This document shows positions 1 through 57,276 of a DNA stretch of 57,276 nucleotides, piece by piece (within the stretch, counting starts at the first letter, position 1; each line of letters begins with the position of its first letter). Source of the stretch: a virus (taxonomy: Duplodnaviria; Caudoviricetes); the IMG/VR virus record IMGVR_UViG_3300025890_000031, positions 1-57,276 of that record; one strand, written 5' to 3'. The notes under the pieces were generated by a model. The model did not search any database and was not told where the DNA came from. It worked only from the letters and a program-made list of their open reading frames with translations. The translations under genes and the position numbers were made by a program.

Positions 1-509
1 GTAGTAACTACATAAGGATTACAAGCATCTGTTCCTGTAGGTGCTGACCAATCTGTTTGGTTAAATTCAAATGATACACCTGCATAAATGTTATAAACAC
101 TTTCAGTAGTTAAAGTAGAAACACTATTATCTGTTTCATTATTACTTCTAATTGCAAAATAAAAGTTTTCTCCTGATAAATCTGCAAAGTAATACTTTAA
201 ATCATCATTACTAAATGTATAGTATTGCCAAGTATTTGTTTGATGACCAAAAGATGTAGTAACACAGAAGCTATTTGTTTCAGTTATACCACTAGAACCA
301 CTAAAAAATATTGTGTAATTTTCAGGTGGGCTATCTTCAAATCCATCAGAACTTAATATACCAATAGTTATAGTTCCTGCGTTATTATCTGTTGTGAGGT
401 TTTGACCATAAGCAGGTTGTGTTGGAACATGGTCTGCCAATACAGGCATAGGATAAATAAGTAAGCCTACTACTAATAGTCTAAGGAAGGTATTTATTTT
501 TGATAGCAT
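1..509 (-). CDS. Partial exported/surface protein with N-terminal signal peptide (runs off the left edge)
   Basis: Not in the ORF track. Manual translation from ATG at 509 (AAGGA RBS just upstream) gives MLSKINTFLRLLVVGLLIYPMPVLADHVPTQPAYG..., open to base 1. Confidence 0.75.
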   Translation of the reverse strand, partial: MLSKINTFLRLLVVGLLIYPMPVLADHVPTQPAYGQNLTTDNNAGTITIGILSSDGFEDSPPENYTIFFSGSSGITETNSFCVTTSFGHQTNTWQYYTFSNDDLKYYFADLSGENFYFAIRSNNETDNSVSTLTTESVYNIYAGVSFEFNQTDWSAPTGTDACNPYVVT

Positions 510-513
510 ATCC

Positions 514-708
514 TTACATTAAGGCTTGAACTAAAACAGCTAGTGAAGCTACTGCTACAACCCAACCACTCAATTCGGCTCTGGAAATTTTTGAATTAAC
601 TTTCTCGTGTAGTTCGTCTATTCTATCGTTTATTTTATCTTGTCCGTCTAAAATCATTATTAGCATTTCTTTCTGTGTAAAGCCATTTCCATTATGTGAG
701 TTTGCCAT
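514..708 (-). CDS. Small membrane protein (coiled coil plus C-terminal TM helix), possible lysis accessory
   Basis: 64 aa, heptad segment followed by hydrophobic C-terminus; adjacent to a holin-like gene. Confidence 0.55.
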   Translation of the reverse strand: MANSHNGNGFTQKEMLIMILDGQDKINDRIDELHEKVNSKISRAELSGWVVAVASLAVLVQALM

Positions 709-710
709 TG

Positions 711-965
711 TTATCCTTTGTTGGGTACTGAATTAAATACTTCATTTACTTCTTCCCAAGTTAGCTTTCCATCATCAATATATTTTCTAGCTAGTCGTTC
801 AACAACATGAGCAACACCCATAATCCCTGCTAATAAAGCAGATTGATAAACGTCTATTCCTACTAAAGAACCAGCACCTAGTATCGATAATGCTTGTGCA
901 ATAAACACAGCAACAATTCGTTTAAATATACTACGATAAATAGCCCAGTCGATATTCATATCCAT
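711..965 (-). CDS. Holin-like membrane protein
   Basis: 84 aa with two hydrophobic helices and a charged C-tail, typical of actinophage holins. Confidence 0.6.
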   Translation of the reverse strand: MDMNIDWAIYRSIFKRIVAVFIAQALSILGAGSLVGIDVYQSALLAGIMGVAHVVERLARKYIDDGKLTWEEVNEVFNSVPNKG

Positions 966-1088
966 AAAGATATTTATACCACAAAATAAACTATGGGAAA
1001 ATTATACATTACATGTATAAAATAAATAAAAAAAACCGGAAATTTACGAAAACTTGTTTTTGGCTCTAAGCGATAAAAGCACTCAGTT

Positions 1089-2156
1089 TCAATCTAACCA
1101 AATATTTTCATAATCTGCTGTAACAATGCCTTTTGTAGGGTTAACAAACATCATTCTTTGAGCAGGTAATCCTAAAGCACCTAACATTTCAGCAGCATAA
1201 TAGTTATTAGATTCAGGTGAAGGTGAACATCTCATAGTTATACCTGCGTCTGTCCAAGTTAATTGTTGATGCCAATGACCAAAAGCTACATCTTTAAAAT
1301 CTGGAAAAGGCATATCAGGTTGTGAACCTAATGCTTTCCAAGCTACAACTTTCTTTTTGACACCGTACCATGGAATACCTAACTGACCACGGAATTGGTC
1401 ACCATGAATTAATAAGCAGGAATATTTACCAATTTTATCAACAGCATACCAACCTCTATCTCCTTCAAATTCTTCAGGATTTATCCACTCTAATCTTTTT
1501 TCATCTCTGAACATTAGTTTGGTTGTTTCATAAAGTATTCTGTCAGCGTTATCTTCAGGATGAAAAGTTCCATATCTTCCAATTCTTCCGTGATTACCAA
1601 TTACCGAAGTTACTTTAACTTCATCAAAAGTAGCTAACATCTCTCTAATAAAATTAGTTAATGTTTCTAATCCGTTTTTCATAATCTGTCTGTACAATCC
1701 AGAGTCAATAACCCATGCCTGACCTGGGAATATATCAACACCTTCTACAATATCCCCTAATATCCAAATATGTGCTTTTTTAATAACATGGGATTTTCTA
1801 TGTATAGCAGTTATTTCTTGAACTTTTTTAGCATACTGTTCAATTCTTTCCTGACATATTGCAGAGTTGTAAGTCGGTGTTTTTTTGCCCATTTGCCAGT
1901 CGGCTAGAGTTATTACAGCCACTTCTTCATTTTTACTTTTAGCAAATGTTAATTTTGGTGGTTTTACTTTTGGTATATCAACATCTGCTATTGCATCTTT
2001 AACAGCACTATAAATAGCTTCAGATAATTCATCTTGATTATTTTTAAGTTTGTCATTTTGTTTATGCAGCCTGTTGATTGTCTTTTGCATATCTTTAATC
2101 TTGTCAGATTCAGATTCAGCAATTAATTGTGCAATTTCTTTTTCACTAAGTGTCAT
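1089..2156 (-). CDS. Calcineurin-like metallophosphoesterase with N-terminal coiled coil
   Basis: Motifs ADWQMG, GDIVEG, GNHG, HGD and GHWH in canonical order. Confidence 0.85.
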   Translation of the reverse strand: MTLSEKEIAQLIAESESDKIKDMQKTINRLHKQNDKLKNNQDELSEAIYSAVKDAIADVDIPKVKPPKLTFAKSKNEEVAVITLADWQMGKKTPTYNSAICQERIEQYAKKVQEITAIHRKSHVIKKAHIWILGDIVEGVDIFPGQAWVIDSGLYRQIMKNGLETLTNFIREMLATFDEVKVTSVIGNHGRIGRYGTFHPEDNADRILYETTKLMFRDEKRLEWINPEEFEGDRGWYAVDKIGKYSCLLIHGDQFRGQLGIPWYGVKKKVVAWKALGSQPDMPFPDFKDVAFGHWHQQLTWTDAGITMRCSPSPESNNYYAAEMLGALGLPAQRMMFVNPTKGIVTADYENIWLD

Positions 2157-2167
2157 GTACGCTCCTG

Positions 2168-2422
2168 TTATAAAGTTAGTTCGTTAGCTTCAACTTTTAT
2201 TACTGCTCTTCTAAAGGCATCTAGTGAACCTTTAAAGTTAAATTTTTCTTTACAGATTTTAAAAGCTGAACTGTACGGAAATCTTGTCTTAGATTCAGCA
2301 CAATGCTTTGCTAAAGCGTGAACATACTGTTTACCATTGTCATCCATCTCATGTATACGAGATTTTTGTCCAGTATTGCTGAAAGTACTATCTATAAGAG
2401 ATTTAAGTTCATTTTCGTCCAT
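2168..2422 (-). CDS. Hypothetical protein
   Basis: 84-aa ORF with strong GGAGG RBS and upstream extended -10. Confidence 0.7.
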   Translation of the reverse strand: MDENELKSLIDSTFSNTGQKSRIHEMDDNGKQYVHALAKHCAESKTRFPYSSAFKICKEKFNFKGSLDAFRRAVIKVEANELTL

Positions 2423-2448
2423 ATTTCCTCCTTAAATATATTAAGGAC

Positions 2449-2459
2449 ATGATAGCACA
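2449..2459 (-). promoter_or_regulatory. Extended -10 promoter (TGTGCTATCAT)
   Basis: TGnTAnnnT in the intergenic gap upstream of the 2422 start. Confidence 0.45.
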
Positions 2460-2491
2460 TAAAATGCACTTTAAGCTACTTTAGGAATATA

Positions 2492-3751
2492 TTATTTCTT
2501 GCTCATTTTCCAAGTACCGCCCTTTGACTTGTATCTTTTTGCAGCCCATGCGTTTGCGTATGCACTTGGATAAACATCAAACTTAGATTTTGCTTCAGCA
2601 ATAGAAGAAGCCCATAATTTTGGTTTACTTGGAACTGGTTTAGCTTTGTAAACACCTACAACTAATTTTTTCTTCTTTTTTTTCTTCTTATAATTCCAGT
2701 CTGTACTATCTACATGAACATCTCCTGGAGTTAAATCTTTTTTAACATTTTTATAACGCTCTAACATCCTTCTACCTTTAGCAGCTAATTTTGCAGCGTC
2801 TGAACGATTTTTAGGAACAGGTTCGCCCCAAGCATTTGCAGCTAAAGCAAGTCTTGTTGGTTCGCCATTAGGTTTTGTCATAGCACCACTAGGGTTTGTA
2901 TAAAATCTTGTTAAGAAAGAACCTTTTCTTCTCATTTTCTCTGGTGTATTAGCAGCACCTTTGACACCAGGTTTTAAGTTAGCTCCTTCAGTTCTTTTGA
3001 AATGTGCACGACCAGCAGCAGTCAATCCACCTTTAGGATTTTTTAATCTTTTACTGACTTTTTTTTTTGATTGTGCGATAGCGATAGCCATAGCTTGACC
3101 CCTATCAGTTACAAGTTTTCCTTGTGCGTTTTTTAATTTTTTAGCATAAAATTCACGCATAACCATACCAATTTTATCTTTTCCTGCACCTTTACCCACA
3201 GCTTTTTGTGATTCCATGTGAGCTTGATTAAAAGTTTTGCCAGTTAGTATTCTTTTTCTCATATCTTTAATATGATTTGGTGTGTGATGTTTAGAATGTC
3301 TTTTTAATTTCTTTTCATCTTTTTCAGACATACCTTTTCCTACTTCTAGCATATCCATTTCAACTAATTCTCTTTGACCTTTTCCATGAACTGAAAATCC
3401 TGTATAAGAACCGTCTTTAACTTTTTCCCATACAGAGTCATCATCTACTTTAAATCCTATCCACCAACCTGCTGGTATAGAATCAGATTTAGAAACTAAT
3501 CCTAATGCTTCAAGTTTATCTGGTGTAACAACAAAAGATTCAACTACTCTTGCTACATTTTGATTAACGTGCATTTCTGCACCATTACGAGAGTGAAGAA
3601 CGTAATCATAAGCTGATTTTTCTAATTGACCAATGTCGTCAATAAAATCTCCTTGTGAATCAACGTAGACATCACCATCTTCATCTTTGATAATGTTTGC
3701 CCAACCAAATACTAACTTTTGTTCTTGGTCAAATTTTATTACTTCGTTCAT
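2492..3751 (-). CDS. XkdF-like putative prohead serine protease fused to several basic domains
   Basis: N-terminal ~130 aa has XkdF-type motifs (DSQGD, EMH, VVESF, WWIGFKV, YTGFSV). The C-terminus is K/R-rich with DUF6496-, DUF6321- and DUF5872-like segments. Confidence 0.75.
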   Translation of the reverse strand: MNEVIKFDQEQKLVFGWANIIKDEDGDVYVDSQGDFIDDIGQLEKSAYDYVLHSRNGAEMHVNQNVARVVESFVVTPDKLEALGLVSKSDSIPAGWWIGFKVDDDSVWEKVKDGSYTGFSVHGKGQRELVEMDMLEVGKGMSEKDEKKLKRHSKHHTPNHIKDMRKRILTGKTFNQAHMESQKAVGKGAGKDKIGMVMREFYAKKLKNAQGKLVTDRGQAMAIAIAQSKKKVSKRLKNPKGGLTAAGRAHFKRTEGANLKPGVKGAANTPEKMRRKGSFLTRFYTNPSGAMTKPNGEPTRLALAANAWGEPVPKNRSDAAKLAAKGRRMLERYKNVKKDLTPGDVHVDSTDWNYKKKKKKKKLVVGVYKAKPVPSKPKLWASSIAEAKSKFDVYPSAYANAWAAKRYKSKGGTWKMSKK

Positions 3752-4587
3752 GGTGTAGATTTTAGCTCATGTAATTGGCATCTGCAATTTGGGTGTATAG
3801 GTGGAGAAGTATAAGCACCCATAGTAGTTTGAAAAGGCTGTCCAGCTAAAACAACATCACCAGCAGATGGTGAACACTTACCACAAGGTTGAGAATCAGT
3901 TATCCATTGAACTTGAACAGGAACACCTGTAGATTTCCAAACATCTAACTTTGCACTTTCAATAGCAGTTTGCGTTTCTGTGTTAGCTATTAAAGCTGCT
4001 CTTTGTGCTAATAATTTTTCTGAATACTGCCCTACTTGTTTATTTATCTTTGTCTGAGATAAACCTTTAGTGCCTAAACTATTTCTTAAATTTTCTACAG
4101 CTCTAGCTCCCCTAGTATCTAATCCAATGTTTCCCTTAATCCTTTGAGCTATGTCTGGAATACTTGCTCCTGTTCTAAGACCATTTCCAACTGTTTCTCT
4201 TATGGCTAACTGTGTTTGTTTTGTTATACCTTCAACTAAAACAGCACCTCTCCTTTCGGCAAAATTAGCAGCTAAACCATTAATCAATTCAGGATTTTCA
4301 GGTAATGCTCGTGCTAATTTACTGTAAGCCAGGGAGGCAGCTTGTGTAAAAACTAGAGAGCTTAAAGCTATCATAAAAGTACTATCAAATGCTTCTACTT
4401 CTTCTGCAAAAACGCTTACTTCATTAATATTTTTAGATAATTTAGATATTTCAGACTTGTAAAGTCTTTCAGCTTCACGAATAGTTCTATTATAGATTTC
4501 TTCGTATTCTTCAAAGTCTTGTATGACTTCTTTTCTATTCTCCTTGGGGTTTATCGCCTTTTGGATTGAATTGCTGTCTAACTGCAT
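3748..4587 (-). CDS. MuF-like minor head (head morphogenesis) protein
   Basis: RAxxIAxTE, CxxC and PPIHPNCRC motifs; directly downstream of the portal gene. Confidence 0.85.
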   Translation of the reverse strand: MQLDSNSIQKAINPKENRKEVIQDFEEYEEIYNRTIREAERLYKSEISKLSKNINEVSVFAEEVEAFDSTFMIALSSLVFTQAASLAYSKLARALPENPELINGLAANFAERRGAVLVEGITKQTQLAIRETVGNGLRTGASIPDIAQRIKGNIGLDTRGARAVENLRNSLGTKGLSQTKINKQVGQYSEKLLAQRAALIANTETQTAIESAKLDVWKSTGVPVQVQWITDSQPCGKCSPSAGDVVLAGQPFQTTMGAYTSPPIHPNCRCQLHELKSTP

Positions 4588-6037
4588 CCTTAGCCTGTTC
4601 CTTTACTTGATTTACTGTTTCTTGTTGTTGTGCTAACTGAACAATTTTTTGGTAATCAATATCAGCAATACCAGTTGAATTATTTGGGTCTTGTGGTTGC
4701 AAATAATCTTCTTGGTCTTGCTTAGGCAAAGTAGCAATCTGACGTAAATATTCTTCAAGTTTTTGGTCAGGGAATATTTGCATACCAGACCCAGCAAGAG
4801 TTGATACGTATTGAGCCAATTCTTGTAGAGAAGGTGTTTCTAAGTCGCTATGTCTTAGTTTTGGTAACCTTGAAGTATCCATACCATTGATTTCAAATAA
4901 TTTTGGTATTGCATAGTCGTTAAAAACATTTGTAATATTATCTAAGTAACTTTCTAAAGCTACAGCAAATAGTCTAGTTTTATTACCAGCTAAAGAATAA
5001 GAGCCAGTTCCACCATGACCTAATAAAATAAAGTCGGCTAGTACTGTCATAGCTATTCGTTGTTCATATCTAGTTATAATACCTGTAGTATCAAACTGTC
5101 TACTTCCACCAGAGTTTAACAACTCAAATTCATATAATGGTTTTCCTGAAGAATCATAAACTCGTGGAAATATGATACCTTCTTGTGTATCTCTACGAAC
5201 ATTGACAATTAATTTTTTAATAGCTTCTAACATAGCTTGTTGGTCACTTGTAGCTCCAGCAGACATAATTGCAGGGTCTACATAAGCTATTGGAATACCA
5301 GCTAAATCTCTTTCTATACCAACACCTTCGATTTCTTCTATTCTTTTCTTAAAATACCAAGAGCGATATCCGTTTCTTAATATAGAACGACCTTCTGGAT
5401 TATTTTTATGTGTTTGTGTTCTAAACAATAAGCATTTTTCCATTGGTATAACAACTTGTTTGTAGGATGGTGGTGCTAACTGCATAAATCCTTTAATTCC
5501 ACCTTGTGGGTCAAAAATCCAATGGTCAATAGTATCTTGGGCACGCATAGGCATTTTTCTCCAACCTATTTTTCCATCATTAAACTTAGAACGCTGTTTT
5601 GCATCTTTGTTTTCTAATCCGCCACGCCTTTTGTAAACAATTTCGTGAACACTAAATCCATAAACTAACATTGACATAATTTCTGAAACAAACTCTAACC
5701 AAGTGTTAGACATGTCGTCCATACACTCTTGAACGAATTGAGCATCTTGAACGTCTTTTCTTTTAGCTGAATATGGTTCTACATCCCATTTAGTACTTCT
5801 GATAATTTGGTCTACTGCAAATAAAATAGCACCGATAATTGCATCATTATCTGCCATTTCACGATATGTCTTCATTCCCTTTCGACCTTGAAGGTCGTAC
5901 AGGAACTCTTCCATTACATATCCAGCTTGTCTGTTTAGACCAGACATACCAAACTCTGACATACCTACACTTTCGTTGATATTAGGTGAAGCACTTCCTA
6001 GTGCTTTTGATATGTCGTCAAAATCTTTTTCACTCAT
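4535..6037 (-). CDS. Portal protein (DUF935/Mu gp29-like)
   Basis: 500 aa; YGFSVHEIVY, NPEGRSILR and GIERDLAGIP motifs; followed by MuF. Confidence 0.85.
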   Translation of the reverse strand: MSEKDFDDISKALGSASPNINESVGMSEFGMSGLNRQAGYVMEEFLYDLQGRKGMKTYREMADNDAIIGAILFAVDQIIRSTKWDVEPYSAKRKDVQDAQFVQECMDDMSNTWLEFVSEIMSMLVYGFSVHEIVYKRRGGLENKDAKQRSKFNDGKIGWRKMPMRAQDTIDHWIFDPQGGIKGFMQLAPPSYKQVVIPMEKCLLFRTQTHKNNPEGRSILRNGYRSWYFKKRIEEIEGVGIERDLAGIPIAYVDPAIMSAGATSDQQAMLEAIKKLIVNVRRDTQEGIIFPRVYDSSGKPLYEFELLNSGGSRQFDTTGIITRYEQRIAMTVLADFILLGHGGTGSYSLAGNKTRLFAVALESYLDNITNVFNDYAIPKLFEINGMDTSRLPKLRHSDLETPSLQELAQYVSTLAGSGMQIFPDQKLEEYLRQIATLPKQDQEDYLQPQDPNNSTGIADIDYQKIVQLAQQQETVNQVKEQAKDAVRQQFNPKGDKPQGE

Positions 6038-6968
6038 TTTCAGGAAACCACATTTCTGCTTTGCTAAACAATTCTATTCTTTCGTCTTTACTTAAATCTG
6101 ATGGGTCATTACCCCAATCAGGTTTATACCTACCAACCATGATAGGTAAGTCTATCTTATCACATACACTAGCACTTGCTAATTTACCAGCCTTATCATT
6201 GTCAAAACATAGAGCAATATAGGCAGGGTTTAGACGATTTAAGAGGGTTTTTTGAAAATCGCTAAAATGTGAGCCTAAAATAGCTAAAGCAGGTATACCA
6301 ACTTCCCAAAAAGCCATTGCATCTAAAGCACCTTCGACTAAAGCTAATCCACCATCATAATTTAACTTTTTCATGTTCTCGTTTATAAGTTGTGACTTTT
6401 GATACTCATGCTGTCCAAATAAATATCCAGCTTTTTGAAAGCCTTTTGGATATAAATATCTAATATTTGCATCTGGGTCTAATCTTCTCTTAATCACACC
6501 AATAACTTTCCCATGAAAAGTTCGTAAAGGTATAGTTACTGAATTACTTAATGGGTCATAGCCTAAAGAAAACTTTTCAATAGTTTTATCAGTTAATCCT
6601 CTTTCAGACCAATAATCATGTGGATATTTATATTGTTCTAGCCATTTTTCATCATGATATGAAGTTTCTTTATCTTTTATTGGGTCTGAAACGTATTCAT
6701 CTAGTTCACGAATAATATTATCTATTGCATCTATTGGTATTTCTTGTAGATATGGATAATTTTTCTTTATTCCTAATCTTCTAAGTAATCCATTCCAATT
6801 ACCCTTTTCTTGACACCCATGACAAATCCATAATCCGTTTTCTTTGTTTACAGCAAAGCTAGGATTACTGTCTGAGTGAAAAGGACACCTACAATAGTAT
6901 TCTTCTTCCGATTCTGTTACAACATCTAAATGTTTTGAAACTATATCGGCACGATACTTATTGACCAC
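6030..6968 (-). CDS. dnaG: DNA primase (CHC2 zinc finger plus TOPRIM)
   Basis: CPFHSD..PSF..CHGC zinc finger; VEGALD and FDNDKAG TOPRIM motifs. Confidence 0.92.
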   Translation of the reverse strand: MVNKYRADIVSKHLDVVTESEEEYYCRCPFHSDSNPSFAVNKENGLWICHGCQEKGNWNGLLRRLGIKKNYPYLQEIPIDAIDNIIRELDEYVSDPIKDKETSYHDEKWLEQYKYPHDYWSERGLTDKTIEKFSLGYDPLSNSVTIPLRTFHGKVIGVIKRRLDPDANIRYLYPKGFQKAGYLFGQHEYQKSQLINENMKKLNYDGGLALVEGALDAMAFWEVGIPALAILGSHFSDFQKTLLNRLNPAYIALCFDNDKAGKLASASVCDKIDLPIMVGRYKPDWGNDPSDLSKDERIELFSKAEMWFPENE

Positions 6969-7302
6969 GGTTAATCAAATCAACAGCATACCTATCTGCT
7001 ATTACTGTTTGATATTCGCTATATTCAAAATGTTCCCCACCAGCATGTTCACCAGTAACTTTTATTTTCCAATGAGTTTCACCTTTGTTATCTACGATAT
7101 TATCTATTTTTTCAATAATAACGCCTTGCTTGAAATTTCCTTCTATAACCATTCCAACTTTTAAATCTGATGGCTTATATGCTTGTTTATTTCCTAAAGG
7201 TATAGTTCTGCCGTAGCTTAGATAATATCTAACACCTGTTTTTTTTGGCATTTTGCTCCCTTTCCTTTCTATTAGAACAAACTCCACTTGCTCTTCATTC
7301 AT
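6958..7302 (-). CDS. Hypothetical protein
   Basis: 114-aa ORF overlapping both neighbours in the operon. Confidence 0.65.
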   Translation of the reverse strand: MNEEQVEFVLIERKGSKMPKKTGVRYYLSYGRTIPLGNKQAYKPSDLKVGMVIEGNFKQGVIIEKIDNIVDNKGETHWKIKVTGEHAGGEHFEYSEYQTVIADRYAVDLINRGQ

Positions 7303-7477
7303 TATTTAATAATATTCTTCCACGAACACGAGGATATTTCGTCTTGTGGTGAATATAACAAAATTTTTGATTATTATACTTACTTAGCATTTGCTCACAC
7401 TTTTCAGATTCACAAATTCTATTTTCACCATAAGTTTTAGATTTTCTAGCCTTTGGTCTTTGTGTACCTTCAATCAT
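7295..7477 (-). CDS. Small Cys/His-containing hypothetical protein
   Basis: C-x4-C ... C-x2-H pattern; AAGGA RBS. Confidence 0.65.
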   Translation of the reverse strand: MIEGTQRPKARKSKTYGENRICESEKCEQMLSKYNNQKFCYIHHKTKYPRVRGRILLNNE

Positions 7478-7679
7478 ATTTTTCCTTTCTTCTTCGGTAG
7501 GGGGATTAGTTACTCTCTTACTTTATCTCGCTTTGAGCCCTACCTATCTTCTATAGTAATTTCACCATTTGAATTGTCAATGATTTGGTTAAACTTTTTT
7601 TCATACAATTTTTTGAGTAAGAAATCTGGGTCATCTTTAAGTTGCTTTGCTTTAAAAACAACCCATTGATATTCTTGCA

Positions 7680-8966
7680 TCAGTCGTAATCTAAATCGTC
7701 TTGGTCAGCTAATATCAAGTCTTGTGCAATATCCCCTGATATTTCTTCAAACGAACCATTCCCTGGTGTAAATTTACAAAACCAGTTTTTATTATCTTGT
7801 CCGTGTCGGAACTTAGCTAACTTGAATTTAACAACGTGGGGAGATTTCTGTACTAGCGTAACTACACAATCTGCATCCATACCTATGGCATCAGATTGAG
7901 ATAAGTGAATAACTGATGGTGGTTCATTACCACCACCCTCTCTATTCATTTGTGCAGCGGATATGATGGGTATGTCATATCTCTGAGCGATTGCCTTGAT
8001 ATCAGCACTTAACGAAGCAACTGCTCGCCAATCATCTCCCCCAGACTTTAGTAATGTTAAATAATCTATATAAACAACAGTAGGTTTGTGTTCTTGTATT
8101 CTACTAGCCACGACTGCTGGAGATACAGCACCACGACTACCATCAACAACAGTAAAACTACCTTTTATTTTTTTAGGTATGTCTTGTAAGAATTTTTTAT
8201 ATGCTCTGATATCAAAGTTTTCACCTTTCATCAAGTCTAAAGATTTAAAAGTTTCTTTTCCATATTCTGAAGAAAGAAAACTCTGTACCCTAAACCCAAT
8301 TTGTTTTGAAGGTTGTTCTAAAGATACAAAAAGAACTTTTTCTCCTGCTTGTAATGCTGAACAAGCCATACGGATTAAAGTCCATGTCTTACCTTGACCT
8401 AACCTAGCACCTACTACCCAGAAATCTCCACCTGATGCTCCACCAGTTAAATTATCTAAGCTGGGAAAACCTGTAGGTATTCCTGCTAAACCTCGTTTAT
8501 CTTTAGCTGCTATTCTTCTTTCAATATCTGCTAATAAATAATCTCCATCATCTAAAATATTTAAAGTACTAGAACCTGTAGTAACTTTTTTCTGAAGTAA
8601 TAAAATATCTTGATATAAAGAATCTAATAACTTTTCTCCTGTTTCTTTTTCTTTAATATCTTCAAAAGTATTCTTCATTACAGAACTTATTTTAGTTCTT
8701 ACATAGTTATCTTTTACTTCAGAACAAAAATGTTCTAAATCATCTACTTTATATAAAACTACTTCAGGAAAGTTAGTTTTAAAAGCATTAGTACTAGGTA
8801 AAGTTCTATGCTGTATAAAGTATTTTTCTATCCATGAATATTCTTCAGGATAAGATATAAAGTATTCTCTACTTATTCCTTGTTCAGCTATTACTGCGTA
8901 GTCTTTTCTACGAAGCAAAGCAGAAACAAGAAGTATCTCAGGATGTGCTGACATCTTCTGCTCCAA
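7680..8966 (-). CDS. dnaB: DnaB-like replicative helicase
   Basis: GIPTGF, Walker A GARLGQGKT, SLEQ, YIDYL, AAQMNR, AKFRHG. Confidence 0.93.
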   Translation of the reverse strand: MEQKMSAHPEILLVSALLRRKDYAVIAEQGISREYFISYPEEYSWIEKYFIQHRTLPSTNAFKTNFPEVVLYKVDDLEHFCSEVKDNYVRTKISSVMKNTFEDIKEKETGEKLLDSLYQDILLLQKKVTTGSSTLNILDDGDYLLADIERRIAAKDKRGLAGIPTGFPSLDNLTGGASGGDFWVVGARLGQGKTWTLIRMACSALQAGEKVLFVSLEQPSKQIGFRVQSFLSSEYGKETFKSLDLMKGENFDIRAYKKFLQDIPKKIKGSFTVVDGSRGAVSPAVVASRIQEHKPTVVYIDYLTLLKSGGDDWRAVASLSADIKAIAQRYDIPIISAAQMNREGGGNEPPSVIHLSQSDAIGMDADCVVTLVQKSPHVVKFKLAKFRHGQDNKNWFCKFTPGNGSFEEISGDIAQDLILADQDDLDYD

Positions 8967-9089
8967 TCATCTATTTATTTTATTGTCCACAAGCTCTTGT
9001 GATTTTTCTAATCTAATACATCTTAAATTTTATACAAACAATTTCTATATTTTTTTTTTCATAGTATGCTTTCTACTGAAGGAGAGAAT

Positions 9090-9281
9090 TTGGAAAAATA
9101 TAAAGACCTTTTAGAAAGAGTCGGATTTACATTTGCTGAAGCATTTATTGGTGCAGTAGCTGTAGCTCCACTCATTGACTTAAATGCCTCAACTTTACAG
9201 TTGGCAATTATAGCAGGTGCTTCTGCCGCTCTTGTAGTAGTAAAAGAATTTGTTAAGAAAAATATGCCAGCAAAAAGCTAA
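9090..9281 (+). CDS. Holin-like membrane protein (r1t-type)
   Basis: LERxxxTFAEAF start and two TM helices; probable TTG start at 9090 after GAAGGAG RBS. Confidence 0.65.
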   Translation: MEKYKDLLERVGFTFAEAFIGAVAVAPLIDLNASTLQLAIIAGASAALVVVKEFVKKNMPAKS

Positions 9282-9287
9282 AGGTTA

Positions 9288-9364
9288 GGGGTGGATAAGG
9301 TAAGACTTGTTTAGTGTTGCGGGACAGTAGATAAGTAACGAGGGTTCAACTCCCTCCCACTCCA
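9288..9364 (+). ncRNA. Mini-tmRNA-like RNA: tRNA-like domain only, no mRNA-like domain
   Basis: Acceptor stem GGGGTGG/CCACTCC with G3-U wobble and discriminator A; stemless D loop ATAAGGTAAGAC; 13-bp capped hairpin; T arm GAGGG-TTCAACT-CCCTC. Confidence 0.75.
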
Positions 9365-9369
9365 CAGAT

Positions 9370-9717
9370 ATGTACGAATACGAAGGAATAGTAGAAAGAG
9401 TAGTTGACGGTGATACCGTTGACTGTTTATTGGATTTAGGTTTTAACACTTGGAAGAAATCTCGTGTTAGATTAGCAGGTATAGATGCTCCAGAATCCAG
9501 AACAAGAGATTTAGTTGAAAAAGCAAAAGGGTTAGAAGCTAAGAAGTGGCTCATTGACACGATACAAGAAAACAACAACAGGGTTGTGGTCAAATCGTTA
9601 GGAGTTGGTAAGTACGGAAGGTGTTTAGGCATCATCCTACTTCCAACTATGAATGTCAACGACAAAATGGTTGAGTTAGGATATGCAGTAGCTTATGATG
9701 GGAAATCCGCTAGATAA
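9370..9717 (+). CDS. Thermonuclease (SNase-like nuclease)
   Basis: VVDGDT, RLAGIDAPE, KYGR and MVELGYA motifs. Confidence 0.92.
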   Translation: MYEYEGIVERVVDGDTVDCLLDLGFNTWKKSRVRLAGIDAPESRTRDLVEKAKGLEAKKWLIDTIQENNNRVVVKSLGVGKYGRCLGIILLPTMNVNDKMVELGYAVAYDGKSAR

Positions 9718-9889
9718 CGACAAAGAACTACAAGCAGCAGTAGAAAGAACGGTTGCTAGTTTAGAACAACTTCTATCAATGATAGATGATTACTCAAACG
9801 ATAGATATTATCGTTGTTTTACATGTAGAAGAAAACTTTCTCAGCATCCTGGGAAGGTCTTTTGTTTAGAACGAGTGCAGTTCGATTAA
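9695..9889 (+). CDS. Hypothetical protein with CxxC/H/C motif
   Basis: 64-aa ORF overlapping the nuclease stop. Confidence 0.55.
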   Translation: MMGNPLDNDKELQAAVERTVASLEQLLSMIDDYSNDRYYRCFTCRRKLSQHPGKVFCLERVQFD

Positions 9890-10095
9890 GCTCTTAAAAA
9901 ATTTCCCAAAATTTTCATGGGGAATTGTGCCACTAAGGTAAATCATCTTCTGTTAGACGCCAAATAAGACCTTCTGGGGTGCTTTTAAGGGCTTGTTTAA
10001 TACTTTTGTGTGTATATCGATAGACGGCAGGGGCAGGCGTTTTTAAAAAAAAAATTTCACGATTTTTACTCGATAGCCTCGCAAAGCTCGGCAGT

Positions 10096-10218
10096 TTAAT
10101 CCCAATCTTCATCATAGTCGTATTCTATGACTTCAAAGTTCGGTTGTGATAATGTTTTAATAAGCGTTAGTACTTCTTTGATGAAGTAACCAAATAAAAA
10201 CCCTACTAAATAATCCAT
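10096..10218 (-). CDS. Small membrane peptide (40 aa, acidic tail)
   Basis: Manual translation MDYLVGFLFGYFIKEVLTLIKTLSQPNFEVIEYDYDEDWD; AAGGT RBS. Confidence 0.55.
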   Translation of the reverse strand: MDYLVGFLFGYFIKEVLTLIKTLSQPNFEVIEYDYDEDWD

Positions 10219-10241
10219 AATACCTTTAAATATAACAATAT

Positions 10242-10351
10242 AAAAGGAAAAGTCCACTTAGTGCATATTCACTTGCGTGAACATTCGTTGCATCCAAGTA
10301 GACTTGACCTAACACACGTAAACAACACAATATAGGAATATATAAAATGTT
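10242..10351 (-). ncRNA. Candidate small structured RNA or leader with terminator-like hairpin
   Basis: Hairpin at 10251-10304 (11-bp stem with 2 G-U on the minus strand, GCAA tetraloop), U-rich tail, promoter at 10358-10386. Confidence 0.5.
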
Positions 10352-10357
10352 ACTTAC

Positions 10358-10386
10358 ATGATATAGGAATTTTTAAAAGCTGTCAA
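10358..10386 (-). promoter_or_regulatory. Sigma70-type promoter TTGACA-N17-TATCAT
   Basis: Exact -35 box, 17-bp spacer, 5/6 match to the -10 box. Confidence 0.7.
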
Positions 10387-10388
10387 AT

Positions 10389-10477
10389 AGATTTTGGGGA
10401 TTTTTCGGTCTTTAGCTTGTTACCTATGGACGATTGAGCATCTCAGTTATCAGTGACTGAAGAAACCCCCCAAATCT
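10389..10477 (-). ncRNA. Candidate ~90-nt stem-loop RNA
   Basis: ~22-nt imperfect terminal stem beginning just downstream of the promoter at 10485-10512. Confidence 0.45.
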
Positions 10478-10484
10478 TTTATTA

Positions 10485-10512
10485 ATTATAGACTATTCTT
10501 CCTCTTGTGCAA
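10485..10512 (-). promoter_or_regulatory. Promoter TTGCAC-N16-TATAAT
   Basis: Same architecture as the promoter at 20509-20536. Confidence 0.55.
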
Positions 10513-10754
10513 CATTTTTTGTCTGTAGTTTTCTCCCAAATTTCTTATTGTATTGTGTACAGCCAAGATTTTTACAATATCTATAGCCTTTGATATTTTT
10601 ATATTTTCTATTGCAATTTTTGCAATTTTCTATTTTTTTCATGCTCTCTATTCATCGACTTCTAAAAATTTTCTCTATGTAAAAAATCACCGACCCACAG
10701 ATTTGTGGAAAAATCGTAATTTTTGGTGGGGTGGGGTGAAATATTTAAAATTGT

Positions 10755-10787
10755 AGTACTCCTCTCCTTATTGCAAAGGGTTGCAAA
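10755..10787 (+). repeat. Boundary element copy 1: AGTACTC-N5-CTTATTGC-N6-TTGCAAA
   Basis: Same blocks and spacing as 18082-18114. Confidence 0.65.
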
Positions 10788-11087
10788 TGGGTTTTAACTA
10801 TCGTGTATGAATGTACGCTCTCTCTATCAATCTCTAAGCTCCAGCGACCAATGTCCATTAAACTTTAAGCTCTCATTACCAGACTTAGCAAGTGATAACT
10901 CGTGATGTAGGTAGGCTTTTGTGCTCTTATTTGAGTTATACGCTACCTGCAAGGGTGGGGGTTGTTGAATTGAGAACATTGGATTAGGTTTTTCTGTCTG
11001 GTTAAATATTAAATCTTTTAGCTCTACATTTTCTCCTGCTATTAGTCCCAGAGTGAATGCTGTCTGTATATTCATAATGCTCTCATT

Positions 11088-11525
11088 CTAGTCTTTAACT
11101 ATTTCTCCATCAATTTCATCTCGTATAGCTGATAAGTACTCATCTTTAGTCCCATCAACAATCATAACACCCTGCGTTATTGTTTGATTAATTTCACTCT
11201 TACGAGGGCTATCTAGTCCATACATTTTGCTTATTCTATCCATAATGCTCAACGCTCTATCAATAGCACCAAGCTCCCCCTGTTGCACTCTCTCCCAAAG
11301 GATAAGTAACATCTGGTTAAGTCGTTCATATTCAACTGTACGGAGTTCATCTGTTGGCTCGGCTATGATTGATTTCATACTACGTTGTATAGACTTATAT
11401 GCTCCAGAACTATCGGCATACCCTAACTGCTTTGCTATGACCTCATAACTCGCACCTGCTTTCCTAAGCTCTAATGCCTGTCTATCTTTCTCCCTGACCT
11501 CAATGGATTTATTATTTACTTTCAT
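11088..11525 (-). CDS. terS: Terminase small subunit (HTH)
   Basis: ALELRKAGASYEVIAKQLGY HTH followed by helical region ending RISKMYGLD, an actinophage TerS-like pattern. Confidence 0.7.
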   Translation of the reverse strand: MKVNNKSIEVREKDRQALELRKAGASYEVIAKQLGYADSSGAYKSIQRSMKSIIAEPTDELRTVEYERLNQMLLILWERVQQGELGAIDRALSIMDRISKMYGLDSPRKSEINQTITQGVMIVDGTKDEYLSAIRDEIDGEIVKD

Positions 11526-11552
11526 GTACTCACTTTACCATACCCAAAAACT

Positions 11553-11679
11553 TAACTGTATGCAACGCCAAACCCAAGCTATCTTGATTATCCCATAGAG
11601 AGCCTTATTTATTGACTTGTTCGCCAATACTTAGGTAGCCTTTTTTGAGTACTTCATTGTTTGCCCCTGCATACAGTTA
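11553..11679 (-). ncRNA. Candidate structured RNA in the terS leader
   Basis: Perfect 12-bp closing stem TAACTGTATGCA/TGCATACAGTTA with nested G-U-containing helices. Confidence 0.5.
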
Positions 11680-12340
11680 CTAAAAGTACTCGCTACTAAC
11701 CTTATAAATACTACCTCTTTCCTATGAGTGCTTTATTTGACTTCTCTCCGTGCTACTTTATGCTTTGACTTCTAAAATAACTTATAAATGAGTGCTAAGT
11801 CCATACTAATGTTCTGGATAACATCAACCCAATTTTTTTGATTTTTTTTCTTTTTTGTGGGGATTTCTGTAAACTTTTCCCCTCATGTTTTAAATGCACT
11901 CAAATATGTGGCTATCGGCATGGATTGGTATTCTGTATTACCCCTGTGACTTAAAACATATCTTATGAGCTCTTTTTGATTTATTTGCATACTTCGACTT
12001 TTTTCAATTCCCTACTATTTTTTATTTATTTTTGAAAAACTCTTGTTGGTCGTATAAGCTGAAAAGAGTGCACCTAACCCCAAATACTGTCAGCTATAGC
12101 TTGTGAAATAAATCACAAAGATATAGTCTAAGCTACGTACTCATAGGTTTTTTGCTCAAAAATGGCTTATTTCTCCATGAATAATATACATGAAAAATGT
12201 ATAATTATACATGATTTAGGGAGTACATAGGTCTATAAGCCTATGAAATAAGGCTTAAAATAGCCCTTATTTTATGGGGTTTTATGGACGAGTACTAAAA
12301 AAAAACTTTTAAAATAGGCTACCTAAAACAATTACCTACA

Positions 12341-12346
12341 TATAAT
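12341..12346 (+). promoter_or_regulatory. Candidate -10 box (TATAAT) of the early operon; a second TATAAT at 12200-12205
   Basis: Perfect -10 hexamers in an AT-rich gap upstream of the plus-strand operon; -35 not clear. Confidence 0.4.
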
Positions 12347-12375
12347 TGTATTAGATATCTATATATCTAAATTCT

Positions 12376-12862
12376 CTTGGATTATGAGGACAATAGGTGG
12401 TAATTAGTCTACAGTCGCTGTCGGAGGACGGAATGGAACTGACTTTTAGCCTAAGTGAAAAATCTCCCAAGAGGACACACAGAGCTTGTGTATTCAAGCT
12501 GACTAGAGGTCAAACGCCTTCTCTTGCGACCTTACTGTCAGATGAGTACATAAGTTATGCCTTCGGTCAAGAGGGCTTAGTCTGTTGTGTTGGTGGTTGA
12601 TTTTATCACAACCATACGACTTGCAGAGTACATCTCAGCATAGCGTGTTGCACCAAGCCTGTTGGAGGGCGATACTTCAGTTCAAGAAGTAAAAACTACC
12701 AAGCTAGGTAGAGGACTAATGCTATATGTGTTAGAAATTGTCTGTGCGTTGGCGTGTAAGGAGGTCTTATTGCAAGTAATCTCCTGTGTAGCCAAATAGT
12801 TTGTGCAAGAGTACCATAATCATATAGAAGTTGTCTTTTCTTAATAACCAAGTTGCTACTTA
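12376..12862 (+). ncRNA. Candidate large (~480 nt) multi-stem non-coding RNA
   Basis: About 45% GC versus about 32% for the genome, no convincing ORF, closing stem 12376-12394/12830-12852 and at least 7 internal hairpins with G-U pairs. Confidence 0.65.
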
Positions 12863-12930
12863 ATAGAGTACGCCTAGTGGATATTCATACGTTACATTTC
12901 GTAGTGTACTCCAGAGAGTGAGAATACATT

Positions 12931-13221
12931 ATGAATAGATTAACAAATATAGAAATGCAGGAAATAGTTGAACAGTATGGTGAGGTCACATTCACTAGAA
13001 AACAACTAAAAGTAATTCGTGCATTATTAAACGCTACAACCAAAAAATTAGTTAACGAGTACGACAACAAGAATAGTAAATCTTTTCAAGTTGCTCTAAG
13101 CTCTTTATCTAAATTTAACTTTGATTTTGCTGACTACTGTCAAGAGGTCAATGACAACTTCAAAAGAGAAGTTTGGTTTGATGCTAACAACCTAACACGC
13201 AACGCTAGGCGTATATGGTAA
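12931..13221 (+). CDS. Hypothetical early protein
   Basis: 96-aa ORF with a purine-rich leader. Confidence 0.7.
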   Translation: MNRLTNIEMQEIVEQYGEVTFTRKQLKVIRALLNATTKKLVNEYDNKNSKSFQVALSSLSKFNFDFADYCQEVNDNFKREVWFDANNLTRNARRIW

Positions 13222-13376
13222 GAGTACTTAAATCAAAGTATTGGTGGTATTATGGCTTATTGTTTACAAAAATAAACAATATTCATTGTAGAGTACACTA
13301 CAAGACATGGCTCAAAATGTATGACTTTTATTCTTATAAAATTGAAAAAGGACTATCTATGTGGGAGGACTGCTAA
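13215..13376 (+). CDS. Small hypothetical protein (53 aa, aromatic-rich)
   Basis: Manual translation MVRVLKSKYWWYYG...MWEDC; overlaps both neighbours. Confidence 0.5.
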   Translation: MVRVLKSKYWWYYGLLFTKINNIHCRVHYKTWLKMYDFYSYKIEKGLSMWEDC

Positions 13377-13528
13377 TGATGGTTGACACTAGAATAAAAT
13401 GTCTATGTGGAGAACACATGGCTAAAATAAGCGTAATGGCTAACGTAAAAAGTACAACATTAGTACAATTTTTATGTTTCCATTGTGGTGCGAGTACAAT
13501 CGCCAAAGAACAAAGTAAAAGAATATAG
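13376..13528 (+). CDS. Small zinc-ribbon protein (50 aa)
   Basis: Manual translation shows CLCG...CFHCG; GGAGG RBS; TAATG coupling. Confidence 0.65.
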   Translation: MMVDTRIKCLCGEHMAKISVMANVKSTTLVQFLCFHCGASTIAKEQSKRI

Positions 13529-13620
13529 GAATATATTGGAGTACACTACGAAGTGTATAGTATGAAATATAAATTCAGTTATCTACGATAGGTCTGTGTC
13601 CTCGGAAAAGGAATAATAAA

Positions 13621-14514
13621 ATGAGTAAGAACACTCTAGCAGAGAACATCTCTGCATTAATACCTAACAAATCGCTTGAAAATTATGTCAAGAGAATTGT
13701 TGACGGAGGTCAAAACGACCTAGAACTACTAGATTACGCACACAAAAGCAGACACAATGTCCTCATTTCTGGGGATACAGGTGTTGGAAAAACTCATTGT
13801 GTTTCGGCACATGCAGAGAACATTCAATTACCCTTTGTATCTATTGCTTGTAATGGTGCGACTAACCCAGACCAAATGTTCGGTATGTTTATGCCGAGTA
13901 CAGAGGGAAAAGGTTTTGAATGGACAGATGGTGTCGTGACCTCATTGGTTAGACATGGTGGCGTTCTTTTGCTTGATGAAGTGAACTTTATGAAAGCAGA
14001 TATTGCCGCTGCCCTCCACCCATTACTAGATAGTCGTAGAACACTAACCTTAGTTGAAAATGGGGGAGAGGTCATCAAAGCTCATAAGGATTTTCAAGTT
14101 GTTGCTTGTATAAATCCTAACTATGAGGGCACAAGACCATTAAACGAAGCCTTTAAAAATCGTTTTGCCTTACAGGTAGAATTTGATTATGAAGGTAACT
14201 CAGAGGACATTTTGATTGATGGTAGACCAAGTTTACTTGAATTAGCCGATAGGTTAAGAGAAAGTAGAGAAAATGGAACTATCACAACACCTGTGAGTAC
14301 AAACGCTTTAATGGAATTTTGTGAGTTTGTTGAGGACTTGGGAATAGAGTTTGCTATAAGCAACTTTGTTAACAGATTTGAAATAGATGAACGAAGTGCA
14401 ATCAAAGAGTACTTTGATGTATTAATTCCTCAAATAGCAAGTGAATTTGGAACTGATGTTCCTGAACTCTTTGTTGTTGAACAACCAGATGAGGAAACTG
14501 ATACAGATGAATAG
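13621..14514 (+). CDS. MoxR-family AAA+ ATPase (CbbQ/NorQ/CobS-like)
   Basis: Walker A GDTGVGKT, Walker B LLLDEVN, NPNYEG, and AFKNRF Arg finger. Confidence 0.92.
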   Translation: MSKNTLAENISALIPNKSLENYVKRIVDGGQNDLELLDYAHKSRHNVLISGDTGVGKTHCVSAHAENIQLPFVSIACNGATNPDQMFGMFMPSTEGKGFEWTDGVVTSLVRHGGVLLLDEVNFMKADIAAALHPLLDSRRTLTLVENGGEVIKAHKDFQVVACINPNYEGTRPLNEAFKNRFALQVEFDYEGNSEDILIDGRPSLLELADRLRESRENGTITTPVSTNALMEFCEFVEDLGIEFAISNFVNRFEIDERSAIKEYFDVLIPQIASEFGTDVPELFVVEQPDEETDTDE

Positions 14515-16483
14515 TCATGGCGAGGACAATCTAAGTTTAGATGAAGTCCAAAAAATTCTCAATATGCACGAGGACAACGAAGATAGAGTTTTCGGAGATA
14601 TTGAAATGCAAGAACGACATGAGGACGTACAACGAGAAAGCAGTCGTATGAAAGCGATTGGTAATGCCTTTGCGAGTACATTTACTAAAGTAAATCGTAT
14701 TCTATCAGGTCAAAACGAAATCAATGTACTTATGACAGAGGACAATGCAGGTGTTGACGCACCTGCTTGGACTGATGGAGAACACGTTTATTTGAATAAG
14801 GCTTATGTGAATAAATCTTTTTCTAGTATTTTTAATAATGCTAAAATTGATTTTTCACAAATAGCTGAGGTCAAAGGCTTGAACTACCATGAGTTAGCTC
14901 ATATATTCTATACCCCACGAATGAGTGATAAAATCACTAAGCTCGTGAGGGCAAAAGCCGATTTAGATAATGATTGGTGGTATGCGTACAATGTACTAGA
15001 GGATATGAGGGCAGAAAGCTCTATCATTCATGTTTATTCTAAAATGATTGACTATTTCACTTATACAGTTATTAAGTACATATTGAATAATGAGGACAAC
15101 GAAAATGACACTTCGTATTTTCTTTTAAGTGGTAGATTTTTTCTACCTATTGAAATGAGAAATATGATGAGGTCATTATTCGCTCAAAAATATGGTACTA
15201 AATTCACTAAGAATATGGATAGCATTGTTAAGAAATATGTGGCTGAGGTCACATATACTTCTGCAAGGTATCAAGAGGGCTATGATTTGATTGAACGATT
15301 TGTGCTTGAAGTAATCAAGCCAATGAGGGCAAAAAGTGGTCAAGCCTTACCTAAGTGTATCGGTGGTAGTAGCCACCAACAACACCACCATGCAGGAGCT
15401 AAACGAGGAGGACATTGGAATAGCCGAAATGAAATGGGCAATATGTGGAAAGGAAAAACACAAGTTGCAGACCAAAAAGAGGTCAAACCATTCATTGAGG
15501 AACTAATTGATGAAGTTGAGAGTTTAGAAAAACAGGCAGGAAAACTTGGTGCTAAAGCAAGTAAGGGGAGTACTGATAATTTAAGTGCTAGTGAAGTTAA
15601 TGTTGAATTAGAAAAAATCTTAGAGATTGTGGAAAAGAGTCCACAATTTAAGAGTGATGTTAAAATTACTCAAAAAGATATTAGTCATAAAATAGAAACA
15701 GCTATAGAGGACAGTTATATTAAAGGTCTTGAAGTAGCTCCTAGTTTATTGACACCTAGTCAGAGTACATTAGCTACAAAAATACGTTTAAGGCGTTATT
15801 TTAGACAATTAAGAATGGACTTAGAGCAGGATTGGTTGACAGAAAAGAGGTCAGGCAAGGTTGATTTAAGTCGTTTTATGTCTACAGAACATTTAGGAAA
15901 AACCGACATTTTTAAACGTTGGAAACCTAATGACGAGGACGTAGCTAGTGCTGAATGTGTAATTCTTGTTGATATGTCTGGTAGTATGTCAGGCGTTATG
16001 GACTCTGTTAGTCAAATAGCTTGGCTATTAAAGAGTGAGTTAGACAATATAAATGTGAGGACTTCAGTTCTTGGATTTGCTAATAATTGTTATAAACTAT
16101 ATACACCAAACCAAAAAGCCGACAGAGGTCAATACTCTGCTTGGGCTAGTGGTGGGGGTACACAACCAATTTACACATTAAAACAAGCTAATAAAATATT
16201 GACTAAAACCGATAGAAAAAATAAGGTAGTTATTGCCCTCACTGATGGTGCATGGACTAACCATGATGATGAAATCGAGGAGGTCAAGAACTTGACTAAA
16301 AATTGTGATAGCTCAAACTTGCTATTCTTTGGCTCTTTTTACTCTTTTGAGGACAGAGGCAAAGATGAGAAAGTGAGTTTTTCACATTTTGATAATCTTA
16401 TTAAAATTAATAAGATTGAGGACACAGTAAAAGTAGCTAAACAATTAGTTGCCGATATTGTAAATAAAGTAATAAACCAATAA
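14507..16483 (+). CDS. Metallopeptidase-like plus vWA domain protein (CobT-like MoxR partner)
   Basis: HELAH...NVLEDMR zincin motif; MIDAS DMSGSM...T...LTDG; ATG at 14507 preferred over the track start at 14441. Confidence 0.88.
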   Translation: MNSHGEDNLSLDEVQKILNMHEDNEDRVFGDIEMQERHEDVQRESSRMKAIGNAFASTFTKVNRILSGQNEINVLMTEDNAGVDAPAWTDGEHVYLNKAYVNKSFSSIFNNAKIDFSQIAEVKGLNYHELAHIFYTPRMSDKITKLVRAKADLDNDWWYAYNVLEDMRAESSIIHVYSKMIDYFTYTVIKYILNNEDNENDTSYFLLSGRFFLPIEMRNMMRSLFAQKYGTKFTKNMDSIVKKYVAEVTYTSARYQEGYDLIERFVLEVIKPMRAKSGQALPKCIGGSSHQQHHHAGAKRGGHWNSRNEMGNMWKGKTQVADQKEVKPFIEELIDEVESLEKQAGKLGAKASKGSTDNLSASEVNVELEKILEIVEKSPQFKSDVKITQKDISHKIETAIEDSYIKGLEVAPSLLTPSQSTLATKIRLRRYFRQLRMDLEQDWLTEKRSGKVDLSRFMSTEHLGKTDIFKRWKPNDEDVASAECVILVDMSGSMSGVMDSVSQIAWLLKSELDNINVRTSVLGFANNCYKLYTPNQKADRGQYSAWASGGGTQPIYTLKQANKILTKTDRKNKVVIALTDGAWTNHDDEIEEVKNLTKNCDSSNLLFFGSFYSFEDRGKDEKVSFSHFDNLIKINKIEDTVKVAKQLVADIVNKVINQ

Positions 16484-16556
16484 CACATTAGAGGGCATTA
16501 GACCTATCGTAGATAACTGAATATCTTAACTACTCTTTATAGAAATGGAGGACTGC

Positions 16557-16721
16557 ATGAATTTGCAACCTATGTTTTTCAAAGATTGCCCTAACTGTAA
16601 CATGAGTACAGTATGGACAGCTTTGGAACAAGTTAATGAACTCGAACAACGTGTAGAATGTGATGAATGTCAAACGACAGAAATCATGCCTAGAGTTGCA
16701 GAGGACTTAGTCAATGGTTGA
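16557..16721 (+). CDS. Small zinc-ribbon protein (54 aa)
   Basis: Manual translation shows CPNC...CDEC; GGAGG RBS. Confidence 0.7.
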   Translation: MNLQPMFFKDCPNCNMSTVWTALEQVNELEQRVECDECQTTEIMPRVAEDLVNG

Positions 16722-17100
16722 TGATATTAAAAACATTTTAATTTCACTTAACCAAATAAGATTAAGTCGTATGAGTTTAGATGACCAAGAGAGTACTTTA
16801 AAACAACGATTACTAGATTATTTTAAATCTAGTGATATGGCTAAATTCAATGTATCACATGAGGGCAAGAATATACGTGCTACCCAAGTGAACAATGATA
16901 GAGTTATTATTGATGAGTTAGGACTTATAGAGAACATATCTCCAGAACAATATGATAAAATCATAAAAAAATCTGTTGATAGAAAACTCTTAGAAATAGC
17001 CATTAGTAATGGGGATATTAGCGAGGACTTAGCTAAACAGTTTATTAAAGTACAAGCAGGAAAAAAATACATTAAACTTAATGTTGAGGAGGACAAGTAA
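16714..17100 (+). CDS. Hypothetical protein
   Basis: 128 aa, GAGG RBS, coupled to neighbours. Confidence 0.7.
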   Translation: MVDDIKNILISLNQIRLSRMSLDDQESTLKQRLLDYFKSSDMAKFNVSHEGKNIRATQVNNDRVIIDELGLIENISPEQYDKIIKKSVDRKLLEIAISNGDISEDLAKQFIKVQAGKKYIKLNVEEDK

Positions 17101-17399
17101 TGGTACAACCACCAAATACTAGCCCCTCAGCATTGAGGACTTATGTTAATAGTAAGACAAGAAATAAAATGTATTTACCAAGTGACCTAGCGAGGTCATT
17201 AGGTGTGTCTGTTAAAACAGTACGCAGGTGGATTAAGGAGAGCAAAATATTACCTAGTGTTCATTTAGAACAAGGAAAAAACCTTATACCCCTATGGACT
17301 GCCGAGGACATAATCTATGTACAGAATTGGTATCTAAAGAAAAGTAAAGGAAAACAACCCAAATATAGAGAGGAGGTCAGTACTGATGATAACATTTAG
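17100..17399 (+). CDS. MerR/excisionase-like HTH DNA-binding protein
   Basis: SDLARSLGVSVKTVRRW HTH. Confidence 0.8.
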   Translation: MVQPPNTSPSALRTYVNSKTRNKMYLPSDLARSLGVSVKTVRRWIKESKILPSVHLEQGKNLIPLWTAEDIIYVQNWYLKKSKGKQPKYREEVSTDDNI

Positions 17400-17589
17400 T
17401 AGTGGCTTACATTTCGGCATTATTGTAACTATGATTTCTGTAGTTATGTTTTTAGCATACGAGGTCTTTAATGTACTTCGTTTGTCTTATGCCGAATATA
17501 AATATAATAAAGAAAAACCTATTGAAGTAGACTTCTCCACGAGGTCTGGTAGAGAAAAGTTTTTCAATGAAACTTACAAAAAATGGTAA
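17386..17589 (+). CDS. Small membrane protein
   Basis: N-terminal TM helix; GGAGG RBS. Confidence 0.65.
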   Translation: MITFSSGLHFGIIVTMISVVMFLAYEVFNVLRLSYAEYKYNKEKPIEVDFSTRSGREKFFNETYKKW

Positions 17590-17798
17590 AAACATCTAGC
17601 TTAGACGAGGGCGATACTGTTGAACATTCGCTTACAGTTGAAACGAATGTTTTAGGCAATAAGATATGGCTTAAAACAGGAGCAACAACTAAGGTGAGGA
17701 CAGGGGAAACCCCAAGTGGTGCTAGTAAAAGATTAGCCAACTTTGTGAGTAGGAGAACATCTCAGCAATTACAAGAGTTGAGAAAAACAAGCGAGTAG
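17583..17798 (+). CDS. Hypothetical protein
   Basis: 71 aa, last gene before the terminator. Confidence 0.6.
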   Translation: MVKTSSLDEGDTVEHSLTVETNVLGNKIWLKTGATTKVRTGETPSGASKRLANFVSRRTSQQLQELRKTSE

Positions 17799-17820
17799 TT
17801 GAGTACGTATTTCATACAAT

Positions 17821-17869
17821 GGGATAGCAATTTTATTAATTTAAAATTTGCTATCCCCACTTTTTTTTT
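17821..17869 (+). terminator. Intrinsic terminator of the early operon
   Basis: GGGATAGCAA/TTGCTATCCC stem followed by T9. Confidence 0.8.
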
Positions 17870-18081
17870 GCTCTCTTTTTCACTTTCTTCTATCGCTGCT
17901 ATTTTTTATTATTGCTTTTTTTTTGCTCTCTTTTAGAAGCAAAATGGCTGGGGGTTCAGGTAAAAAAAAAGTACTCGTCACCATCATGGGCATCTGGATT
18001 GTTATAAAATGCACTCATATTTTTGGTGATTTCGTCAGGAGCATCTGCACTCTTTTAAATATTCTTCTTCCTTCGCTGCAC

Positions 18082-18114
18082 AGTACTCTAAAACTTATTG
18101 CGAACCCTTGCAAA
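18082..18114 (+). repeat. Boundary element copy 2: AGTACTC-N5-CTTATTGC-N6-TTGCAAA
   Basis: Matches 10755-10787, 7327 bp away. Confidence 0.65.
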
Positions 18115-18271
18115 AATAATTTGTACTCAAAAATGAGAAAAAAAAAGTTTTGTCCTCTTTTTCTACGGATATGTCTTCTAGGGACTTTTCAAAATGCACT
18201 CGGAAATTCAAAAACTTTACAATTCAGGTTGAAGGTGATTTATGTTTTACGAAAGTAGAGTGCTAAATTTA

Positions 18272-19657
18272 TTAAACAGACCAGGGACTTTTCTGTCTTA
18301 CAAAATCAATTAATGGTGCGATTGCTTCAAACTTATATCCACGTTCAGCCCAAGCTAAAGCCATAGCTACCATACTGTCAGGTGTATGACCATTTCCATA
18401 TATATCATCAAAACCTGCGTATTTGTGGTCTTGATACATACTTTCTACCATAGGACTTTGAATTAACCCACGCTCACAAGCAGATATATATTCAGAAAAT
18501 AAATTCTTTTTATTACTACCAGTAATTACATAAGGTATTGAATCTATTTCTATGTAATCTTCTACAACATTACCTATACCAGTAGCGTCATGTACTAGCT
18601 TACCAGGGTATTTCGCCACTCTATCCTGTGCTTTTTTAACCATATCTCCCCATGCTTCTCTGTGTGTTCTTTCAAAAGCAACTACACGCCATGGTTCTAC
18701 GTCAGTTCTAAGGGTTGCTATTACTGTGTAATCTCGTTGCTTAGCCCAGTCAATGCCAGTAATGTATACCCCCTCCCCATTGTATTTTTCAAATAAATAT
18801 TCTTTACCTACTTCTCCAGATACTTTTGGATGAGTGCTTAATGAAAACATTTCATCGACTTTAGCTGCGTCTATAGCTCTACCTTCAAAAGAAGGTTCTT
18901 GCATATCAAATTCTATATCCCACATAGCTTGTGAAACTTCACTTCTTTTTCTTTCTACTTCTGAAACTGGTAGCCAGCCATGTGGTTGTACTGTTTCTCT
19001 CCAACACCATTCATAAACAGGATATCCTTTTTCTTTAGCTCTTTTAAGCATTTCTGTCATAGTTTTATCTGGATACTGGTGTGTAGAAGAAGCTACAGTT
19101 TGTGTTTGAATGCCATTTTTAGACATAGGTTGCCCCTGTGCTGCCTCTAAAATCTCTAATTCCATTTCGTCTATCTCATCAAGCCTTAGTCTTTGTGGAT
19201 GTTGACCACGAACAGACCTTTGTGAAGCCGTTAAAGCTCTAATCCAAGCTCCTGTAGTTAAGTTTGTTGAATATTTATTAGGTTGGTCGACTAAAAGACC
19301 TGTAGGTGCGTTCTTATGTGCCCATGCTTCTAAAGATATTTCATAAACACGAAGTGATTGTGCTGCTGAACCACCTAAAACTGTTACTTGTGCCCCTAGT
19401 GTTACTGCTTCAGTTAAAGCTAGTAGCCCTAATGTATTAGTTTTTCCTCCCATACCACGACTAGCCTTCCAAATAGAAAAAGGTGACCTTGCAAAATAAG
19501 CATCAGCAAAAGCATCAAATGGAGATTGGTGGTGTGGACAAATAGGTGTTCTAGGTATTGATATTCCCCATAATAAACGAACTACTTCCCATAATTCATC
19601 ATTATCTTGTGGTGGTCTACCTAATATTAATTGTTTTTTTGCTTCGGTTTTTTCCAT
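18272..19657 (-). CDS. terL: Terminase large subunit
   Basis: Walker A SRGMGGKT, Walker B LRLDEID, nuclease GIDWA...D, DATGIG, PDSMVA. Confidence 0.9.
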   Translation of the reverse strand: MEKTEAKKQLILGRPPQDNDELWEVVRLLWGISIPRTPICPHHQSPFDAFADAYFARSPFSIWKASRGMGGKTNTLGLLALTEAVTLGAQVTVLGGSAAQSLRVYEISLEAWAHKNAPTGLLVDQPNKYSTNLTTGAWIRALTASQRSVRGQHPQRLRLDEIDEMELEILEAAQGQPMSKNGIQTQTVASSTHQYPDKTMTEMLKRAKEKGYPVYEWCWRETVQPHGWLPVSEVERKRSEVSQAMWDIEFDMQEPSFEGRAIDAAKVDEMFSLSTHPKVSGEVGKEYLFEKYNGEGVYITGIDWAKQRDYTVIATLRTDVEPWRVVAFERTHREAWGDMVKKAQDRVAKYPGKLVHDATGIGNVVEDYIEIDSIPYVITGSNKKNLFSEYISACERGLIQSPMVESMYQDHKYAGFDDIYGNGHTPDSMVAMALAWAERGYKFEAIAPLIDFVRQKSPWSV

Positions 19658-19673
19658 ATTATGGTTATGATTA

Positions 19674-19740
19674 TACCATAGGTAACTTCATTAGTGTAGT
19701 GGAGGTACACAGGAAACACATGAAGTTACCTTGAATGGTA
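19674..19740. promoter_or_regulatory. Intergenic branched stem-loop between divergent terL and JAB genes
   Basis: Perfect 12-bp AGGTAACTTCAT/ATGAAGTTACCT, outer TACCAT/ATGGTA, inner GTGTA/TACAC. Confidence 0.6.
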
Positions 19741-19768
19741 CTATTATTGTAGCAAATAAAAAAAGGAG

Positions 19769-20185
19769 ATGCTACTTATGTCAGAGATTACACATAGCAA
19801 CTATGTTCCAGAAAATTTGGAAGAGTTTATTTTAATTGAATTTGAGTTATTTGATACTATACCTTATAACACACAAAAACCTGATGAAGAACAGGTATTT
19901 TTTTGTTTAGGTCATTACACAGATTCTGATTATGTTGTTATTAAAAAAATAGTAGCAGTAGACAACATAGCTAAAGATAAGGCTAATACTTTTCAAGTAA
20001 GTAAAGAAGATTACGATAAATGGAGTAGCTTACTAATAGGAATAGTACATACACACCCTACAAACAATAGTATTTTTCCTTCAGATGAAGATGTAAAACA
20101 TATACCCAAAGATATCTTTGGTGGTATATATCAGCCAATAACCGACCATATTACATGGTGGAATGGCTATAAGTTAAATTTGTAA
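19769..20185 (+). CDS. JAB/MPN (Mov34) metalloprotease
   Basis: E...HTHP-x6-SDED JAMM motif. Confidence 0.8.
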   Translation: MLLMSEITHSNYVPENLEEFILIEFELFDTIPYNTQKPDEEQVFFCLGHYTDSDYVVIKKIVAVDNIAKDKANTFQVSKEDYDKWSSLLIGIVHTHPTNNSIFPSDEDVKHIPKDIFGGIYQPITDHITWWNGYKLNL

Positions 20186-20186
20186 A

Positions 20187-20501
20187 TTAACCTCTAGTTG
20201 TTCGTTTAGGTGTTCCAGTTTTAGGAGTTTTGAAACTTCTAGCAGCACCAGCTACAGCTTGGTTACCACTTCTAGCATTAACTTTATTCGCTCTTAAAAG
20301 GTTTCTAGCTGCTGTATTTTTCTTACGCGGGTTAGCGTTAACAGTTGCTTGTGCCCTTTTAATTTTTGAATAGTTTTTTGCTCTTGCAGAACCAGCTTTG
20401 AAAGGGTTTTTACCACCTTTTCTACCAGCTGCTCTTTGCCTTGCTGAACGAGTTTGACCTGAGCCAGAACCTGCACCTTGAATTATAATTATATTTTCCA
20501 T
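20187..20501 (-). CDS. Very basic small protein (R/K/A/G-rich, almost no acidic residues)
   Basis: Amino-acid composition; own promoter at 20509-20536. Confidence 0.7.
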   Translation of the reverse strand: MENIIIIQGAGSGSGQTRSARQRAAGRKGGKNPFKAGSARAKNYSKIKRAQATVNANPRKKNTAARNLLRANKVNARSGNQAVAGAARSFKTPKTGTPKRTTRG

Positions 20502-20508
20502 ATTAAAA

Positions 20509-20536
20509 ACTATAATTACTGAGAAATTAAGTGCAA
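20509..20536 (-). promoter_or_regulatory. Promoter TTGCAC-N16-TATAGT (leaderless start at 20501)
   Basis: -10 box ends 7 nt before the ATG; same design as 10485-10512. Confidence 0.55.
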
Positions 20537-20537
20537 G

Positions 20538-21968
20538 TTAGCCTTCTATATGCTTTGGAGTTGAACCTGGTTTAAGTGGGTCATACATATCTCCACCTTT
20601 ACCTTCTTTTTTATCATACACAACACCTCTTCTTTTCGCAGCAAAGTTGTCTAAGTATGTTACAGGCATATCAGGTTTTACTCTTTCTTTAACTAAATTT
20701 TGACCTGGGTTTCCACCGTATATTAACAAATGCTCTGGTTGTAAAGCATCTAAAGCTATTTTTGTACAATTAGCTAATACTTGTGTTGATTTTTCTCTTG
20801 TATCACGGTTTGGATTACCTTCTTCAGCGTCTATGTTTTGTAAGCAAATAGCTAAGATTGGTGGATTTTTTGGTATTCCTAACATAGCAATATCCATTGA
20901 TTGTTCATCTGCAAATTGAACACGTGGTATTACCTTCATACCAGTTTCTTGAAACATACGACCTAACCATTGTGCGTTATAGACTGCTTGTAAATGAAAA
21001 GCCTTTGGCTCTGTATAATAAAAAGAGAAGTCTGGTACAACTGCTGTTTTAATTCCAGCAGCTAAGACTTTTTGTATCATGTATCCAGTATGTGTTATAA
21101 AATTAAAAAACTTATCATCATAAGTAAAGAAAGACATAATAGCTCTGTCATACGGCATACCTATTGGTCTTGCTAATCCGTAGTTCCATAGCCAATGTGT
21201 TATACCATCATCAGGTGTAGCATCTCTACCTGCCCAAGTATCTAAGGGTTTTGGTAGTTTTTCTAATAACATATCTCTTCTAAGTTCTGGTATATCCCAT
21301 CTGTTATTTGTTGGTAAGAATAACTTTTCTTCGTCAATCATCATTATGTTATTATCTATTTGTTCGTCTAATTCTTCATTATCATCAAACCCATCCAGGT
21401 CATCTTCATTTTCTGTGCTCAAAATATTATCAGTTGGTAATCCGTCACCAATATCTAGTGTGTCTGGTATAGAAATATCTACACCTTGTGGGTTTGATAA
21501 ACCTTCAACATAAGTATCTAATCCTGCGTTCGTGCTTGTTAAACCTTCAAATGTTTGTGAAAGACTTCTGTCAACAGCATCAACTATTAAGCTAACATCT
21601 TGTTCTGTATAGCCAGTACCAATAGGGTTGCTAACATTTTGCAATAAATTAGCTAATTGACTTGTATCATAAGTTGCTAAATCGTTTGTTCTGTTGTCTG
21701 CTAATACTATTTTTGAAGCTGATTCATCATCTACATCAACAAAAGCTACTGATATAGTTTCCCATCCTAAAGATTTAGCCGCTAACCATGTGTGGTTTCC
21801 TGCTAAAATAGAATTATCTTTTTGGTTAACAACAATAGGTTTATACTGTTTATTTTCGTCTAATGATTCAGCTATAGCTTCTATGCTACCTATTCTGGGA
21901 TTTCCCTTGTATGCTTTTAATGTATCTAGCTTTACATCTTTTATTTCTACAACCCTATTGTTTGACAT
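20538..21968 (-). CDS. ParB/Srx N-terminal domain fused to a DUF4417-like domain
   Basis: NPR...PIVV...ILAGNH...LADNR ParB motif; FFTYDDKF, PDFSFY and GMKVIP DUF4417-like motifs; acidic linker. Confidence 0.75.
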   Translation of the reverse strand: MSNNRVVEIKDVKLDTLKAYKGNPRIGSIEAIAESLDENKQYKPIVVNQKDNSILAGNHTWLAAKSLGWETISVAFVDVDDESASKIVLADNRTNDLATYDTSQLANLLQNVSNPIGTGYTEQDVSLIVDAVDRSLSQTFEGLTSTNAGLDTYVEGLSNPQGVDISIPDTLDIGDGLPTDNILSTENEDDLDGFDDNEELDEQIDNNIMMIDEEKLFLPTNNRWDIPELRRDMLLEKLPKPLDTWAGRDATPDDGITHWLWNYGLARPIGMPYDRAIMSFFTYDDKFFNFITHTGYMIQKVLAAGIKTAVVPDFSFYYTEPKAFHLQAVYNAQWLGRMFQETGMKVIPRVQFADEQSMDIAMLGIPKNPPILAICLQNIDAEEGNPNRDTREKSTQVLANCTKIALDALQPEHLLIYGGNPGQNLVKERVKPDMPVTYLDNFAAKRRGVVYDKKEGKGGDMYDPLKPGSTPKHIEG

Positions 21969-22347
21969 TTTTCTCCTTTGCTTGCAATTCTAATACTTTT
22001 TCATAATTATCTTGTAATAATTTTCTTTCTTGTGGTGTGTAACCACCAAATATACCTTCGTCAGACTTTGTTATTACTGCAAAGTCTAAACATTCCCTTT
22101 GAACTTCACATCCTTTACAAATACTTTTAGCTTCATCTTCTGTGTATAAATATTCTCCATTTACTTTAACTGTTGGGAAGAAAATATTACTATCTCTACC
22201 AACGCAGTTACCATAGTTTTTCCAATCTCCTTCAAGTAATATCTGAATATCATCTATTGTTTTCCAGTTACTTGGCTTTTCTCTTATGAAAGAAGGTTGA
22301 AACTTAGGTATGAGCTTGCCATATTTAAGTTGTTCGTCTTCTTCCAT
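21955..22347 (-). CDS. whiB: WhiB-family transcription factor
   Basis: C...FFP...AKSICKGCEVQREC...GIFGGYTPQER. Confidence 0.92.
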   Translation of the reverse strand: MEEDEQLKYGKLIPKFQPSFIREKPSNWKTIDDIQILLEGDWKNYGNCVGRDSNIFFPTVKVNGEYLYTEDEAKSICKGCEVQRECLDFAVITKSDEGIFGGYTPQERKLLQDNYEKVLELQAKEKNVKQ

Positions 22348-22861
22348 TCACTACTTCCTTATCCCATCCGTAAAGTGCTATGCCTGTTGCATCACACATA
22401 TCTTGATTAGCAAATTCAGTCGTTGGGTACATACTTTTTATATGTGTAGCTATTTCATCTTTCTTAGCATTTCCTTTTCCTATGGCTACTTTTTTCCAGC
22501 TAGAGTTATTAACAAGCTGTGTCGGTATGTTGTATCTTTGTAGTGTATCTATTATCGCACCAGCTACATAAGTCTGACTAACTGTAGACCAAACGCCACC
22601 TTTACCCACTACTGCTCCTTCTACAAAAGCGTAAGTAGAATATTGTAAGTCTGGGTCTAGTTGTGTTACTACTCTATGTACGAATGTTGTAGCTACAGTT
22701 ATATGATTTAAGTCGAATTTATTACCTGGAAATGGTTGATAATAACAATATGGTTTTAAGTTTTCAGGATTAGTGTCGTCTTCTCCGTGAAATAGTGTTA
22801 GTGCTAGTCGTCTTGCGGATGGGTCAATTCCTATAACTTGCCATTTGATACCCTTCGTCAT
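22325..22861 (-). CDS. ruvC: RuvC-like Holliday junction resolvase
   Basis: IGIDP, FVEG, WKKVAIGKGNAKK and DMCDA motifs. Confidence 0.85.
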   Translation of the reverse strand: MTKGIKWQVIGIDPSARRLALTLFHGEDDTNPENLKPYCYYQPFPGNKFDLNHITVATTFVHRVVTQLDPDLQYSTYAFVEGAVVGKGGVWSTVSQTYVAGAIIDTLQRYNIPTQLVNNSSWKKVAIGKGNAKKDEIATHIKSMYPTTEFANQDMCDATGIALYGWDKEVVNGRRRTT

Positions 22862-23198
22862 TCTCTTGCTCCAATCTAGCGACTGTGATTCGCCTAGAGC
22901 CTAAGTCCACTTGCGACTTTAGAATCTCTAAACACGACCGCAGTTCCCCTGTTCTGAACTTATAGTGTTTACTGCCTTTCAGTATAACACCGTTGCTCTC
23001 TAATTGGTGCAATTTCATTTCGATTTCTTTTCCTCTTGCATAATAAGCTGTGGATAATTCCAGAAGTGTATCAACATTATCTGTTGGTAAAGGCGATTTA
23101 GTTCTACCAAACAATACATCAATATATTCTTGTAGTTCTTGCCTAACTTGTTCTAAATTTTTTAGTTCATGACCAACTTGTATAGCTTTAACGCCCAT
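22824..23198 (-). CDS. Hypothetical helical protein
   Basis: Probable start MGVKA at 23198 after GGAG. Confidence 0.65.
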   Translation of the reverse strand: MGVKAIQVGHELKNLEQVRQELQEYIDVLFGRTKSPLPTDNVDTLLELSTAYYARGKEIEMKLHQLESNGVILKGSKHYKFRTGELRSCLEILKSQVDLGSRRITVARLEQENDEGYQMASYRN

Positions 23199-23955
23199 GA
23201 TTATTAAACTCCAAACACCCATTTCTATATGGACACATCTGGTATTCTTTTCCTTGTCTAATTCTACAGTTGTCTTTAACGTCAGGATAAGTTTTAAAAG
23301 CAGCACTATCTTCTAATGATTGCATTTCCATTTTTACTTCAGTTAATAATTTTTCGTCTGGATAAACTAAAAACTCTTTCCAGTCTTGGGTTCTTTTATC
23401 TTCGTATACAACACTAAAGACTGTTATCTCAGGGTCTAAAACAAAGTAAGTGTGTATTTGTTTTAAGTGCATATCTGTTACAGCAGTAGGCATATAGCTA
23501 GTTCCTTTTAATTCAAAACCGTATTTACCATGTTTTGCATTTTTACCCATACCATCAACAGAACCACCAAAGGTAGGGTATTTTTCACTAGATACTTTTG
23601 CCTCTACTTCGGTTAAAGCACCAGAAAGTAAACACATCATTTGCCAACGTATGTGTCGCCATGTACCGTCATTAAATAAATTTTGTAACACTACATCAAT
23701 GGTATCTAGCTTTGTGATATCTCCTGTATACTCAAACACTTGTCTTCTTTCACATAAGCCACGGCTAGAAGCACCAAACCTTCCTGTTCTTTTTGAGTTT
23801 GAATTATCTGAAACAATATCAATTAAAGTTTGTTGTATCTTCTCATCAGTAACAACAATATTTCTTTCGTTTGCTAAAAACTTATCAACTATTGGTGTAA
23901 TAATCTTTTCAGTTTTTTCTAAATTCAAATCGTTCATTAAGCTAGTTAGTGACAT
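23188..23955 (-). CDS. Cas4-like PD-(D/E)xK exonuclease
   Basis: ASS..LC, G..H, GSVDG, ELKG, Q...Y and C-terminal C..C..C cluster; probable start at 23955. Confidence 0.75.
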   Translation of the reverse strand: MSLTSLMNDLNLEKTEKIITPIVDKFLANERNIVVTDEKIQQTLIDIVSDNSNSKRTGRFGASSRGLCERRQVFEYTGDITKLDTIDVVLQNLFNDGTWRHIRWQMMCLLSGALTEVEAKVSSEKYPTFGGSVDGMGKNAKHGKYGFELKGTSYMPTAVTDMHLKQIHTYFVLDPEITVFSVVYEDKRTQDWKEFLVYPDEKLLTEVKMEMQSLEDSAAFKTYPDVKDNCRIRQGKEYQMCPYRNGCLEFNNHGR

Positions 23956-24391
23956 TGTACCAATCCTTTTCTGGTGTCCACCATAAATATGGTTTATCAT
24001 TTGTTTCCGACCAACCAAATTGTTTGTAATGGTCAGCATCTTTTCTTAGTAAATTAGACCTATGCGAACTGTGTAGTTCTTCATTACCTAGCCAATGTGG
24101 CTTAGGTTTAGGTTCTTCAAATAGTATATCAGGATATTTATCTAATACTTTAGTTAAAACAGTATCTTGAAAACCTCTTTGTTTCCATTCGTGGCATATC
24201 ATAGTTGTATATAAAACTAGCCATTGTTCATGACCTTTCCACATTTTAACTATTGGATGGTGTTTCCAACCATTTCCTGTTTCTAATGTATTAAGTATTT
24301 GCATTGATTCAACTCTTTGCTTACCTAATCTTTTATCGTCTAATACTGAAGCACTTTTAAGAAAGTCTTCATACGGTAGAAAGGTCTGCAT
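23942..24391 (-). CDS. Pyrimidine-dimer DNA glycosylase-like protein (MSMEG_6728/endonuclease V family)
   Basis: MQTFLPY, LDDKRLGKQRVE, HPIVKMW, SHRSNLLRKD. Confidence 0.88.
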   Translation of the reverse strand: MQTFLPYEDFLKSASVLDDKRLGKQRVESMQILNTLETGNGWKHHPIVKMWKGHEQWLVLYTTMICHEWKQRGFQDTVLTKVLDKYPDILFEEPKPKPHWLGNEELHSSHRSNLLRKDADHYKQFGWSETNDKPYLWWTPEKDWYNVTN

Positions 24392-24519
24392 TATCACTCC
24401 TTTTTGTAAAACACTCATAACAAGCATTGACTTCAAAATTAATTACTGGGTCATCTTCAGGTTTAAGAAACCACTCCACTTCTGTAAGTATATCATTACA
24501 AAAATAACATTGTTGTAAT

Positions 24520-25200
24520 CTACTCACTTAGCCCTTCTTCCCCAAACACAAATGCTTCTATATAAAGACCTGTAATTTTTTGGAATACAGTTTCCATAGC
24601 TTGTAGATAAACAGGAGTAAGATTTATAAGCGAGTCTTTGAGCTCGTTATCCCACAAACCTTCAGTTAGCAATTTTGCTTTATCTACTTCAGGCTCATTT
24701 TCTTCATTTGTCCAATCAATAGACACCATAAAATCAGTAATATTTTCAAACTGTGGTCTTAGAATATCTTCATAATATCTAGTCATTTTTTCCATAAACC
24801 ATTGTTTATCTTCACCTAGTTTCATTTTGTCACCAAACATAGCTTGTGTGGTTGCTAGATATCTTCCAACAACAATAGAAGAAGATAAAGCTAACCAAAC
24901 AACAAATGCAACATCTGAAGTTAATTGGTTTGTGAAGGTTTTGTATAGATTTCCTTCTTCTTCATCATTTTTACTTTCTATTTCCCCTGCTGTTTTACTA
25001 TATGGTAAAACTTTAGATTTGATTTCCCATAAATTTAAAAAGCTAGGAGATTCGTCTATTAGCTCTGCAACGTTTCTAAGACCTTGCTCTACAAAGTTTA
25101 AAAGAGATTCTAGCTCATCATCATTATCAGCCATAAGTTCAATTTTTTGAATATCTATCTTGAACATAGCAAAGATTTCTTTTCTACTTAATTCTTCCAT
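24520..25200 (-). CDS. Hypothetical acidic protein
   Basis: 226-aa ORF in the operon. Confidence 0.7.
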   Translation of the reverse strand: MEELSRKEIFAMFKIDIQKIELMADNDDELESLLNFVEQGLRNVAELIDESPSFLNLWEIKSKVLPYSKTAGEIESKNDEEEGNLYKTFTNQLTSDVAFVVWLALSSSIVVGRYLATTQAMFGDKMKLGEDKQWFMEKMTRYYEDILRPQFENITDFMVSIDWTNEENEPEVDKAKLLTEGLWDNELKDSLINLTPVYLQAMETVFQKITGLYIEAFVFGEEGLSE

Positions 25201-25294
25201 TGCTAAAACTTTCTACTTATGCTTGATTTTTTACGCATTCCACGGTATTGTGCTTTTTTCTTAGACTTCATTGCTCTTCTTTCTGCTCTATTCA

Positions 25295-25714
25295 TTATAT
25301 TTCCTTTGTTAGCCAAATTTCAGCTAATAATTTATTTCCAAATTTTATATGCCAAACAACTTCTTTGTTTTGTGCTTGTGCATACCTTAATGATTTTAAC
25401 AGCTCATCTGATTTAAGTGTAAAGTTTTTATCAACTTTTTTTACCTCTATTATGGATGCTTCATTTTCTACAACAGCTTTACGCATACCGTCATATTTAA
25501 TACTTCCAGCACCAGACATTGGTGTTGGTTTACCACCGTAGCCTTTAACAGCTTTCTTTTCGTATCTACGACCAGCGTCTTGTGGGGTATCTACTTTCCA
25601 GCTAGGTCTGTTATCTTTTTCTTTAGCTTCGCTATTTCCTTCGGATTCTCCATCAGATGATTTTTGAAATTTTGATATCCAACTACTGCTTTTTCTTCCC
25701 CTGCTATCTTCCAT
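25295..25714 (-). CDS. Hjc-like PD-(D/E)xK resolvase/nuclease
   Basis: E...TPMSGAG..K.D...IEVK motif; start codon uncertain. Confidence 0.7.
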   Translation of the reverse strand: MEDSRGRKSSSWISKFQKSSDGESEGNSEAKEKDNRPSWKVDTPQDAGRRYEKKAVKGYGGKPTPMSGAGSIKYDGMRKAVVENEASIIEVKKVDKNFTLKSDELLKSLRYAQAQNKEVVWHIKFGNKLLAEIWLTKEI

Positions 25715-26601
25715 TTTTTAACACCTTCTCTAACTACTATATCGTTAATTAGTCCTACACTAATTATAAACGACAGTTCGTCTACTTGACCATTTTTTAA
25801 ATCAAAGTCAAAGAATATTTCTGTATATGGAGCAGACATCTTAGATTTTTCTATCTTAGCTCTTATCTTTTGTACTGTTATTCTGTTAGTCTTAACTGTT
25901 TTCTCTCCATCCCAAACATCAACTGTTTCAGTTTCCCTACCTGCTTTTCTTAAAGCAATCCTATAAGCAGCATAAAAAGGTAAAGCCTTGCCACCTGGAA
26001 CAGTTTCAGGGTTACCAAATATTTGTCCTACGTTTAGTCTTGTTTGGTTAATCATTAATACAGCTGTCTTTGTATTAGCTGCTGTAAGTTTTCTAAGAGC
26101 TTTTGACATAAGTGCAGCTAGTCTTGCTGGTTGATGATTAACACCTTTTTCTCTTTTATCTTCTTCAGACTGTGGCAACATAGCAGCAACACTATCCCAA
26201 ACAATTAAATCAATTTCTTGTCTTAATAAAACTTCAGTAACATCTACTGCTTCTTCTCCGTTTTGTGGTGTTAAGTAAATTAAGTCATCAGTATTAACTC
26301 CTAAAGATTTAGCCCACTCTGGGTCAAAGCTATGCTCAGTATCTACTAAGGCGGCAGTTCCTTTACCCTTTTGTGTTTCAGCTATAGCTTTATACGCAAC
26401 ATAACTCTTTAAGGTAGAGTAATCTCCGTATATTTCTACAAATCTATTCTTAGGCAATCCACCATCTAAAATATAATCTATAGGCAATATACCTGTGGGT
26501 ATTCTTTCTACTACTACACTAGAACCCATAACAACAGTATCTGCTCCTAATAGCTTGTTAATTTCTTTTCTTAGTTCATCAGCTTTCAATGTGTACCTCA
26601 A
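25591..26601 (-). CDS. recA: RecA/UvsX-like recombinase
   Basis: GGLP, EIYG...LKS, DTEH, WDSVAA, INQ, PGGKALPFYA. Confidence 0.93.
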   Translation of the reverse strand: MRYTLKADELRKEINKLLGADTVVMGSSVVVERIPTGILPIDYILDGGLPKNRFVEIYGDYSTLKSYVAYKAIAETQKGKGTAALVDTEHSFDPEWAKSLGVNTDDLIYLTPQNGEEAVDVTEVLLRQEIDLIVWDSVAAMLPQSEEDKREKGVNHQPARLAALMSKALRKLTAANTKTAVLMINQTRLNVGQIFGNPETVPGGKALPFYAAYRIALRKAGRETETVDVWDGEKTVKTNRITVQKIRAKIEKSKMSAPYTEIFFDFDLKNGQVDELSFIISVGLINDIVVREGVKKWKIAGEEKAVVGYQNFKNHLMENPKEIAKLKKKITDLAGK

Positions 26602-26857
26602 TTTCTATAGTTGCTTTTGATGGGGGCATATCATTTTGATTCCAATGCTGTAATAGCTTGGCTGATATAAAAACTTGTATGGCGTTTACTGTATCTTCAA
26701 TAGACTTCCTAGATAGTGTTACATTAGTTTGTGATAAATTTTCTATTGATTTTTCTAAACTAATTTTTAATTTATTTTCTGGATTTCTTTCAAACTCTTT
26801 AAACATAGTTGTAAACGTTTGTTCATTCAAGTCAATCCAATCTTTCTTTTTACTCAT
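26579..26857 (-). CDS. Hypothetical protein
   Basis: 92 aa, coupled to dnaE and recA. Confidence 0.65.
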   Translation of the reverse strand: MSKKKDWIDLNEQTFTTMFKEFERNPENKLKISLEKSIENLSQTNVTLSRKSIEDTVNAIQVFISAKLLQHWNQNDMPPSKATIEIEVHIES

Positions 26858-29529
26858 GAAAACCTTCCTACACCTAATGACCTTAAAGCCCCAGACCTTC
26901 TTAATTTCTGTGCTGTTCCCTTTAGTGTACCATCTTTTTTATATAAACTAGCACCTGTTAAAGTCCTAGCTGGAACACGACTAATCATGTCGTCAAAATC
27001 TGTAAATGGTGCTTTCTCTACTATGTTCGTAGCAGCAGTCATACCAATCCCATCTATCGATAGTAAGCCTTTTCTAATTCCTTGTTTATCTAGCTTCCAT
27101 AATATTCCTGACTTATTAACATCAGGTGCTAATAACTTTATACCTAGCCTTTGAGCTTCTTTAATATATTCTTTCTCTTTGGGTGTACCAGCAGTTGTTT
27201 CTAACAATGCACCCATATAAAGCAAAGGCATGTGTGTTTTCATATAAGCTGTTTCATACCCTAACTTGCCGTATGCGGTAGCGTGTGCCTTGTTAAACCC
27301 ATAAGCGTGAAAGCCTTGCATCATTTCCCAAACAGCGTCTGCCTGTACTTTATTTAAGCCTTTAGCTAGACATAAGTCATATATCAATCTTCTATTATCA
27401 TCAAAGGTTTTAGTAGAAGCGTCTGAATACCCACCTTTACCATGTTTTACTTTAATAGCTGATAAGAAAGCGTTTAAGTTGTCATCAGGTATACCTAGCA
27501 TTCTAAGTATTTGTAATACTTGTTCTTGATATACAACTAAACCTAAAGTGTCTTTTAATATATCTTCAAACATTTCATGTGGATAATCTACTCGTTCTTT
27601 TTTAAATCTTCTATCCAAAAACTTTTGTGTATATCCTGTATTCATAGTTGATGGTCTATATAAAGCCATAATTAAAATACAATCTTCTAATGAATTAACT
27701 TGCATTTCTCTACAACCTTTCATAGCTGTCCAACCTTCAAACTGAAATATTCCAGACTTATAACCATAAGGAACACCTCTGCGTAAAGCCATAAATGTTT
27801 TTTTATCTGCATAGTTAAAATTTTGATGATAGTCGTCTATTTCTTCTCCTAAATAATCATAAACTCTTTTAACAGTTGATAATGTTCTTAAACCTAACAA
27901 ATCTATTTTTACAAACCCAGAGTTTTCTACATCATCCATAGCCATTTGTGTAACTTGAACACCAGAACTAGGTATAAACATTTTAGGTACAATCTTATGA
28001 AAGTCTTGTCCGTCATGTACAATATATCCTGCTGCGTGAGCAGATGGTGATTTTAGAACTTGTAAATCTGAGAGCTTTTGCAAACCAGTTTGTAAGACTC
28101 TAGGTAAATCATTAACACTTTTTACATTTCCAAACTTTTTCTTAAATTCAGTAGCTGAATGTTTTCTTCTTTGTTTAGCCATGTATTGAACGAATAAAGA
28201 GCCTCTACCAAACTCATCTAGCCCTAACTTACTGTATGTGCCTAGCTGTACTAAGTTATATTGGCTTGATACCCAATCAACTACTTGTTGTCGCTTTGTA
28301 TCTTCCACATCTAAATCTATGTCAGGTGGTTTACTTCTATCCCTAGACATAAATCTAGCAAAATCTAACTTGAATTTTATTGGGTCAGCATTAGTTATTC
28401 CTAGTAAATAACAAACCATTGAGCCGTTAGCCGAACCTCTAGTATTAAAATATATATCATTTGCATTCATATATTCTGTAATACTGTTGATAAGTAAGAA
28501 ATAATCAGACATACTTACATCTTTGATAACATCTAATTCGTATTCTGCCCTTTCGATATAAGTATTTCCTAGCTTCTGTGCTCGTTTTATAACTTTATCT
28601 TTTAGCTCAACATCTGCATTTTCTGACATTGAAGGAACTTGATATTCATAATTATTTAATCTTTCAATATCGATATCGTGGTTGTCTAACATAAATTTAT
28701 TAGCACGTAATGATTTACGCCATACTTCTAATGAAAATTTAGATTTAATGTGTTCTGTAGATGACAAATGATAAGGGTCACCTGGAAAAGAACTATCTGT
28801 TGTATCGTAATACGATATTTCTTTCATTAAGTCATGTGTCTTTTGCTGTCTAGCATTTGTGTAATGACTATCGCTAGTAATAATTGTATCTGTATTAGTT
28901 TTCTCTGCTAATTCTAGTAGCTGTTTCACAATTTCGTCATCTTCTTCTTTACCGTGATGTTGTAATTCAACATAAGTATGTGGATATAATTTTTTTATTC
29001 TATTTAAAATAGCTACAGCAGCATCCATACCTTGATTAAAAATAGTTTGCTGTATAAGACCGAAGAAACAAGCAGTCAAAACTACAACATTTTCAGATGA
29101 ATATTTTTCTAAATCAGACCAGTCTATAAGTGGCTTTCTATAATAATTTTCTCTAGTATGACTTTCATTATTCATAGCTACTAAATCTTCATAGCCTTGG
29201 GTGTTTAAAGCAATTAAAAGTAAGTGATATCGTTTCTTTTTAAGTTCATCATCTTTTTTATCAAAAACAAAGTACGCTTCAATACCTATGAATGGTTTTA
29301 TATTGTTAGCTTTACAACTTTTATATAATTCAAATGCTGAAGATAAAACACCATGTTCAGTTAAAGTTAATGCTGGTTGTTTTTCTTCTACTGCTTTTTC
29401 TACTAATTCTTCTACTGATGTCATTCCATCTAGCCAAGAATATTTACTGTGTGAATGTGTATGAAACCAATCTATATCACGAACAGTTGTTCTTCTTCTC
29501 TTGCTAAAATTTTGCTTGTTCTTATCCAT
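26854..29529 (-). CDS. dnaE: DNA polymerase III alpha subunit (family C)
   Basis: PHP motifs HSHSKYS..DG and SDSHY; RGSANGS; PDIDLD; KIDLLGL; YGFNKAHA. Start uncertain (ORF open to 29598). Confidence 0.95.
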   Translation of the reverse strand: MDKNKQNFSKRRRTTVRDIDWFHTHSHSKYSWLDGMTSVEELVEKAVEEKQPALTLTEHGVLSSAFELYKSCKANNIKPFIGIEAYFVFDKKDDELKKKRYHLLLIALNTQGYEDLVAMNNESHTRENYYRKPLIDWSDLEKYSSENVVVLTACFFGLIQQTIFNQGMDAAVAILNRIKKLYPHTYVELQHHGKEEDDEIVKQLLELAEKTNTDTIITSDSHYTNARQQKTHDLMKEISYYDTTDSSFPGDPYHLSSTEHIKSKFSLEVWRKSLRANKFMLDNHDIDIERLNNYEYQVPSMSENADVELKDKVIKRAQKLGNTYIERAEYELDVIKDVSMSDYFLLINSITEYMNANDIYFNTRGSANGSMVCYLLGITNADPIKFKLDFARFMSRDRSKPPDIDLDVEDTKRQQVVDWVSSQYNLVQLGTYSKLGLDEFGRGSLFVQYMAKQRRKHSATEFKKKFGNVKSVNDLPRVLQTGLQKLSDLQVLKSPSAHAAGYIVHDGQDFHKIVPKMFIPSSGVQVTQMAMDDVENSGFVKIDLLGLRTLSTVKRVYDYLGEEIDDYHQNFNYADKKTFMALRRGVPYGYKSGIFQFEGWTAMKGCREMQVNSLEDCILIMALYRPSTMNTGYTQKFLDRRFKKERVDYPHEMFEDILKDTLGLVVYQEQVLQILRMLGIPDDNLNAFLSAIKVKHGKGGYSDASTKTFDDNRRLIYDLCLAKGLNKVQADAVWEMMQGFHAYGFNKAHATAYGKLGYETAYMKTHMPLLYMGALLETTAGTPKEKEYIKEAQRLGIKLLAPDVNKSGILWKLDKQGIRKGLLSIDGIGMTAATNIVEKAPFTDFDDMISRVPARTLTGASLYKKDGTLKGTAQKLRRSGALRSLGVGRFS

Positions 29530-29729
29530 TCCATATTCTTTCTGGTTCTTGCTATGCCTGCTTTTCTTAATGCCCACTCTGTTAAATCTTCTGGACACCT
29601 TACCACATTATATTCGGAATCTTTTCTAATCAACCAATATTTTCTTTGTGGGTTTACACTTAAAATAGCTTTGCCACATTTATGGCATACTAAAAATTCT
29701 GGTACTTGATTAGCTGGTGTATCTAGCAT
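29472..29729 (-). CDS. Hypothetical protein with CxxC
   Basis: 85-aa ORF. Confidence 0.6.
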   Translation of the reverse strand: MLDTPANQVPEFLVCHKCGKAILSVNPQRKYWLIRKDSEYNVVRCPEDLTEWALRKAGIARTRKNMEWIRTSKILAREEEQLFVI

Positions 29730-29982
29730 ATAGATTTATCTTCATATCTATAATTCTAGTTGTGAAATCAAAATGTGGGAATTTATCACTTCTTTTCCAT
29801 TGAGAAATATTATTCCTTAAAGACTTTTCTTGTGATAAAGGGTATGCTCCTACTAATCCCCATCTTCTTTTTGGGTCGTGACTAATCATTTGTTGTACGT
29901 GTTCTGGAAAGTATTTTGACTTTCCTTTTCTATCTGCTCCACCTGTTCGTTTGTCAGGTAGTTCTTCAAAAAACTCTACCAT
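29710..29982 (-). CDS. Hypothetical protein
   Basis: 90 aa, GAGG RBS. Confidence 0.7.
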   Translation of the reverse strand: MVEFFEELPDKRTGGADRKGKSKYFPEHVQQMISHDPKRRWGLVGAYPLSQEKSLRNNISQWKRSDKFPHFDFTTRIIDMKINLYARYTS

Positions 29983-30001
29983 GGTTTCCTCTCTTTATAG
30001 A

Positions 30002-30064
30002 TAGGTGTAGGTATTTATGGATATGAATATCAGGGCTACCGATGTTCTGAAATACCTACGCCTA
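30002..30064. promoter_or_regulatory. Intergenic long hairpin (processing site or terminator)
   Basis: TAGGTGTAGGTATTT/AAATACCTACGCCTA 15-bp stem. Confidence 0.55.
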
Positions 30065-30075
30065 AACTATTCTAC

Positions 30076-31038
30076 TTAACTAGCAGGATAAAATCCTGTA
30101 GCTTTAGCATATTTTGTCATGTCTGCAATATAATTAGTTTGGAACGTAATTATTTTTTCAGCTAATTTTTCTTTACTAGCTCCTGTAACAGATATTTCAA
30201 AATCGGTACACATTTCTTTTAGTTCACCTGTAGTAAGGTCTTTTAACTCTTCTACCTTGTAAAGTTCATCACCCCAACAAGTAGTGTTAAATTCTTCTAC
30301 AGACTCATAATCTGTGCCTTCTTCATCAAAAAACTCTTTGATTTCTTCAGCAGTATCAAATACTAAGTAGCCTGAACTTACATTCTCTTCTACTTCTTCA
30401 GTATCTTCTTCTACTATATCTTCAAATAATTCTTCAGATTCCTCAGTAGTTTCTTCAATAGAATCATCATCTTCTACAAAATCTACTGAATCATCTGTGA
30501 CTTCTGTTTTAGGTGTCTTAGAAAATAAAGCATTATCATCTCCTATTGCAGAGTTGAATGCAGTTTCTAAAATATCTAATAAGTCAATATTTGTGTACTT
30601 ACCAGCCTCAAAGCTAGTTGGTGCTTCAGGTGTAACATCATAAGATGTGTCTAACCCTTTACCAGTTCGCATGATTTCGTAATCTCTATCCATGATAGTG
30701 TTGTATCTATCAAACCTTAGAACTAAACGATTAGTTAAGTCTTTAGGCATTTTAAGAGCGATTACTTGGTCTGTTTCTCTGTCCACAACCTGTGCAAGAA
30801 ACCTTTGTGAAGGTCTTACAGGTGGTTCTACACCATCAGCTACTGGAATATATCTTCTTTTTTCGTTATCCCAATATTCCTGATATGCAAACCATTGGTC
30901 TGGTTCAGTTAAGAATCTGATAACTTTAGTGCTATCAGCTGGAACGTTGATTATTAGGCTTGATGTTTTGTTAAACATTCCTTTCAAGTGTCCCACGGAC
31001 TTGAAAGTGCCACCTTTGATTTGGGGTTTATCTCCCAT
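30076..31038 (-). CDS. gp32-like single-stranded DNA-binding protein with long acidic region
   Basis: IRFL, RDYEIMRTGKGLDTSY OB-fold pattern; D/E-rich stretch; C-terminal small helical (SAP/Rho-N-like) domain. Confidence 0.75.
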   Translation of the reverse strand: MGDKPQIKGGTFKSVGHLKGMFNKTSSLIINVPADSTKVIRFLTEPDQWFAYQEYWDNEKRRYIPVADGVEPPVRPSQRFLAQVVDRETDQVIALKMPKDLTNRLVLRFDRYNTIMDRDYEIMRTGKGLDTSYDVTPEAPTSFEAGKYTNIDLLDILETAFNSAIGDDNALFSKTPKTEVTDDSVDFVEDDDSIEETTEESEELFEDIVEEDTEEVEENVSSGYLVFDTAEEIKEFFDEEGTDYESVEEFNTTCWGDELYKVEELKDLTTGELKEMCTDFEISVTGASKEKLAEKIITFQTNYIADMTKYAKATGFYPAS

Positions 31039-31138
31039 ATTTTTCTCCTTTTGCTAAAAGCCACTAAGGGCTTATTTATTGCTATTAGTTAAATATAGTC
31101 TAACCGTTATTATAAGTATAAAAAATTGTAAAGTTTTT

Positions 31139-31663
31139 TTATATAGTTTTTAGACTTTTAGTTAAAGTCTTTTTTAATCTCTTAGCTGTTTCTGCTGAAC
31201 CAAATAAGTCTTTAATATTGATATATTCTATAGTTACAGGTTTACCTTCTAACATATAGTTAGCTATCTTTGCATACGCTTTTTTATACGCCACAGTAGA
31301 ATTACCGATAAATCCATCTTTACCTTTGTCTAAATCTTGTTGAGTTTCACCAAGTAATAAACAACCTGCGGTGTGTTCGTCCGTATTTCCTGTATGTATT
31401 AAAATGAACTCGAACCCAGGAACGTTTTGAACATGCAACATTCCATAGTGTGCATTCTTGTACTTAGCACTATATCTGGTATGAAATCCACCTACTTTTC
31501 TAAACTCAACATCATAAGTTCCTTCAGGTATACAGGTTTCACCCATTACTTTCACATCTCTGTGTTCATCTTCAAGCGTATAGCACTCAAATTTTCCATC
31601 AATAAAAAGCATTCCATTTGTTGCATCATCCCCAAATTGAAATCTTACAACTTGTAATTTCAT
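31139..31663 (-). CDS. DUF5675-family protein, putative endolysin
   Basis: CYTLE, CIPEGTY, ILIHTGN...TAGCLLLG. Confidence 0.75.
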   Translation of the reverse strand: MKLQVVRFQFGDDATNGMLFIDGKFECYTLEDEHRDVKVMGETCIPEGTYDVEFRKVGGFHTRYSAKYKNAHYGMLHVQNVPGFEFILIHTGNTDEHTAGCLLLGETQQDLDKGKDGFIGNSTVAYKKAYAKIANYMLEGKPVTIEYINIKDLFGSAETAKRLKKTLTKSLKTI

Positions 31664-31860
31664 GCTGTTCCTTCTGGTTTTATATCTTCTGGTACTTCTT
31701 CTTGCTGTGTAAGTGCCGTATATTTGTTTTTGTATTGATTAGCAATAACAGTCATCTGTACTAAATTATCTTCTAGTTCAGCTATTCTGTTTCTTTGTAC
31801 TGCTATTACAGTATGAGCATCTAATTGCTCACCTTGCATTTCTTTTGGTTGTTCAGACAT
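31660..31860 (-). CDS. Small coiled-coil protein
   Basis: 66 aa, GAGG RBS. Confidence 0.65.
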   Translation of the reverse strand: MSEQPKEMQGEQLDAHTVIAVQRNRIAELEDNLVQMTVIANQYKNKYTALTQQEEVPEDIKPEGTA

Positions 31861-31929
31861 TTATTTCCTCCATATTTATTCTAAGTTATTCTTTTGTTAA
31901 ATCAAAGTTAAAGTATATCACATATTGTA

Positions 31930-32682
31930 TTATTTAAACTTATCTGGATATTCTTTGTAATTAATTCGTTCTACTTGTGCTTTGAGTAGTTCTATTCGGT
32001 TATCTTCATATTCTTTTTCAGTACCTTTTCTAACTTCTAAAGTAAGTTTTTCTGTTTCTCTTTTATAAGGTATAACTTGAATTAACGGTGTACCAGCTGG
32101 TAATATAAATTCTTTTTCTTGTATGCTAAACGGAAATGTAATGTAACCCCATTTATCCGCTTCTACTAAACCTTCTAGTAATCTAATCTCTTTTCTAAAA
32201 TGATAGAATGGGTCAACGTACATCAAGTTGTACCCTTCTGGAACTATGAATTTATATGGACTTTCTAATTTTAAAACAGATTTATCTAATCTTCCTAAAT
32301 TAGCTAATCCTACATCCATATCTCCAACTTGTTTATCAAAATGTGAACCAAAAAAATTGTGGTCAAATGCTTTATTAGTTGTCATGCCATAATATGTTTG
32401 TGTTGCGTTTCCTTCATCATCATATTCATGCCCCATATACATTTTTCCCCATAATGGAATAATTACTCCTTCTGTCATTAAATCTTGAATAGCTGGACAT
32501 TTCTTTGCAGTAAACGCATCTTCACTCCAAACATTGTGAAACTCTTCTAAAAATGAAGCCATTTCATTTCCTAAATGTAAATCTTTAAACCATTGCGGTA
32601 TAAATCTATTTGCTGGTTGTGGTGGGTAAGCAGCAACTAAATCTTCAAACTTTTTTGATTTTGGTATAACTTCTATTTTCAT
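31930..32682 (-). CDS. dUTPase-fold-like/DUF6065-like hypothetical protein, paralog 1
   Basis: P.PA...IP.WF, KKCP, PEGY, GTPLIQVIPYKRE. Confidence 0.55.
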   Translation of the reverse strand: MKIEVIPKSKKFEDLVAAYPPQPANRFIPQWFKDLHLGNEMASFLEEFHNVWSEDAFTAKKCPAIQDLMTEGVIIPLWGKMYMGHEYDDEGNATQTYYGMTTNKAFDHNFFGSHFDKQVGDMDVGLANLGRLDKSVLKLESPYKFIVPEGYNLMYVDPFYHFRKEIRLLEGLVEADKWGYITFPFSIQEKEFILPAGTPLIQVIPYKRETEKLTLEVRKGTEKEYEDNRIELLKAQVERINYKEYPDKFK

Positions 32683-33152
32683 TTTCTGTAATCCTCTGGT
32701 ATTTTCATTTCTCCAACAATAGTATTTGTATATAATTGGTCATCTCTTAAACCGTAATAATCTTTACAAAAATAATTATCTTGCAAAAACTTTTGTCCAT
32801 CAATATTCCACAATCCGTTATCTAAAATTAATACGCATTGGCTGTTGCTATGTGTAAATGATAATTTTACAAGTTCATACCTACTTATGCAATCTGGGTC
32901 ATTATCAACAAAAATATAATCTGCTAATTTAATATCTTTTATTATTGGTTTTAAATCTTTATTTAATGTTTTATAAGCTACATTATCATATCTTTTTAAT
33001 TTATCTTGATACTCTTTATTGTTGTCGTATGAAATTACACTACTAAAATTATTTGCAAAAACTTTAGTTGAATATCCAGCACCAAACTCTAACATCAATT
33101 TATTAACTGTATTCCTACTGTTAATGTAATTTTCAAAAGATTTAATCAACAT
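32679..33152 (-). CDS. Class I SAM-dependent methyltransferase-like protein
   Basis: LEFGAGYST motif I; YIFVD; ILDN. Confidence 0.7.
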   Translation of the reverse strand: MLIKSFENYINSRNTVNKLMLEFGAGYSTKVFANNFSSVISYDNNKEYQDKLKRYDNVAYKTLNKDLKPIIKDIKLADYIFVDNDPDCISRYELVKLSFTHSNSQCVLILDNGLWNIDGQKFLQDNYFCKDYYGLRDDQLYTNTIVGEMKIPEDYRK

Positions 33153-33846
33153 TTCTTGAATAACCAGATTTGAATTTATTAACTACTTTGTAGTGTCCTT
33201 TTCGTATCATTTTTCCTAATTTTTCGTTAATAGGTACAAACTGATAATTAAAACTTTCTCTCTTATAGGGAACTATATAGCATAAAGGTGTACCTTGTTT
33301 GATAAGAATTTCATCATCACTAGAAGTATAAAAAATTTGTACTGACAATTCGTGAAGTTTGTCTGTATGTACAACGCCATAGTTAGCTTCCCAATCTTTA
33401 TTAAAAGTGTATATCATAGGTATGTACCTAAGACTGTAACCTTTAGGTGTAATGCAAAACCAGTTAGTATTAATATTTATTGTTGCTCTGACCCCTGCTC
33501 CTTCAGGTATATAATCTAAAAATTGTTTTGGGTCATGTGTTCTTACTATAAACTCGTCATTAGCAGGATTAATATACAATTCTCCATTATGTATTGCTAG
33601 GTGTATATCGCAAGGTGCTACTAAAACGTACCCCTCTCTAAATACTTCTACAAAACTAGGACAATGTCTAGCTCCTTTATAGTTAGGTATAATCTTAGAT
33701 ACAAAACCGTCTTTGTTTGGTATAGGTAAATCCATAGGCATGTTAGTAAACCACTTTGGTATAAAGTTTTTAGCAGGTTGTGGCTTTGTAAATTCTATTT
33801 CATCATAGCCAGTAGTATCTGTAGTAAATTTTATACTTGCCTTCAT
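33142..33846 (-). CDS. dUTPase-fold-like/DUF6065-like hypothetical protein, paralog 2
   Basis: Shares PQPA..FIP.WF, CP, PKGY and GTPL..IVPYKRE with 31930..32682. Confidence 0.55.
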   Translation of the reverse strand: MKASIKFTTDTTGYDEIEFTKPQPAKNFIPKWFTNMPMDLPIPNKDGFVSKIIPNYKGARHCPSFVEVFREGYVLVAPCDIHLAIHNGELYINPANDEFIVRTHDPKQFLDYIPEGAGVRATININTNWFCITPKGYSLRYIPMIYTFNKDWEANYGVVHTDKLHELSVQIFYTSSDDEILIKQGTPLCYIVPYKRESFNYQFVPINEKLGKMIRKGHYKVVNKFKSGYSRNVD

Positions 33847-33878
33847 AATGCTATTCTATCATGCTATTATATCTATTA

Positions 33879-34889
33879 ATGAAAAATTTTCACATAAAAA
33901 TACAAGGAAGTGGACTGCCAGCACACTTAGCATTGCTTAAATACCACAAATACAATAAAATTAATTGGAATTATGCTGATACAGAATTTACCTTACCTAT
34001 GTCATCTACATTGGACTTTATACCTTTTATGCAAGATTCAATAAATTTTAGTTGGTCTGATTTAAAATTGTTTAATGGTAATTTAAAAACTGGTGTAAAT
34101 AAAGTAAACTTTAACAATAAATCATTTGATTCAAACTTTAAACCACCTTTTGTAGCTCTACACTTTGATTCTTTAAGTATGTCTAAATATCTATATAGTA
34201 AATGCAAATATAATTCTACAAAAAAAAGTGATATTTTAATAGATGCAAGTAAGCCAGTTGACATGTCAAATTATCTAACTTTAAATCATGTACCGACTAA
34301 TTGTGCTATTGGATATAAATATAAAGAGGAATATGCTTCAACTAAAACTAAGTTAGAAGCTACTGAACATGGATGGATTCAGACTATACCGACTGCTAAA
34401 TATGTTTATGTTTATTACATTTTTAATAGTGATATTAATAATCCACAAGATATCGCTGATTCCTTGCCACTAAGAAATTATAACTATGAATTAATAAACT
34501 TTTCTAGTTACTATTTGCAAAATCCTTTTTTAGAAAATCATTTAAAATTAGGATTAAATACTTTTTTTATTGAACCTTTTGATGCTACATCTTTAAGTGG
34601 TAATTTAAGACTTTTAGATTTATTTACTGACGTACAAAATAAACACATGAAGCACTCTGATGCTTTATATTATTACTTTGATTATATTAAAGAAGCTATG
34701 GAGGTATTAATGCTACATTACGTATCAGACGTACCTTTTAAATCAGAATTTTGGCGAAATGCTAAAGATAAAGCTGAAGATTATTTAATTAATACTGGTA
34801 TAAAAAAAAGAGATATAAGTAATTTTTATAGCAAAGAAGGTTATAAAAAATTATATAAAAACTTGAACGTTTCTAATTATATTCAATAA
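33879..34889 (+). CDS. Divergent tryptophan-halogenase-like flavoprotein
   Basis: Degenerate GSG FAD motif, HFD, GWIQTIP, FIEPFDATS, LHY...SEFW. Confidence 0.65.
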   Translation: MKNFHIKIQGSGLPAHLALLKYHKYNKINWNYADTEFTLPMSSTLDFIPFMQDSINFSWSDLKLFNGNLKTGVNKVNFNNKSFDSNFKPPFVALHFDSLSMSKYLYSKCKYNSTKKSDILIDASKPVDMSNYLTLNHVPTNCAIGYKYKEEYASTKTKLEATEHGWIQTIPTAKYVYVYYIFNSDINNPQDIADSLPLRNYNYELINFSSYYLQNPFLENHLKLGLNTFFIEPFDATSLSGNLRLLDLFTDVQNKHMKHSDALYYYFDYIKEAMEVLMLHYVSDVPFKSEFWRNAKDKAEDYLINTGIKKRDISNFYSKEGYKKLYKNLNVSNYIQ

Positions 34890-35148
34890 TTTCTGTGTAG
34901 TTTCTTGCATCATTAGAAGTTGGCTGTGCATAACCATCTGAAGCACTACGTATTGTTGTTGCATTTTCTAAATGTACATGTGCTTTTCTATCTCCAGCCG
35001 CACTTGTAGAACCAGCTGATTGATACAATACTGTTTTATTTACATCAACTGCTGATATTGTATTAGTTCTATTGTATGTGTTGTTAGATTGTGCAAGAAA
35101 TTGTTTCGATTTAATCGCACCTCTACCACGCCCTGAATATCTACCCAT
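34873..35148 (-). CDS. Small virion-associated paralog (MGR...IKS...EY family) 4
   Basis: IKS.Q...TISAVD.NKT...EY pattern. Confidence 0.65.
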   Translation of the reverse strand: MGRYSGRGRGAIKSKQFLAQSNNTYNRTNTISAVDVNKTVLYQSAGSTSAAGDRKAHVHLENATTIRSASDGYAQPTSNDARNYTEIIEYN

Positions 35149-35414
35149 TAGTAATACTCCACTACATATACTGTCATATTTCCGCCCCCTAAGCTGTTGT
35201 AATTATGTCCTGTAAAATTCACATTAGTTGTTGATGATAACCTACAACGTGGACTGTTGCTTTCTCTTCTATTGTTGCCATCTTGTGCAGTATCATATAA
35301 AACTGTATTAGCCATATCTACGGCAGATATAGTTACGTTAGTATTTGTAGAATTACTTCCAGCAGATACAATTTGTCTACTTTTGATTATAGGACTTGAC
35401 ATTCTTCTGACCAT
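35148..35414 (-). CDS. Small virion-associated paralog 3
   Basis: Same pattern, ends VVEYY. Confidence 0.65.
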   Translation of the reverse strand: MVRRMSSPIIKSRQIVSAGSNSTNTNVTISAVDMANTVLYDTAQDGNNRRESNSPRCRLSSTTNVNFTGHNYNSLGGGNMTVYVVEYY

Positions 35415-35743
35415 TAGTAATACTCCACAACTTGTATTTCAACATAATTATTTCTACGATTAGAGTTATTAATTCCTATTCTTCTAATAATAACATTTGT
35501 TGAACTATCTAATTTTGCACCTATTTGTGGCGAACTTTGAAAGTTGTAATAATAATTTTCCCATGCAGAAATACCACGTGTGTGTCCATTACTAGAATTA
35601 TGCACTAAAACTGTATTGTTTTCATTTACTGCCGAAATAGTATTATTCACGTTAGCAGTAGATGTTGAAGTATTAGTATATGTAATTCTTTGAATTGACT
35701 TTATAATACTATGTGGTCTTGTTCTACCCATTACATCATCTCC
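35414..35743 (-). CDS. Small virion-associated paralog 2
   Basis: Same pattern; probable true start MGRTRP near 35731 (ORF open to 35764). Confidence 0.6.
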   Translation of the reverse strand, partial: GDDVMGRTRPHSIIKSIQRITYTNTSTSTANVNNTISAVNENNTVLVHNSSNGHTRGISAWENYYYNFQSSPQIGAKLDSSTNVIIRRIGINNSNRRNNYVEIQVVEYY

Positions 35744-36081
35744 ACTACTTGATAGCCTACCCATTGTTTTTCGCTTTGACCAAAACTAGATACTCTATAA
35801 GCTATGCGTATAGTATTTTCATCTTGTAAAGTTACTTTAGCTTGTGGTGCAGGATATACACGGTTATCAGTAACACCACCACCTTCAGTAGTAACTGGAT
35901 AATTCATAGCTTCGTTAACTACCATAAATGTTTTGTTAACATCAACTGGTTCTATTGTTCTGTCAATATTTTGTTGTGCGGTTGAACCATTTGCATGGTC
36001 GCCAGAAGCATCACCATATTGTCCACGTTGTATGGACTTTATACCTGCATTAGGTGCAACGTTAACTCCGTATCTTCCCAT
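35731..36081 (-). CDS. Small virion-associated paralog 1
   Basis: MGRY...IKSIQRG...PVDVNKT...QVVE. Confidence 0.65.
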   Translation of the reverse strand: MGRYGVNVAPNAGIKSIQRGQYGDASGDHANGSTAQQNIDRTIEPVDVNKTFMVVNEAMNYPVTTEGGGVTDNRVYPAPQAKVTLQDENTIRIAYRVSSFGQSEKQWVGYQVVEMM

Positions 36082-36082
36082 A

Positions 36083-36379
36083 TCAAGGAGTAATTTCTAT
36101 GCTACCAGTTATATTGCCGTCATCATCATAAGTATTACCATACTTTGTGCCTTCAAACCACCAATAATCGTTACCTTCTGCATCTTGACCTGGACTTGTC
36201 CATACACCGTCAATTAATTTCAAACCAATTGTATCTTCATCAAAAGTAGATAATTCTACATGGTCTGATAAATCAGAAAATAATTCCTCAGTGCCATCTA
36301 CAACTTGAATTACATCTGATGTTACTTGCTTAACTGCAAAACATACATTATGTTCGTCTTTAACTGCAAAAAATTTCAT
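36083..36379 (-). CDS. Acidic tail-fibre-associated protein
   Basis: Location in the fibre cluster; GGAG RBS. Confidence 0.55.
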   Translation of the reverse strand: MKFFAVKDEHNVCFAVKQVTSDVIQVVDGTEELFSDLSDHVELSTFDEDTIGLKLIDGVWTSPGQDAEGNDYWWFEGTKYGNTYDDDGNITGSIEITP

Positions 36380-36388
36380 TTAATCTCC

Positions 36389-36700
36389 TTATACTGCTTC
36401 TTCTATACCCCAAACATTTGCAACTGAACCAGCACTAGCATTAACTGCTATAAATGCTCCAGCTTCTAATACAATGTTTGTTCTTTCAAGAACATTTTGC
36501 CCACTTAAACTAAGAACGTCAACTTTGTGTTCAGTTCCTAATGTAGCCCCAGAAGGTGCAACGTAAACTGTTACATCATCAGCACTTGTGGTTGTATTTG
36601 CAATGTTTAAGTTAACTACTGCTAGTGTACTTGAAGGCACGGTATATACTGTACCGTTTGAGTCATCTCCATCTCTTCTAGCTAATAATCCACTTGCCAT
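36389..36700 (-). CDS. Small beta-rich virion structural protein
   Basis: VYTVP...LERTNIVL pattern; fibre cluster. Confidence 0.6.
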   Translation of the reverse strand: MASGLLARRDGDDSNGTVYTVPSSTLAVVNLNIANTTTSADDVTVYVAPSGATLGTEHKVDVLSLSGQNVLERTNIVLEAGAFIAVNASAGSVANVWGIEEAV

Positions 36701-36712
36701 TTATCTCTCCTT

Positions 36713-37498
36713 TTATCCGTTTAACCCAAAAAACAATGCCGAGCTATTTAGACTTGCTGGACTTGCTATTTGACTTGTTTTTACTTTTTTAACGGCACTA
36801 GCACTATTGTCATACAATAATACTAAATCATTATCGCCATCAACTGTAATACTTGTTCCGTCTGTTGCACCGTTTATATCTAAAGCTAATGCTCCAGATG
36901 TCATTGATACGCCACTAGATGCCGAAAAATATGCTGTTATAGCAGCAGTAGTAGGTATAGAAGTATCGTTATCCGAACTAGCTATTCCCTCTGAAGAAGT
37001 AACAATGGCTGTTCCTTTAAAATTGTCAACTTCAATATTTGAAAGTGTATTGTTATCAAGGTCTAAAGTTTTATTAGTTAATGTCTGTGAACCAGCTAAT
37101 GTTACAGCGTTAGCATCAATATATGTTTTAGCTGCTTTAGCAGAAGCTAATGTATCATCACTAGAACTTACAGAAGATAAATCTGTATCTAATACTCCAG
37201 AAGCAAAATCAGCAACTTCTACATTACTTAAAGCGTTACCTGTTCCATTTGCATCAAATGTTTTATTAGTTAGTGTTTCTGTGGCATCAGGAGCTACTTG
37301 TACCCAAGCAGAACCATTGTAATACTCAAAATCATTGGTTGTAGTATTAAATCTTATTTCTCCAGTTGAAGGTGAACTGTTTCTTTGTGCAGTTGTTCCT
37401 GCTGGCACTCTTAATCCAGCGTTTGCACCATCAGGAAATTCTTTAACACCATCATAGGTGCTTCCTGTCTGTGTTACCATTAAAGGTCTATTAGCCAT
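36713..37498 (-). CDS. Tail fibre-like protein, paralog A
   Basis: PAGTTAQR..GEIRFNTT..EYYNGSAW; TLTNKT repeats. Confidence 0.7.
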   Translation of the reverse strand: MANRPLMVTQTGSTYDGVKEFPDGANAGLRVPAGTTAQRNSSPSTGEIRFNTTTNDFEYYNGSAWVQVAPDATETLTNKTFDANGTGNALSNVEVADFASGVLDTDLSSVSSSDDTLASAKAAKTYIDANAVTLAGSQTLTNKTLDLDNNTLSNIEVDNFKGTAIVTSSEGIASSDNDTSIPTTAAITAYFSASSGVSMTSGALALDINGATDGTSITVDGDNDLVLLYDNSASAVKKVKTSQIASPASLNSSALFFGLNG

Positions 37499-38289
37499 TA
37501 TTCTCCTCCGTTAGCTATAAAAAATACCTTAGTTGTGCTAAGTGCAATTTTTGCAGCCATTTGGTTTGCTTTTATCTTTTTATTAGCCCCAGCGTCATTG
37601 TCATAAATAACTAATTCATCTGAACTAATATCAACATCTATGCTAGTACCATCAGTAGTCCCTGTAAAGTTAAGACTAAAAGCACCATTACTGTAAGTAA
37701 TACCGTTTCCACCAGAATAATAGTCAAAAACAGCAGCAGTTGTTGCTATAGAAGTGTTGTTATCACTAGAACTAATTCCTTCTCCTTCTAAAACTATCGC
37801 ACTTGCTTTAAAGTTATCAACTTCAATATTAGAAAGTGTGTTACTGTCAATGTCTATAGTTTTATTAGTAATAGTTTGGGAGCTTGAAGTGTTTGCTAAA
37901 GCAGTGCTTATATAATCTACTAAAGATTTTGCTGAAAATAAAGTATCGTCACTTGAACTTACTGAGCTTATATCTACATCTAAAACACCAGATGCAAAGT
38001 TATCAACTTCTATATTTGAGATTGTGTTACCTGTTCCATTTGCATCTATAGTTTTGTTAGTTAACGTTTGTGTTGCAACTGAACCAGCTTGTATCCAAGC
38101 ACTTCCGTTATAAAATTCTATAACATTGTCAGTAGTATTAAATCTTATTTCTCCATCATTTGGACTTGAATTTCTTTGTGCTGTAGTTCCAGCAGGTAAT
38201 GTTAAACCAGCATCTGCTCCGTCTGCATAAATACTAAGACCAGAAGCATTTCCTCCTGTGTCAGTAGCGTGAATCGGTCTTGTAGCCAT
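37498..38289 (-). CDS. Tail fibre-like protein, paralog B
   Basis: Colinear duplicate of 36713..37498. Confidence 0.7.
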   Translation of the reverse strand: MATRPIHATDTGGNASGLSIYADGADAGLTLPAGTTAQRNSSPNDGEIRFNTTDNVIEFYNGSAWIQAGSVATQTLTNKTIDANGTGNTISNIEVDNFASGVLDVDISSVSSSDDTLFSAKSLVDYISTALANTSSSQTITNKTIDIDSNTLSNIEVDNFKASAIVLEGEGISSSDNNTSIATTAAVFDYYSGGNGITYSNGAFSLNFTGTTDGTSIDVDISSDELVIYDNDAGANKKIKANQMAAKIALSTTKVFFIANGGE

Positions 38290-38798
38290 TATGTAATCTC
38301 CAATAAACTAAGAGTCATATCTATATAACTTCCTTCTAAAGCACCAGTAAAAGCATTTAACTTATCTCCAGTTTCTAAAAATAATTTGCCTTCAATTAAA
38401 TTATCTTTTGTATCAGCAGCAACAGTATAATCTTTAACTAGAAATACTGATTTGCCAGTTGATTTATCCAGTCGTAAATTAACATCTCCATTAGTGTCTA
38501 CAACATTAGCTACTTGTGCAGCTACAATTACTGTTTGAGTATTGCTAGGACAAGTATATAACAATGGATTAACTACTGTTAAGTTGTTTGTACTTCCTGT
38601 TTCATCTGTTATTACTAAAATATCACTAGCAGAAACATCAATAGAATCTGAAGAATCACCAGAAGCGTCAGTAAAAGCTAAATCTCCACTACTATCTAAT
38701 TCTAGCTGTGTTTGTGTGCCAGCAGCTGTAACAAAAGGAATAGAATGTTCCGTTTCATCTTCTAAATTAAATACTAAGTTTTTAAATGTTTCTGCCAT
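38289..38798 (-). CDS. Virion structural protein
   Basis: LYTCP...KLFLETGD..L...SLLEIT pattern. Confidence 0.6.
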   Translation of the reverse strand: MAETFKNLVFNLEDETEHSIPFVTAAGTQTQLELDSSGDLAFTDASGDSSDSIDVSASDILVITDETGSTNNLTVVNPLLYTCPSNTQTVIVAAQVANVVDTNGDVNLRLDKSTGKSVFLVKDYTVAADTKDNLIEGKLFLETGDKLNAFTGALEGSYIDMTLSLLEIT

Positions 38799-38804
38799 AA
38801 TTTC

Positions 38805-41372
38805 CTAACTTAACGCTAACAACAATCCTAACGACACTCCTACATCTTCAGCACTAACGCTCTCGTTTTCAGGTTGCCATTCTCCAGCTGTTGAATCCCA
38901 TTTTAATACCTGATTGGATTGTGGGCTAGTTGAAGAAACGTTGGATAAATCTCCTAAAAGTACAGTTCCTAAGTTAATATCTATTTCGTCATTTGAAGTA
39001 TCGTCTGTAACTGTTATTTTTGTTGAACCTGCATTTAGTTTTTTAAATTGTAAGTCTTCAACAGATTTTTGTTTAAATATACCTACACCAGCAGTACCAA
39101 CGTTAGACGCTGTATTTGATTCACCAGAACCAGCTAATCCACCTACAGATGATAATAAGAAACTTCCTGAACTATTATCCCAGAAAACGACTTTACCATC
39201 TTCAGGCGAACCAGGAGCAGAAAATCCTATATTGTTTAAATTTTCTAAGTCTGCTGCTGCAATTCTTGCATCTGCTCTAGCGTTAGTAAAGTATAAATTT
39301 GTACCTTCTGATAAGTCAGCTGTATCTTTAGTTGCTAATCTTGTATCAAATCGTGCATTTGTATAATACAGATTAGTTGAACCTTCACCGATATCATCTG
39401 TGTCTAAAGTAACATTAACCCAAGCAGACCCACTATATCTTAATACTTGATTTGTAGCTAAAGATGTTATAGTTACATCATTCATTTCGCTTATTTCATT
39501 TTCATTAGCTACTGCATTTGTAACAAAAGTTTCTGTAGCGTAACTATTGGTTGATAGATAACTTGCAACTCTTGCGTCTGTATAATACAGATTTGAACTA
39601 CCTTCTGATAAATTATCGGTGTCAAAGCCTGATAAAGATACAGTTGCGTTGATACCTCCATCAGTAGAATCATCATAAGTAAAACTTATTCCTGTATGAC
39701 TTCCGTTTGTTACTATTTGTCCACCAACAATGTCTTGAACATCTTCGGTATTAACAGTAGCTGTATTTGCTATTGTTAATGTATTCGCATTATCGTCATA
39801 GGTAATTGAAATATCTGTACCTGCTTGAAGTAAAGCATCTACTCTATCGTCTACTCTTTCGTCTGTATAATATTTATTAGACCCTTCAGATAAATCTCCT
39901 GTATCTTTACTTGCGAAATCAGTATTAAATAAACTTGTAGCGTAATATTTATTAGTTGTTCCTTGTGATAAATCATCTGTGTCTTTAGAAGTAAATCTTG
40001 TATCAAATCTAGCATTTGTATAATATTGGTTTGTACTTCCTTCAGTTAAGTTATCAGTAGTGTTTGAACCTAAATCTGTTCCTGATATAGATATAGCACC
40101 TGTACCTCCCATGCCAGAGTGTGCTGTACAGTAATAATATAATAAATCAGGTGTAGAGGCATCTACTACTATTTGAACATAAGCACCAGAAGTTCCAGAA
40201 GTTCCAGAAACTGTAACACCTGTTCCATAGTTAGTACCAGAGTTATGTGTTCCATCAGAAGTTGTACTAAATCTAAAAGGATGACCAGATACTGTATTAC
40301 TAGATACGTCAAATCTATAAGTTAAACCTGGTATTAATTGAATACGAGCAGTTTCTTCTCCATCTAAGAAATATCTATTACCAGAACCTGGGTTAGAAAC
40401 TGTTACTGCAAATTCAATAATACCTGTGTTATCTTCAAAGTTTATTGTTGAACTGTTTAATGTACCTTCAAGTGTACCTGCTACAAATGTTTCGCTTCCT
40501 ACTGTCCACTTATCAGTAGTTTCGTTCCAAATAAGTGTTTTATTAGTGTCATCTCCTCTTTCTACTTCTATACCAGCGTTTTCACTAGCAGAGCCAGTAG
40601 CATTAGAGTTAAGAACAATTTGATTATCAGCTAAGTTAATAGTTTCAGTATTAACTTCTGTAGTTGTTCCTGATACTGTTAAGTTACCTGAAACAATTAA
40701 GTTGTTAAATGTTACATTAGAAGTTGTAGCTACTTCCTGACCAATAGATATTGCACCAGTAGTGTTGTTATAAGTAACACCAGATGTTCCAGATAAACTT
40801 GTAAGGCTTATGAATGCACTATCATTAGTAAGAGTAGATATATTATCGCTTGGTTGTGTTGCACTATCAGCTAATGTACCTTGGGCAGCAGTAGCAAATC
40901 CTGCACTACTTATTCCATCTAAAGTGTCTGCATCTACATTTAAACCATCAATAAAAGATTTAGTTACTCTAGCGTCTATTGCAGTATTGGCTCTAGTAGT
41001 TGTAAAATATTCATTAGTGCTTCCTTCACTGACATCATCTGTATCAAAAGCAACATCTTGTGTACCATCAAAAGAAACACCATTAATTGTTCTAGCTGTT
41101 TCTAATTGTTCTGCTTTATAAGCAATAAACCCTATACCGCTAGCATCAATGTTATTAGCTAATTGAGAAACAGTAATAGTACTTAGAGTAGATAACGAGC
41201 CTAGACCTAAGCTAGTTCTTGCACCAGAAGCTGTATCAGCACCAGTACCACCATGAATAAGAGGTACAACGTGTCTAGTACTAACTGTATCTGAAAACTC
41301 TACAAGCGTAGTCGGATTACCATTACTATCTAATGTAACGGATATCGGCTTTTTATTTACTAAACTAGGCAT
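38805..41372 (-). CDS. Long tail fibre protein
   Basis: Many TDDLSEGxxNxYYTxAR repeats and an internal YYYCTAHSGMG domain. Confidence 0.75.
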   Translation of the reverse strand: MPSLVNKKPISVTLDSNGNPTTLVEFSDTVSTRHVVPLIHGGTGADTASGARTSLGLGSLSTLSTITVSQLANNIDASGIGFIAYKAEQLETARTINGVSFDGTQDVAFDTDDVSEGSTNEYFTTTRANTAIDARVTKSFIDGLNVDADTLDGISSAGFATAAQGTLADSATQPSDNISTLTNDSAFISLTSLSGTSGVTYNNTTGAISIGQEVATTSNVTFNNLIVSGNLTVSGTTTEVNTETINLADNQIVLNSNATGSASENAGIEVERGDDTNKTLIWNETTDKWTVGSETFVAGTLEGTLNSSTINFEDNTGIIEFAVTVSNPGSGNRYFLDGEETARIQLIPGLTYRFDVSSNTVSGHPFRFSTTSDGTHNSGTNYGTGVTVSGTSGTSGAYVQIVVDASTPDLLYYYCTAHSGMGGTGAISISGTDLGSNTTDNLTEGSTNQYYTNARFDTRFTSKDTDDLSQGTTNKYYATSLFNTDFASKDTGDLSEGSNKYYTDERVDDRVDALLQAGTDISITYDDNANTLTIANTATVNTEDVQDIVGGQIVTNGSHTGISFTYDDSTDGGINATVSLSGFDTDNLSEGSSNLYYTDARVASYLSTNSYATETFVTNAVANENEISEMNDVTITSLATNQVLRYSGSAWVNVTLDTDDIGEGSTNLYYTNARFDTRLATKDTADLSEGTNLYFTNARADARIAAADLENLNNIGFSAPGSPEDGKVVFWDNSSGSFLLSSVGGLAGSGESNTASNVGTAGVGIFKQKSVEDLQFKKLNAGSTKITVTDDTSNDEIDINLGTVLLGDLSNVSSTSPQSNQVLKWDSTAGEWQPENESVSAEDVGVSLGLLLALS

Positions 41373-42186
41373 AATCTACTTCCTCTAATTCTAAATTAAC
41401 TGAATTTCCATCACTATCAAGTATAGGAATAAGTAAATTAGTTCCATCTGATTTAGCAGTAGGAAATAAATTAGTGTTTGTTCCGTCTTGTTTAATAAAA
41501 TCAAAAGTTTGTGCTTCTCTTGCATACAAACCATCTTGAAAGAAAAAAGATTCAGCATCTATCTGAGTTGTAGTACTGTCAGATTTAGTAAACGGTATTG
41601 CTTTCCAACCAGGTCGTCTAGTATCTGTGTCTGTAACACCACTACCAGAAGCTGTAGAGTTAATTGTTATTGTATCAGATGAATCATCAGTAGTAATTGT
41701 TATGTTTGTTCCAGCTACAAAAGTTAAAGTATCAGAAGTGCTATCAGCTACAACATTGCTTTGACCTGATACAGATATAGTATTGAACGAATTAGGTAAT
41801 GTTTGCGGATTAGTCCAAGTAATATTCCCATTACCATCTGTTTTTAAAACTTGATTTGCTGTACCTGTATTTCCATTAATTTTTAATTTAGCTGAAAGTA
41901 TATCTACCATACCGTCTGTTTGTACTTTTATAGCAGGAACACCATAAGCAGCTATGAAAACAGGATGTTCTTGTGTTGTACCTAGAGTTAAAGATTGGTT
42001 AGAAAGAACAGACATACCGTCTAAATACAAGAAAGCATTAGAGCCAGTAACGCCAGCAGATTCTACATGAACAGTAGCATTTGCTACTTGTATGCCAGAT
42101 ACACCATCTTCAAAAGTCCACGCATCAGAACCACTAGCACTCGTTAATAATTTAACAGAAGTATTTTGATGTGTAGTTAAACTCAT
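41365..42186 (-). CDS. Tail fibre/minor tail protein
   Basis: QVLKTDGNG..W and DTLTFVAG fibre motifs. Confidence 0.65.
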   Translation of the reverse strand: MSLTTHQNTSVKLLTSASGSDAWTFEDGVSGIQVANATVHVESAGVTGSNAFLYLDGMSVLSNQSLTLGTTQEHPVFIAAYGVPAIKVQTDGMVDILSAKLKINGNTGTANQVLKTDGNGNITWTNPQTLPNSFNTISVSGQSNVVADSTSDTLTFVAGTNITITTDDSSDTITINSTASGSGVTDTDTRRPGWKAIPFTKSDSTTTQIDAESFFFQDGLYAREAQTFDFIKQDGTNTNLFPTAKSDGTNLLIPILDSDGNSVNLELEEVDYA

Positions 42187-45100
42187 GTTTCTAACTCCTC
42201 AACTCTAGCTTTTAATTCTTGTATTGATTTAACTAATACAGGGATAAGTTCTTGCATTCTAAGACCATAAAGTTCCCATCCATCTTCTGGTTCTTCCATT
42301 AGGTTTCCATCTCTATCAGTTTCTGTATAATTTTCTACTTCATAAGAACCTTGGGTGTACATTGCATAATTTTGACTATTACCTTTGTAATCAATAAGTT
42401 TTTGTTTTATATCTTGTGCAGAGAAACCGAGATGTGTTCTTACACCACCATCTTCCCATTTGTATTCAATAGGGCTTAATGTATCTATAAAATCTAATCC
42501 TAAAGTAATATCTTCTATATCTGTCTTTAAAGTTATATCAGAACTGTTAATAGTTGTATCTACAGCCCAAAGGTCTTGCCATCTCCTAGAAGAACTTCCT
42601 AATCCAAAAGAGTTATCTAAATTAGGTCTAAAATCTGAATTAATATAAGAAACACCTGTTCCAGATAATTGTAATCCAGTACTACCACCATTTGGTCTTA
42701 ACAAGAAAGTAGAACTACTTCCAATGTCAATAAAAGAGTTTGTAGCACCTACATGTTCTAGCCTATCGCCAGTTTGTACATTACCAGTAGCTTTTACTGT
42801 TTGACCTTGAACTGTTAAAGCTGAAGTAATATTTGCAGAAGTATTAATGAATACTGATGCTAAAGAAGCCGTACTTATTCTTGCAGCAGATATAGTTCCA
42901 GCGGTAATTTTGCTTGCATCTAAACTACCTATTTTAGCATTAGTAACAGAACCGTCTGCTAACTTAGCTTCTATTACTGCACCTGATGCAATTTTATCTG
43001 AATTAATAGCATTGTTTTGTATAGCATTTTGATAAACAGCATTACTTGCTAATATCGCATCAGTTACCGCATCATTAATTAATTGTGCAGTGTCTACAGC
43101 GTTATCTGCTATCTTATCTTGATTGATAGCATCATTGGCTATCATATCTCTAATAATATTTATAGAACTAGAAGATATTTTATTAAAGTCAAGCGAACCA
43201 GCATTGATTCTATCTGCATTTAATGTACCACCAGTAATGTTACTTGCTGATAAATTAGTCACAGTTATAGAACTTGCATCTATTGTTCCAGCAGTTAATT
43301 TGTCTGCTGATAAAGAATTTATCTTAGCATTTGTTATTTGTGCATCACCAATCTTAGCAGTAGTTATTTGAGCAGTACCAATGTGTGCAGTAGCAATAGC
43401 AGCAGTAGCTATGTGTTGTGAATCTATTAATGTAGCAGTAGCATTTTGCTGTGTACTAGGTACACTTTCATTACCGCTTCTATCTACAGCAGTAAATTTA
43501 AAATAATTTACATCAGTTGAATCTAATGGTATTACACCTTGAACAGGTATTTGTGAAGAAATATTTGCAAAAGTTACTGGTATTTCTCCTATCTTACTAT
43601 CAGTATTTACTGTAAATCCAGAAGTAGTAGAGCCATAAACATTTAATCTTTCTATATCTTTTTCAAGTGTGTAATCATTTAAGTCACCTTGTTTTCCTAA
43701 GCTGTGTGTAATCATTACTCTTAATGCTGAAGTAGCAATAGCGTCTGCTTGTTTAGGTTGAGAAGGAGCTGTACTGTCTGCTGGTATAGCAACAGTTATA
43801 TTTGAACTGTAAGTACTTTCATAGCCTTTAGTGTCCACAGCAGCAACACCAATGTGATAAGAAGTTCCTGTTATTAAGGAATATAGTGTGACTGCTCTAT
43901 CACTAAAGTCTGTAGCAACATATTGATATCCTGACGCTGTAGTTGGTTTATATCTAATTCTGTATTGGTAACCATCTACAATAGTTGTACCATCAGTATT
44001 ATTTGGTTGATTCCAAGTAACATCAACTGCACCTTCTGTAATACCTTCGTTATTAAGATATGTAGCAGCAGAACCAGCAACGCCAGTAGGTGTATCTGGA
44101 ACAGAGCCTAAGTCTGCATATTTATCTTGTATTCTTACACCAGAGAATTTTAAGTCATCAATTAAACTTTTTGGACTTTCACCAACTTCAATAGTTGCTT
44201 CTCCTGTGTCATATTGAACAAAACCACCTAGTGCTTCATAATTACCATCTTTATCTCTGTGATAAATACCCATACCAGCTGATACTGGAAAAGTAATTCC
44301 TAGTACACGAATAGAAACAGGGTTAATAATTTGACCACGATATTCTACAGAATTAGTTTCATCAACAAAATCTATGTCTGGGTCGTAAACAAATATACTG
44401 TCACCTGTATTATATTCTCCGTTAACATCATATATTTCTGTAATAAGTCTAATTGTTTGCTTAGTTCTGTTAAATTCATCTAAAGAAGCAGTGGCTCTTA
44501 CGTCTTTTTGATTGTCAGGTATATTAGCTTCGCTAATTAAAGCTGTTCTTTTCATAGTATTACCAAATAAATCTTTATAAGGTATAGAACTTTGTGTTGC
44601 TACACCTTCTGTAACACTAAACCCAGCATCTTCTCCTAATAATCGAACTTCAGAAACATAATCTTCAGCGTTAAATTCAGATTTAAGTTGTGATATTTGA
44701 ACACCAGTAATATTTGGGTCATCTCCACCTTGATTTCTAACAACAACTGTTGTTGGTGTAGTTGTAAATAAAGCAGATTGGCTACCTACATCTATTTCTC
44801 CATCTGGATTAATTCTATATTCTGCACCAGTCTGAACACATATTTGTTCCAATGCAGACTTTGCATTAGTGTAAATAAACCTACCAGTAAAATTTGTTCC
44901 TGTTTCTGTAATAGTACCTTTAATAACACCACCAGTAGCACCACTGTCATCTCTTAATATTCCATAAGGTGTTGTGTTGCTATCTAAAGCAGTATTAATT
45001 GAAACGTTATTAAAAGACCTAGTTGGTGTGTTTATCATTCGACCACGGTTATCTTTATCCCCTAACCATGTACCTAATCCCCTACCAACGACTGTCATAG

Positions 45101-45314
45101 TATCGCCATCAGTTTCTTTTCTTAAAATAACACCTGTATATCTAGCATTAGCCAAAATAGTATTGTCGTTATATTCATCTGGAGAAACAGGCTGTGGTGT
45201 CAATACAATGTGTGACCAAGCTGTTAATTTATTTAATACAGAAGTTGGTGTTGAATTAACATTTATTCTGATGTCAAAACGACCATCACCCATAAGTTTT
45301 TCAGTAACACTCAT
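42183..45314 (-). CDS. Central tail tip/fibre protein with FN3-like domains and C-terminal S74 intramolecular chaperone
   Basis: FN3-like region, 10-aa ITxAKI repeats, SDITLK..I...G..AQ...ELIPVLVKSIQEL. Confidence 0.85.
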   Translation of the reverse strand: MSVTEKLMGDGRFDIRINVNSTPTSVLNKLTAWSHIVLTPQPVSPDEYNDNTILANARYTGVILRKETDGDTMTVVGRGLGTWLGDKDNRGRMINTPTRSFNNVSINTALDSNTTPYGILRDDSGATGGVIKGTITETGTNFTGRFIYTNAKSALEQICVQTGAEYRINPDGEIDVGSQSALFTTTPTTVVVRNQGGDDPNITGVQISQLKSEFNAEDYVSEVRLLGEDAGFSVTEGVATQSSIPYKDLFGNTMKRTALISEANIPDNQKDVRATASLDEFNRTKQTIRLITEIYDVNGEYNTGDSIFVYDPDIDFVDETNSVEYRGQIINPVSIRVLGITFPVSAGMGIYHRDKDGNYEALGGFVQYDTGEATIEVGESPKSLIDDLKFSGVRIQDKYADLGSVPDTPTGVAGSAATYLNNEGITEGAVDVTWNQPNNTDGTTIVDGYQYRIRYKPTTASGYQYVATDFSDRAVTLYSLITGTSYHIGVAAVDTKGYESTYSSNITVAIPADSTAPSQPKQADAIATSALRVMITHSLGKQGDLNDYTLEKDIERLNVYGSTTSGFTVNTDSKIGEIPVTFANISSQIPVQGVIPLDSTDVNYFKFTAVDRSGNESVPSTQQNATATLIDSQHIATAAIATAHIGTAQITTAKIGDAQITNAKINSLSADKLTAGTIDASSITVTNLSASNITGGTLNADRINAGSLDFNKISSSSINIIRDMIANDAINQDKIADNAVDTAQLINDAVTDAILASNAVYQNAIQNNAINSDKIASGAVIEAKLADGSVTNAKIGSLDASKITAGTISAARISTASLASVFINTSANITSALTVQGQTVKATGNVQTGDRLEHVGATNSFIDIGSSSTFLLRPNGGSTGLQLSGTGVSYINSDFRPNLDNSFGLGSSSRRWQDLWAVDTTINSSDITLKTDIEDITLGLDFIDTLSPIEYKWEDGGVRTHLGFSAQDIKQKLIDYKGNSQNYAMYTQGSYEVENYTETDRDGNLMEEPEDGWELYGLRMQELIPVLVKSIQELKARVEELET

Positions 45315-46507
45315 GGCTTAACTGCTTTGACTACTTCATAGGCATTGTCTATATATTGGTCGTATACACTATCTGCTGTGTCAAAAGAATTAGCAGAAGA
45401 ACCACCTAATACATAACCAACCATAACTCTAAACTTTTCAGTTGATGACCTTGTTATAGCACCGTTTGTTTCGTCAAAAGTAATTGTATTAGCTGACCCT
45501 AGTAAATATCTAGTAGTGCTTAAATTTGATTGAATATATTTTTCATTAATATGTTTTGTTCCAGCTTCTGATGAAGTTAAACTAACCTTCATATTTGCAG
45601 CAGTCCATTGTGTCAATAATATATTTGCATGATGTGCACCTCTACGAAGTGTGAAGTCAGCAGTTAGTAATCCGCTAGTGTTAGCGTTGTAATAGCTAGT
45701 CAATCTAACTCCTACTTGTTCAGGCGAATTTTTTAATAAATGTAAGGTTTTCCATCCTCTAAATTCAGCTAAAGATGAACCACTTTCTATTTTATATTCT
45801 TTTGAAGTACCAAAACTGCCACTATCAAATATAGAAGTAGTAAATCTAGTTTGGTTTGTTCCTTCTCCAAAAGCTATTTTTATTATTCCGTTTGTAATGT
45901 AAGAGTTTGTAATATCATCTTGAAAGAATAAAGATGTTCTCGTTTTATTACCAGCAACTATTTTGCAACTGCCTTTATAAAAATCATCTTCGCCTACATA
46001 CCAAAAAGCAGAACCACCTTTTAAGGTTGTACCATATCTAATGTATTGTGTTCCTTCATCTGTAGTTCTAGTAACTGAGTTAAAACTTTGTTCCGAATCA
46101 TAGTTAAACGAACCTACAGGAGCAGCATGAAACTGACCATTAGTTGTACTACTAATACCAAAATTATTTGCTACTACTGCACCAGTAAATCTTGATTCAA
46201 ACTTTATATTGTTTGCGTCACCTAATTGGTTGATACTTATTCTATAACTAAAGCCACCAAAGCTAATTTTATTCATACTTATTTGTGCAGTTAATATCTG
46301 ACAAAAACCATTTAGTGTTGTGTCACCAGTGTATGAAAAAGGAACTGTTTCTTTCATAGAAGCTAATCCAGTTAGTTCATCTCTTAAATATTTCATATCG
46401 ACTATTTGTTGATTATTTAATATACCTGAAAAGTTTAAAGTACCATTCTCGTCTACTGATAGTTTAGCAGGTGAATTAATTGTTAATCTTCCTATTGTTA
46501 AACTCAT
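45311..46507 (-). CDS. Minor tail protein (distal tail position)
   Basis: Immediately downstream of the tape measure gene. Confidence 0.65.
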   Translation of the reverse strand: MSLTIGRLTINSPAKLSVDENGTLNFSGILNNQQIVDMKYLRDELTGLASMKETVPFSYTGDTTLNGFCQILTAQISMNKISFGGFSYRISINQLGDANNIKFESRFTGAVVANNFGISSTTNGQFHAAPVGSFNYDSEQSFNSVTRTTDEGTQYIRYGTTLKGGSAFWYVGEDDFYKGSCKIVAGNKTRTSLFFQDDITNSYITNGIIKIAFGEGTNQTRFTTSIFDSGSFGTSKEYKIESGSSLAEFRGWKTLHLLKNSPEQVGVRLTSYYNANTSGLLTADFTLRRGAHHANILLTQWTAANMKVSLTSSEAGTKHINEKYIQSNLSTTRYLLGSANTITFDETNGAITRSSTEKFRVMVGYVLGGSSANSFDTADSVYDQYIDNAYEVVKAVKP

Positions 46508-49500
46508 CTACTTAGCAATCCTCCTCTGCCTTCTTCTTCTATCCTTACTAATTCTCTTCTAATATTTTCAGCTATATTTCTAGCAACTATTGGGTCAGTT
46601 GGAAAGCCTGTAACATTGACAGTTACATTAGTTTCACCAAATCCACCACTTTCTAATGGTGATACTTTTACACCACTAGATGTAGATGTAATTAATTCTG
46701 CTCCTCTTTCTCCTACTACTCCTTGACCACCTACTGGTAAGAAACCTCCTTTAGAAAACATTGGAAGATTTGGCGGAATAACAAATGAACCACTAGATGT
46801 AGTGGTTGTAGTTGTAGGAGGTACTACTACTGGTGGTGTACTAACTGTTGTAGGAAACAATGAATATTTACCTAGTAAACTATCTATTCGAGATTCTGCT
46901 ATACCAGCAGATACAGCAATAGAAGTAAAGAACGCTACTTGTCCAGCCGCTAAATCAGGCAAACTATCATTAATTGTATTTAATTGTTGTTGTGCACTAG
47001 CAACTCTTAGTATAGCTTCTTCTTCCCTTGAACGAGCATCTGCTATTTCGTCAGGTAAATCTTTTATTTTTGTTTGTATATCTAATAATTCTTGTTCTGC
47101 TGTTATTAATTCTCTTGTAGGTTCATCAGCTTCTTTCATTGCGTCTGCTAATTCTTCTTCTGCAACAGCTAATTCTAAGGTAGCGTCTTGTCCTTCTTCT
47201 ACAGCTTTTTTGAGAAAATCTCTTCTTCTAGTTATATCCCTTATTCGTAATCTTTCAGAAGCAGTTCTTTGACCATCTCTTTCTCTAAGTCTATCAACTT
47301 CAGATAATGCACCAGCTAAGCTATTTGTTACATCAGTTTGCTCTGTTAATAAATCATTTAATTTTTTAGTAGCTGAAGCTAAGTTTCTGTCAGCTGCTAC
47401 TTTAGAAATCTTGCTTTCTATTGCATCTATAATAGTTGCAAAACCTTCTAAGTTTTTATCAAATTCTGATACAAAATCTCCAGCTAAATCAGCACTTATA
47501 GCATCTATTTCATTTTTTACATCAGAATCTAAAAATACTCTACTATAGAAAGTCATTAAATCATCTTTAGTCATGTTTATATTTCCTTCGTCTAATAGTT
47601 GTGGTATAAACGATTGTGGAACATTTGCTGCTGTAAAAAAATCATTAGATTCACCAAAAATACTGAGTGCATTTTTTTGGAAACCAGAATTGAAACTTGC
47701 ACCTATTTTTCCACCATTGTCTGCAAATTGTTTTTCTATTTCACTAAATATTGGTGGTAGTTCACTACCAAACATTTCTTTGAAAAACTGAGGATTATTT
47801 TCTGCTATTAACATTTCCATAAATCTACCTAAATCTTGGTCGCCAGCTAATATTTGATTTATTAATTTAGTTGTTCCTGCACCTTCTTGTCTAAATACAT
47901 CCACTAACCCAGCTAGTCCTGCTTCAGCTAATCCTTTTAATGCTTCTTCAAATTCTTCTTGCCTTTGTAACTTAACAACTAACCTAGCTATAAACTCATC
48001 TATACTTGTTTCTACATCTGGAGCAATATCTGAGAAAGCATCAAAACCATCACGAAGACTTTCTTTTACTGAATCATTGAAAAAATCTAAAGCAGATTTA
48101 ATAGAACCTTGTCCTTCCTGTAGTCCTTCTGCTAAAGCATCTCCAACATCTATTCCTAATGCTTTTAACGCTTCTACTTCAGCTTGAAGTAAAGGTTCGT
48201 TTTCTTCTATACCTTCTAATATAGATAAAATTAACCGTGCTGCTCCCATTTTTAGTTTATTTGCTGGGTCGAGCATAGCTTGTGGCTGTACTTCATTTGC
48301 TATAGCTTTTTGTATTTCTTCTATTGTATTTATACCATTAACACTTAGCTCATCAAATCCAGTTATACTATCTACTATTCCTATAAGTTGTTCTTTTAAT
48401 TTAAAAGCATCTCCAGAGTTAACACCATTATTAATAGCGTTAAATAACATATTGATATCTACGCCAGCATCTTGTAGTAATTTTAAGTCTTCTCTTGGGT
48501 TGTCACCTAATAATCGTTCTATTAGGTCTAGTTTTTCTGCTGCCGATAGTTCGTCAAAACTAGCTCTAAGATTAGATACTGCATCTACAAAGTTAGCTGT
48601 TTTTATTTCAGCTCTTATCATCTGTGCTACAACTAATCCTATTACTGCTAACGCTGCTGTAAATCCACCAGCTAGTGCACCTACACTTCTAGTTGCACCA
48701 AGCATAGCTATTTCAGTTGCTCCTATTGTTGTTTTTAAAACAGCAAATGCAGTTTTGTAAGCCAGAATACCAATAATTGAAGAAGCCATTAACATTCCTA
48801 AGTTTCTAACTAAAAATATTGTTAATTTAATAGAAGCACTTCCTTGATTGTAAGCATTAGTTAAACCAGCTACTGTATCAGCTACATTTTTGACCATAGG
48901 TAAGAATGCTTCACCTAAGTCAATTTTTAAATCATTAATAGCATTATTCATCAGAATTAATCTTGAAGTTGCTGTTTCTACTCTCTTCTGAAATTCTTCT
49001 TCCAAAGCATTAGCTGCATCTTCTATTTCTTCTTGTGCCCTTGCTAATTCAAGAGCTTTGAAAAACTCTGGAGCTGCTTGTGATGACCTTAAAAGAACAT
49101 CTCTAACACGAACTGCATTAAGACCTAATTTTTCCATAATGGCGAATACATCTTCACCATCTTCTTTCATAGCGTTTAAGCCTTTCAAAAATTCAGCAAC
49201 TGCCATAGCAGCGTCATCTTCAAACGCTTCCTTAAATTTATTTGCAGACATACCAGCTACTCTTGCTATAGTGTTTAATTCTTCTCCACCTGTTCTAGTA
49301 GCTTGTTGTACAGTTACTAAGAAACGGCTCATAGCAGTACCACCTAATTCAGCTCTAACACCTACTTGTGAAATAGCTGCTGATAAAGCAAATATATCAG
49401 GAACAGACATACCAACTACACGACCAGTACCAACTATTCTCATAGCTAAGTTAGTCATCATACCTTCTGTGGTAGCAAAGTTGTTACCAAGTTCAACTAT

Positions 49501-50031
49501 TACACCACCTAGCATTTTGAAAGAACTTTCAGGTAATTTAGCAATAGAGGCTAACCTAGCCAAACTGAATGCTGCACTTTCGGATGACATAGTTGTAGTT
49601 GCTGCTAATTTAGCGACTGTTTCAGTAAAAGCTATTAATCCAGATTTACTAATTCCTAACTGACCTGCTACTTCGCCAATTCTATTTATTTCTTCTACAG
49701 CTATTGGTAATTCTTTAGATAAGTTTCTGATACCAGCAGCTAATATTTCAAATTCTGCATCAGTTGCTTCTACTGTTTTTCTAACACCTGTGAAACTATC
49801 TTCAAAACTTCTAGCAGCCGTTATAATATCTGCAAAGTTTCTAGCTACTGCTCTTGCTCCTAAACCAGCTACGAAAGCAGCAGAAAATTGTCCACCCATT
49901 GTACGAGCGAATTGCACCACCATGGGTGCTTGTCCACGCATACCTGTTCTGAATTGTGTTCCGAAACCAGCAAACGAAGGTAAAATTTGAAGCAGTCCAG
50001 CTAAACCGCCTTTTCCAATGTCTTCTGCCAT
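46504..50031 (-). CDS. Tape measure protein (TP901 family)
   Basis: 1175 aa helical; FEDSFTGVRKT, LGNNFATTE, AELGGTAMSR; C-terminal VGERGAEL. Confidence 0.92.
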   Translation of the reverse strand: MAEDIGKGGLAGLLQILPSFAGFGTQFRTGMRGQAPMVVQFARTMGGQFSAAFVAGLGARAVARNFADIITAARSFEDSFTGVRKTVEATDAEFEILAAGIRNLSKELPIAVEEINRIGEVAGQLGISKSGLIAFTETVAKLAATTTMSSESAAFSLARLASIAKLPESSFKMLGGVIVELGNNFATTEGMMTNLAMRIVGTGRVVGMSVPDIFALSAAISQVGVRAELGGTAMSRFLVTVQQATRTGGEELNTIARVAGMSANKFKEAFEDDAAMAVAEFLKGLNAMKEDGEDVFAIMEKLGLNAVRVRDVLLRSSQAAPEFFKALELARAQEEIEDAANALEEEFQKRVETATSRLILMNNAINDLKIDLGEAFLPMVKNVADTVAGLTNAYNQGSASIKLTIFLVRNLGMLMASSIIGILAYKTAFAVLKTTIGATEIAMLGATRSVGALAGGFTAALAVIGLVVAQMIRAEIKTANFVDAVSNLRASFDELSAAEKLDLIERLLGDNPREDLKLLQDAGVDINMLFNAINNGVNSGDAFKLKEQLIGIVDSITGFDELSVNGINTIEEIQKAIANEVQPQAMLDPANKLKMGAARLILSILEGIEENEPLLQAEVEALKALGIDVGDALAEGLQEGQGSIKSALDFFNDSVKESLRDGFDAFSDIAPDVETSIDEFIARLVVKLQRQEEFEEALKGLAEAGLAGLVDVFRQEGAGTTKLINQILAGDQDLGRFMEMLIAENNPQFFKEMFGSELPPIFSEIEKQFADNGGKIGASFNSGFQKNALSIFGESNDFFTAANVPQSFIPQLLDEGNINMTKDDLMTFYSRVFLDSDVKNEIDAISADLAGDFVSEFDKNLEGFATIIDAIESKISKVAADRNLASATKKLNDLLTEQTDVTNSLAGALSEVDRLRERDGQRTASERLRIRDITRRRDFLKKAVEEGQDATLELAVAEEELADAMKEADEPTRELITAEQELLDIQTKIKDLPDEIADARSREEEAILRVASAQQQLNTINDSLPDLAAGQVAFFTSIAVSAGIAESRIDSLLGKYSLFPTTVSTPPVVVPPTTTTTTSSGSFVIPPNLPMFSKGGFLPVGGQGVVGERGAELITSTSSGVKVSPLESGGFGETNVTVNVTGFPTDPIVARNIAENIRRELVRIEEEGRGGLLSR

Positions 50032-50072
50032 ACATTAATTAGACAGGATATATAATTAAAATCAAGATAGGA

Positions 50073-50366
50073 TTACGGCTTATATAATTGGTATTTTAAA
50101 GTTAGCTCTTCTAATGGTTCTATATTTCTAATAGTATGTAAATACCAAAATCTACCATCTTTAACTATTTGACAATTAGGTTTTTCAGAATAATTAACAA
50201 AACCACCAAGCGGTGTTCTAATAATTTCTCCAGTTTCCATATCAATAACATGGGTGTTTCCTAAATTTATATCTTTATCAATATCACTTAAAGAAAATAA
50301 TCCTAAGCCTTCTATTTTACTAGGCTTAATAGTTAAAAAATCTGGTAATGGTCTATAGCTTGTCAT
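50073..50366 (-). CDS. Minimal SET-domain protein (lysine methyltransferase-like)
   Basis: S.IEGLGLF, GGFVNYSEKPNC, EELTLKY. Confidence 0.85.
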   Translation of the reverse strand: MTSYRPLPDFLTIKPSKIEGLGLFSLSDIDKDINLGNTHVIDMETGEIIRTPLGGFVNYSEKPNCQIVKDGRFWYLHTIRNIEPLEELTLKYQLYKP

Positions 50367-50419
50367 TTTTCAATAACCATATAAACAGATAATTGAATAT
50401 AACAATAAATAATACTACT

Positions 50420-50986
50420 TCAACCATACTGTTCACCTTTCCACTTTGTATTAAAGATATCTTCATCTTCCCAGCACCATTTGCTACTGCTCCAGTCTTT
50501 CCATTGTGTTCTATTATAAATATCTTCTGCGAGTATTGATGCAAACATTATATTGTAATATGGAGAAAACTGAACTTTTGTTTGATTAAAATTAAAAGAA
50601 GTTTTAGATACTTCTGAATTGATATATGGTTCGCCTTTATAAAAGATTTCCCAATAATTATATTCTGGTAAAGCGTATTCTTTTGCTATCCAATTCCATG
50701 TCCAAGGTACAAACTGCATGACACCAGAATCGCCATTATCATCTCTATAAGCATTTACTTTACCACGACTTTCACACCAACCTATTCTTACAGCAGTTGA
50801 TATATTTTCTTCATCAAAAAATTTATAGTATAAGTTTGAATATTGATACATAGATTCAGGAACATTATCTTTACAGTTAATGTATCCGTCTATGTAATAA
50901 TCATCAGGCATATCTCCACTACCTAAAGTAGCCAAGAATATTATGCAACTTGCTATCATAAGGATTATTTTAACTAGATATATCAT
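50420..50986 (-). CDS. Secreted lytic transglycosylase (SLT/lysozyme-like)
   Basis: Signal/TM N-terminus, CES catalytic Glu, GVMQF..W, W..W. Confidence 0.75.
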   Translation of the reverse strand: MIYLVKIILMIASCIIFLATLGSGDMPDDYYIDGYINCKDNVPESMYQYSNLYYKFFDEENISTAVRIGWCESRGKVNAYRDDNGDSGVMQFVPWTWNWIAKEYALPEYNYWEIFYKGEPYINSEVSKTSFNFNQTKVQFSPYYNIMFASILAEDIYNRTQWKDWSSSKWCWEDEDIFNTKWKGEQYG

Positions 50987-51282
50987 CCAATGTCAACGTT
51001 TTAGTTGGATTTCTTTTAGGCTGTTTAAATGTTTCTCTAAATTTATCTTTAGCCCATTGATTTGGAGCTTCTTTAGCCTTTTGTTCTTCTTGTTCTACGC
51101 TCTCTGTTTTTTGGTTTAGCAGCCTGAAGAAATTACTTTCTGGTGGTAAAGAAAATAAAAGCCTACGAAACCTAGTCCATACAAGTAATAAAGGATTTTT
51201 TATATTATAGAAATGTAAAAAATCAGATTCTATATACGCCCAATATAATAATACGTCATTGAACGACCATATTATTTTGGGG
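50970..51282 (-). CDS. C-terminal -1 frame of the tail assembly chaperone (gpT-like)
   Basis: -1 frame open from the slippery site to TAA at 50970; contains W..IESDF..FY and WTRF..LL..LPPES. Confidence 0.75.
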
Positions 51283-51646
51283 AATCAGCTGATTCTTCAC
51301 CTTCAACTATTTTTTCTAGCTTTTCGTCTAAATCTAATTCTGGTGCTATTCCGTATTGTTGTAATAACCAAGTAGCTAAATCATTAATTTGTTCCCAAGT
51401 TGCTCCAGATTCTAAAATAGATTCTAAGTTCTTTTCTCCAATTAATACTTCTAGCCATAATGGTATTTGATTAGGGTCTATCATTGCATCATTAGCAAAA
51501 AATTCCATTTGCTTTAGTACTGCTTTAGCTGATATTTTACCTGGCAAGGTATACGAAATACCTTTCATGTTAAACACAATATCTGGAACTTCTAGTTCCT
51601 CTACTGCTTCGTCAAAGTCTTTAAATTTTAATGGTTTATCTGACAT
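51272..51646 (-). CDS. Tail assembly chaperone (gpG-like)
   Basis: Between the major tail and tape measure genes; ends in slippery CCCCAAAA-TAA. Confidence 0.8.
   Translation of the reverse strand: MSDKPLKFKDFDEAVEELEVPDIVFNMKGISYTLPGKISAKAVLKQMEFFANDAMIDPNQIPLWLEVLIGEKNLESILESGATWEQINDLATWLLQQYGIAPELDLDEKLEKIVEGEESADSPK
51275..51282 (-). promoter_or_regulatory. Programmed -1 frameshift site C-CCA-AAA
   Basis: XXXYYYZ heptamer just before the stop codon; open -1 frame downstream. Confidence 0.75.
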
Positions 51647-51685
51647 AACCTCCACTTACTCCTGTCTGTTCAGTTACTATTTAAT

Positions 51686-52273
51686 CTAGTCTGCTGTTTC
51701 GTCAACAATTTTAAATATATCAGTTCCATTACCACTTAATGCGGATGGCACTAATAATCTAAATTGAGCTGAAACGAGAGTTTTAGCAGGTGCTTTTTGA
51801 TGTTGCATCTGTATTGCCCCTACTGCTACTGCTCTAGGTATTTGGACTTCTCTGACTCTATTGTCAGCATCGCCTCCACCACCTCCTGGTGCTTGTACCC
51901 TAAGCATAACAGACCACTCGGTAAATCCTGCTGTTGTTGGTGGTACAAAAGTTTTAGTGTTTGCACTAGAATCAGTTGTAATAGTTCCACCAGACATTGC
52001 ATATTTGAGATTCTCCAATGTAGCCTGAGCTAACTCGCCAGATAGATTAATGGTTTGAGCTGTTTTATAAATATCTATTGGGTCGATTTCCTCAGCTACT
52101 ACAATATCTTCAAAAGTTCGGTCAATCTCAAATGTCCAACCGTCTTCGGAATAACCAACATGTGTCCAACCACTTGCAGGTGTTGTAGAAGGGTTTGCAG
52201 GAAAGTCTGTACCAACTGCACCAATGTATAAATCACCAGTACCAATTAAGACATCATCTACGCTTTTAGCCAT
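51686..52273 (-). CDS. Major tail (tube) protein
   Basis: G.G.LY...W..VGYSEDG pattern; position after tail terminator. Confidence 0.85.
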   Translation of the reverse strand: MAKSVDDVLIGTGDLYIGAVGTDFPANPSTTPASGWTHVGYSEDGWTFEIDRTFEDIVVAEEIDPIDIYKTAQTINLSGELAQATLENLKYAMSGGTITTDSSANTKTFVPPTTAGFTEWSVMLRVQAPGGGGGDADNRVREVQIPRAVAVGAIQMQHQKAPAKTLVSAQFRLLVPSALSGNGTDIFKIVDETAD

Positions 52274-52297
52274 TTTCTAGCTCCTTCTCTTATCCTA

Positions 52298-52513
52298 TTA
52301 TTCTTCTTCGTCAGAAGAATCTTCTATAAGTAACGGTAAACCTGCAATTACAAGCAAATCTAACCCACTATCTTTTTTATTTTGAACTTTCTTCCAATCA
52401 CTTTCGGTCATTGAAGCTATTTCACCTTTTTTAATTGTATCGCCATTTGGTAAAATTACCGCATCAACAGATACTTCAGGGTTGATATTTACTTGTAGTT
52501 TAGCTTTATTCAC
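52298..52513 (-). CDS. Hypothetical protein
   Basis: 71 aa in the tail operon. Confidence 0.6.
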   Translation of the reverse strand: MNKAKLQVNINPEVSVDAVILPNGDTIKKGEIASMTESDWKKVQNKKDSGLDLLVIAGLPLLIEDSSDEEE

Positions 52514-52961
52514 TATTACTCCTGTAGGTCATTGTAGCATCAAAAGAATAACGTGCTAGTCCTATGCCTTCTTCGTCTATCCTTCTAACATTACTTGTAA
52601 CACTAAATCCGTATATATAACCAACAGCTGCACCTGATGAAGTTATTTGGTTATCTTGATTAGCAAACGCTTCTTTTAATACTGTATTTGCTACATTAAA
52701 AGCCGTTTGATAATCAGGCTTATTCTTTGTATTATCTCCACCCCAATTACCAGCGTAAGCATCAAATTGAAAATCTGCTCTACCAATTAATGCTTCAGAT
52801 TCATCAACGCTACCACCTAATAGAGTTATAACTAGAAAAGGTAGTGTTGGTTCGGTTGGTAAGTTAGTTGCTACTCTAGTTCCTAATAAATCAGTAATAG
52901 AGGTTTTAGATAAACACCATTGTCTAACTAATATTTCTGAATCTGGTAATGCAGTAACCAT
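52506..52961 (-). CDS. Tail terminator/completion protein
   Basis: LP...LPFLVI...QFDAYA pattern; synteny. Confidence 0.7.
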   Translation of the reverse strand: MVTALPDSEILVRQWCLSKTSITDLLGTRVATNLPTEPTLPFLVITLLGGSVDESEALIGRADFQFDAYAGNWGGDNTKNKPDYQTAFNVANTVLKEAFANQDNQITSSGAAVGYIYGFSVTSNVRRIDEEGIGLARYSFDATMTYRSNSE

Positions 52962-53443
52962 TATAAAGTACCTTTTTTACTTGCCTCTATTGTAGCACGT
53001 AAGCCTTTTCTTATATAACCAGATGCCCTTTGACCATTTATAAATCCATATATCCAGTTATCTGGATTTCCTACTGGTTTTTTAATTTCTGTAAACACTC
53101 CTCTTATACCTGTTCCATACTCTACGAAAGACCAATAAGGTGCTAAGTCAGCTCTTTTGTTCTTTGGAGTTGAAGCACCAATAGTTATACCAGCGATATA
53201 TTTTGGTTTATATCTTTGACCAGACTGCACGACTAAACCAACATCTTTTTCAGGGTCTAATGGTAATATTGAATCTCTTAATCTACCTGTATCTACAGGT
53301 GTAAATCTTCTTACTTCTCTAGCTAATCTATTACTAATTTTTCTTAAAAAACTTACATAGTTTCTTTGATTTTCTAATGCTTTTAATAAAGCAGGTTCAT
53401 TTACAGTTACTTCAAACACACCACCAAATTTAAAACTATTCAT
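52961..53443 (-). CDS. HK97 gp10-like neck protein
   Basis: TPVDTGRLRDSI and FVEYGT motifs. Confidence 0.85.
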   Translation of the reverse strand: MNSFKFGGVFEVTVNEPALLKALENQRNYVSFLRKISNRLAREVRRFTPVDTGRLRDSILPLDPEKDVGLVVQSGQRYKPKYIAGITIGASTPKNKRADLAPYWSFVEYGTGIRGVFTEIKKPVGNPDNWIYGFINGQRASGYIRKGLRATIEASKKGTL

Positions 53444-53781
53444 TCGGTTGTGTTCCTTCGCATTTCTATTCTTTTATGATGATTAGTACCGTCAAAATCT
53501 CTAACTAACCTTACTGAAGTAACATTATAATATTTAGTATCATATTTGATTCTATCAAATTCATCTACAGCAGTATCTGGTTCAACAACAGCTAAGTATC
53601 GTTCTATATTAAAATTTAAAGTTCTATTCTCATCATCTCTGACTTCACGAATATAAGTTTTCACACCAGCTGAAGTTGTAGCCCATGATTCAGTAGAGTT
53701 ACCTCTATCATCTAAACCACTTCCAGAAGTTTTTTGTATGTCTATAGTTTGATTTAATACGGATTTAACTGCTCTATCCAT
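53440..53781 (-). CDS. Head-tail joining (stopper) protein
   Basis: DDRGN...W, DRI...Y.V pattern; synteny. Confidence 0.7.
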   Translation of the reverse strand: MDRAVKSVLNQTIDIQKTSGSGLDDRGNSTESWATTSAGVKTYIREVRDDENRTLNFNIERYLAVVEPDTAVDEFDRIKYDTKYYNVTSVRLVRDFDGTNHHKRIEMRRNTTE

Positions 53782-53784
53782 AGA

Positions 53785-54237
53785 CTACCTCTGACCTGGG
53801 TCGTATAATTCTCCTCGCCTACCTTCGCCTTCAGGGTGGTCGTGTATTTCTATTTCAAAATTGGGTTGCACTAAATTATCATTTTCGTGATAAGAATATG
53901 CTTCTTTCTCATGTTTATCAATAGAAGCAGCAAATGGTTTTGCAGGAGCTACTCTCATAGCCATAGTTCTTAGTTGATTAGCCATATTTAAGTAGTTTTC
54001 AAATCTTTGTCTTTTAGCAATAGACATGCCTTCTAATGTAGTGGAAACATCTCTACTAAATTTTCCTGCAATAGTTTCACAGCATTGTGCTGCCGAATAA
54101 TAAACATTAGGTTGTTGTGACGAAACGAAATCTATTTCTTCGTCTGATAATAGTTGGTCGCTTGTATCTGTGTCACCGATTAGTAGTCGGATTTTATCTC
54201 TATCGGTAGATACTGATGCGTTATACGTCCAAGTCAT
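53785..54237 (-). CDS. Head-tail adaptor protein
   Basis: DKIRLLIGDTD...LLSDEEI. Confidence 0.75.
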   Translation of the reverse strand: MTWTYNASVSTDRDKIRLLIGDTDTSDQLLSDEEIDFVSSQQPNVYYSAAQCCETIAGKFSRDVSTTLEGMSIAKRQRFENYLNMANQLRTMAMRVAPAKPFAASIDKHEKEAYSYHENDNLVQPNFEIEIHDHPEGEGRRGELYDPGQR

Positions 54238-54550
54238 CTTCGCCTACTTCTGGCTCAGATACTTGCTCCCATGCTTCATTAACATCAGGAGTAGATGGGT
54301 CATCTGCTTTAAAAGTTCCATCTTCTTTTTTAGCCCTTTTCTTTTTAGCCTGTGGTTTAGGCTTAGGCTTAGGCTTTTCCTCTTTAACTTGTTCTACTTC
54401 TTCTATCTCTTCTATAACTATTTCTCCAGCAGAAACAAGTGCTGGTAAATTAACAAAAGTTTCTACGATTTCAGCAGGAAGTTCCTCCCCAAAGTCAAAT
54501 AATTTGCCTTCGAGTTTGATTAACTTACCTGCTGAGTATCGTACTGACAT
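54221..54550 (-). CDS. Hypothetical protein downstream of the major capsid gene
   Basis: E-rich and KP-rich linker; ADDPSTPDVNEAW tail. Confidence 0.65.
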   Translation of the reverse strand: MSVRYSAGKLIKLEGKLFDFGEELPAEIVETFVNLPALVSAGEIVIEEIEEVEQVKEEKPKPKPKPQAKKKRAKKEDGTFKADDPSTPDVNEAWEQVSEPEVGEDDLDV

Positions 54551-54557
54551 GTTAGTT

Positions 54558-55535
54558 TTAACCTACACATCCTGAAAAGAAGATACCTAAATCAGAGCTT
54601 ATTAGCTTGGAATCAAAAGCCATTTGACCTTCAATTCTATCTGATTCGGTTGCTTCCATACGGAATCTTTTAATTCTAACACCTGCACCACCTGCACCTG
54701 AGAAACCAGTCCAAGCAAAGTGATATCCAGCAGACGGTTGATTTAGTCCTGGATTTGGATTTGAATACATTAATAATGCGTTCTTACCAAAAACGAAACC
54801 CATGCTATCAGAGGCTTGCTCTTCAGCAGTGTTTTCTATAGACATTGCAACCACAACTTTGTCCACACCGAATAGGGACGCAAGAAGGTCTGTCGAAACA
54901 ATACCTCTTTGAGTATATTTTATTCTATCAAGAATATCAGCGTGATTACGCAAGGAGTTAAGAACTTCAGCTCCAATTACAAGAACATTAGGCATGTACC
55001 CTGTGGACTTAGCCATAGCGATAGCATTATTCTGTATGTCTTGAATTGGTGTCGAACCTGACGCATCCCATTGCTTAATCTGGGAACTGTTAGGTGTCCC
55101 TGACACTCCTGTTTTATCTGTGTCCCAGATACCAGTAGTGAAATAAGTGCTTGTCCAAATCTTCTCTCTTTTAAGGAGTAGTTGATTTGTGACGAACATT
55201 GTTGCGTCTTTGTCCATGTTAATAGGACTGTCGGCGTTAGCTTTAGTTTGGTCATCCACATCTTTGTGAACCGCATACACATCTGCATAGTATGTAGGTG
55301 TGTTGTCGATTGTATAACCAACCCCTTTAGATTCCGAACCAGGAGCTCTTAGGTCTGCCTCGGTACGAAACCAGTCGCCTTTGTTGTACTTGAAGTATCT
55401 GTCGGATTGTTTTTGTACAGGAATAATTGGGAATACAGTACCTGCAATATACTTTTCAGCTTTTTGCATGTACGCAACCGATATGTTAGTAAGTGGCTTA
55501 TTAACATGAACATCTGATGCTGTTGGATTTGCCAT
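54558..55535 (-). CDS. Major capsid protein
   Basis: 325 aa; LTNISVAY, FP..PV.KQS, PN..V.G pattern; elevated GC3; follows the decoration gene. Confidence 0.88.
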   Translation of the reverse strand: MANPTASDVHVNKPLTNISVAYMQKAEKYIAGTVFPIIPVQKQSDRYFKYNKGDWFRTEADLRAPGSESKGVGYTIDNTPTYYADVYAVHKDVDDQTKANADSPINMDKDATMFVTNQLLLKREKIWTSTYFTTGIWDTDKTGVSGTPNSSQIKQWDASGSTPIQDIQNNAIAMAKSTGYMPNVLVIGAEVLNSLRNHADILDRIKYTQRGIVSTDLLASLFGVDKVVVAMSIENTAEEQASDSMGFVFGKNALLMYSNPNPGLNQPSAGYHFAWTGFSGAGGAGVRIKRFRMEATESDRIEGQMAFDSKLISSDLGIFFSGCVG

Positions 55536-55915
55536 TATGCACCCCTTCCAATATTACCTAATAGTACAGTTGCAAGTTCCCCTGCTGCTGCACCTTCTAA
55601 TACTAATCCAGCTGAATACTTCGTTGTATCTGTTCCAGCTGCAAAAACAGCTGCCTGACCATCAGCAGAAGAATGAACCAAATTGCCTGCGGCAAGAGTT
55701 TCATCTGCTTCTACTTTTGATACACCTGATATCATTACCTTTGCAGCCTGACCTGCTTCAGGTTTATTTTGCAATACACCTAAAACAATGTCTGTTTCTG
55801 CATCTGCTAAATCAATTTGTCCATCAGATTCCATTGTTACGAATTGGAACTGATTGGATGACAAATCTTCTCCAGCGGTGAAAGATAGTACGTATAATGG
55901 AGTTTCAAACGCCAT
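55535..55915 (-). CDS. Capsid decoration/cement protein
   Basis: GVLQNKP..G..A.V...G..KV pattern; between scaffold and capsid genes. Confidence 0.75.
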   Translation of the reverse strand: MAFETPLYVLSFTAGEDLSSNQFQFVTMESDGQIDLADAETDIVLGVLQNKPEAGQAAKVMISGVSKVEADETLAAGNLVHSSADGQAAVFAAGTDTTKYSAGLVLEGAAAGELATVLLGNIGRGA

Positions 55916-55917
55916 AA

Positions 55918-56832
55918 TTAACTCACCTTTCCTTCGAGATATCTTTGATACAATTCTGGGTTATCTAGTAGTGCTTTCTCATAGGCTTGCTCGTAAGTTG
56001 TACCGTCAGTCATTAAAGACTTAGCTACAGCTTCGATTTCGCCATTTGAGTCAGATTCACTAGATGAACCAACTTCAGCGAAAAGTGAAGATTTTCCGAT
56101 TGTAGAATCAACACCGTTAAGCATTTCTTCTAATGCAGAAAATTCTTCATCTTCCAAAGTTTCAGCAACTTTTTTCAATAGAGAAGCTAATGCTTCTTGT
56201 TCTATTGGTAAGTTACTGAATGTTCCAGCTTTATCAGAATACTCTTTAGAAAGTCTAGCTTCCTTTTCAGCTTCAGCGATAGCCATTGCATTATCTGCAT
56301 CAGCTTGTGCTTTAGCTACAAGTTCCTGTATTACTGGGTCTGCCGATTTAAGAATAGCTTCTTCTTCATCTACTTCCTCAACGGAAATGTCAGAAAATGC
56401 TTTTTCTAGCTCGGAGATTTTACTGTCTTGCTCTTCGGCTGTTGCCTCTAAAGCAGTAACAGTATCTTCCAGTTTCGATACGTATGAACGTATCTCTTCT
56501 GGAGTTTCTTCAAGCATAGTTGACAAGTTTTCTTCATTTAAGTTTTCACTCATAATGATATTTTCTCCTTCTTCTATGTTATCTTGATTGTTTAAGGAAA
56601 TTGTATCAACTTCCTCAACACCTGCAAATTCACTTTCGCCAGATTTGTGCAAAACGACTGTTGCTAACTCGTTAGCTGGTCGTCCTACTAAACTGACTTC
56701 GTCAAAAACCATATTCTGTAATCTTTTAGCAAATGGAAGTTTTTTCTTCTTCTTTTTTTTACGACCATCCATTGGGTCGGTCATAGCGTCTTTTGCACTA
56801 TACTCTTTGTTATATTTTTCTACTTCACTCAT
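55918..56832 (-). CDS. Scaffolding protein with protease-like EVSLV motif
   Basis: DEVSLVGRPAN followed by a long acidic coiled coil. Confidence 0.75.
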   Translation of the reverse strand: MSEVEKYNKEYSAKDAMTDPMDGRKKKKKKKLPFAKRLQNMVFDEVSLVGRPANELATVVLHKSGESEFAGVEEVDTISLNNQDNIEEGENIIMSENLNEENLSTMLEETPEEIRSYVSKLEDTVTALEATAEEQDSKISELEKAFSDISVEEVDEEEAILKSADPVIQELVAKAQADADNAMAIAEAEKEARLSKEYSDKAGTFSNLPIEQEALASLLKKVAETLEDEEFSALEEMLNGVDSTIGKSSLFAEVGSSSESDSNGEIEAVAKSLMTDGTTYEQAYEKALLDNPELYQRYLEGKVS

Positions 56833-57145
56833 TGTATATAAATCTGTCTGCTAATCCTTCATTACTTTTTTTAAATGTGCTCACCATTATAGGCTTTTTG
56901 CCATCACGTGCAACTTTAGATTCTGCCTTACGCTTACGGCTAACAGCACTTCTTTTTTGAGAATCTGACATTGAAGATGCTACCCTAGAAGGAACACATT
57001 TAGGGTACTTTCTTTGGTATTCTCTTGATGACATACCAGCTGATGGTCTACCACATGCTTGGTAACCTCCACCTTTTTTAGGTGCAGATATATCAACCCA
57101 TGACTCTTTAAACCAGCGTCTTAATCCACCTTGATATGTAGACAT
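56825..57145 (-). CDS. Basic DUF5872-like protein
   Basis: GLRRWFKESWVDI...CGR...YPKCVP. Confidence 0.65.
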   Translation of the reverse strand: MSTYQGGLRRWFKESWVDISAPKKGGGYQACGRPSAGMSSREYQRKYPKCVPSRVASSMSDSQKRSAVSRKRKAESKVARDGKKPIMVSTFKKSNEGLADRFIYNE

Positions 57146-57276
57146 TATCTACAACAATTCGCTTCTATCCAAGCTAATCTAGTTTGTATTTCTCTAACTA
57201 CATTTAAGTCTTGGTCTTGGTCTATAAGTTGTGTTTCAAGACGAGTAATTTGTATTTTGATATCGTCCCATTCCCA
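57145..57276 (-). CDS. Partial ORF (3' end; enters from the right edge)
   Basis: ...WEWDDIKIQITRLETQL...EANCCR* with TAATG coupling to the next gene. Confidence 0.6.
   Translation of the reverse strand, partial: WEWDDIKIQITRLETQLIDQDQDLNVVREIQTRLAWIEANCCR

Follow-up and report, generated by a model that had tools for sequence, protein, structure and literature searches.

Several described systems resemble parts of the phage locus analyzed here. Among the RNAs, ROOL and GOLLD are phage-borne molecules of several hundred nucleotides that fold into multiple domains, lack an open reading frame (ORF) and have no known function. CsrB and RsmZ are sponge RNAs that display a repeated short motif in hairpin loops, and RNase III processing stems are found around the 16S and 23S rRNAs and between the early cistrons of phage T7, where the enzyme cuts duplexes flanking functional segments of the rRNA operons and of the T7 early RNA. 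On the DNA level, uptake sequences and Chi sites are hyper-abundant words that occur genome-wide in cells, and stoperators are sites of about 13 bp that lie between genes with a few dozen copies per genome. Lineage-specific variants of the stoperator are reported to underlie the immunity groups of Cluster A mycobacteriophages (PMC9283540, PMC6550527), and HIP1 is a hyper-abundant word found throughout cyanobacterial genomes (PMC5861425). Here we describe a locus in which a folded non-coding leader RNA coincides with the densest part of a regularly spaced DNA hexamer array.

The window, that is the whole stretch of DNA that was analyzed, is an entire IMG/VR record of 57,276 bp, linear and with an estimated completeness of 81%. 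PHROG matches identify tailed-phage genes (portal, major head protein, tape measure and tail fibres) as well as a DNA polymerase, a primase, a DnaB-like helicase, a UvsX-like recombinase and a WhiB-like gene. Near-identical DNA is listed for marine and seawater metagenomes from 13 studies, and two 'viral metagenome' runs among them share 0.72–0.75 of sampled words with the window. For the words of the hexamer zone described below, the share in individual runs is 35–95%. The source is an uncultured marine siphovirus. Its genes lie on the − strand nearly throughout, the exception being a + strand operon at ~12.2–17.8 kb that contains small ORFs, an AAA_5 ATPase, a VWA protein and a MerR/HTH_17-like ORF, these three being the only names that Pfam and PHROGs yielded for its proteins. 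The operon terminates at a convergent hairpin (~17820–17857) directly ahead of the 3′ end of a gene that we take, from reading its sequence, to encode the large terminase (TerL) and for which PHROGs and Pfam gave no name. The relatives of this TerL in prokaryote genomes, none of them more than 51% identical, are spread over several phyla and thus point to no particular host.

A search with the TerL protein returned four IMG/VR contigs, L002, L003 and L005 at 92% identity and L004 at 88%; the latter recurs among the loci as L016. No relative was obtained via the AAA protein alone, and the alignment-based relatives L017 (AAA, 41%), L020 and L021 (TerL, 54–55%) possess neither the leader nor a regular hexamer. 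GenBank phages gave no blastn match to positions 12300–12930. Exact-pattern scans of viral and metagenome contigs for further leader homologs yielded only the five contigs already at hand or duplicates, including two extra viral contigs and two metagenome records in which the region is identical to that of L002 or L005. Hence, the collections searched contain four distinct leader sequences, the window included. Two other loci, L022 and L028, were discarded as chance matches. The features described in the following are listed in Table 1.

Table 1. Coordinates of the features of the leader RNA, the operon modules and the hexamer zone (positions in the window).
Feature	Position	Strand	Remark
Zone of regular GAG[GT][AGT]C hexamers	10642–18257		7.6 kb
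Conserved regulatory DNA preceding the RNA	12098–12375		invariant columns, alignment A1
Structured non-coding RNA module, core	12376–12852	+	four-sequence consensus, 150 predicted pairs
Closing helix (helix 1), 5′ arm	12376–12390	+	pairs with 12838–12852; AU/GU-rich
Branched long hairpin domain, helices 6–9	12474–12591	+	four hexamer copies, mostly paired
Hairpin, helix 11	12616–12646	+	three compensatory pairs in L002
3′ domain, helices 14–19	12691–12841	+	consensus; covariance model R1; includes helix 12722–12733/12817–12827
Duplex M1, 5′ arm	12875–12914	+	encloses ORFs 12931–13528
Duplex M1, 3′ arm	13536–13575	+	pairs with 12875–12914
Small zinc-ribbon-like ORF	13361–13528	+	largest cross-type identity drop of 12 zone proteins
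Duplex M2, 5′ arm	13572–13604	+	encloses AAA_5 ATPase and VWA genes
Duplex M2, 3′ arm	16490–16523	+	pairs with 13572–13604
Non-coding tail, convergent hairpin to TerL stop codon	17870–18260	−	nine hexamers, 29–55 nt apart

The region 12376–12862 has a GC content of 42.3%, compared to 34.2% for the window; an earlier sequence-only reading, which proposed a large structured non-coding RNA at this place, had estimated ~45%. The same reading saw no credible ORF in the region but allowed that a conserved frame at 12397–12600 might explain it. This is the sole sizeable frame of the leader, starts with GTG and is open over 67 codons in the window, and a small protein could thus be encoded by it or by another short frame. 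However, the frame is interrupted by stops or a frameshift in all three distinct relatives, the alignment places a 1-nt indel inside it, and its variable columns are distributed 16/8/11 over codon positions 1, 2 and 3 with no excess at the third. A PHROG family match was also not obtained for this frame. The judgment that the region is non-coding is hence borne out, and we regard a small protein as extremely improbable.

Described RNA families were searched for as well. At gathering thresholds, cmscan found no Rfam 15 match in the whole window, while a permissive scan of positions 11900–13400 at E ≤10 produced seven chance-level rows (E 1.7–9.5), none of them inside 12376–12862, and ARAGORN detected no tRNA or tmRNA gene in the window. 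These searches agree with the sequence-only reading, which had recognized no signature of RNase P, group I/II introns or tmRNA. The size of the RNA is the one property that would suit a diverged RNase P, tmRNA, intron or riboswitch that the models have missed, and in view of the negative searches such a relationship is highly improbable.

We compared the folding of the region with that of dinucleotide-shuffled sequences, as the earlier reading had proposed. The + strand folds with −150.7 kcal/mol and clearly surpasses its shuffles (−131.3 ± 6.1 kcal/mol; z −3.17, 0/100 as good), whereas the − strand does not (z −0.78, 21/100 as good). When the relatives L002 and L003 were folded singly, z-scores of −2.87 and −4.61 were obtained, again with none of 100 shuffles as good in either case. 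RNAalifold predicts 150 pairs and −136.9 kcal/mol for the alignment of the four sequences (alignment A4) and −103.5 kcal/mol for its reverse strand. The core is 86.7–88.2% identical to the three distinct relatives L002, L003 and L005, and the coding DNA of the surrounding hexamer zone, in 200-bp bins, is mostly 62–78% identical to relatives, with the exceptions of 13400–13600 (81–86%), 14000–14200 (84–85%) and 17200–17400 (80–82%). Over the longer stretch 12098–12895, the aligned identity to the same three relatives amounts to 79–81% and that of the flanking coding DNA to 67–77%.

In the consensus structure, 98.2% of the cells are paired, and 12 of the 150 pairs show compensatory changes that affect both partners. 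Shuffling of the alignment columns leaves 5.1 ± 1.5 compensatory pairs, with 0/500 shuffles reaching 12, and sliding the partners by 1–3 columns reduces the count to 0–2. Since the consensus structure was predicted from the same alignment, the count was repeated with the minimum free energy (MFE) structure of the window only, for which 13 of 166 pairs are compensatory (shuffles 6.0 ± 1.6, 0/500; slid partners 0–3). Gap columns are unpaired in 29 of 32 cases, i.e. the indels reside in loops. A covariance model, R1, matches the window, L011, L013 and L014 at 165–176 bits and nothing else. The collection of homologs that the sequence-only reading had called for thus gives 12–13 compensatory pairs compared to 5–6 in shuffles, although this covariation derives from four distinct sequences that are 86–95% alike and therefore depends on few events. 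Judged on these four sequences, the conserved RNA structure is probably real.

The best-supported elements of this structure are the helix 11 hairpin, the branched long hairpin domain, a 100-nt-range helix formed by 12722–12733 and 12817–12827, and the hairpins at 12418–12431 and 12674–12690, all of which are reproduced in the single-sequence folds of L002 and L003; helices 6–9 of the branched domain likewise recur in the independent MFE folds of these two relatives. The compensatory pairs of helix 11 are 258:281 (CG to GC), 260:278 (UA to GC) and 261:277 (GU, GC or UA). In the 100-nt-range helix, two pairs stand out in that each occurs as three different types or has undergone two double changes, with CG/UA at one pair and UA/AU/GC at another. 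The closing helix is different in that 11 of its 12 pairs are invariant and its duplex energy of −15.9 kcal/mol is ordinary compared to shuffles (z −0.7). Covariation hence speaks neither for nor against helix 1, and the ends of the module are its least certain part.

Most local hairpin stems of the sequence-only reading recur in the alignment, on which five of six were checked directly. CTGAC/GTCAG and CTACC/GGTAG are kept in all four sequences, as are TACTTC/GAAGTA, in which a C-G pair is exchanged for G-C, and ACACA/TGTGT, with one mismatch in L005. AGGTC/GACCT corresponds to consensus helix 8, and GTTGTG.TGGTTG/CAACCA.TACGAC is represented with its inner part as helix 10. The stem AGGAGGT/ATCTCCT survives in part, forming 7/7 pairs in one sequence but 4/7, 6/7 and 6/7 in the others. 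The long-range proposals were not supported. TTGCA/TGCAA falls to two of five pairs in L002, and the pseudoknot of 12394–12405 with 12851–12862, complete in the window (12/12), retains 10/12 pairs in each of the three relatives and shows no compensation; in the consensus, 12394–12405 pairs with 12439–12453 instead. For the second pseudoknot (12516–12525/12569–12576), reading of the alignment, without counts, places the 5′ partner in the most variable loop and the 3′ partner within helix 9.

Downstream of the leader, two long-range duplexes, M1 and M2, bracket modules of the operon. M1 contains a 30-nt inverted repeat with 90% complementarity (duplex −45.8 kcal/mol, z −10.9) and M2 one of 23 nt with 100% complementarity (−51.7 kcal/mol, z −11.5). 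Brackets are present at equivalent places in L014 and L011 for M1 and in L014, L011 and L016 for M2 but are made of other sequences, which indicates that the bracket as a feature is conserved and not its sequence. The duplexes resemble RNase III stems in that they are near-perfect, span 30–40 bp, arise from the flanks of a segment and keep their complementarity while the partners vary; the flank duplex of ~20 bp or more that characterizes such stems is found in both M1 and M2. In contrast to the stems of rRNA and T7, they surround complete protein-coding modules of a phage mRNA, with sizes of 0.6 and 2.9 kb. By analogy, we infer that M1 and M2 might be subject to RNase III-type cleavage, and they may have a role at the DNA level.

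The leader RNA shares with ROOL and GOLLD the length of several hundred nucleotides, the multi-domain architecture, the occurrence in a phage and the lack of an ORF and of a known function. Unlike these RNAs, it matches no Rfam model, has no adjacent tRNA genes, is restricted to one small clade with four distinct sequences, heads an operon as its first module and contains many copies of a DNA hexamer that recurs throughout the zone. Of the large structured RNA envisaged by the sequence-only reading, the non-coding nature, the fold and the lack of a known family thus stand, both pseudoknots lack support, and the kinship with ROOL and GOLLD reduces to a likeness in size. The data support the view that the leader is a new structured RNA module of ~480 nt that belongs to no known family, as represented by four sequences.

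An abundant, free-standing RNA of the ROOL/GOLLD kind that acts in trans, with a separate promoter and 3′ terminus and a function unrelated to the operon, would suit the size, the multi-domain fold and the absence of an ORF, and it would also suit a conserved, palindromic A+T-rich block directly upstream of the RNA. The upstream DNA additionally holds a ~21-bp palindrome (CTTGTGAAA..TTTCACAAG, about 12100–12120). However, no Rfam entry is matched inside the leader even at E ≤10, no terminator was located after it, and it is oriented like the operon, from whose next bracketed module it is separated by 32 nt. A scan for the sigma-70 consensus directly upstream of the RNA was empty. In two marine metatranscriptome libraries, contigs over the leader have a low depth similar to that of its neighbors, which gives no sign of an abundant separate RNA, although these libraries may contain DNA and the depths cannot rank expression; one such contig spans 12430–12879 with zero differences, and contigs of this kind show neither transcript, strand, ends nor level. 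As a side observation that we do not count as a finding, the assembly of the zone was fragmented and of lower depth in one DNA run. A free trans-acting RNA is hence rather improbable, and a cis-acting or processed leader instead appears quite possible, if tentative.

The leader is embedded in a zone of regularly spaced hexamers, whose array in the leader region was absent from the sequence-only reading. GAGGAC, GAGGTC, GAGGGC and GAGTAC occur in 91 copies at ~10.7–18.2 kb and on neither strand of the other ~50 kb, for which Markov models of orders 1–3 expect 12–29 copies on the − strand and 5–12 on the + strand. If all GAG..C sites are considered, 123 of 148 form one run at 10642–18257 with a mean gap of 62.4 bp and a coefficient of variation (CV) of 0.32, whereas random scatter results in a CV near 1. 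The information of the motif is contained in GAG[GT][AGT]C plus a following A or T (6–7 positions). The strand that carries the hexamers is the sense strand for the genes, i.e. the − strand at 10.65–11.55 kb and 17.87–18.26 kb and the + strand at 12.2–17.8 kb, where 78 sense copies compare with six antisense ones, and this strand flips with gene direction in five genomes. Coding sequence harbors 51 copies, with 30, 6 and 15 in frames 0, 1 and 2, and further copies are situated in non-coding DNA. The densest part of the zone is the leader region, in whose 487 nt 11 copies follow each other at distances of 27–55 nt, occupying 66 bases and leaving 421 as non-hexamer sequence. About seven of these 11 copies lie in helices of the consensus structure, in mixed contexts, and the RNA fold thus offers no uniform presentation of the hexamers.

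Several simple origins of the hexamer pattern were considered and rejected. Avoidance of restriction sites alone fails on the ~15-fold enrichment and regular spacing in the zone, and Chi-like sites fail on the avoidance outside it. A coding artefact is ruled out by copies in all three frames and by the non-coding arrays, and an assembly artefact by the presence of the same zone in independently assembled contigs.

An equivalent zone is found in L002, L003 and L005, with 96–106 copies and none outside, and the positions of the sites within homologous genes partly differ from those of the window. L004/L016, in contrast, is almost without GAG-type copies and uses the word GCG[GT][ATG]C, in which the degenerate positions are unchanged; 125 of its 128 GCG..C sites fall into the equivalent zone (mean gap 60.2, CV 0.32). 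A regular word was not detected in more distant relatives or in prokaryote-genome loci. The leader of the GCG-type relative is also non-coding, is about as long and carries a hexamer array of its own, but nhmmer found no homology to the RNA described here, model R1 gave no match with filters off (best E 1.2), and the folding of this leader does not surpass that of shuffles (z −0.90). What both leaders have in common is therefore the hexamer array and not this fold.

These observations raise the question of whether the leader region matters only as DNA, being the densest landing pad for whatever binds the hexamer, with packed binding sites as the cause of its conservation and the RNA fold as a by-product. 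Besides the 11 copies in 487 nt, such a reading can draw on the GCG-type relative, which retains a hexamer-dense leader and not the fold, on the similarity of the hexamers to double-strand DNA signals, and on the non-coding tail (Table 1), which is a dense array without sequence conservation. The tail, however, also counts against it. With an alignment coverage to relatives of 0.1–0.4 the tail is poorly conserved in spite of its dense array, showing that hexamer density alone does not conserve sequence, whereas the entire leader core is conserved at 87–88% although hexamers make up no more than 66 of 487 bases. Binding sites would likewise not be expected to produce compensatory changes in base pairs or a fold that is specific to one strand. 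We therefore consider the DNA-only explanation the main rival to a functional RNA, albeit an unlikely one.

Whether the hexamer itself is read on DNA or on RNA is a separate matter, for which four observations favor double-stranded DNA. First, both strands outside the zone avoid the hexamer relative to the Markov expectation. Second, the antisense copies within the + operon occupy the largest gaps between sense copies, the mean host gap being 138 bp compared to 82.6 ± 12.4 bp for random placement (P 0.0002); the same holds for L011 (P 0.0003) and L014 (P 0.0005), while L016, with one copy only, gives P 0.11. Antisense copies filling gaps imply that both orientations count for the spacing. Third, a weak helical-repeat signal is present in the 10–11-bp band (P 0.0105, 0.13, 0.046, 0.010 and 0.0095 for five genomes, of which four are related), and the mean gap phase is 5.3–6.2 bp in all five, so that neighboring sites tend towards opposite faces of the helix. 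Fourth, selection neither for nor against RNA accessibility was found at 58 coding-region copies (0.380 for the native and 0.403 for shuffled flanks; P 0.39). All copies of both non-coding arrays, however, run along the direction of transcription, which speaks against a reader that is entirely blind to orientation. On balance, we predict with moderate confidence that the hexamers are read on duplex DNA.

The stoperators of Cluster A mycobacteriophages are the closest known analogue of the zone on the DNA level. Both consist of many asymmetric sites in transcribed DNA, mostly in one orientation (here 78 sense and six antisense copies) and with lineage-specific variants. Unlike the stoperators, the zone hexamer specifies 6–7 bases rather than ~13 bp, is not restricted to intergenic DNA but has 51 copies inside coding sequence, in all frames, and occurs ~90–120 times within 7.6 kb, being regularly spaced, confined to the zone and purged elsewhere. 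With HIP1, uptake sequences and Chi sites, the hexamer shares that a short word is present far over expectation, is tolerated in genes and shows non-random spacing or polarity. It differs from them in being limited to 13% of a phage genome, in its absence from the rest and in that sister phages differ in one of its letters, with C in the place of A. As in CsrB and RsmZ, a non-coding RNA contains many copies of one short motif; here, however, the copies lie in stems, junctions and loops without rule instead of being shown in loops, and the word runs on through 7 kb of coding DNA. Our literature searches, which do not prove absence from print, found no description of a zone-restricted, regularly spaced and lineage-switching word.

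If a phage protein reads the hexamer, it might be expected among the proteins of the zone that diverge most between the two motif types. The steepest identity drop is that of the small zinc-ribbon-like ORF, which is 77–79% identical to its GAG-type relatives and 34% to its GCG-type relative and was assigned to no family by PHROGs, Pfam or Atlas. The protein orf128, to which Atlas assigns DUF7173, behaves similarly (72–73% within the GAG type, 38% across types), in contrast to the HTH ORF at 17100–17399 (74–76% within, 76% across) and the TerS-like ORF (86–88% within, 78% across). The zinc-ribbon-like protein is hence our candidate for the hexamer reader, a lead from a single contrast and not a proof.

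Taken together, the explanation that best accommodates these data, and that we regard as reasonably probable, is that of a + strand RNA module of ~480 nt that leads the operon as a processed leader and whose DNA carries a hexamer array for a reader of duplex DNA. The leader would be transcribed together with the rightward operon as its first module and would be cut from the polycistronic RNA, like the two duplex-enclosed modules downstream, to give a discrete folded RNA of ~0.5 kb. Its fold may serve the transcript itself by providing a stable untranslated start that resists Rho and nucleases. A lineage-specific double-stranded DNA-binding protein could then occupy the hexamers and mark or shut down the 7.6-kb module, with the leader DNA, as the densest array, being the likeliest nucleation point. 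We rate the silencing of the module by such a reader below the reading of the hexamers on double-stranded DNA as such.

More speculatively, and as a proposal we would still call doubtful, the zone might represent a new regional address code, in which ~100 duplex sites phased by half a helical turn are read by a small phage protein that coats and silences, or marks, the module. The sites are never less than ~27 bp and rarely more than ~100 bp apart, and the remainder of the genome, which is cleared of this word, would stay free. The switch from GAG to GCG would define incompatibility groups by keeping one phage from shutting down its relative, and the leader would be the RNA partner of the system, e.g. 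a timer or antagonist that is freed by cleavage at the long-range duplexes.

On its own, the leader would add a new family to the large structured RNAs of phages, one that comes from the open ocean and whose helices have been mapped. Its context in the zone weighs more than the RNA, since the same word grammar is used with one letter changed in a sister phage. If a protein reads the hexamer, this would be a compact natural way of addressing a whole genomic region with a specificity of 6–7 bp, and it would hint at how related phages become mutually incompatible. If it is instead DNA modification or nicking that the hexamer marks, a process known only on the scale of whole genomes would be seen here in a region-specific form. 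In either case, scans for region-restricted words can reveal regulatory layers that are invisible to gene annotation.

Between positions 10642 and 18257, the window carries about 91–123 copies of the GAG[GT][AGT]C hexamer, which follow each other at a regular spacing with a mean gap of about 62 bp (CV 0.32), while none of the four strict hexamers GAGGAC, GAGGTC, GAGGGC and GAGTAC occurs on either strand in the other approximately 50 kb. We compared this zone to that of a sister phage, represented by the contigs L004 and L016, whose large terminase protein is 88% identical to that of the window phage. The equivalent zone of the sister phage (L016:4339–11809) is occupied by GCG[GT][ATG]C, spaced as in the GAG-type phages, and GAG-type copies are nearly absent. 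Between these sister phages, the word is changed by one letter across about 100 sites. GCGTTC is frequent in the GCG-type phage (21 copies), and GAGTTC is scarce in the GAG type (2–5 copies).

Among the proteins encoded in the zone, the zinc-ribbon-like ORF and orf128 show the steepest drop from the GAG type to the GCG type, being 72–79% identical among GAG-type phages and 34–38% identical to the GCG-type phage. The VWA protein gene is adjoined by that of an AAA_5 (MoxR/CobS-like) ATPase, a pair annotated in PHROGs as 'porphyrin biosynthesis'. The palindromes of the divergent control region resemble operators to which a dimeric regulator might bind.

Features of the hexamer zone
Feature	Position	Details
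Conserved palindrome	~12100–12120	CTTGTGAAA..TTTCACAAG; within divergent control region 12098–12215
A+T-rich palindromic block	~12186–12215	conserved; within divergent control region 12098–12215
Long-range inverted repeat	12875–12914/13536–13575	near-perfect, 30–40 bp; surrounds whole gene module
First ORF of module M1	12931–13221	96 aa
Zinc-ribbon-like ORF	13361–13528	
Long-range inverted repeat	13572–13604/16490–16523	near-perfect, 30–40 bp; surrounds whole gene module
VWA protein	14522–16483	HELAH (HExxH-like) motif in N-terminal part, read from translation
orf128	16714–17100	DUF7173 on nearest Atlas protein clusters

In the DNA metagenome run X8, a 7,870-nt contig with a depth of 10.5 ends at 11574, and short contigs alone, at depths of about 2–5, cover the zone across window positions 11505–18126, before the depth is higher again past 18.4 kb; contig depths prove nothing in this respect, and strain diversity of the zone may be a cause of the dip.

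Outside the zone, a WhiB-like ORF at 21955–22344 (PHROG E-values of 1e-16 to 4e-17) is encoded by this marine phage of 34% GC, which hints at a low-GC marine actinobacterium as a candidate host. Within the coordinates 31930–32679 and 33142–33843; 33861–34886, two ORFs assigned to phrog_7084, a family of unknown function, are paralogues and lie on either side of a region where the opposite strand encodes a tryptophan-halogenase-like protein, and this part of the window is its GC minimum (26–30%).

Both long-range inverted repeats pair a hexamer with its complement at the inner ends of their arms, and brackets of differing sequence are found at equivalent places in three relatives. The first ORF of module M1 is just 47–55% identical in the GAG-type contigs L003 and L002, and no counterpart was found in L013 or L016. 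Since relatives carry two smaller bracketed modules at the position of M1, the bracketed modules seem, from these sequence comparisons, to be exchanged as units.
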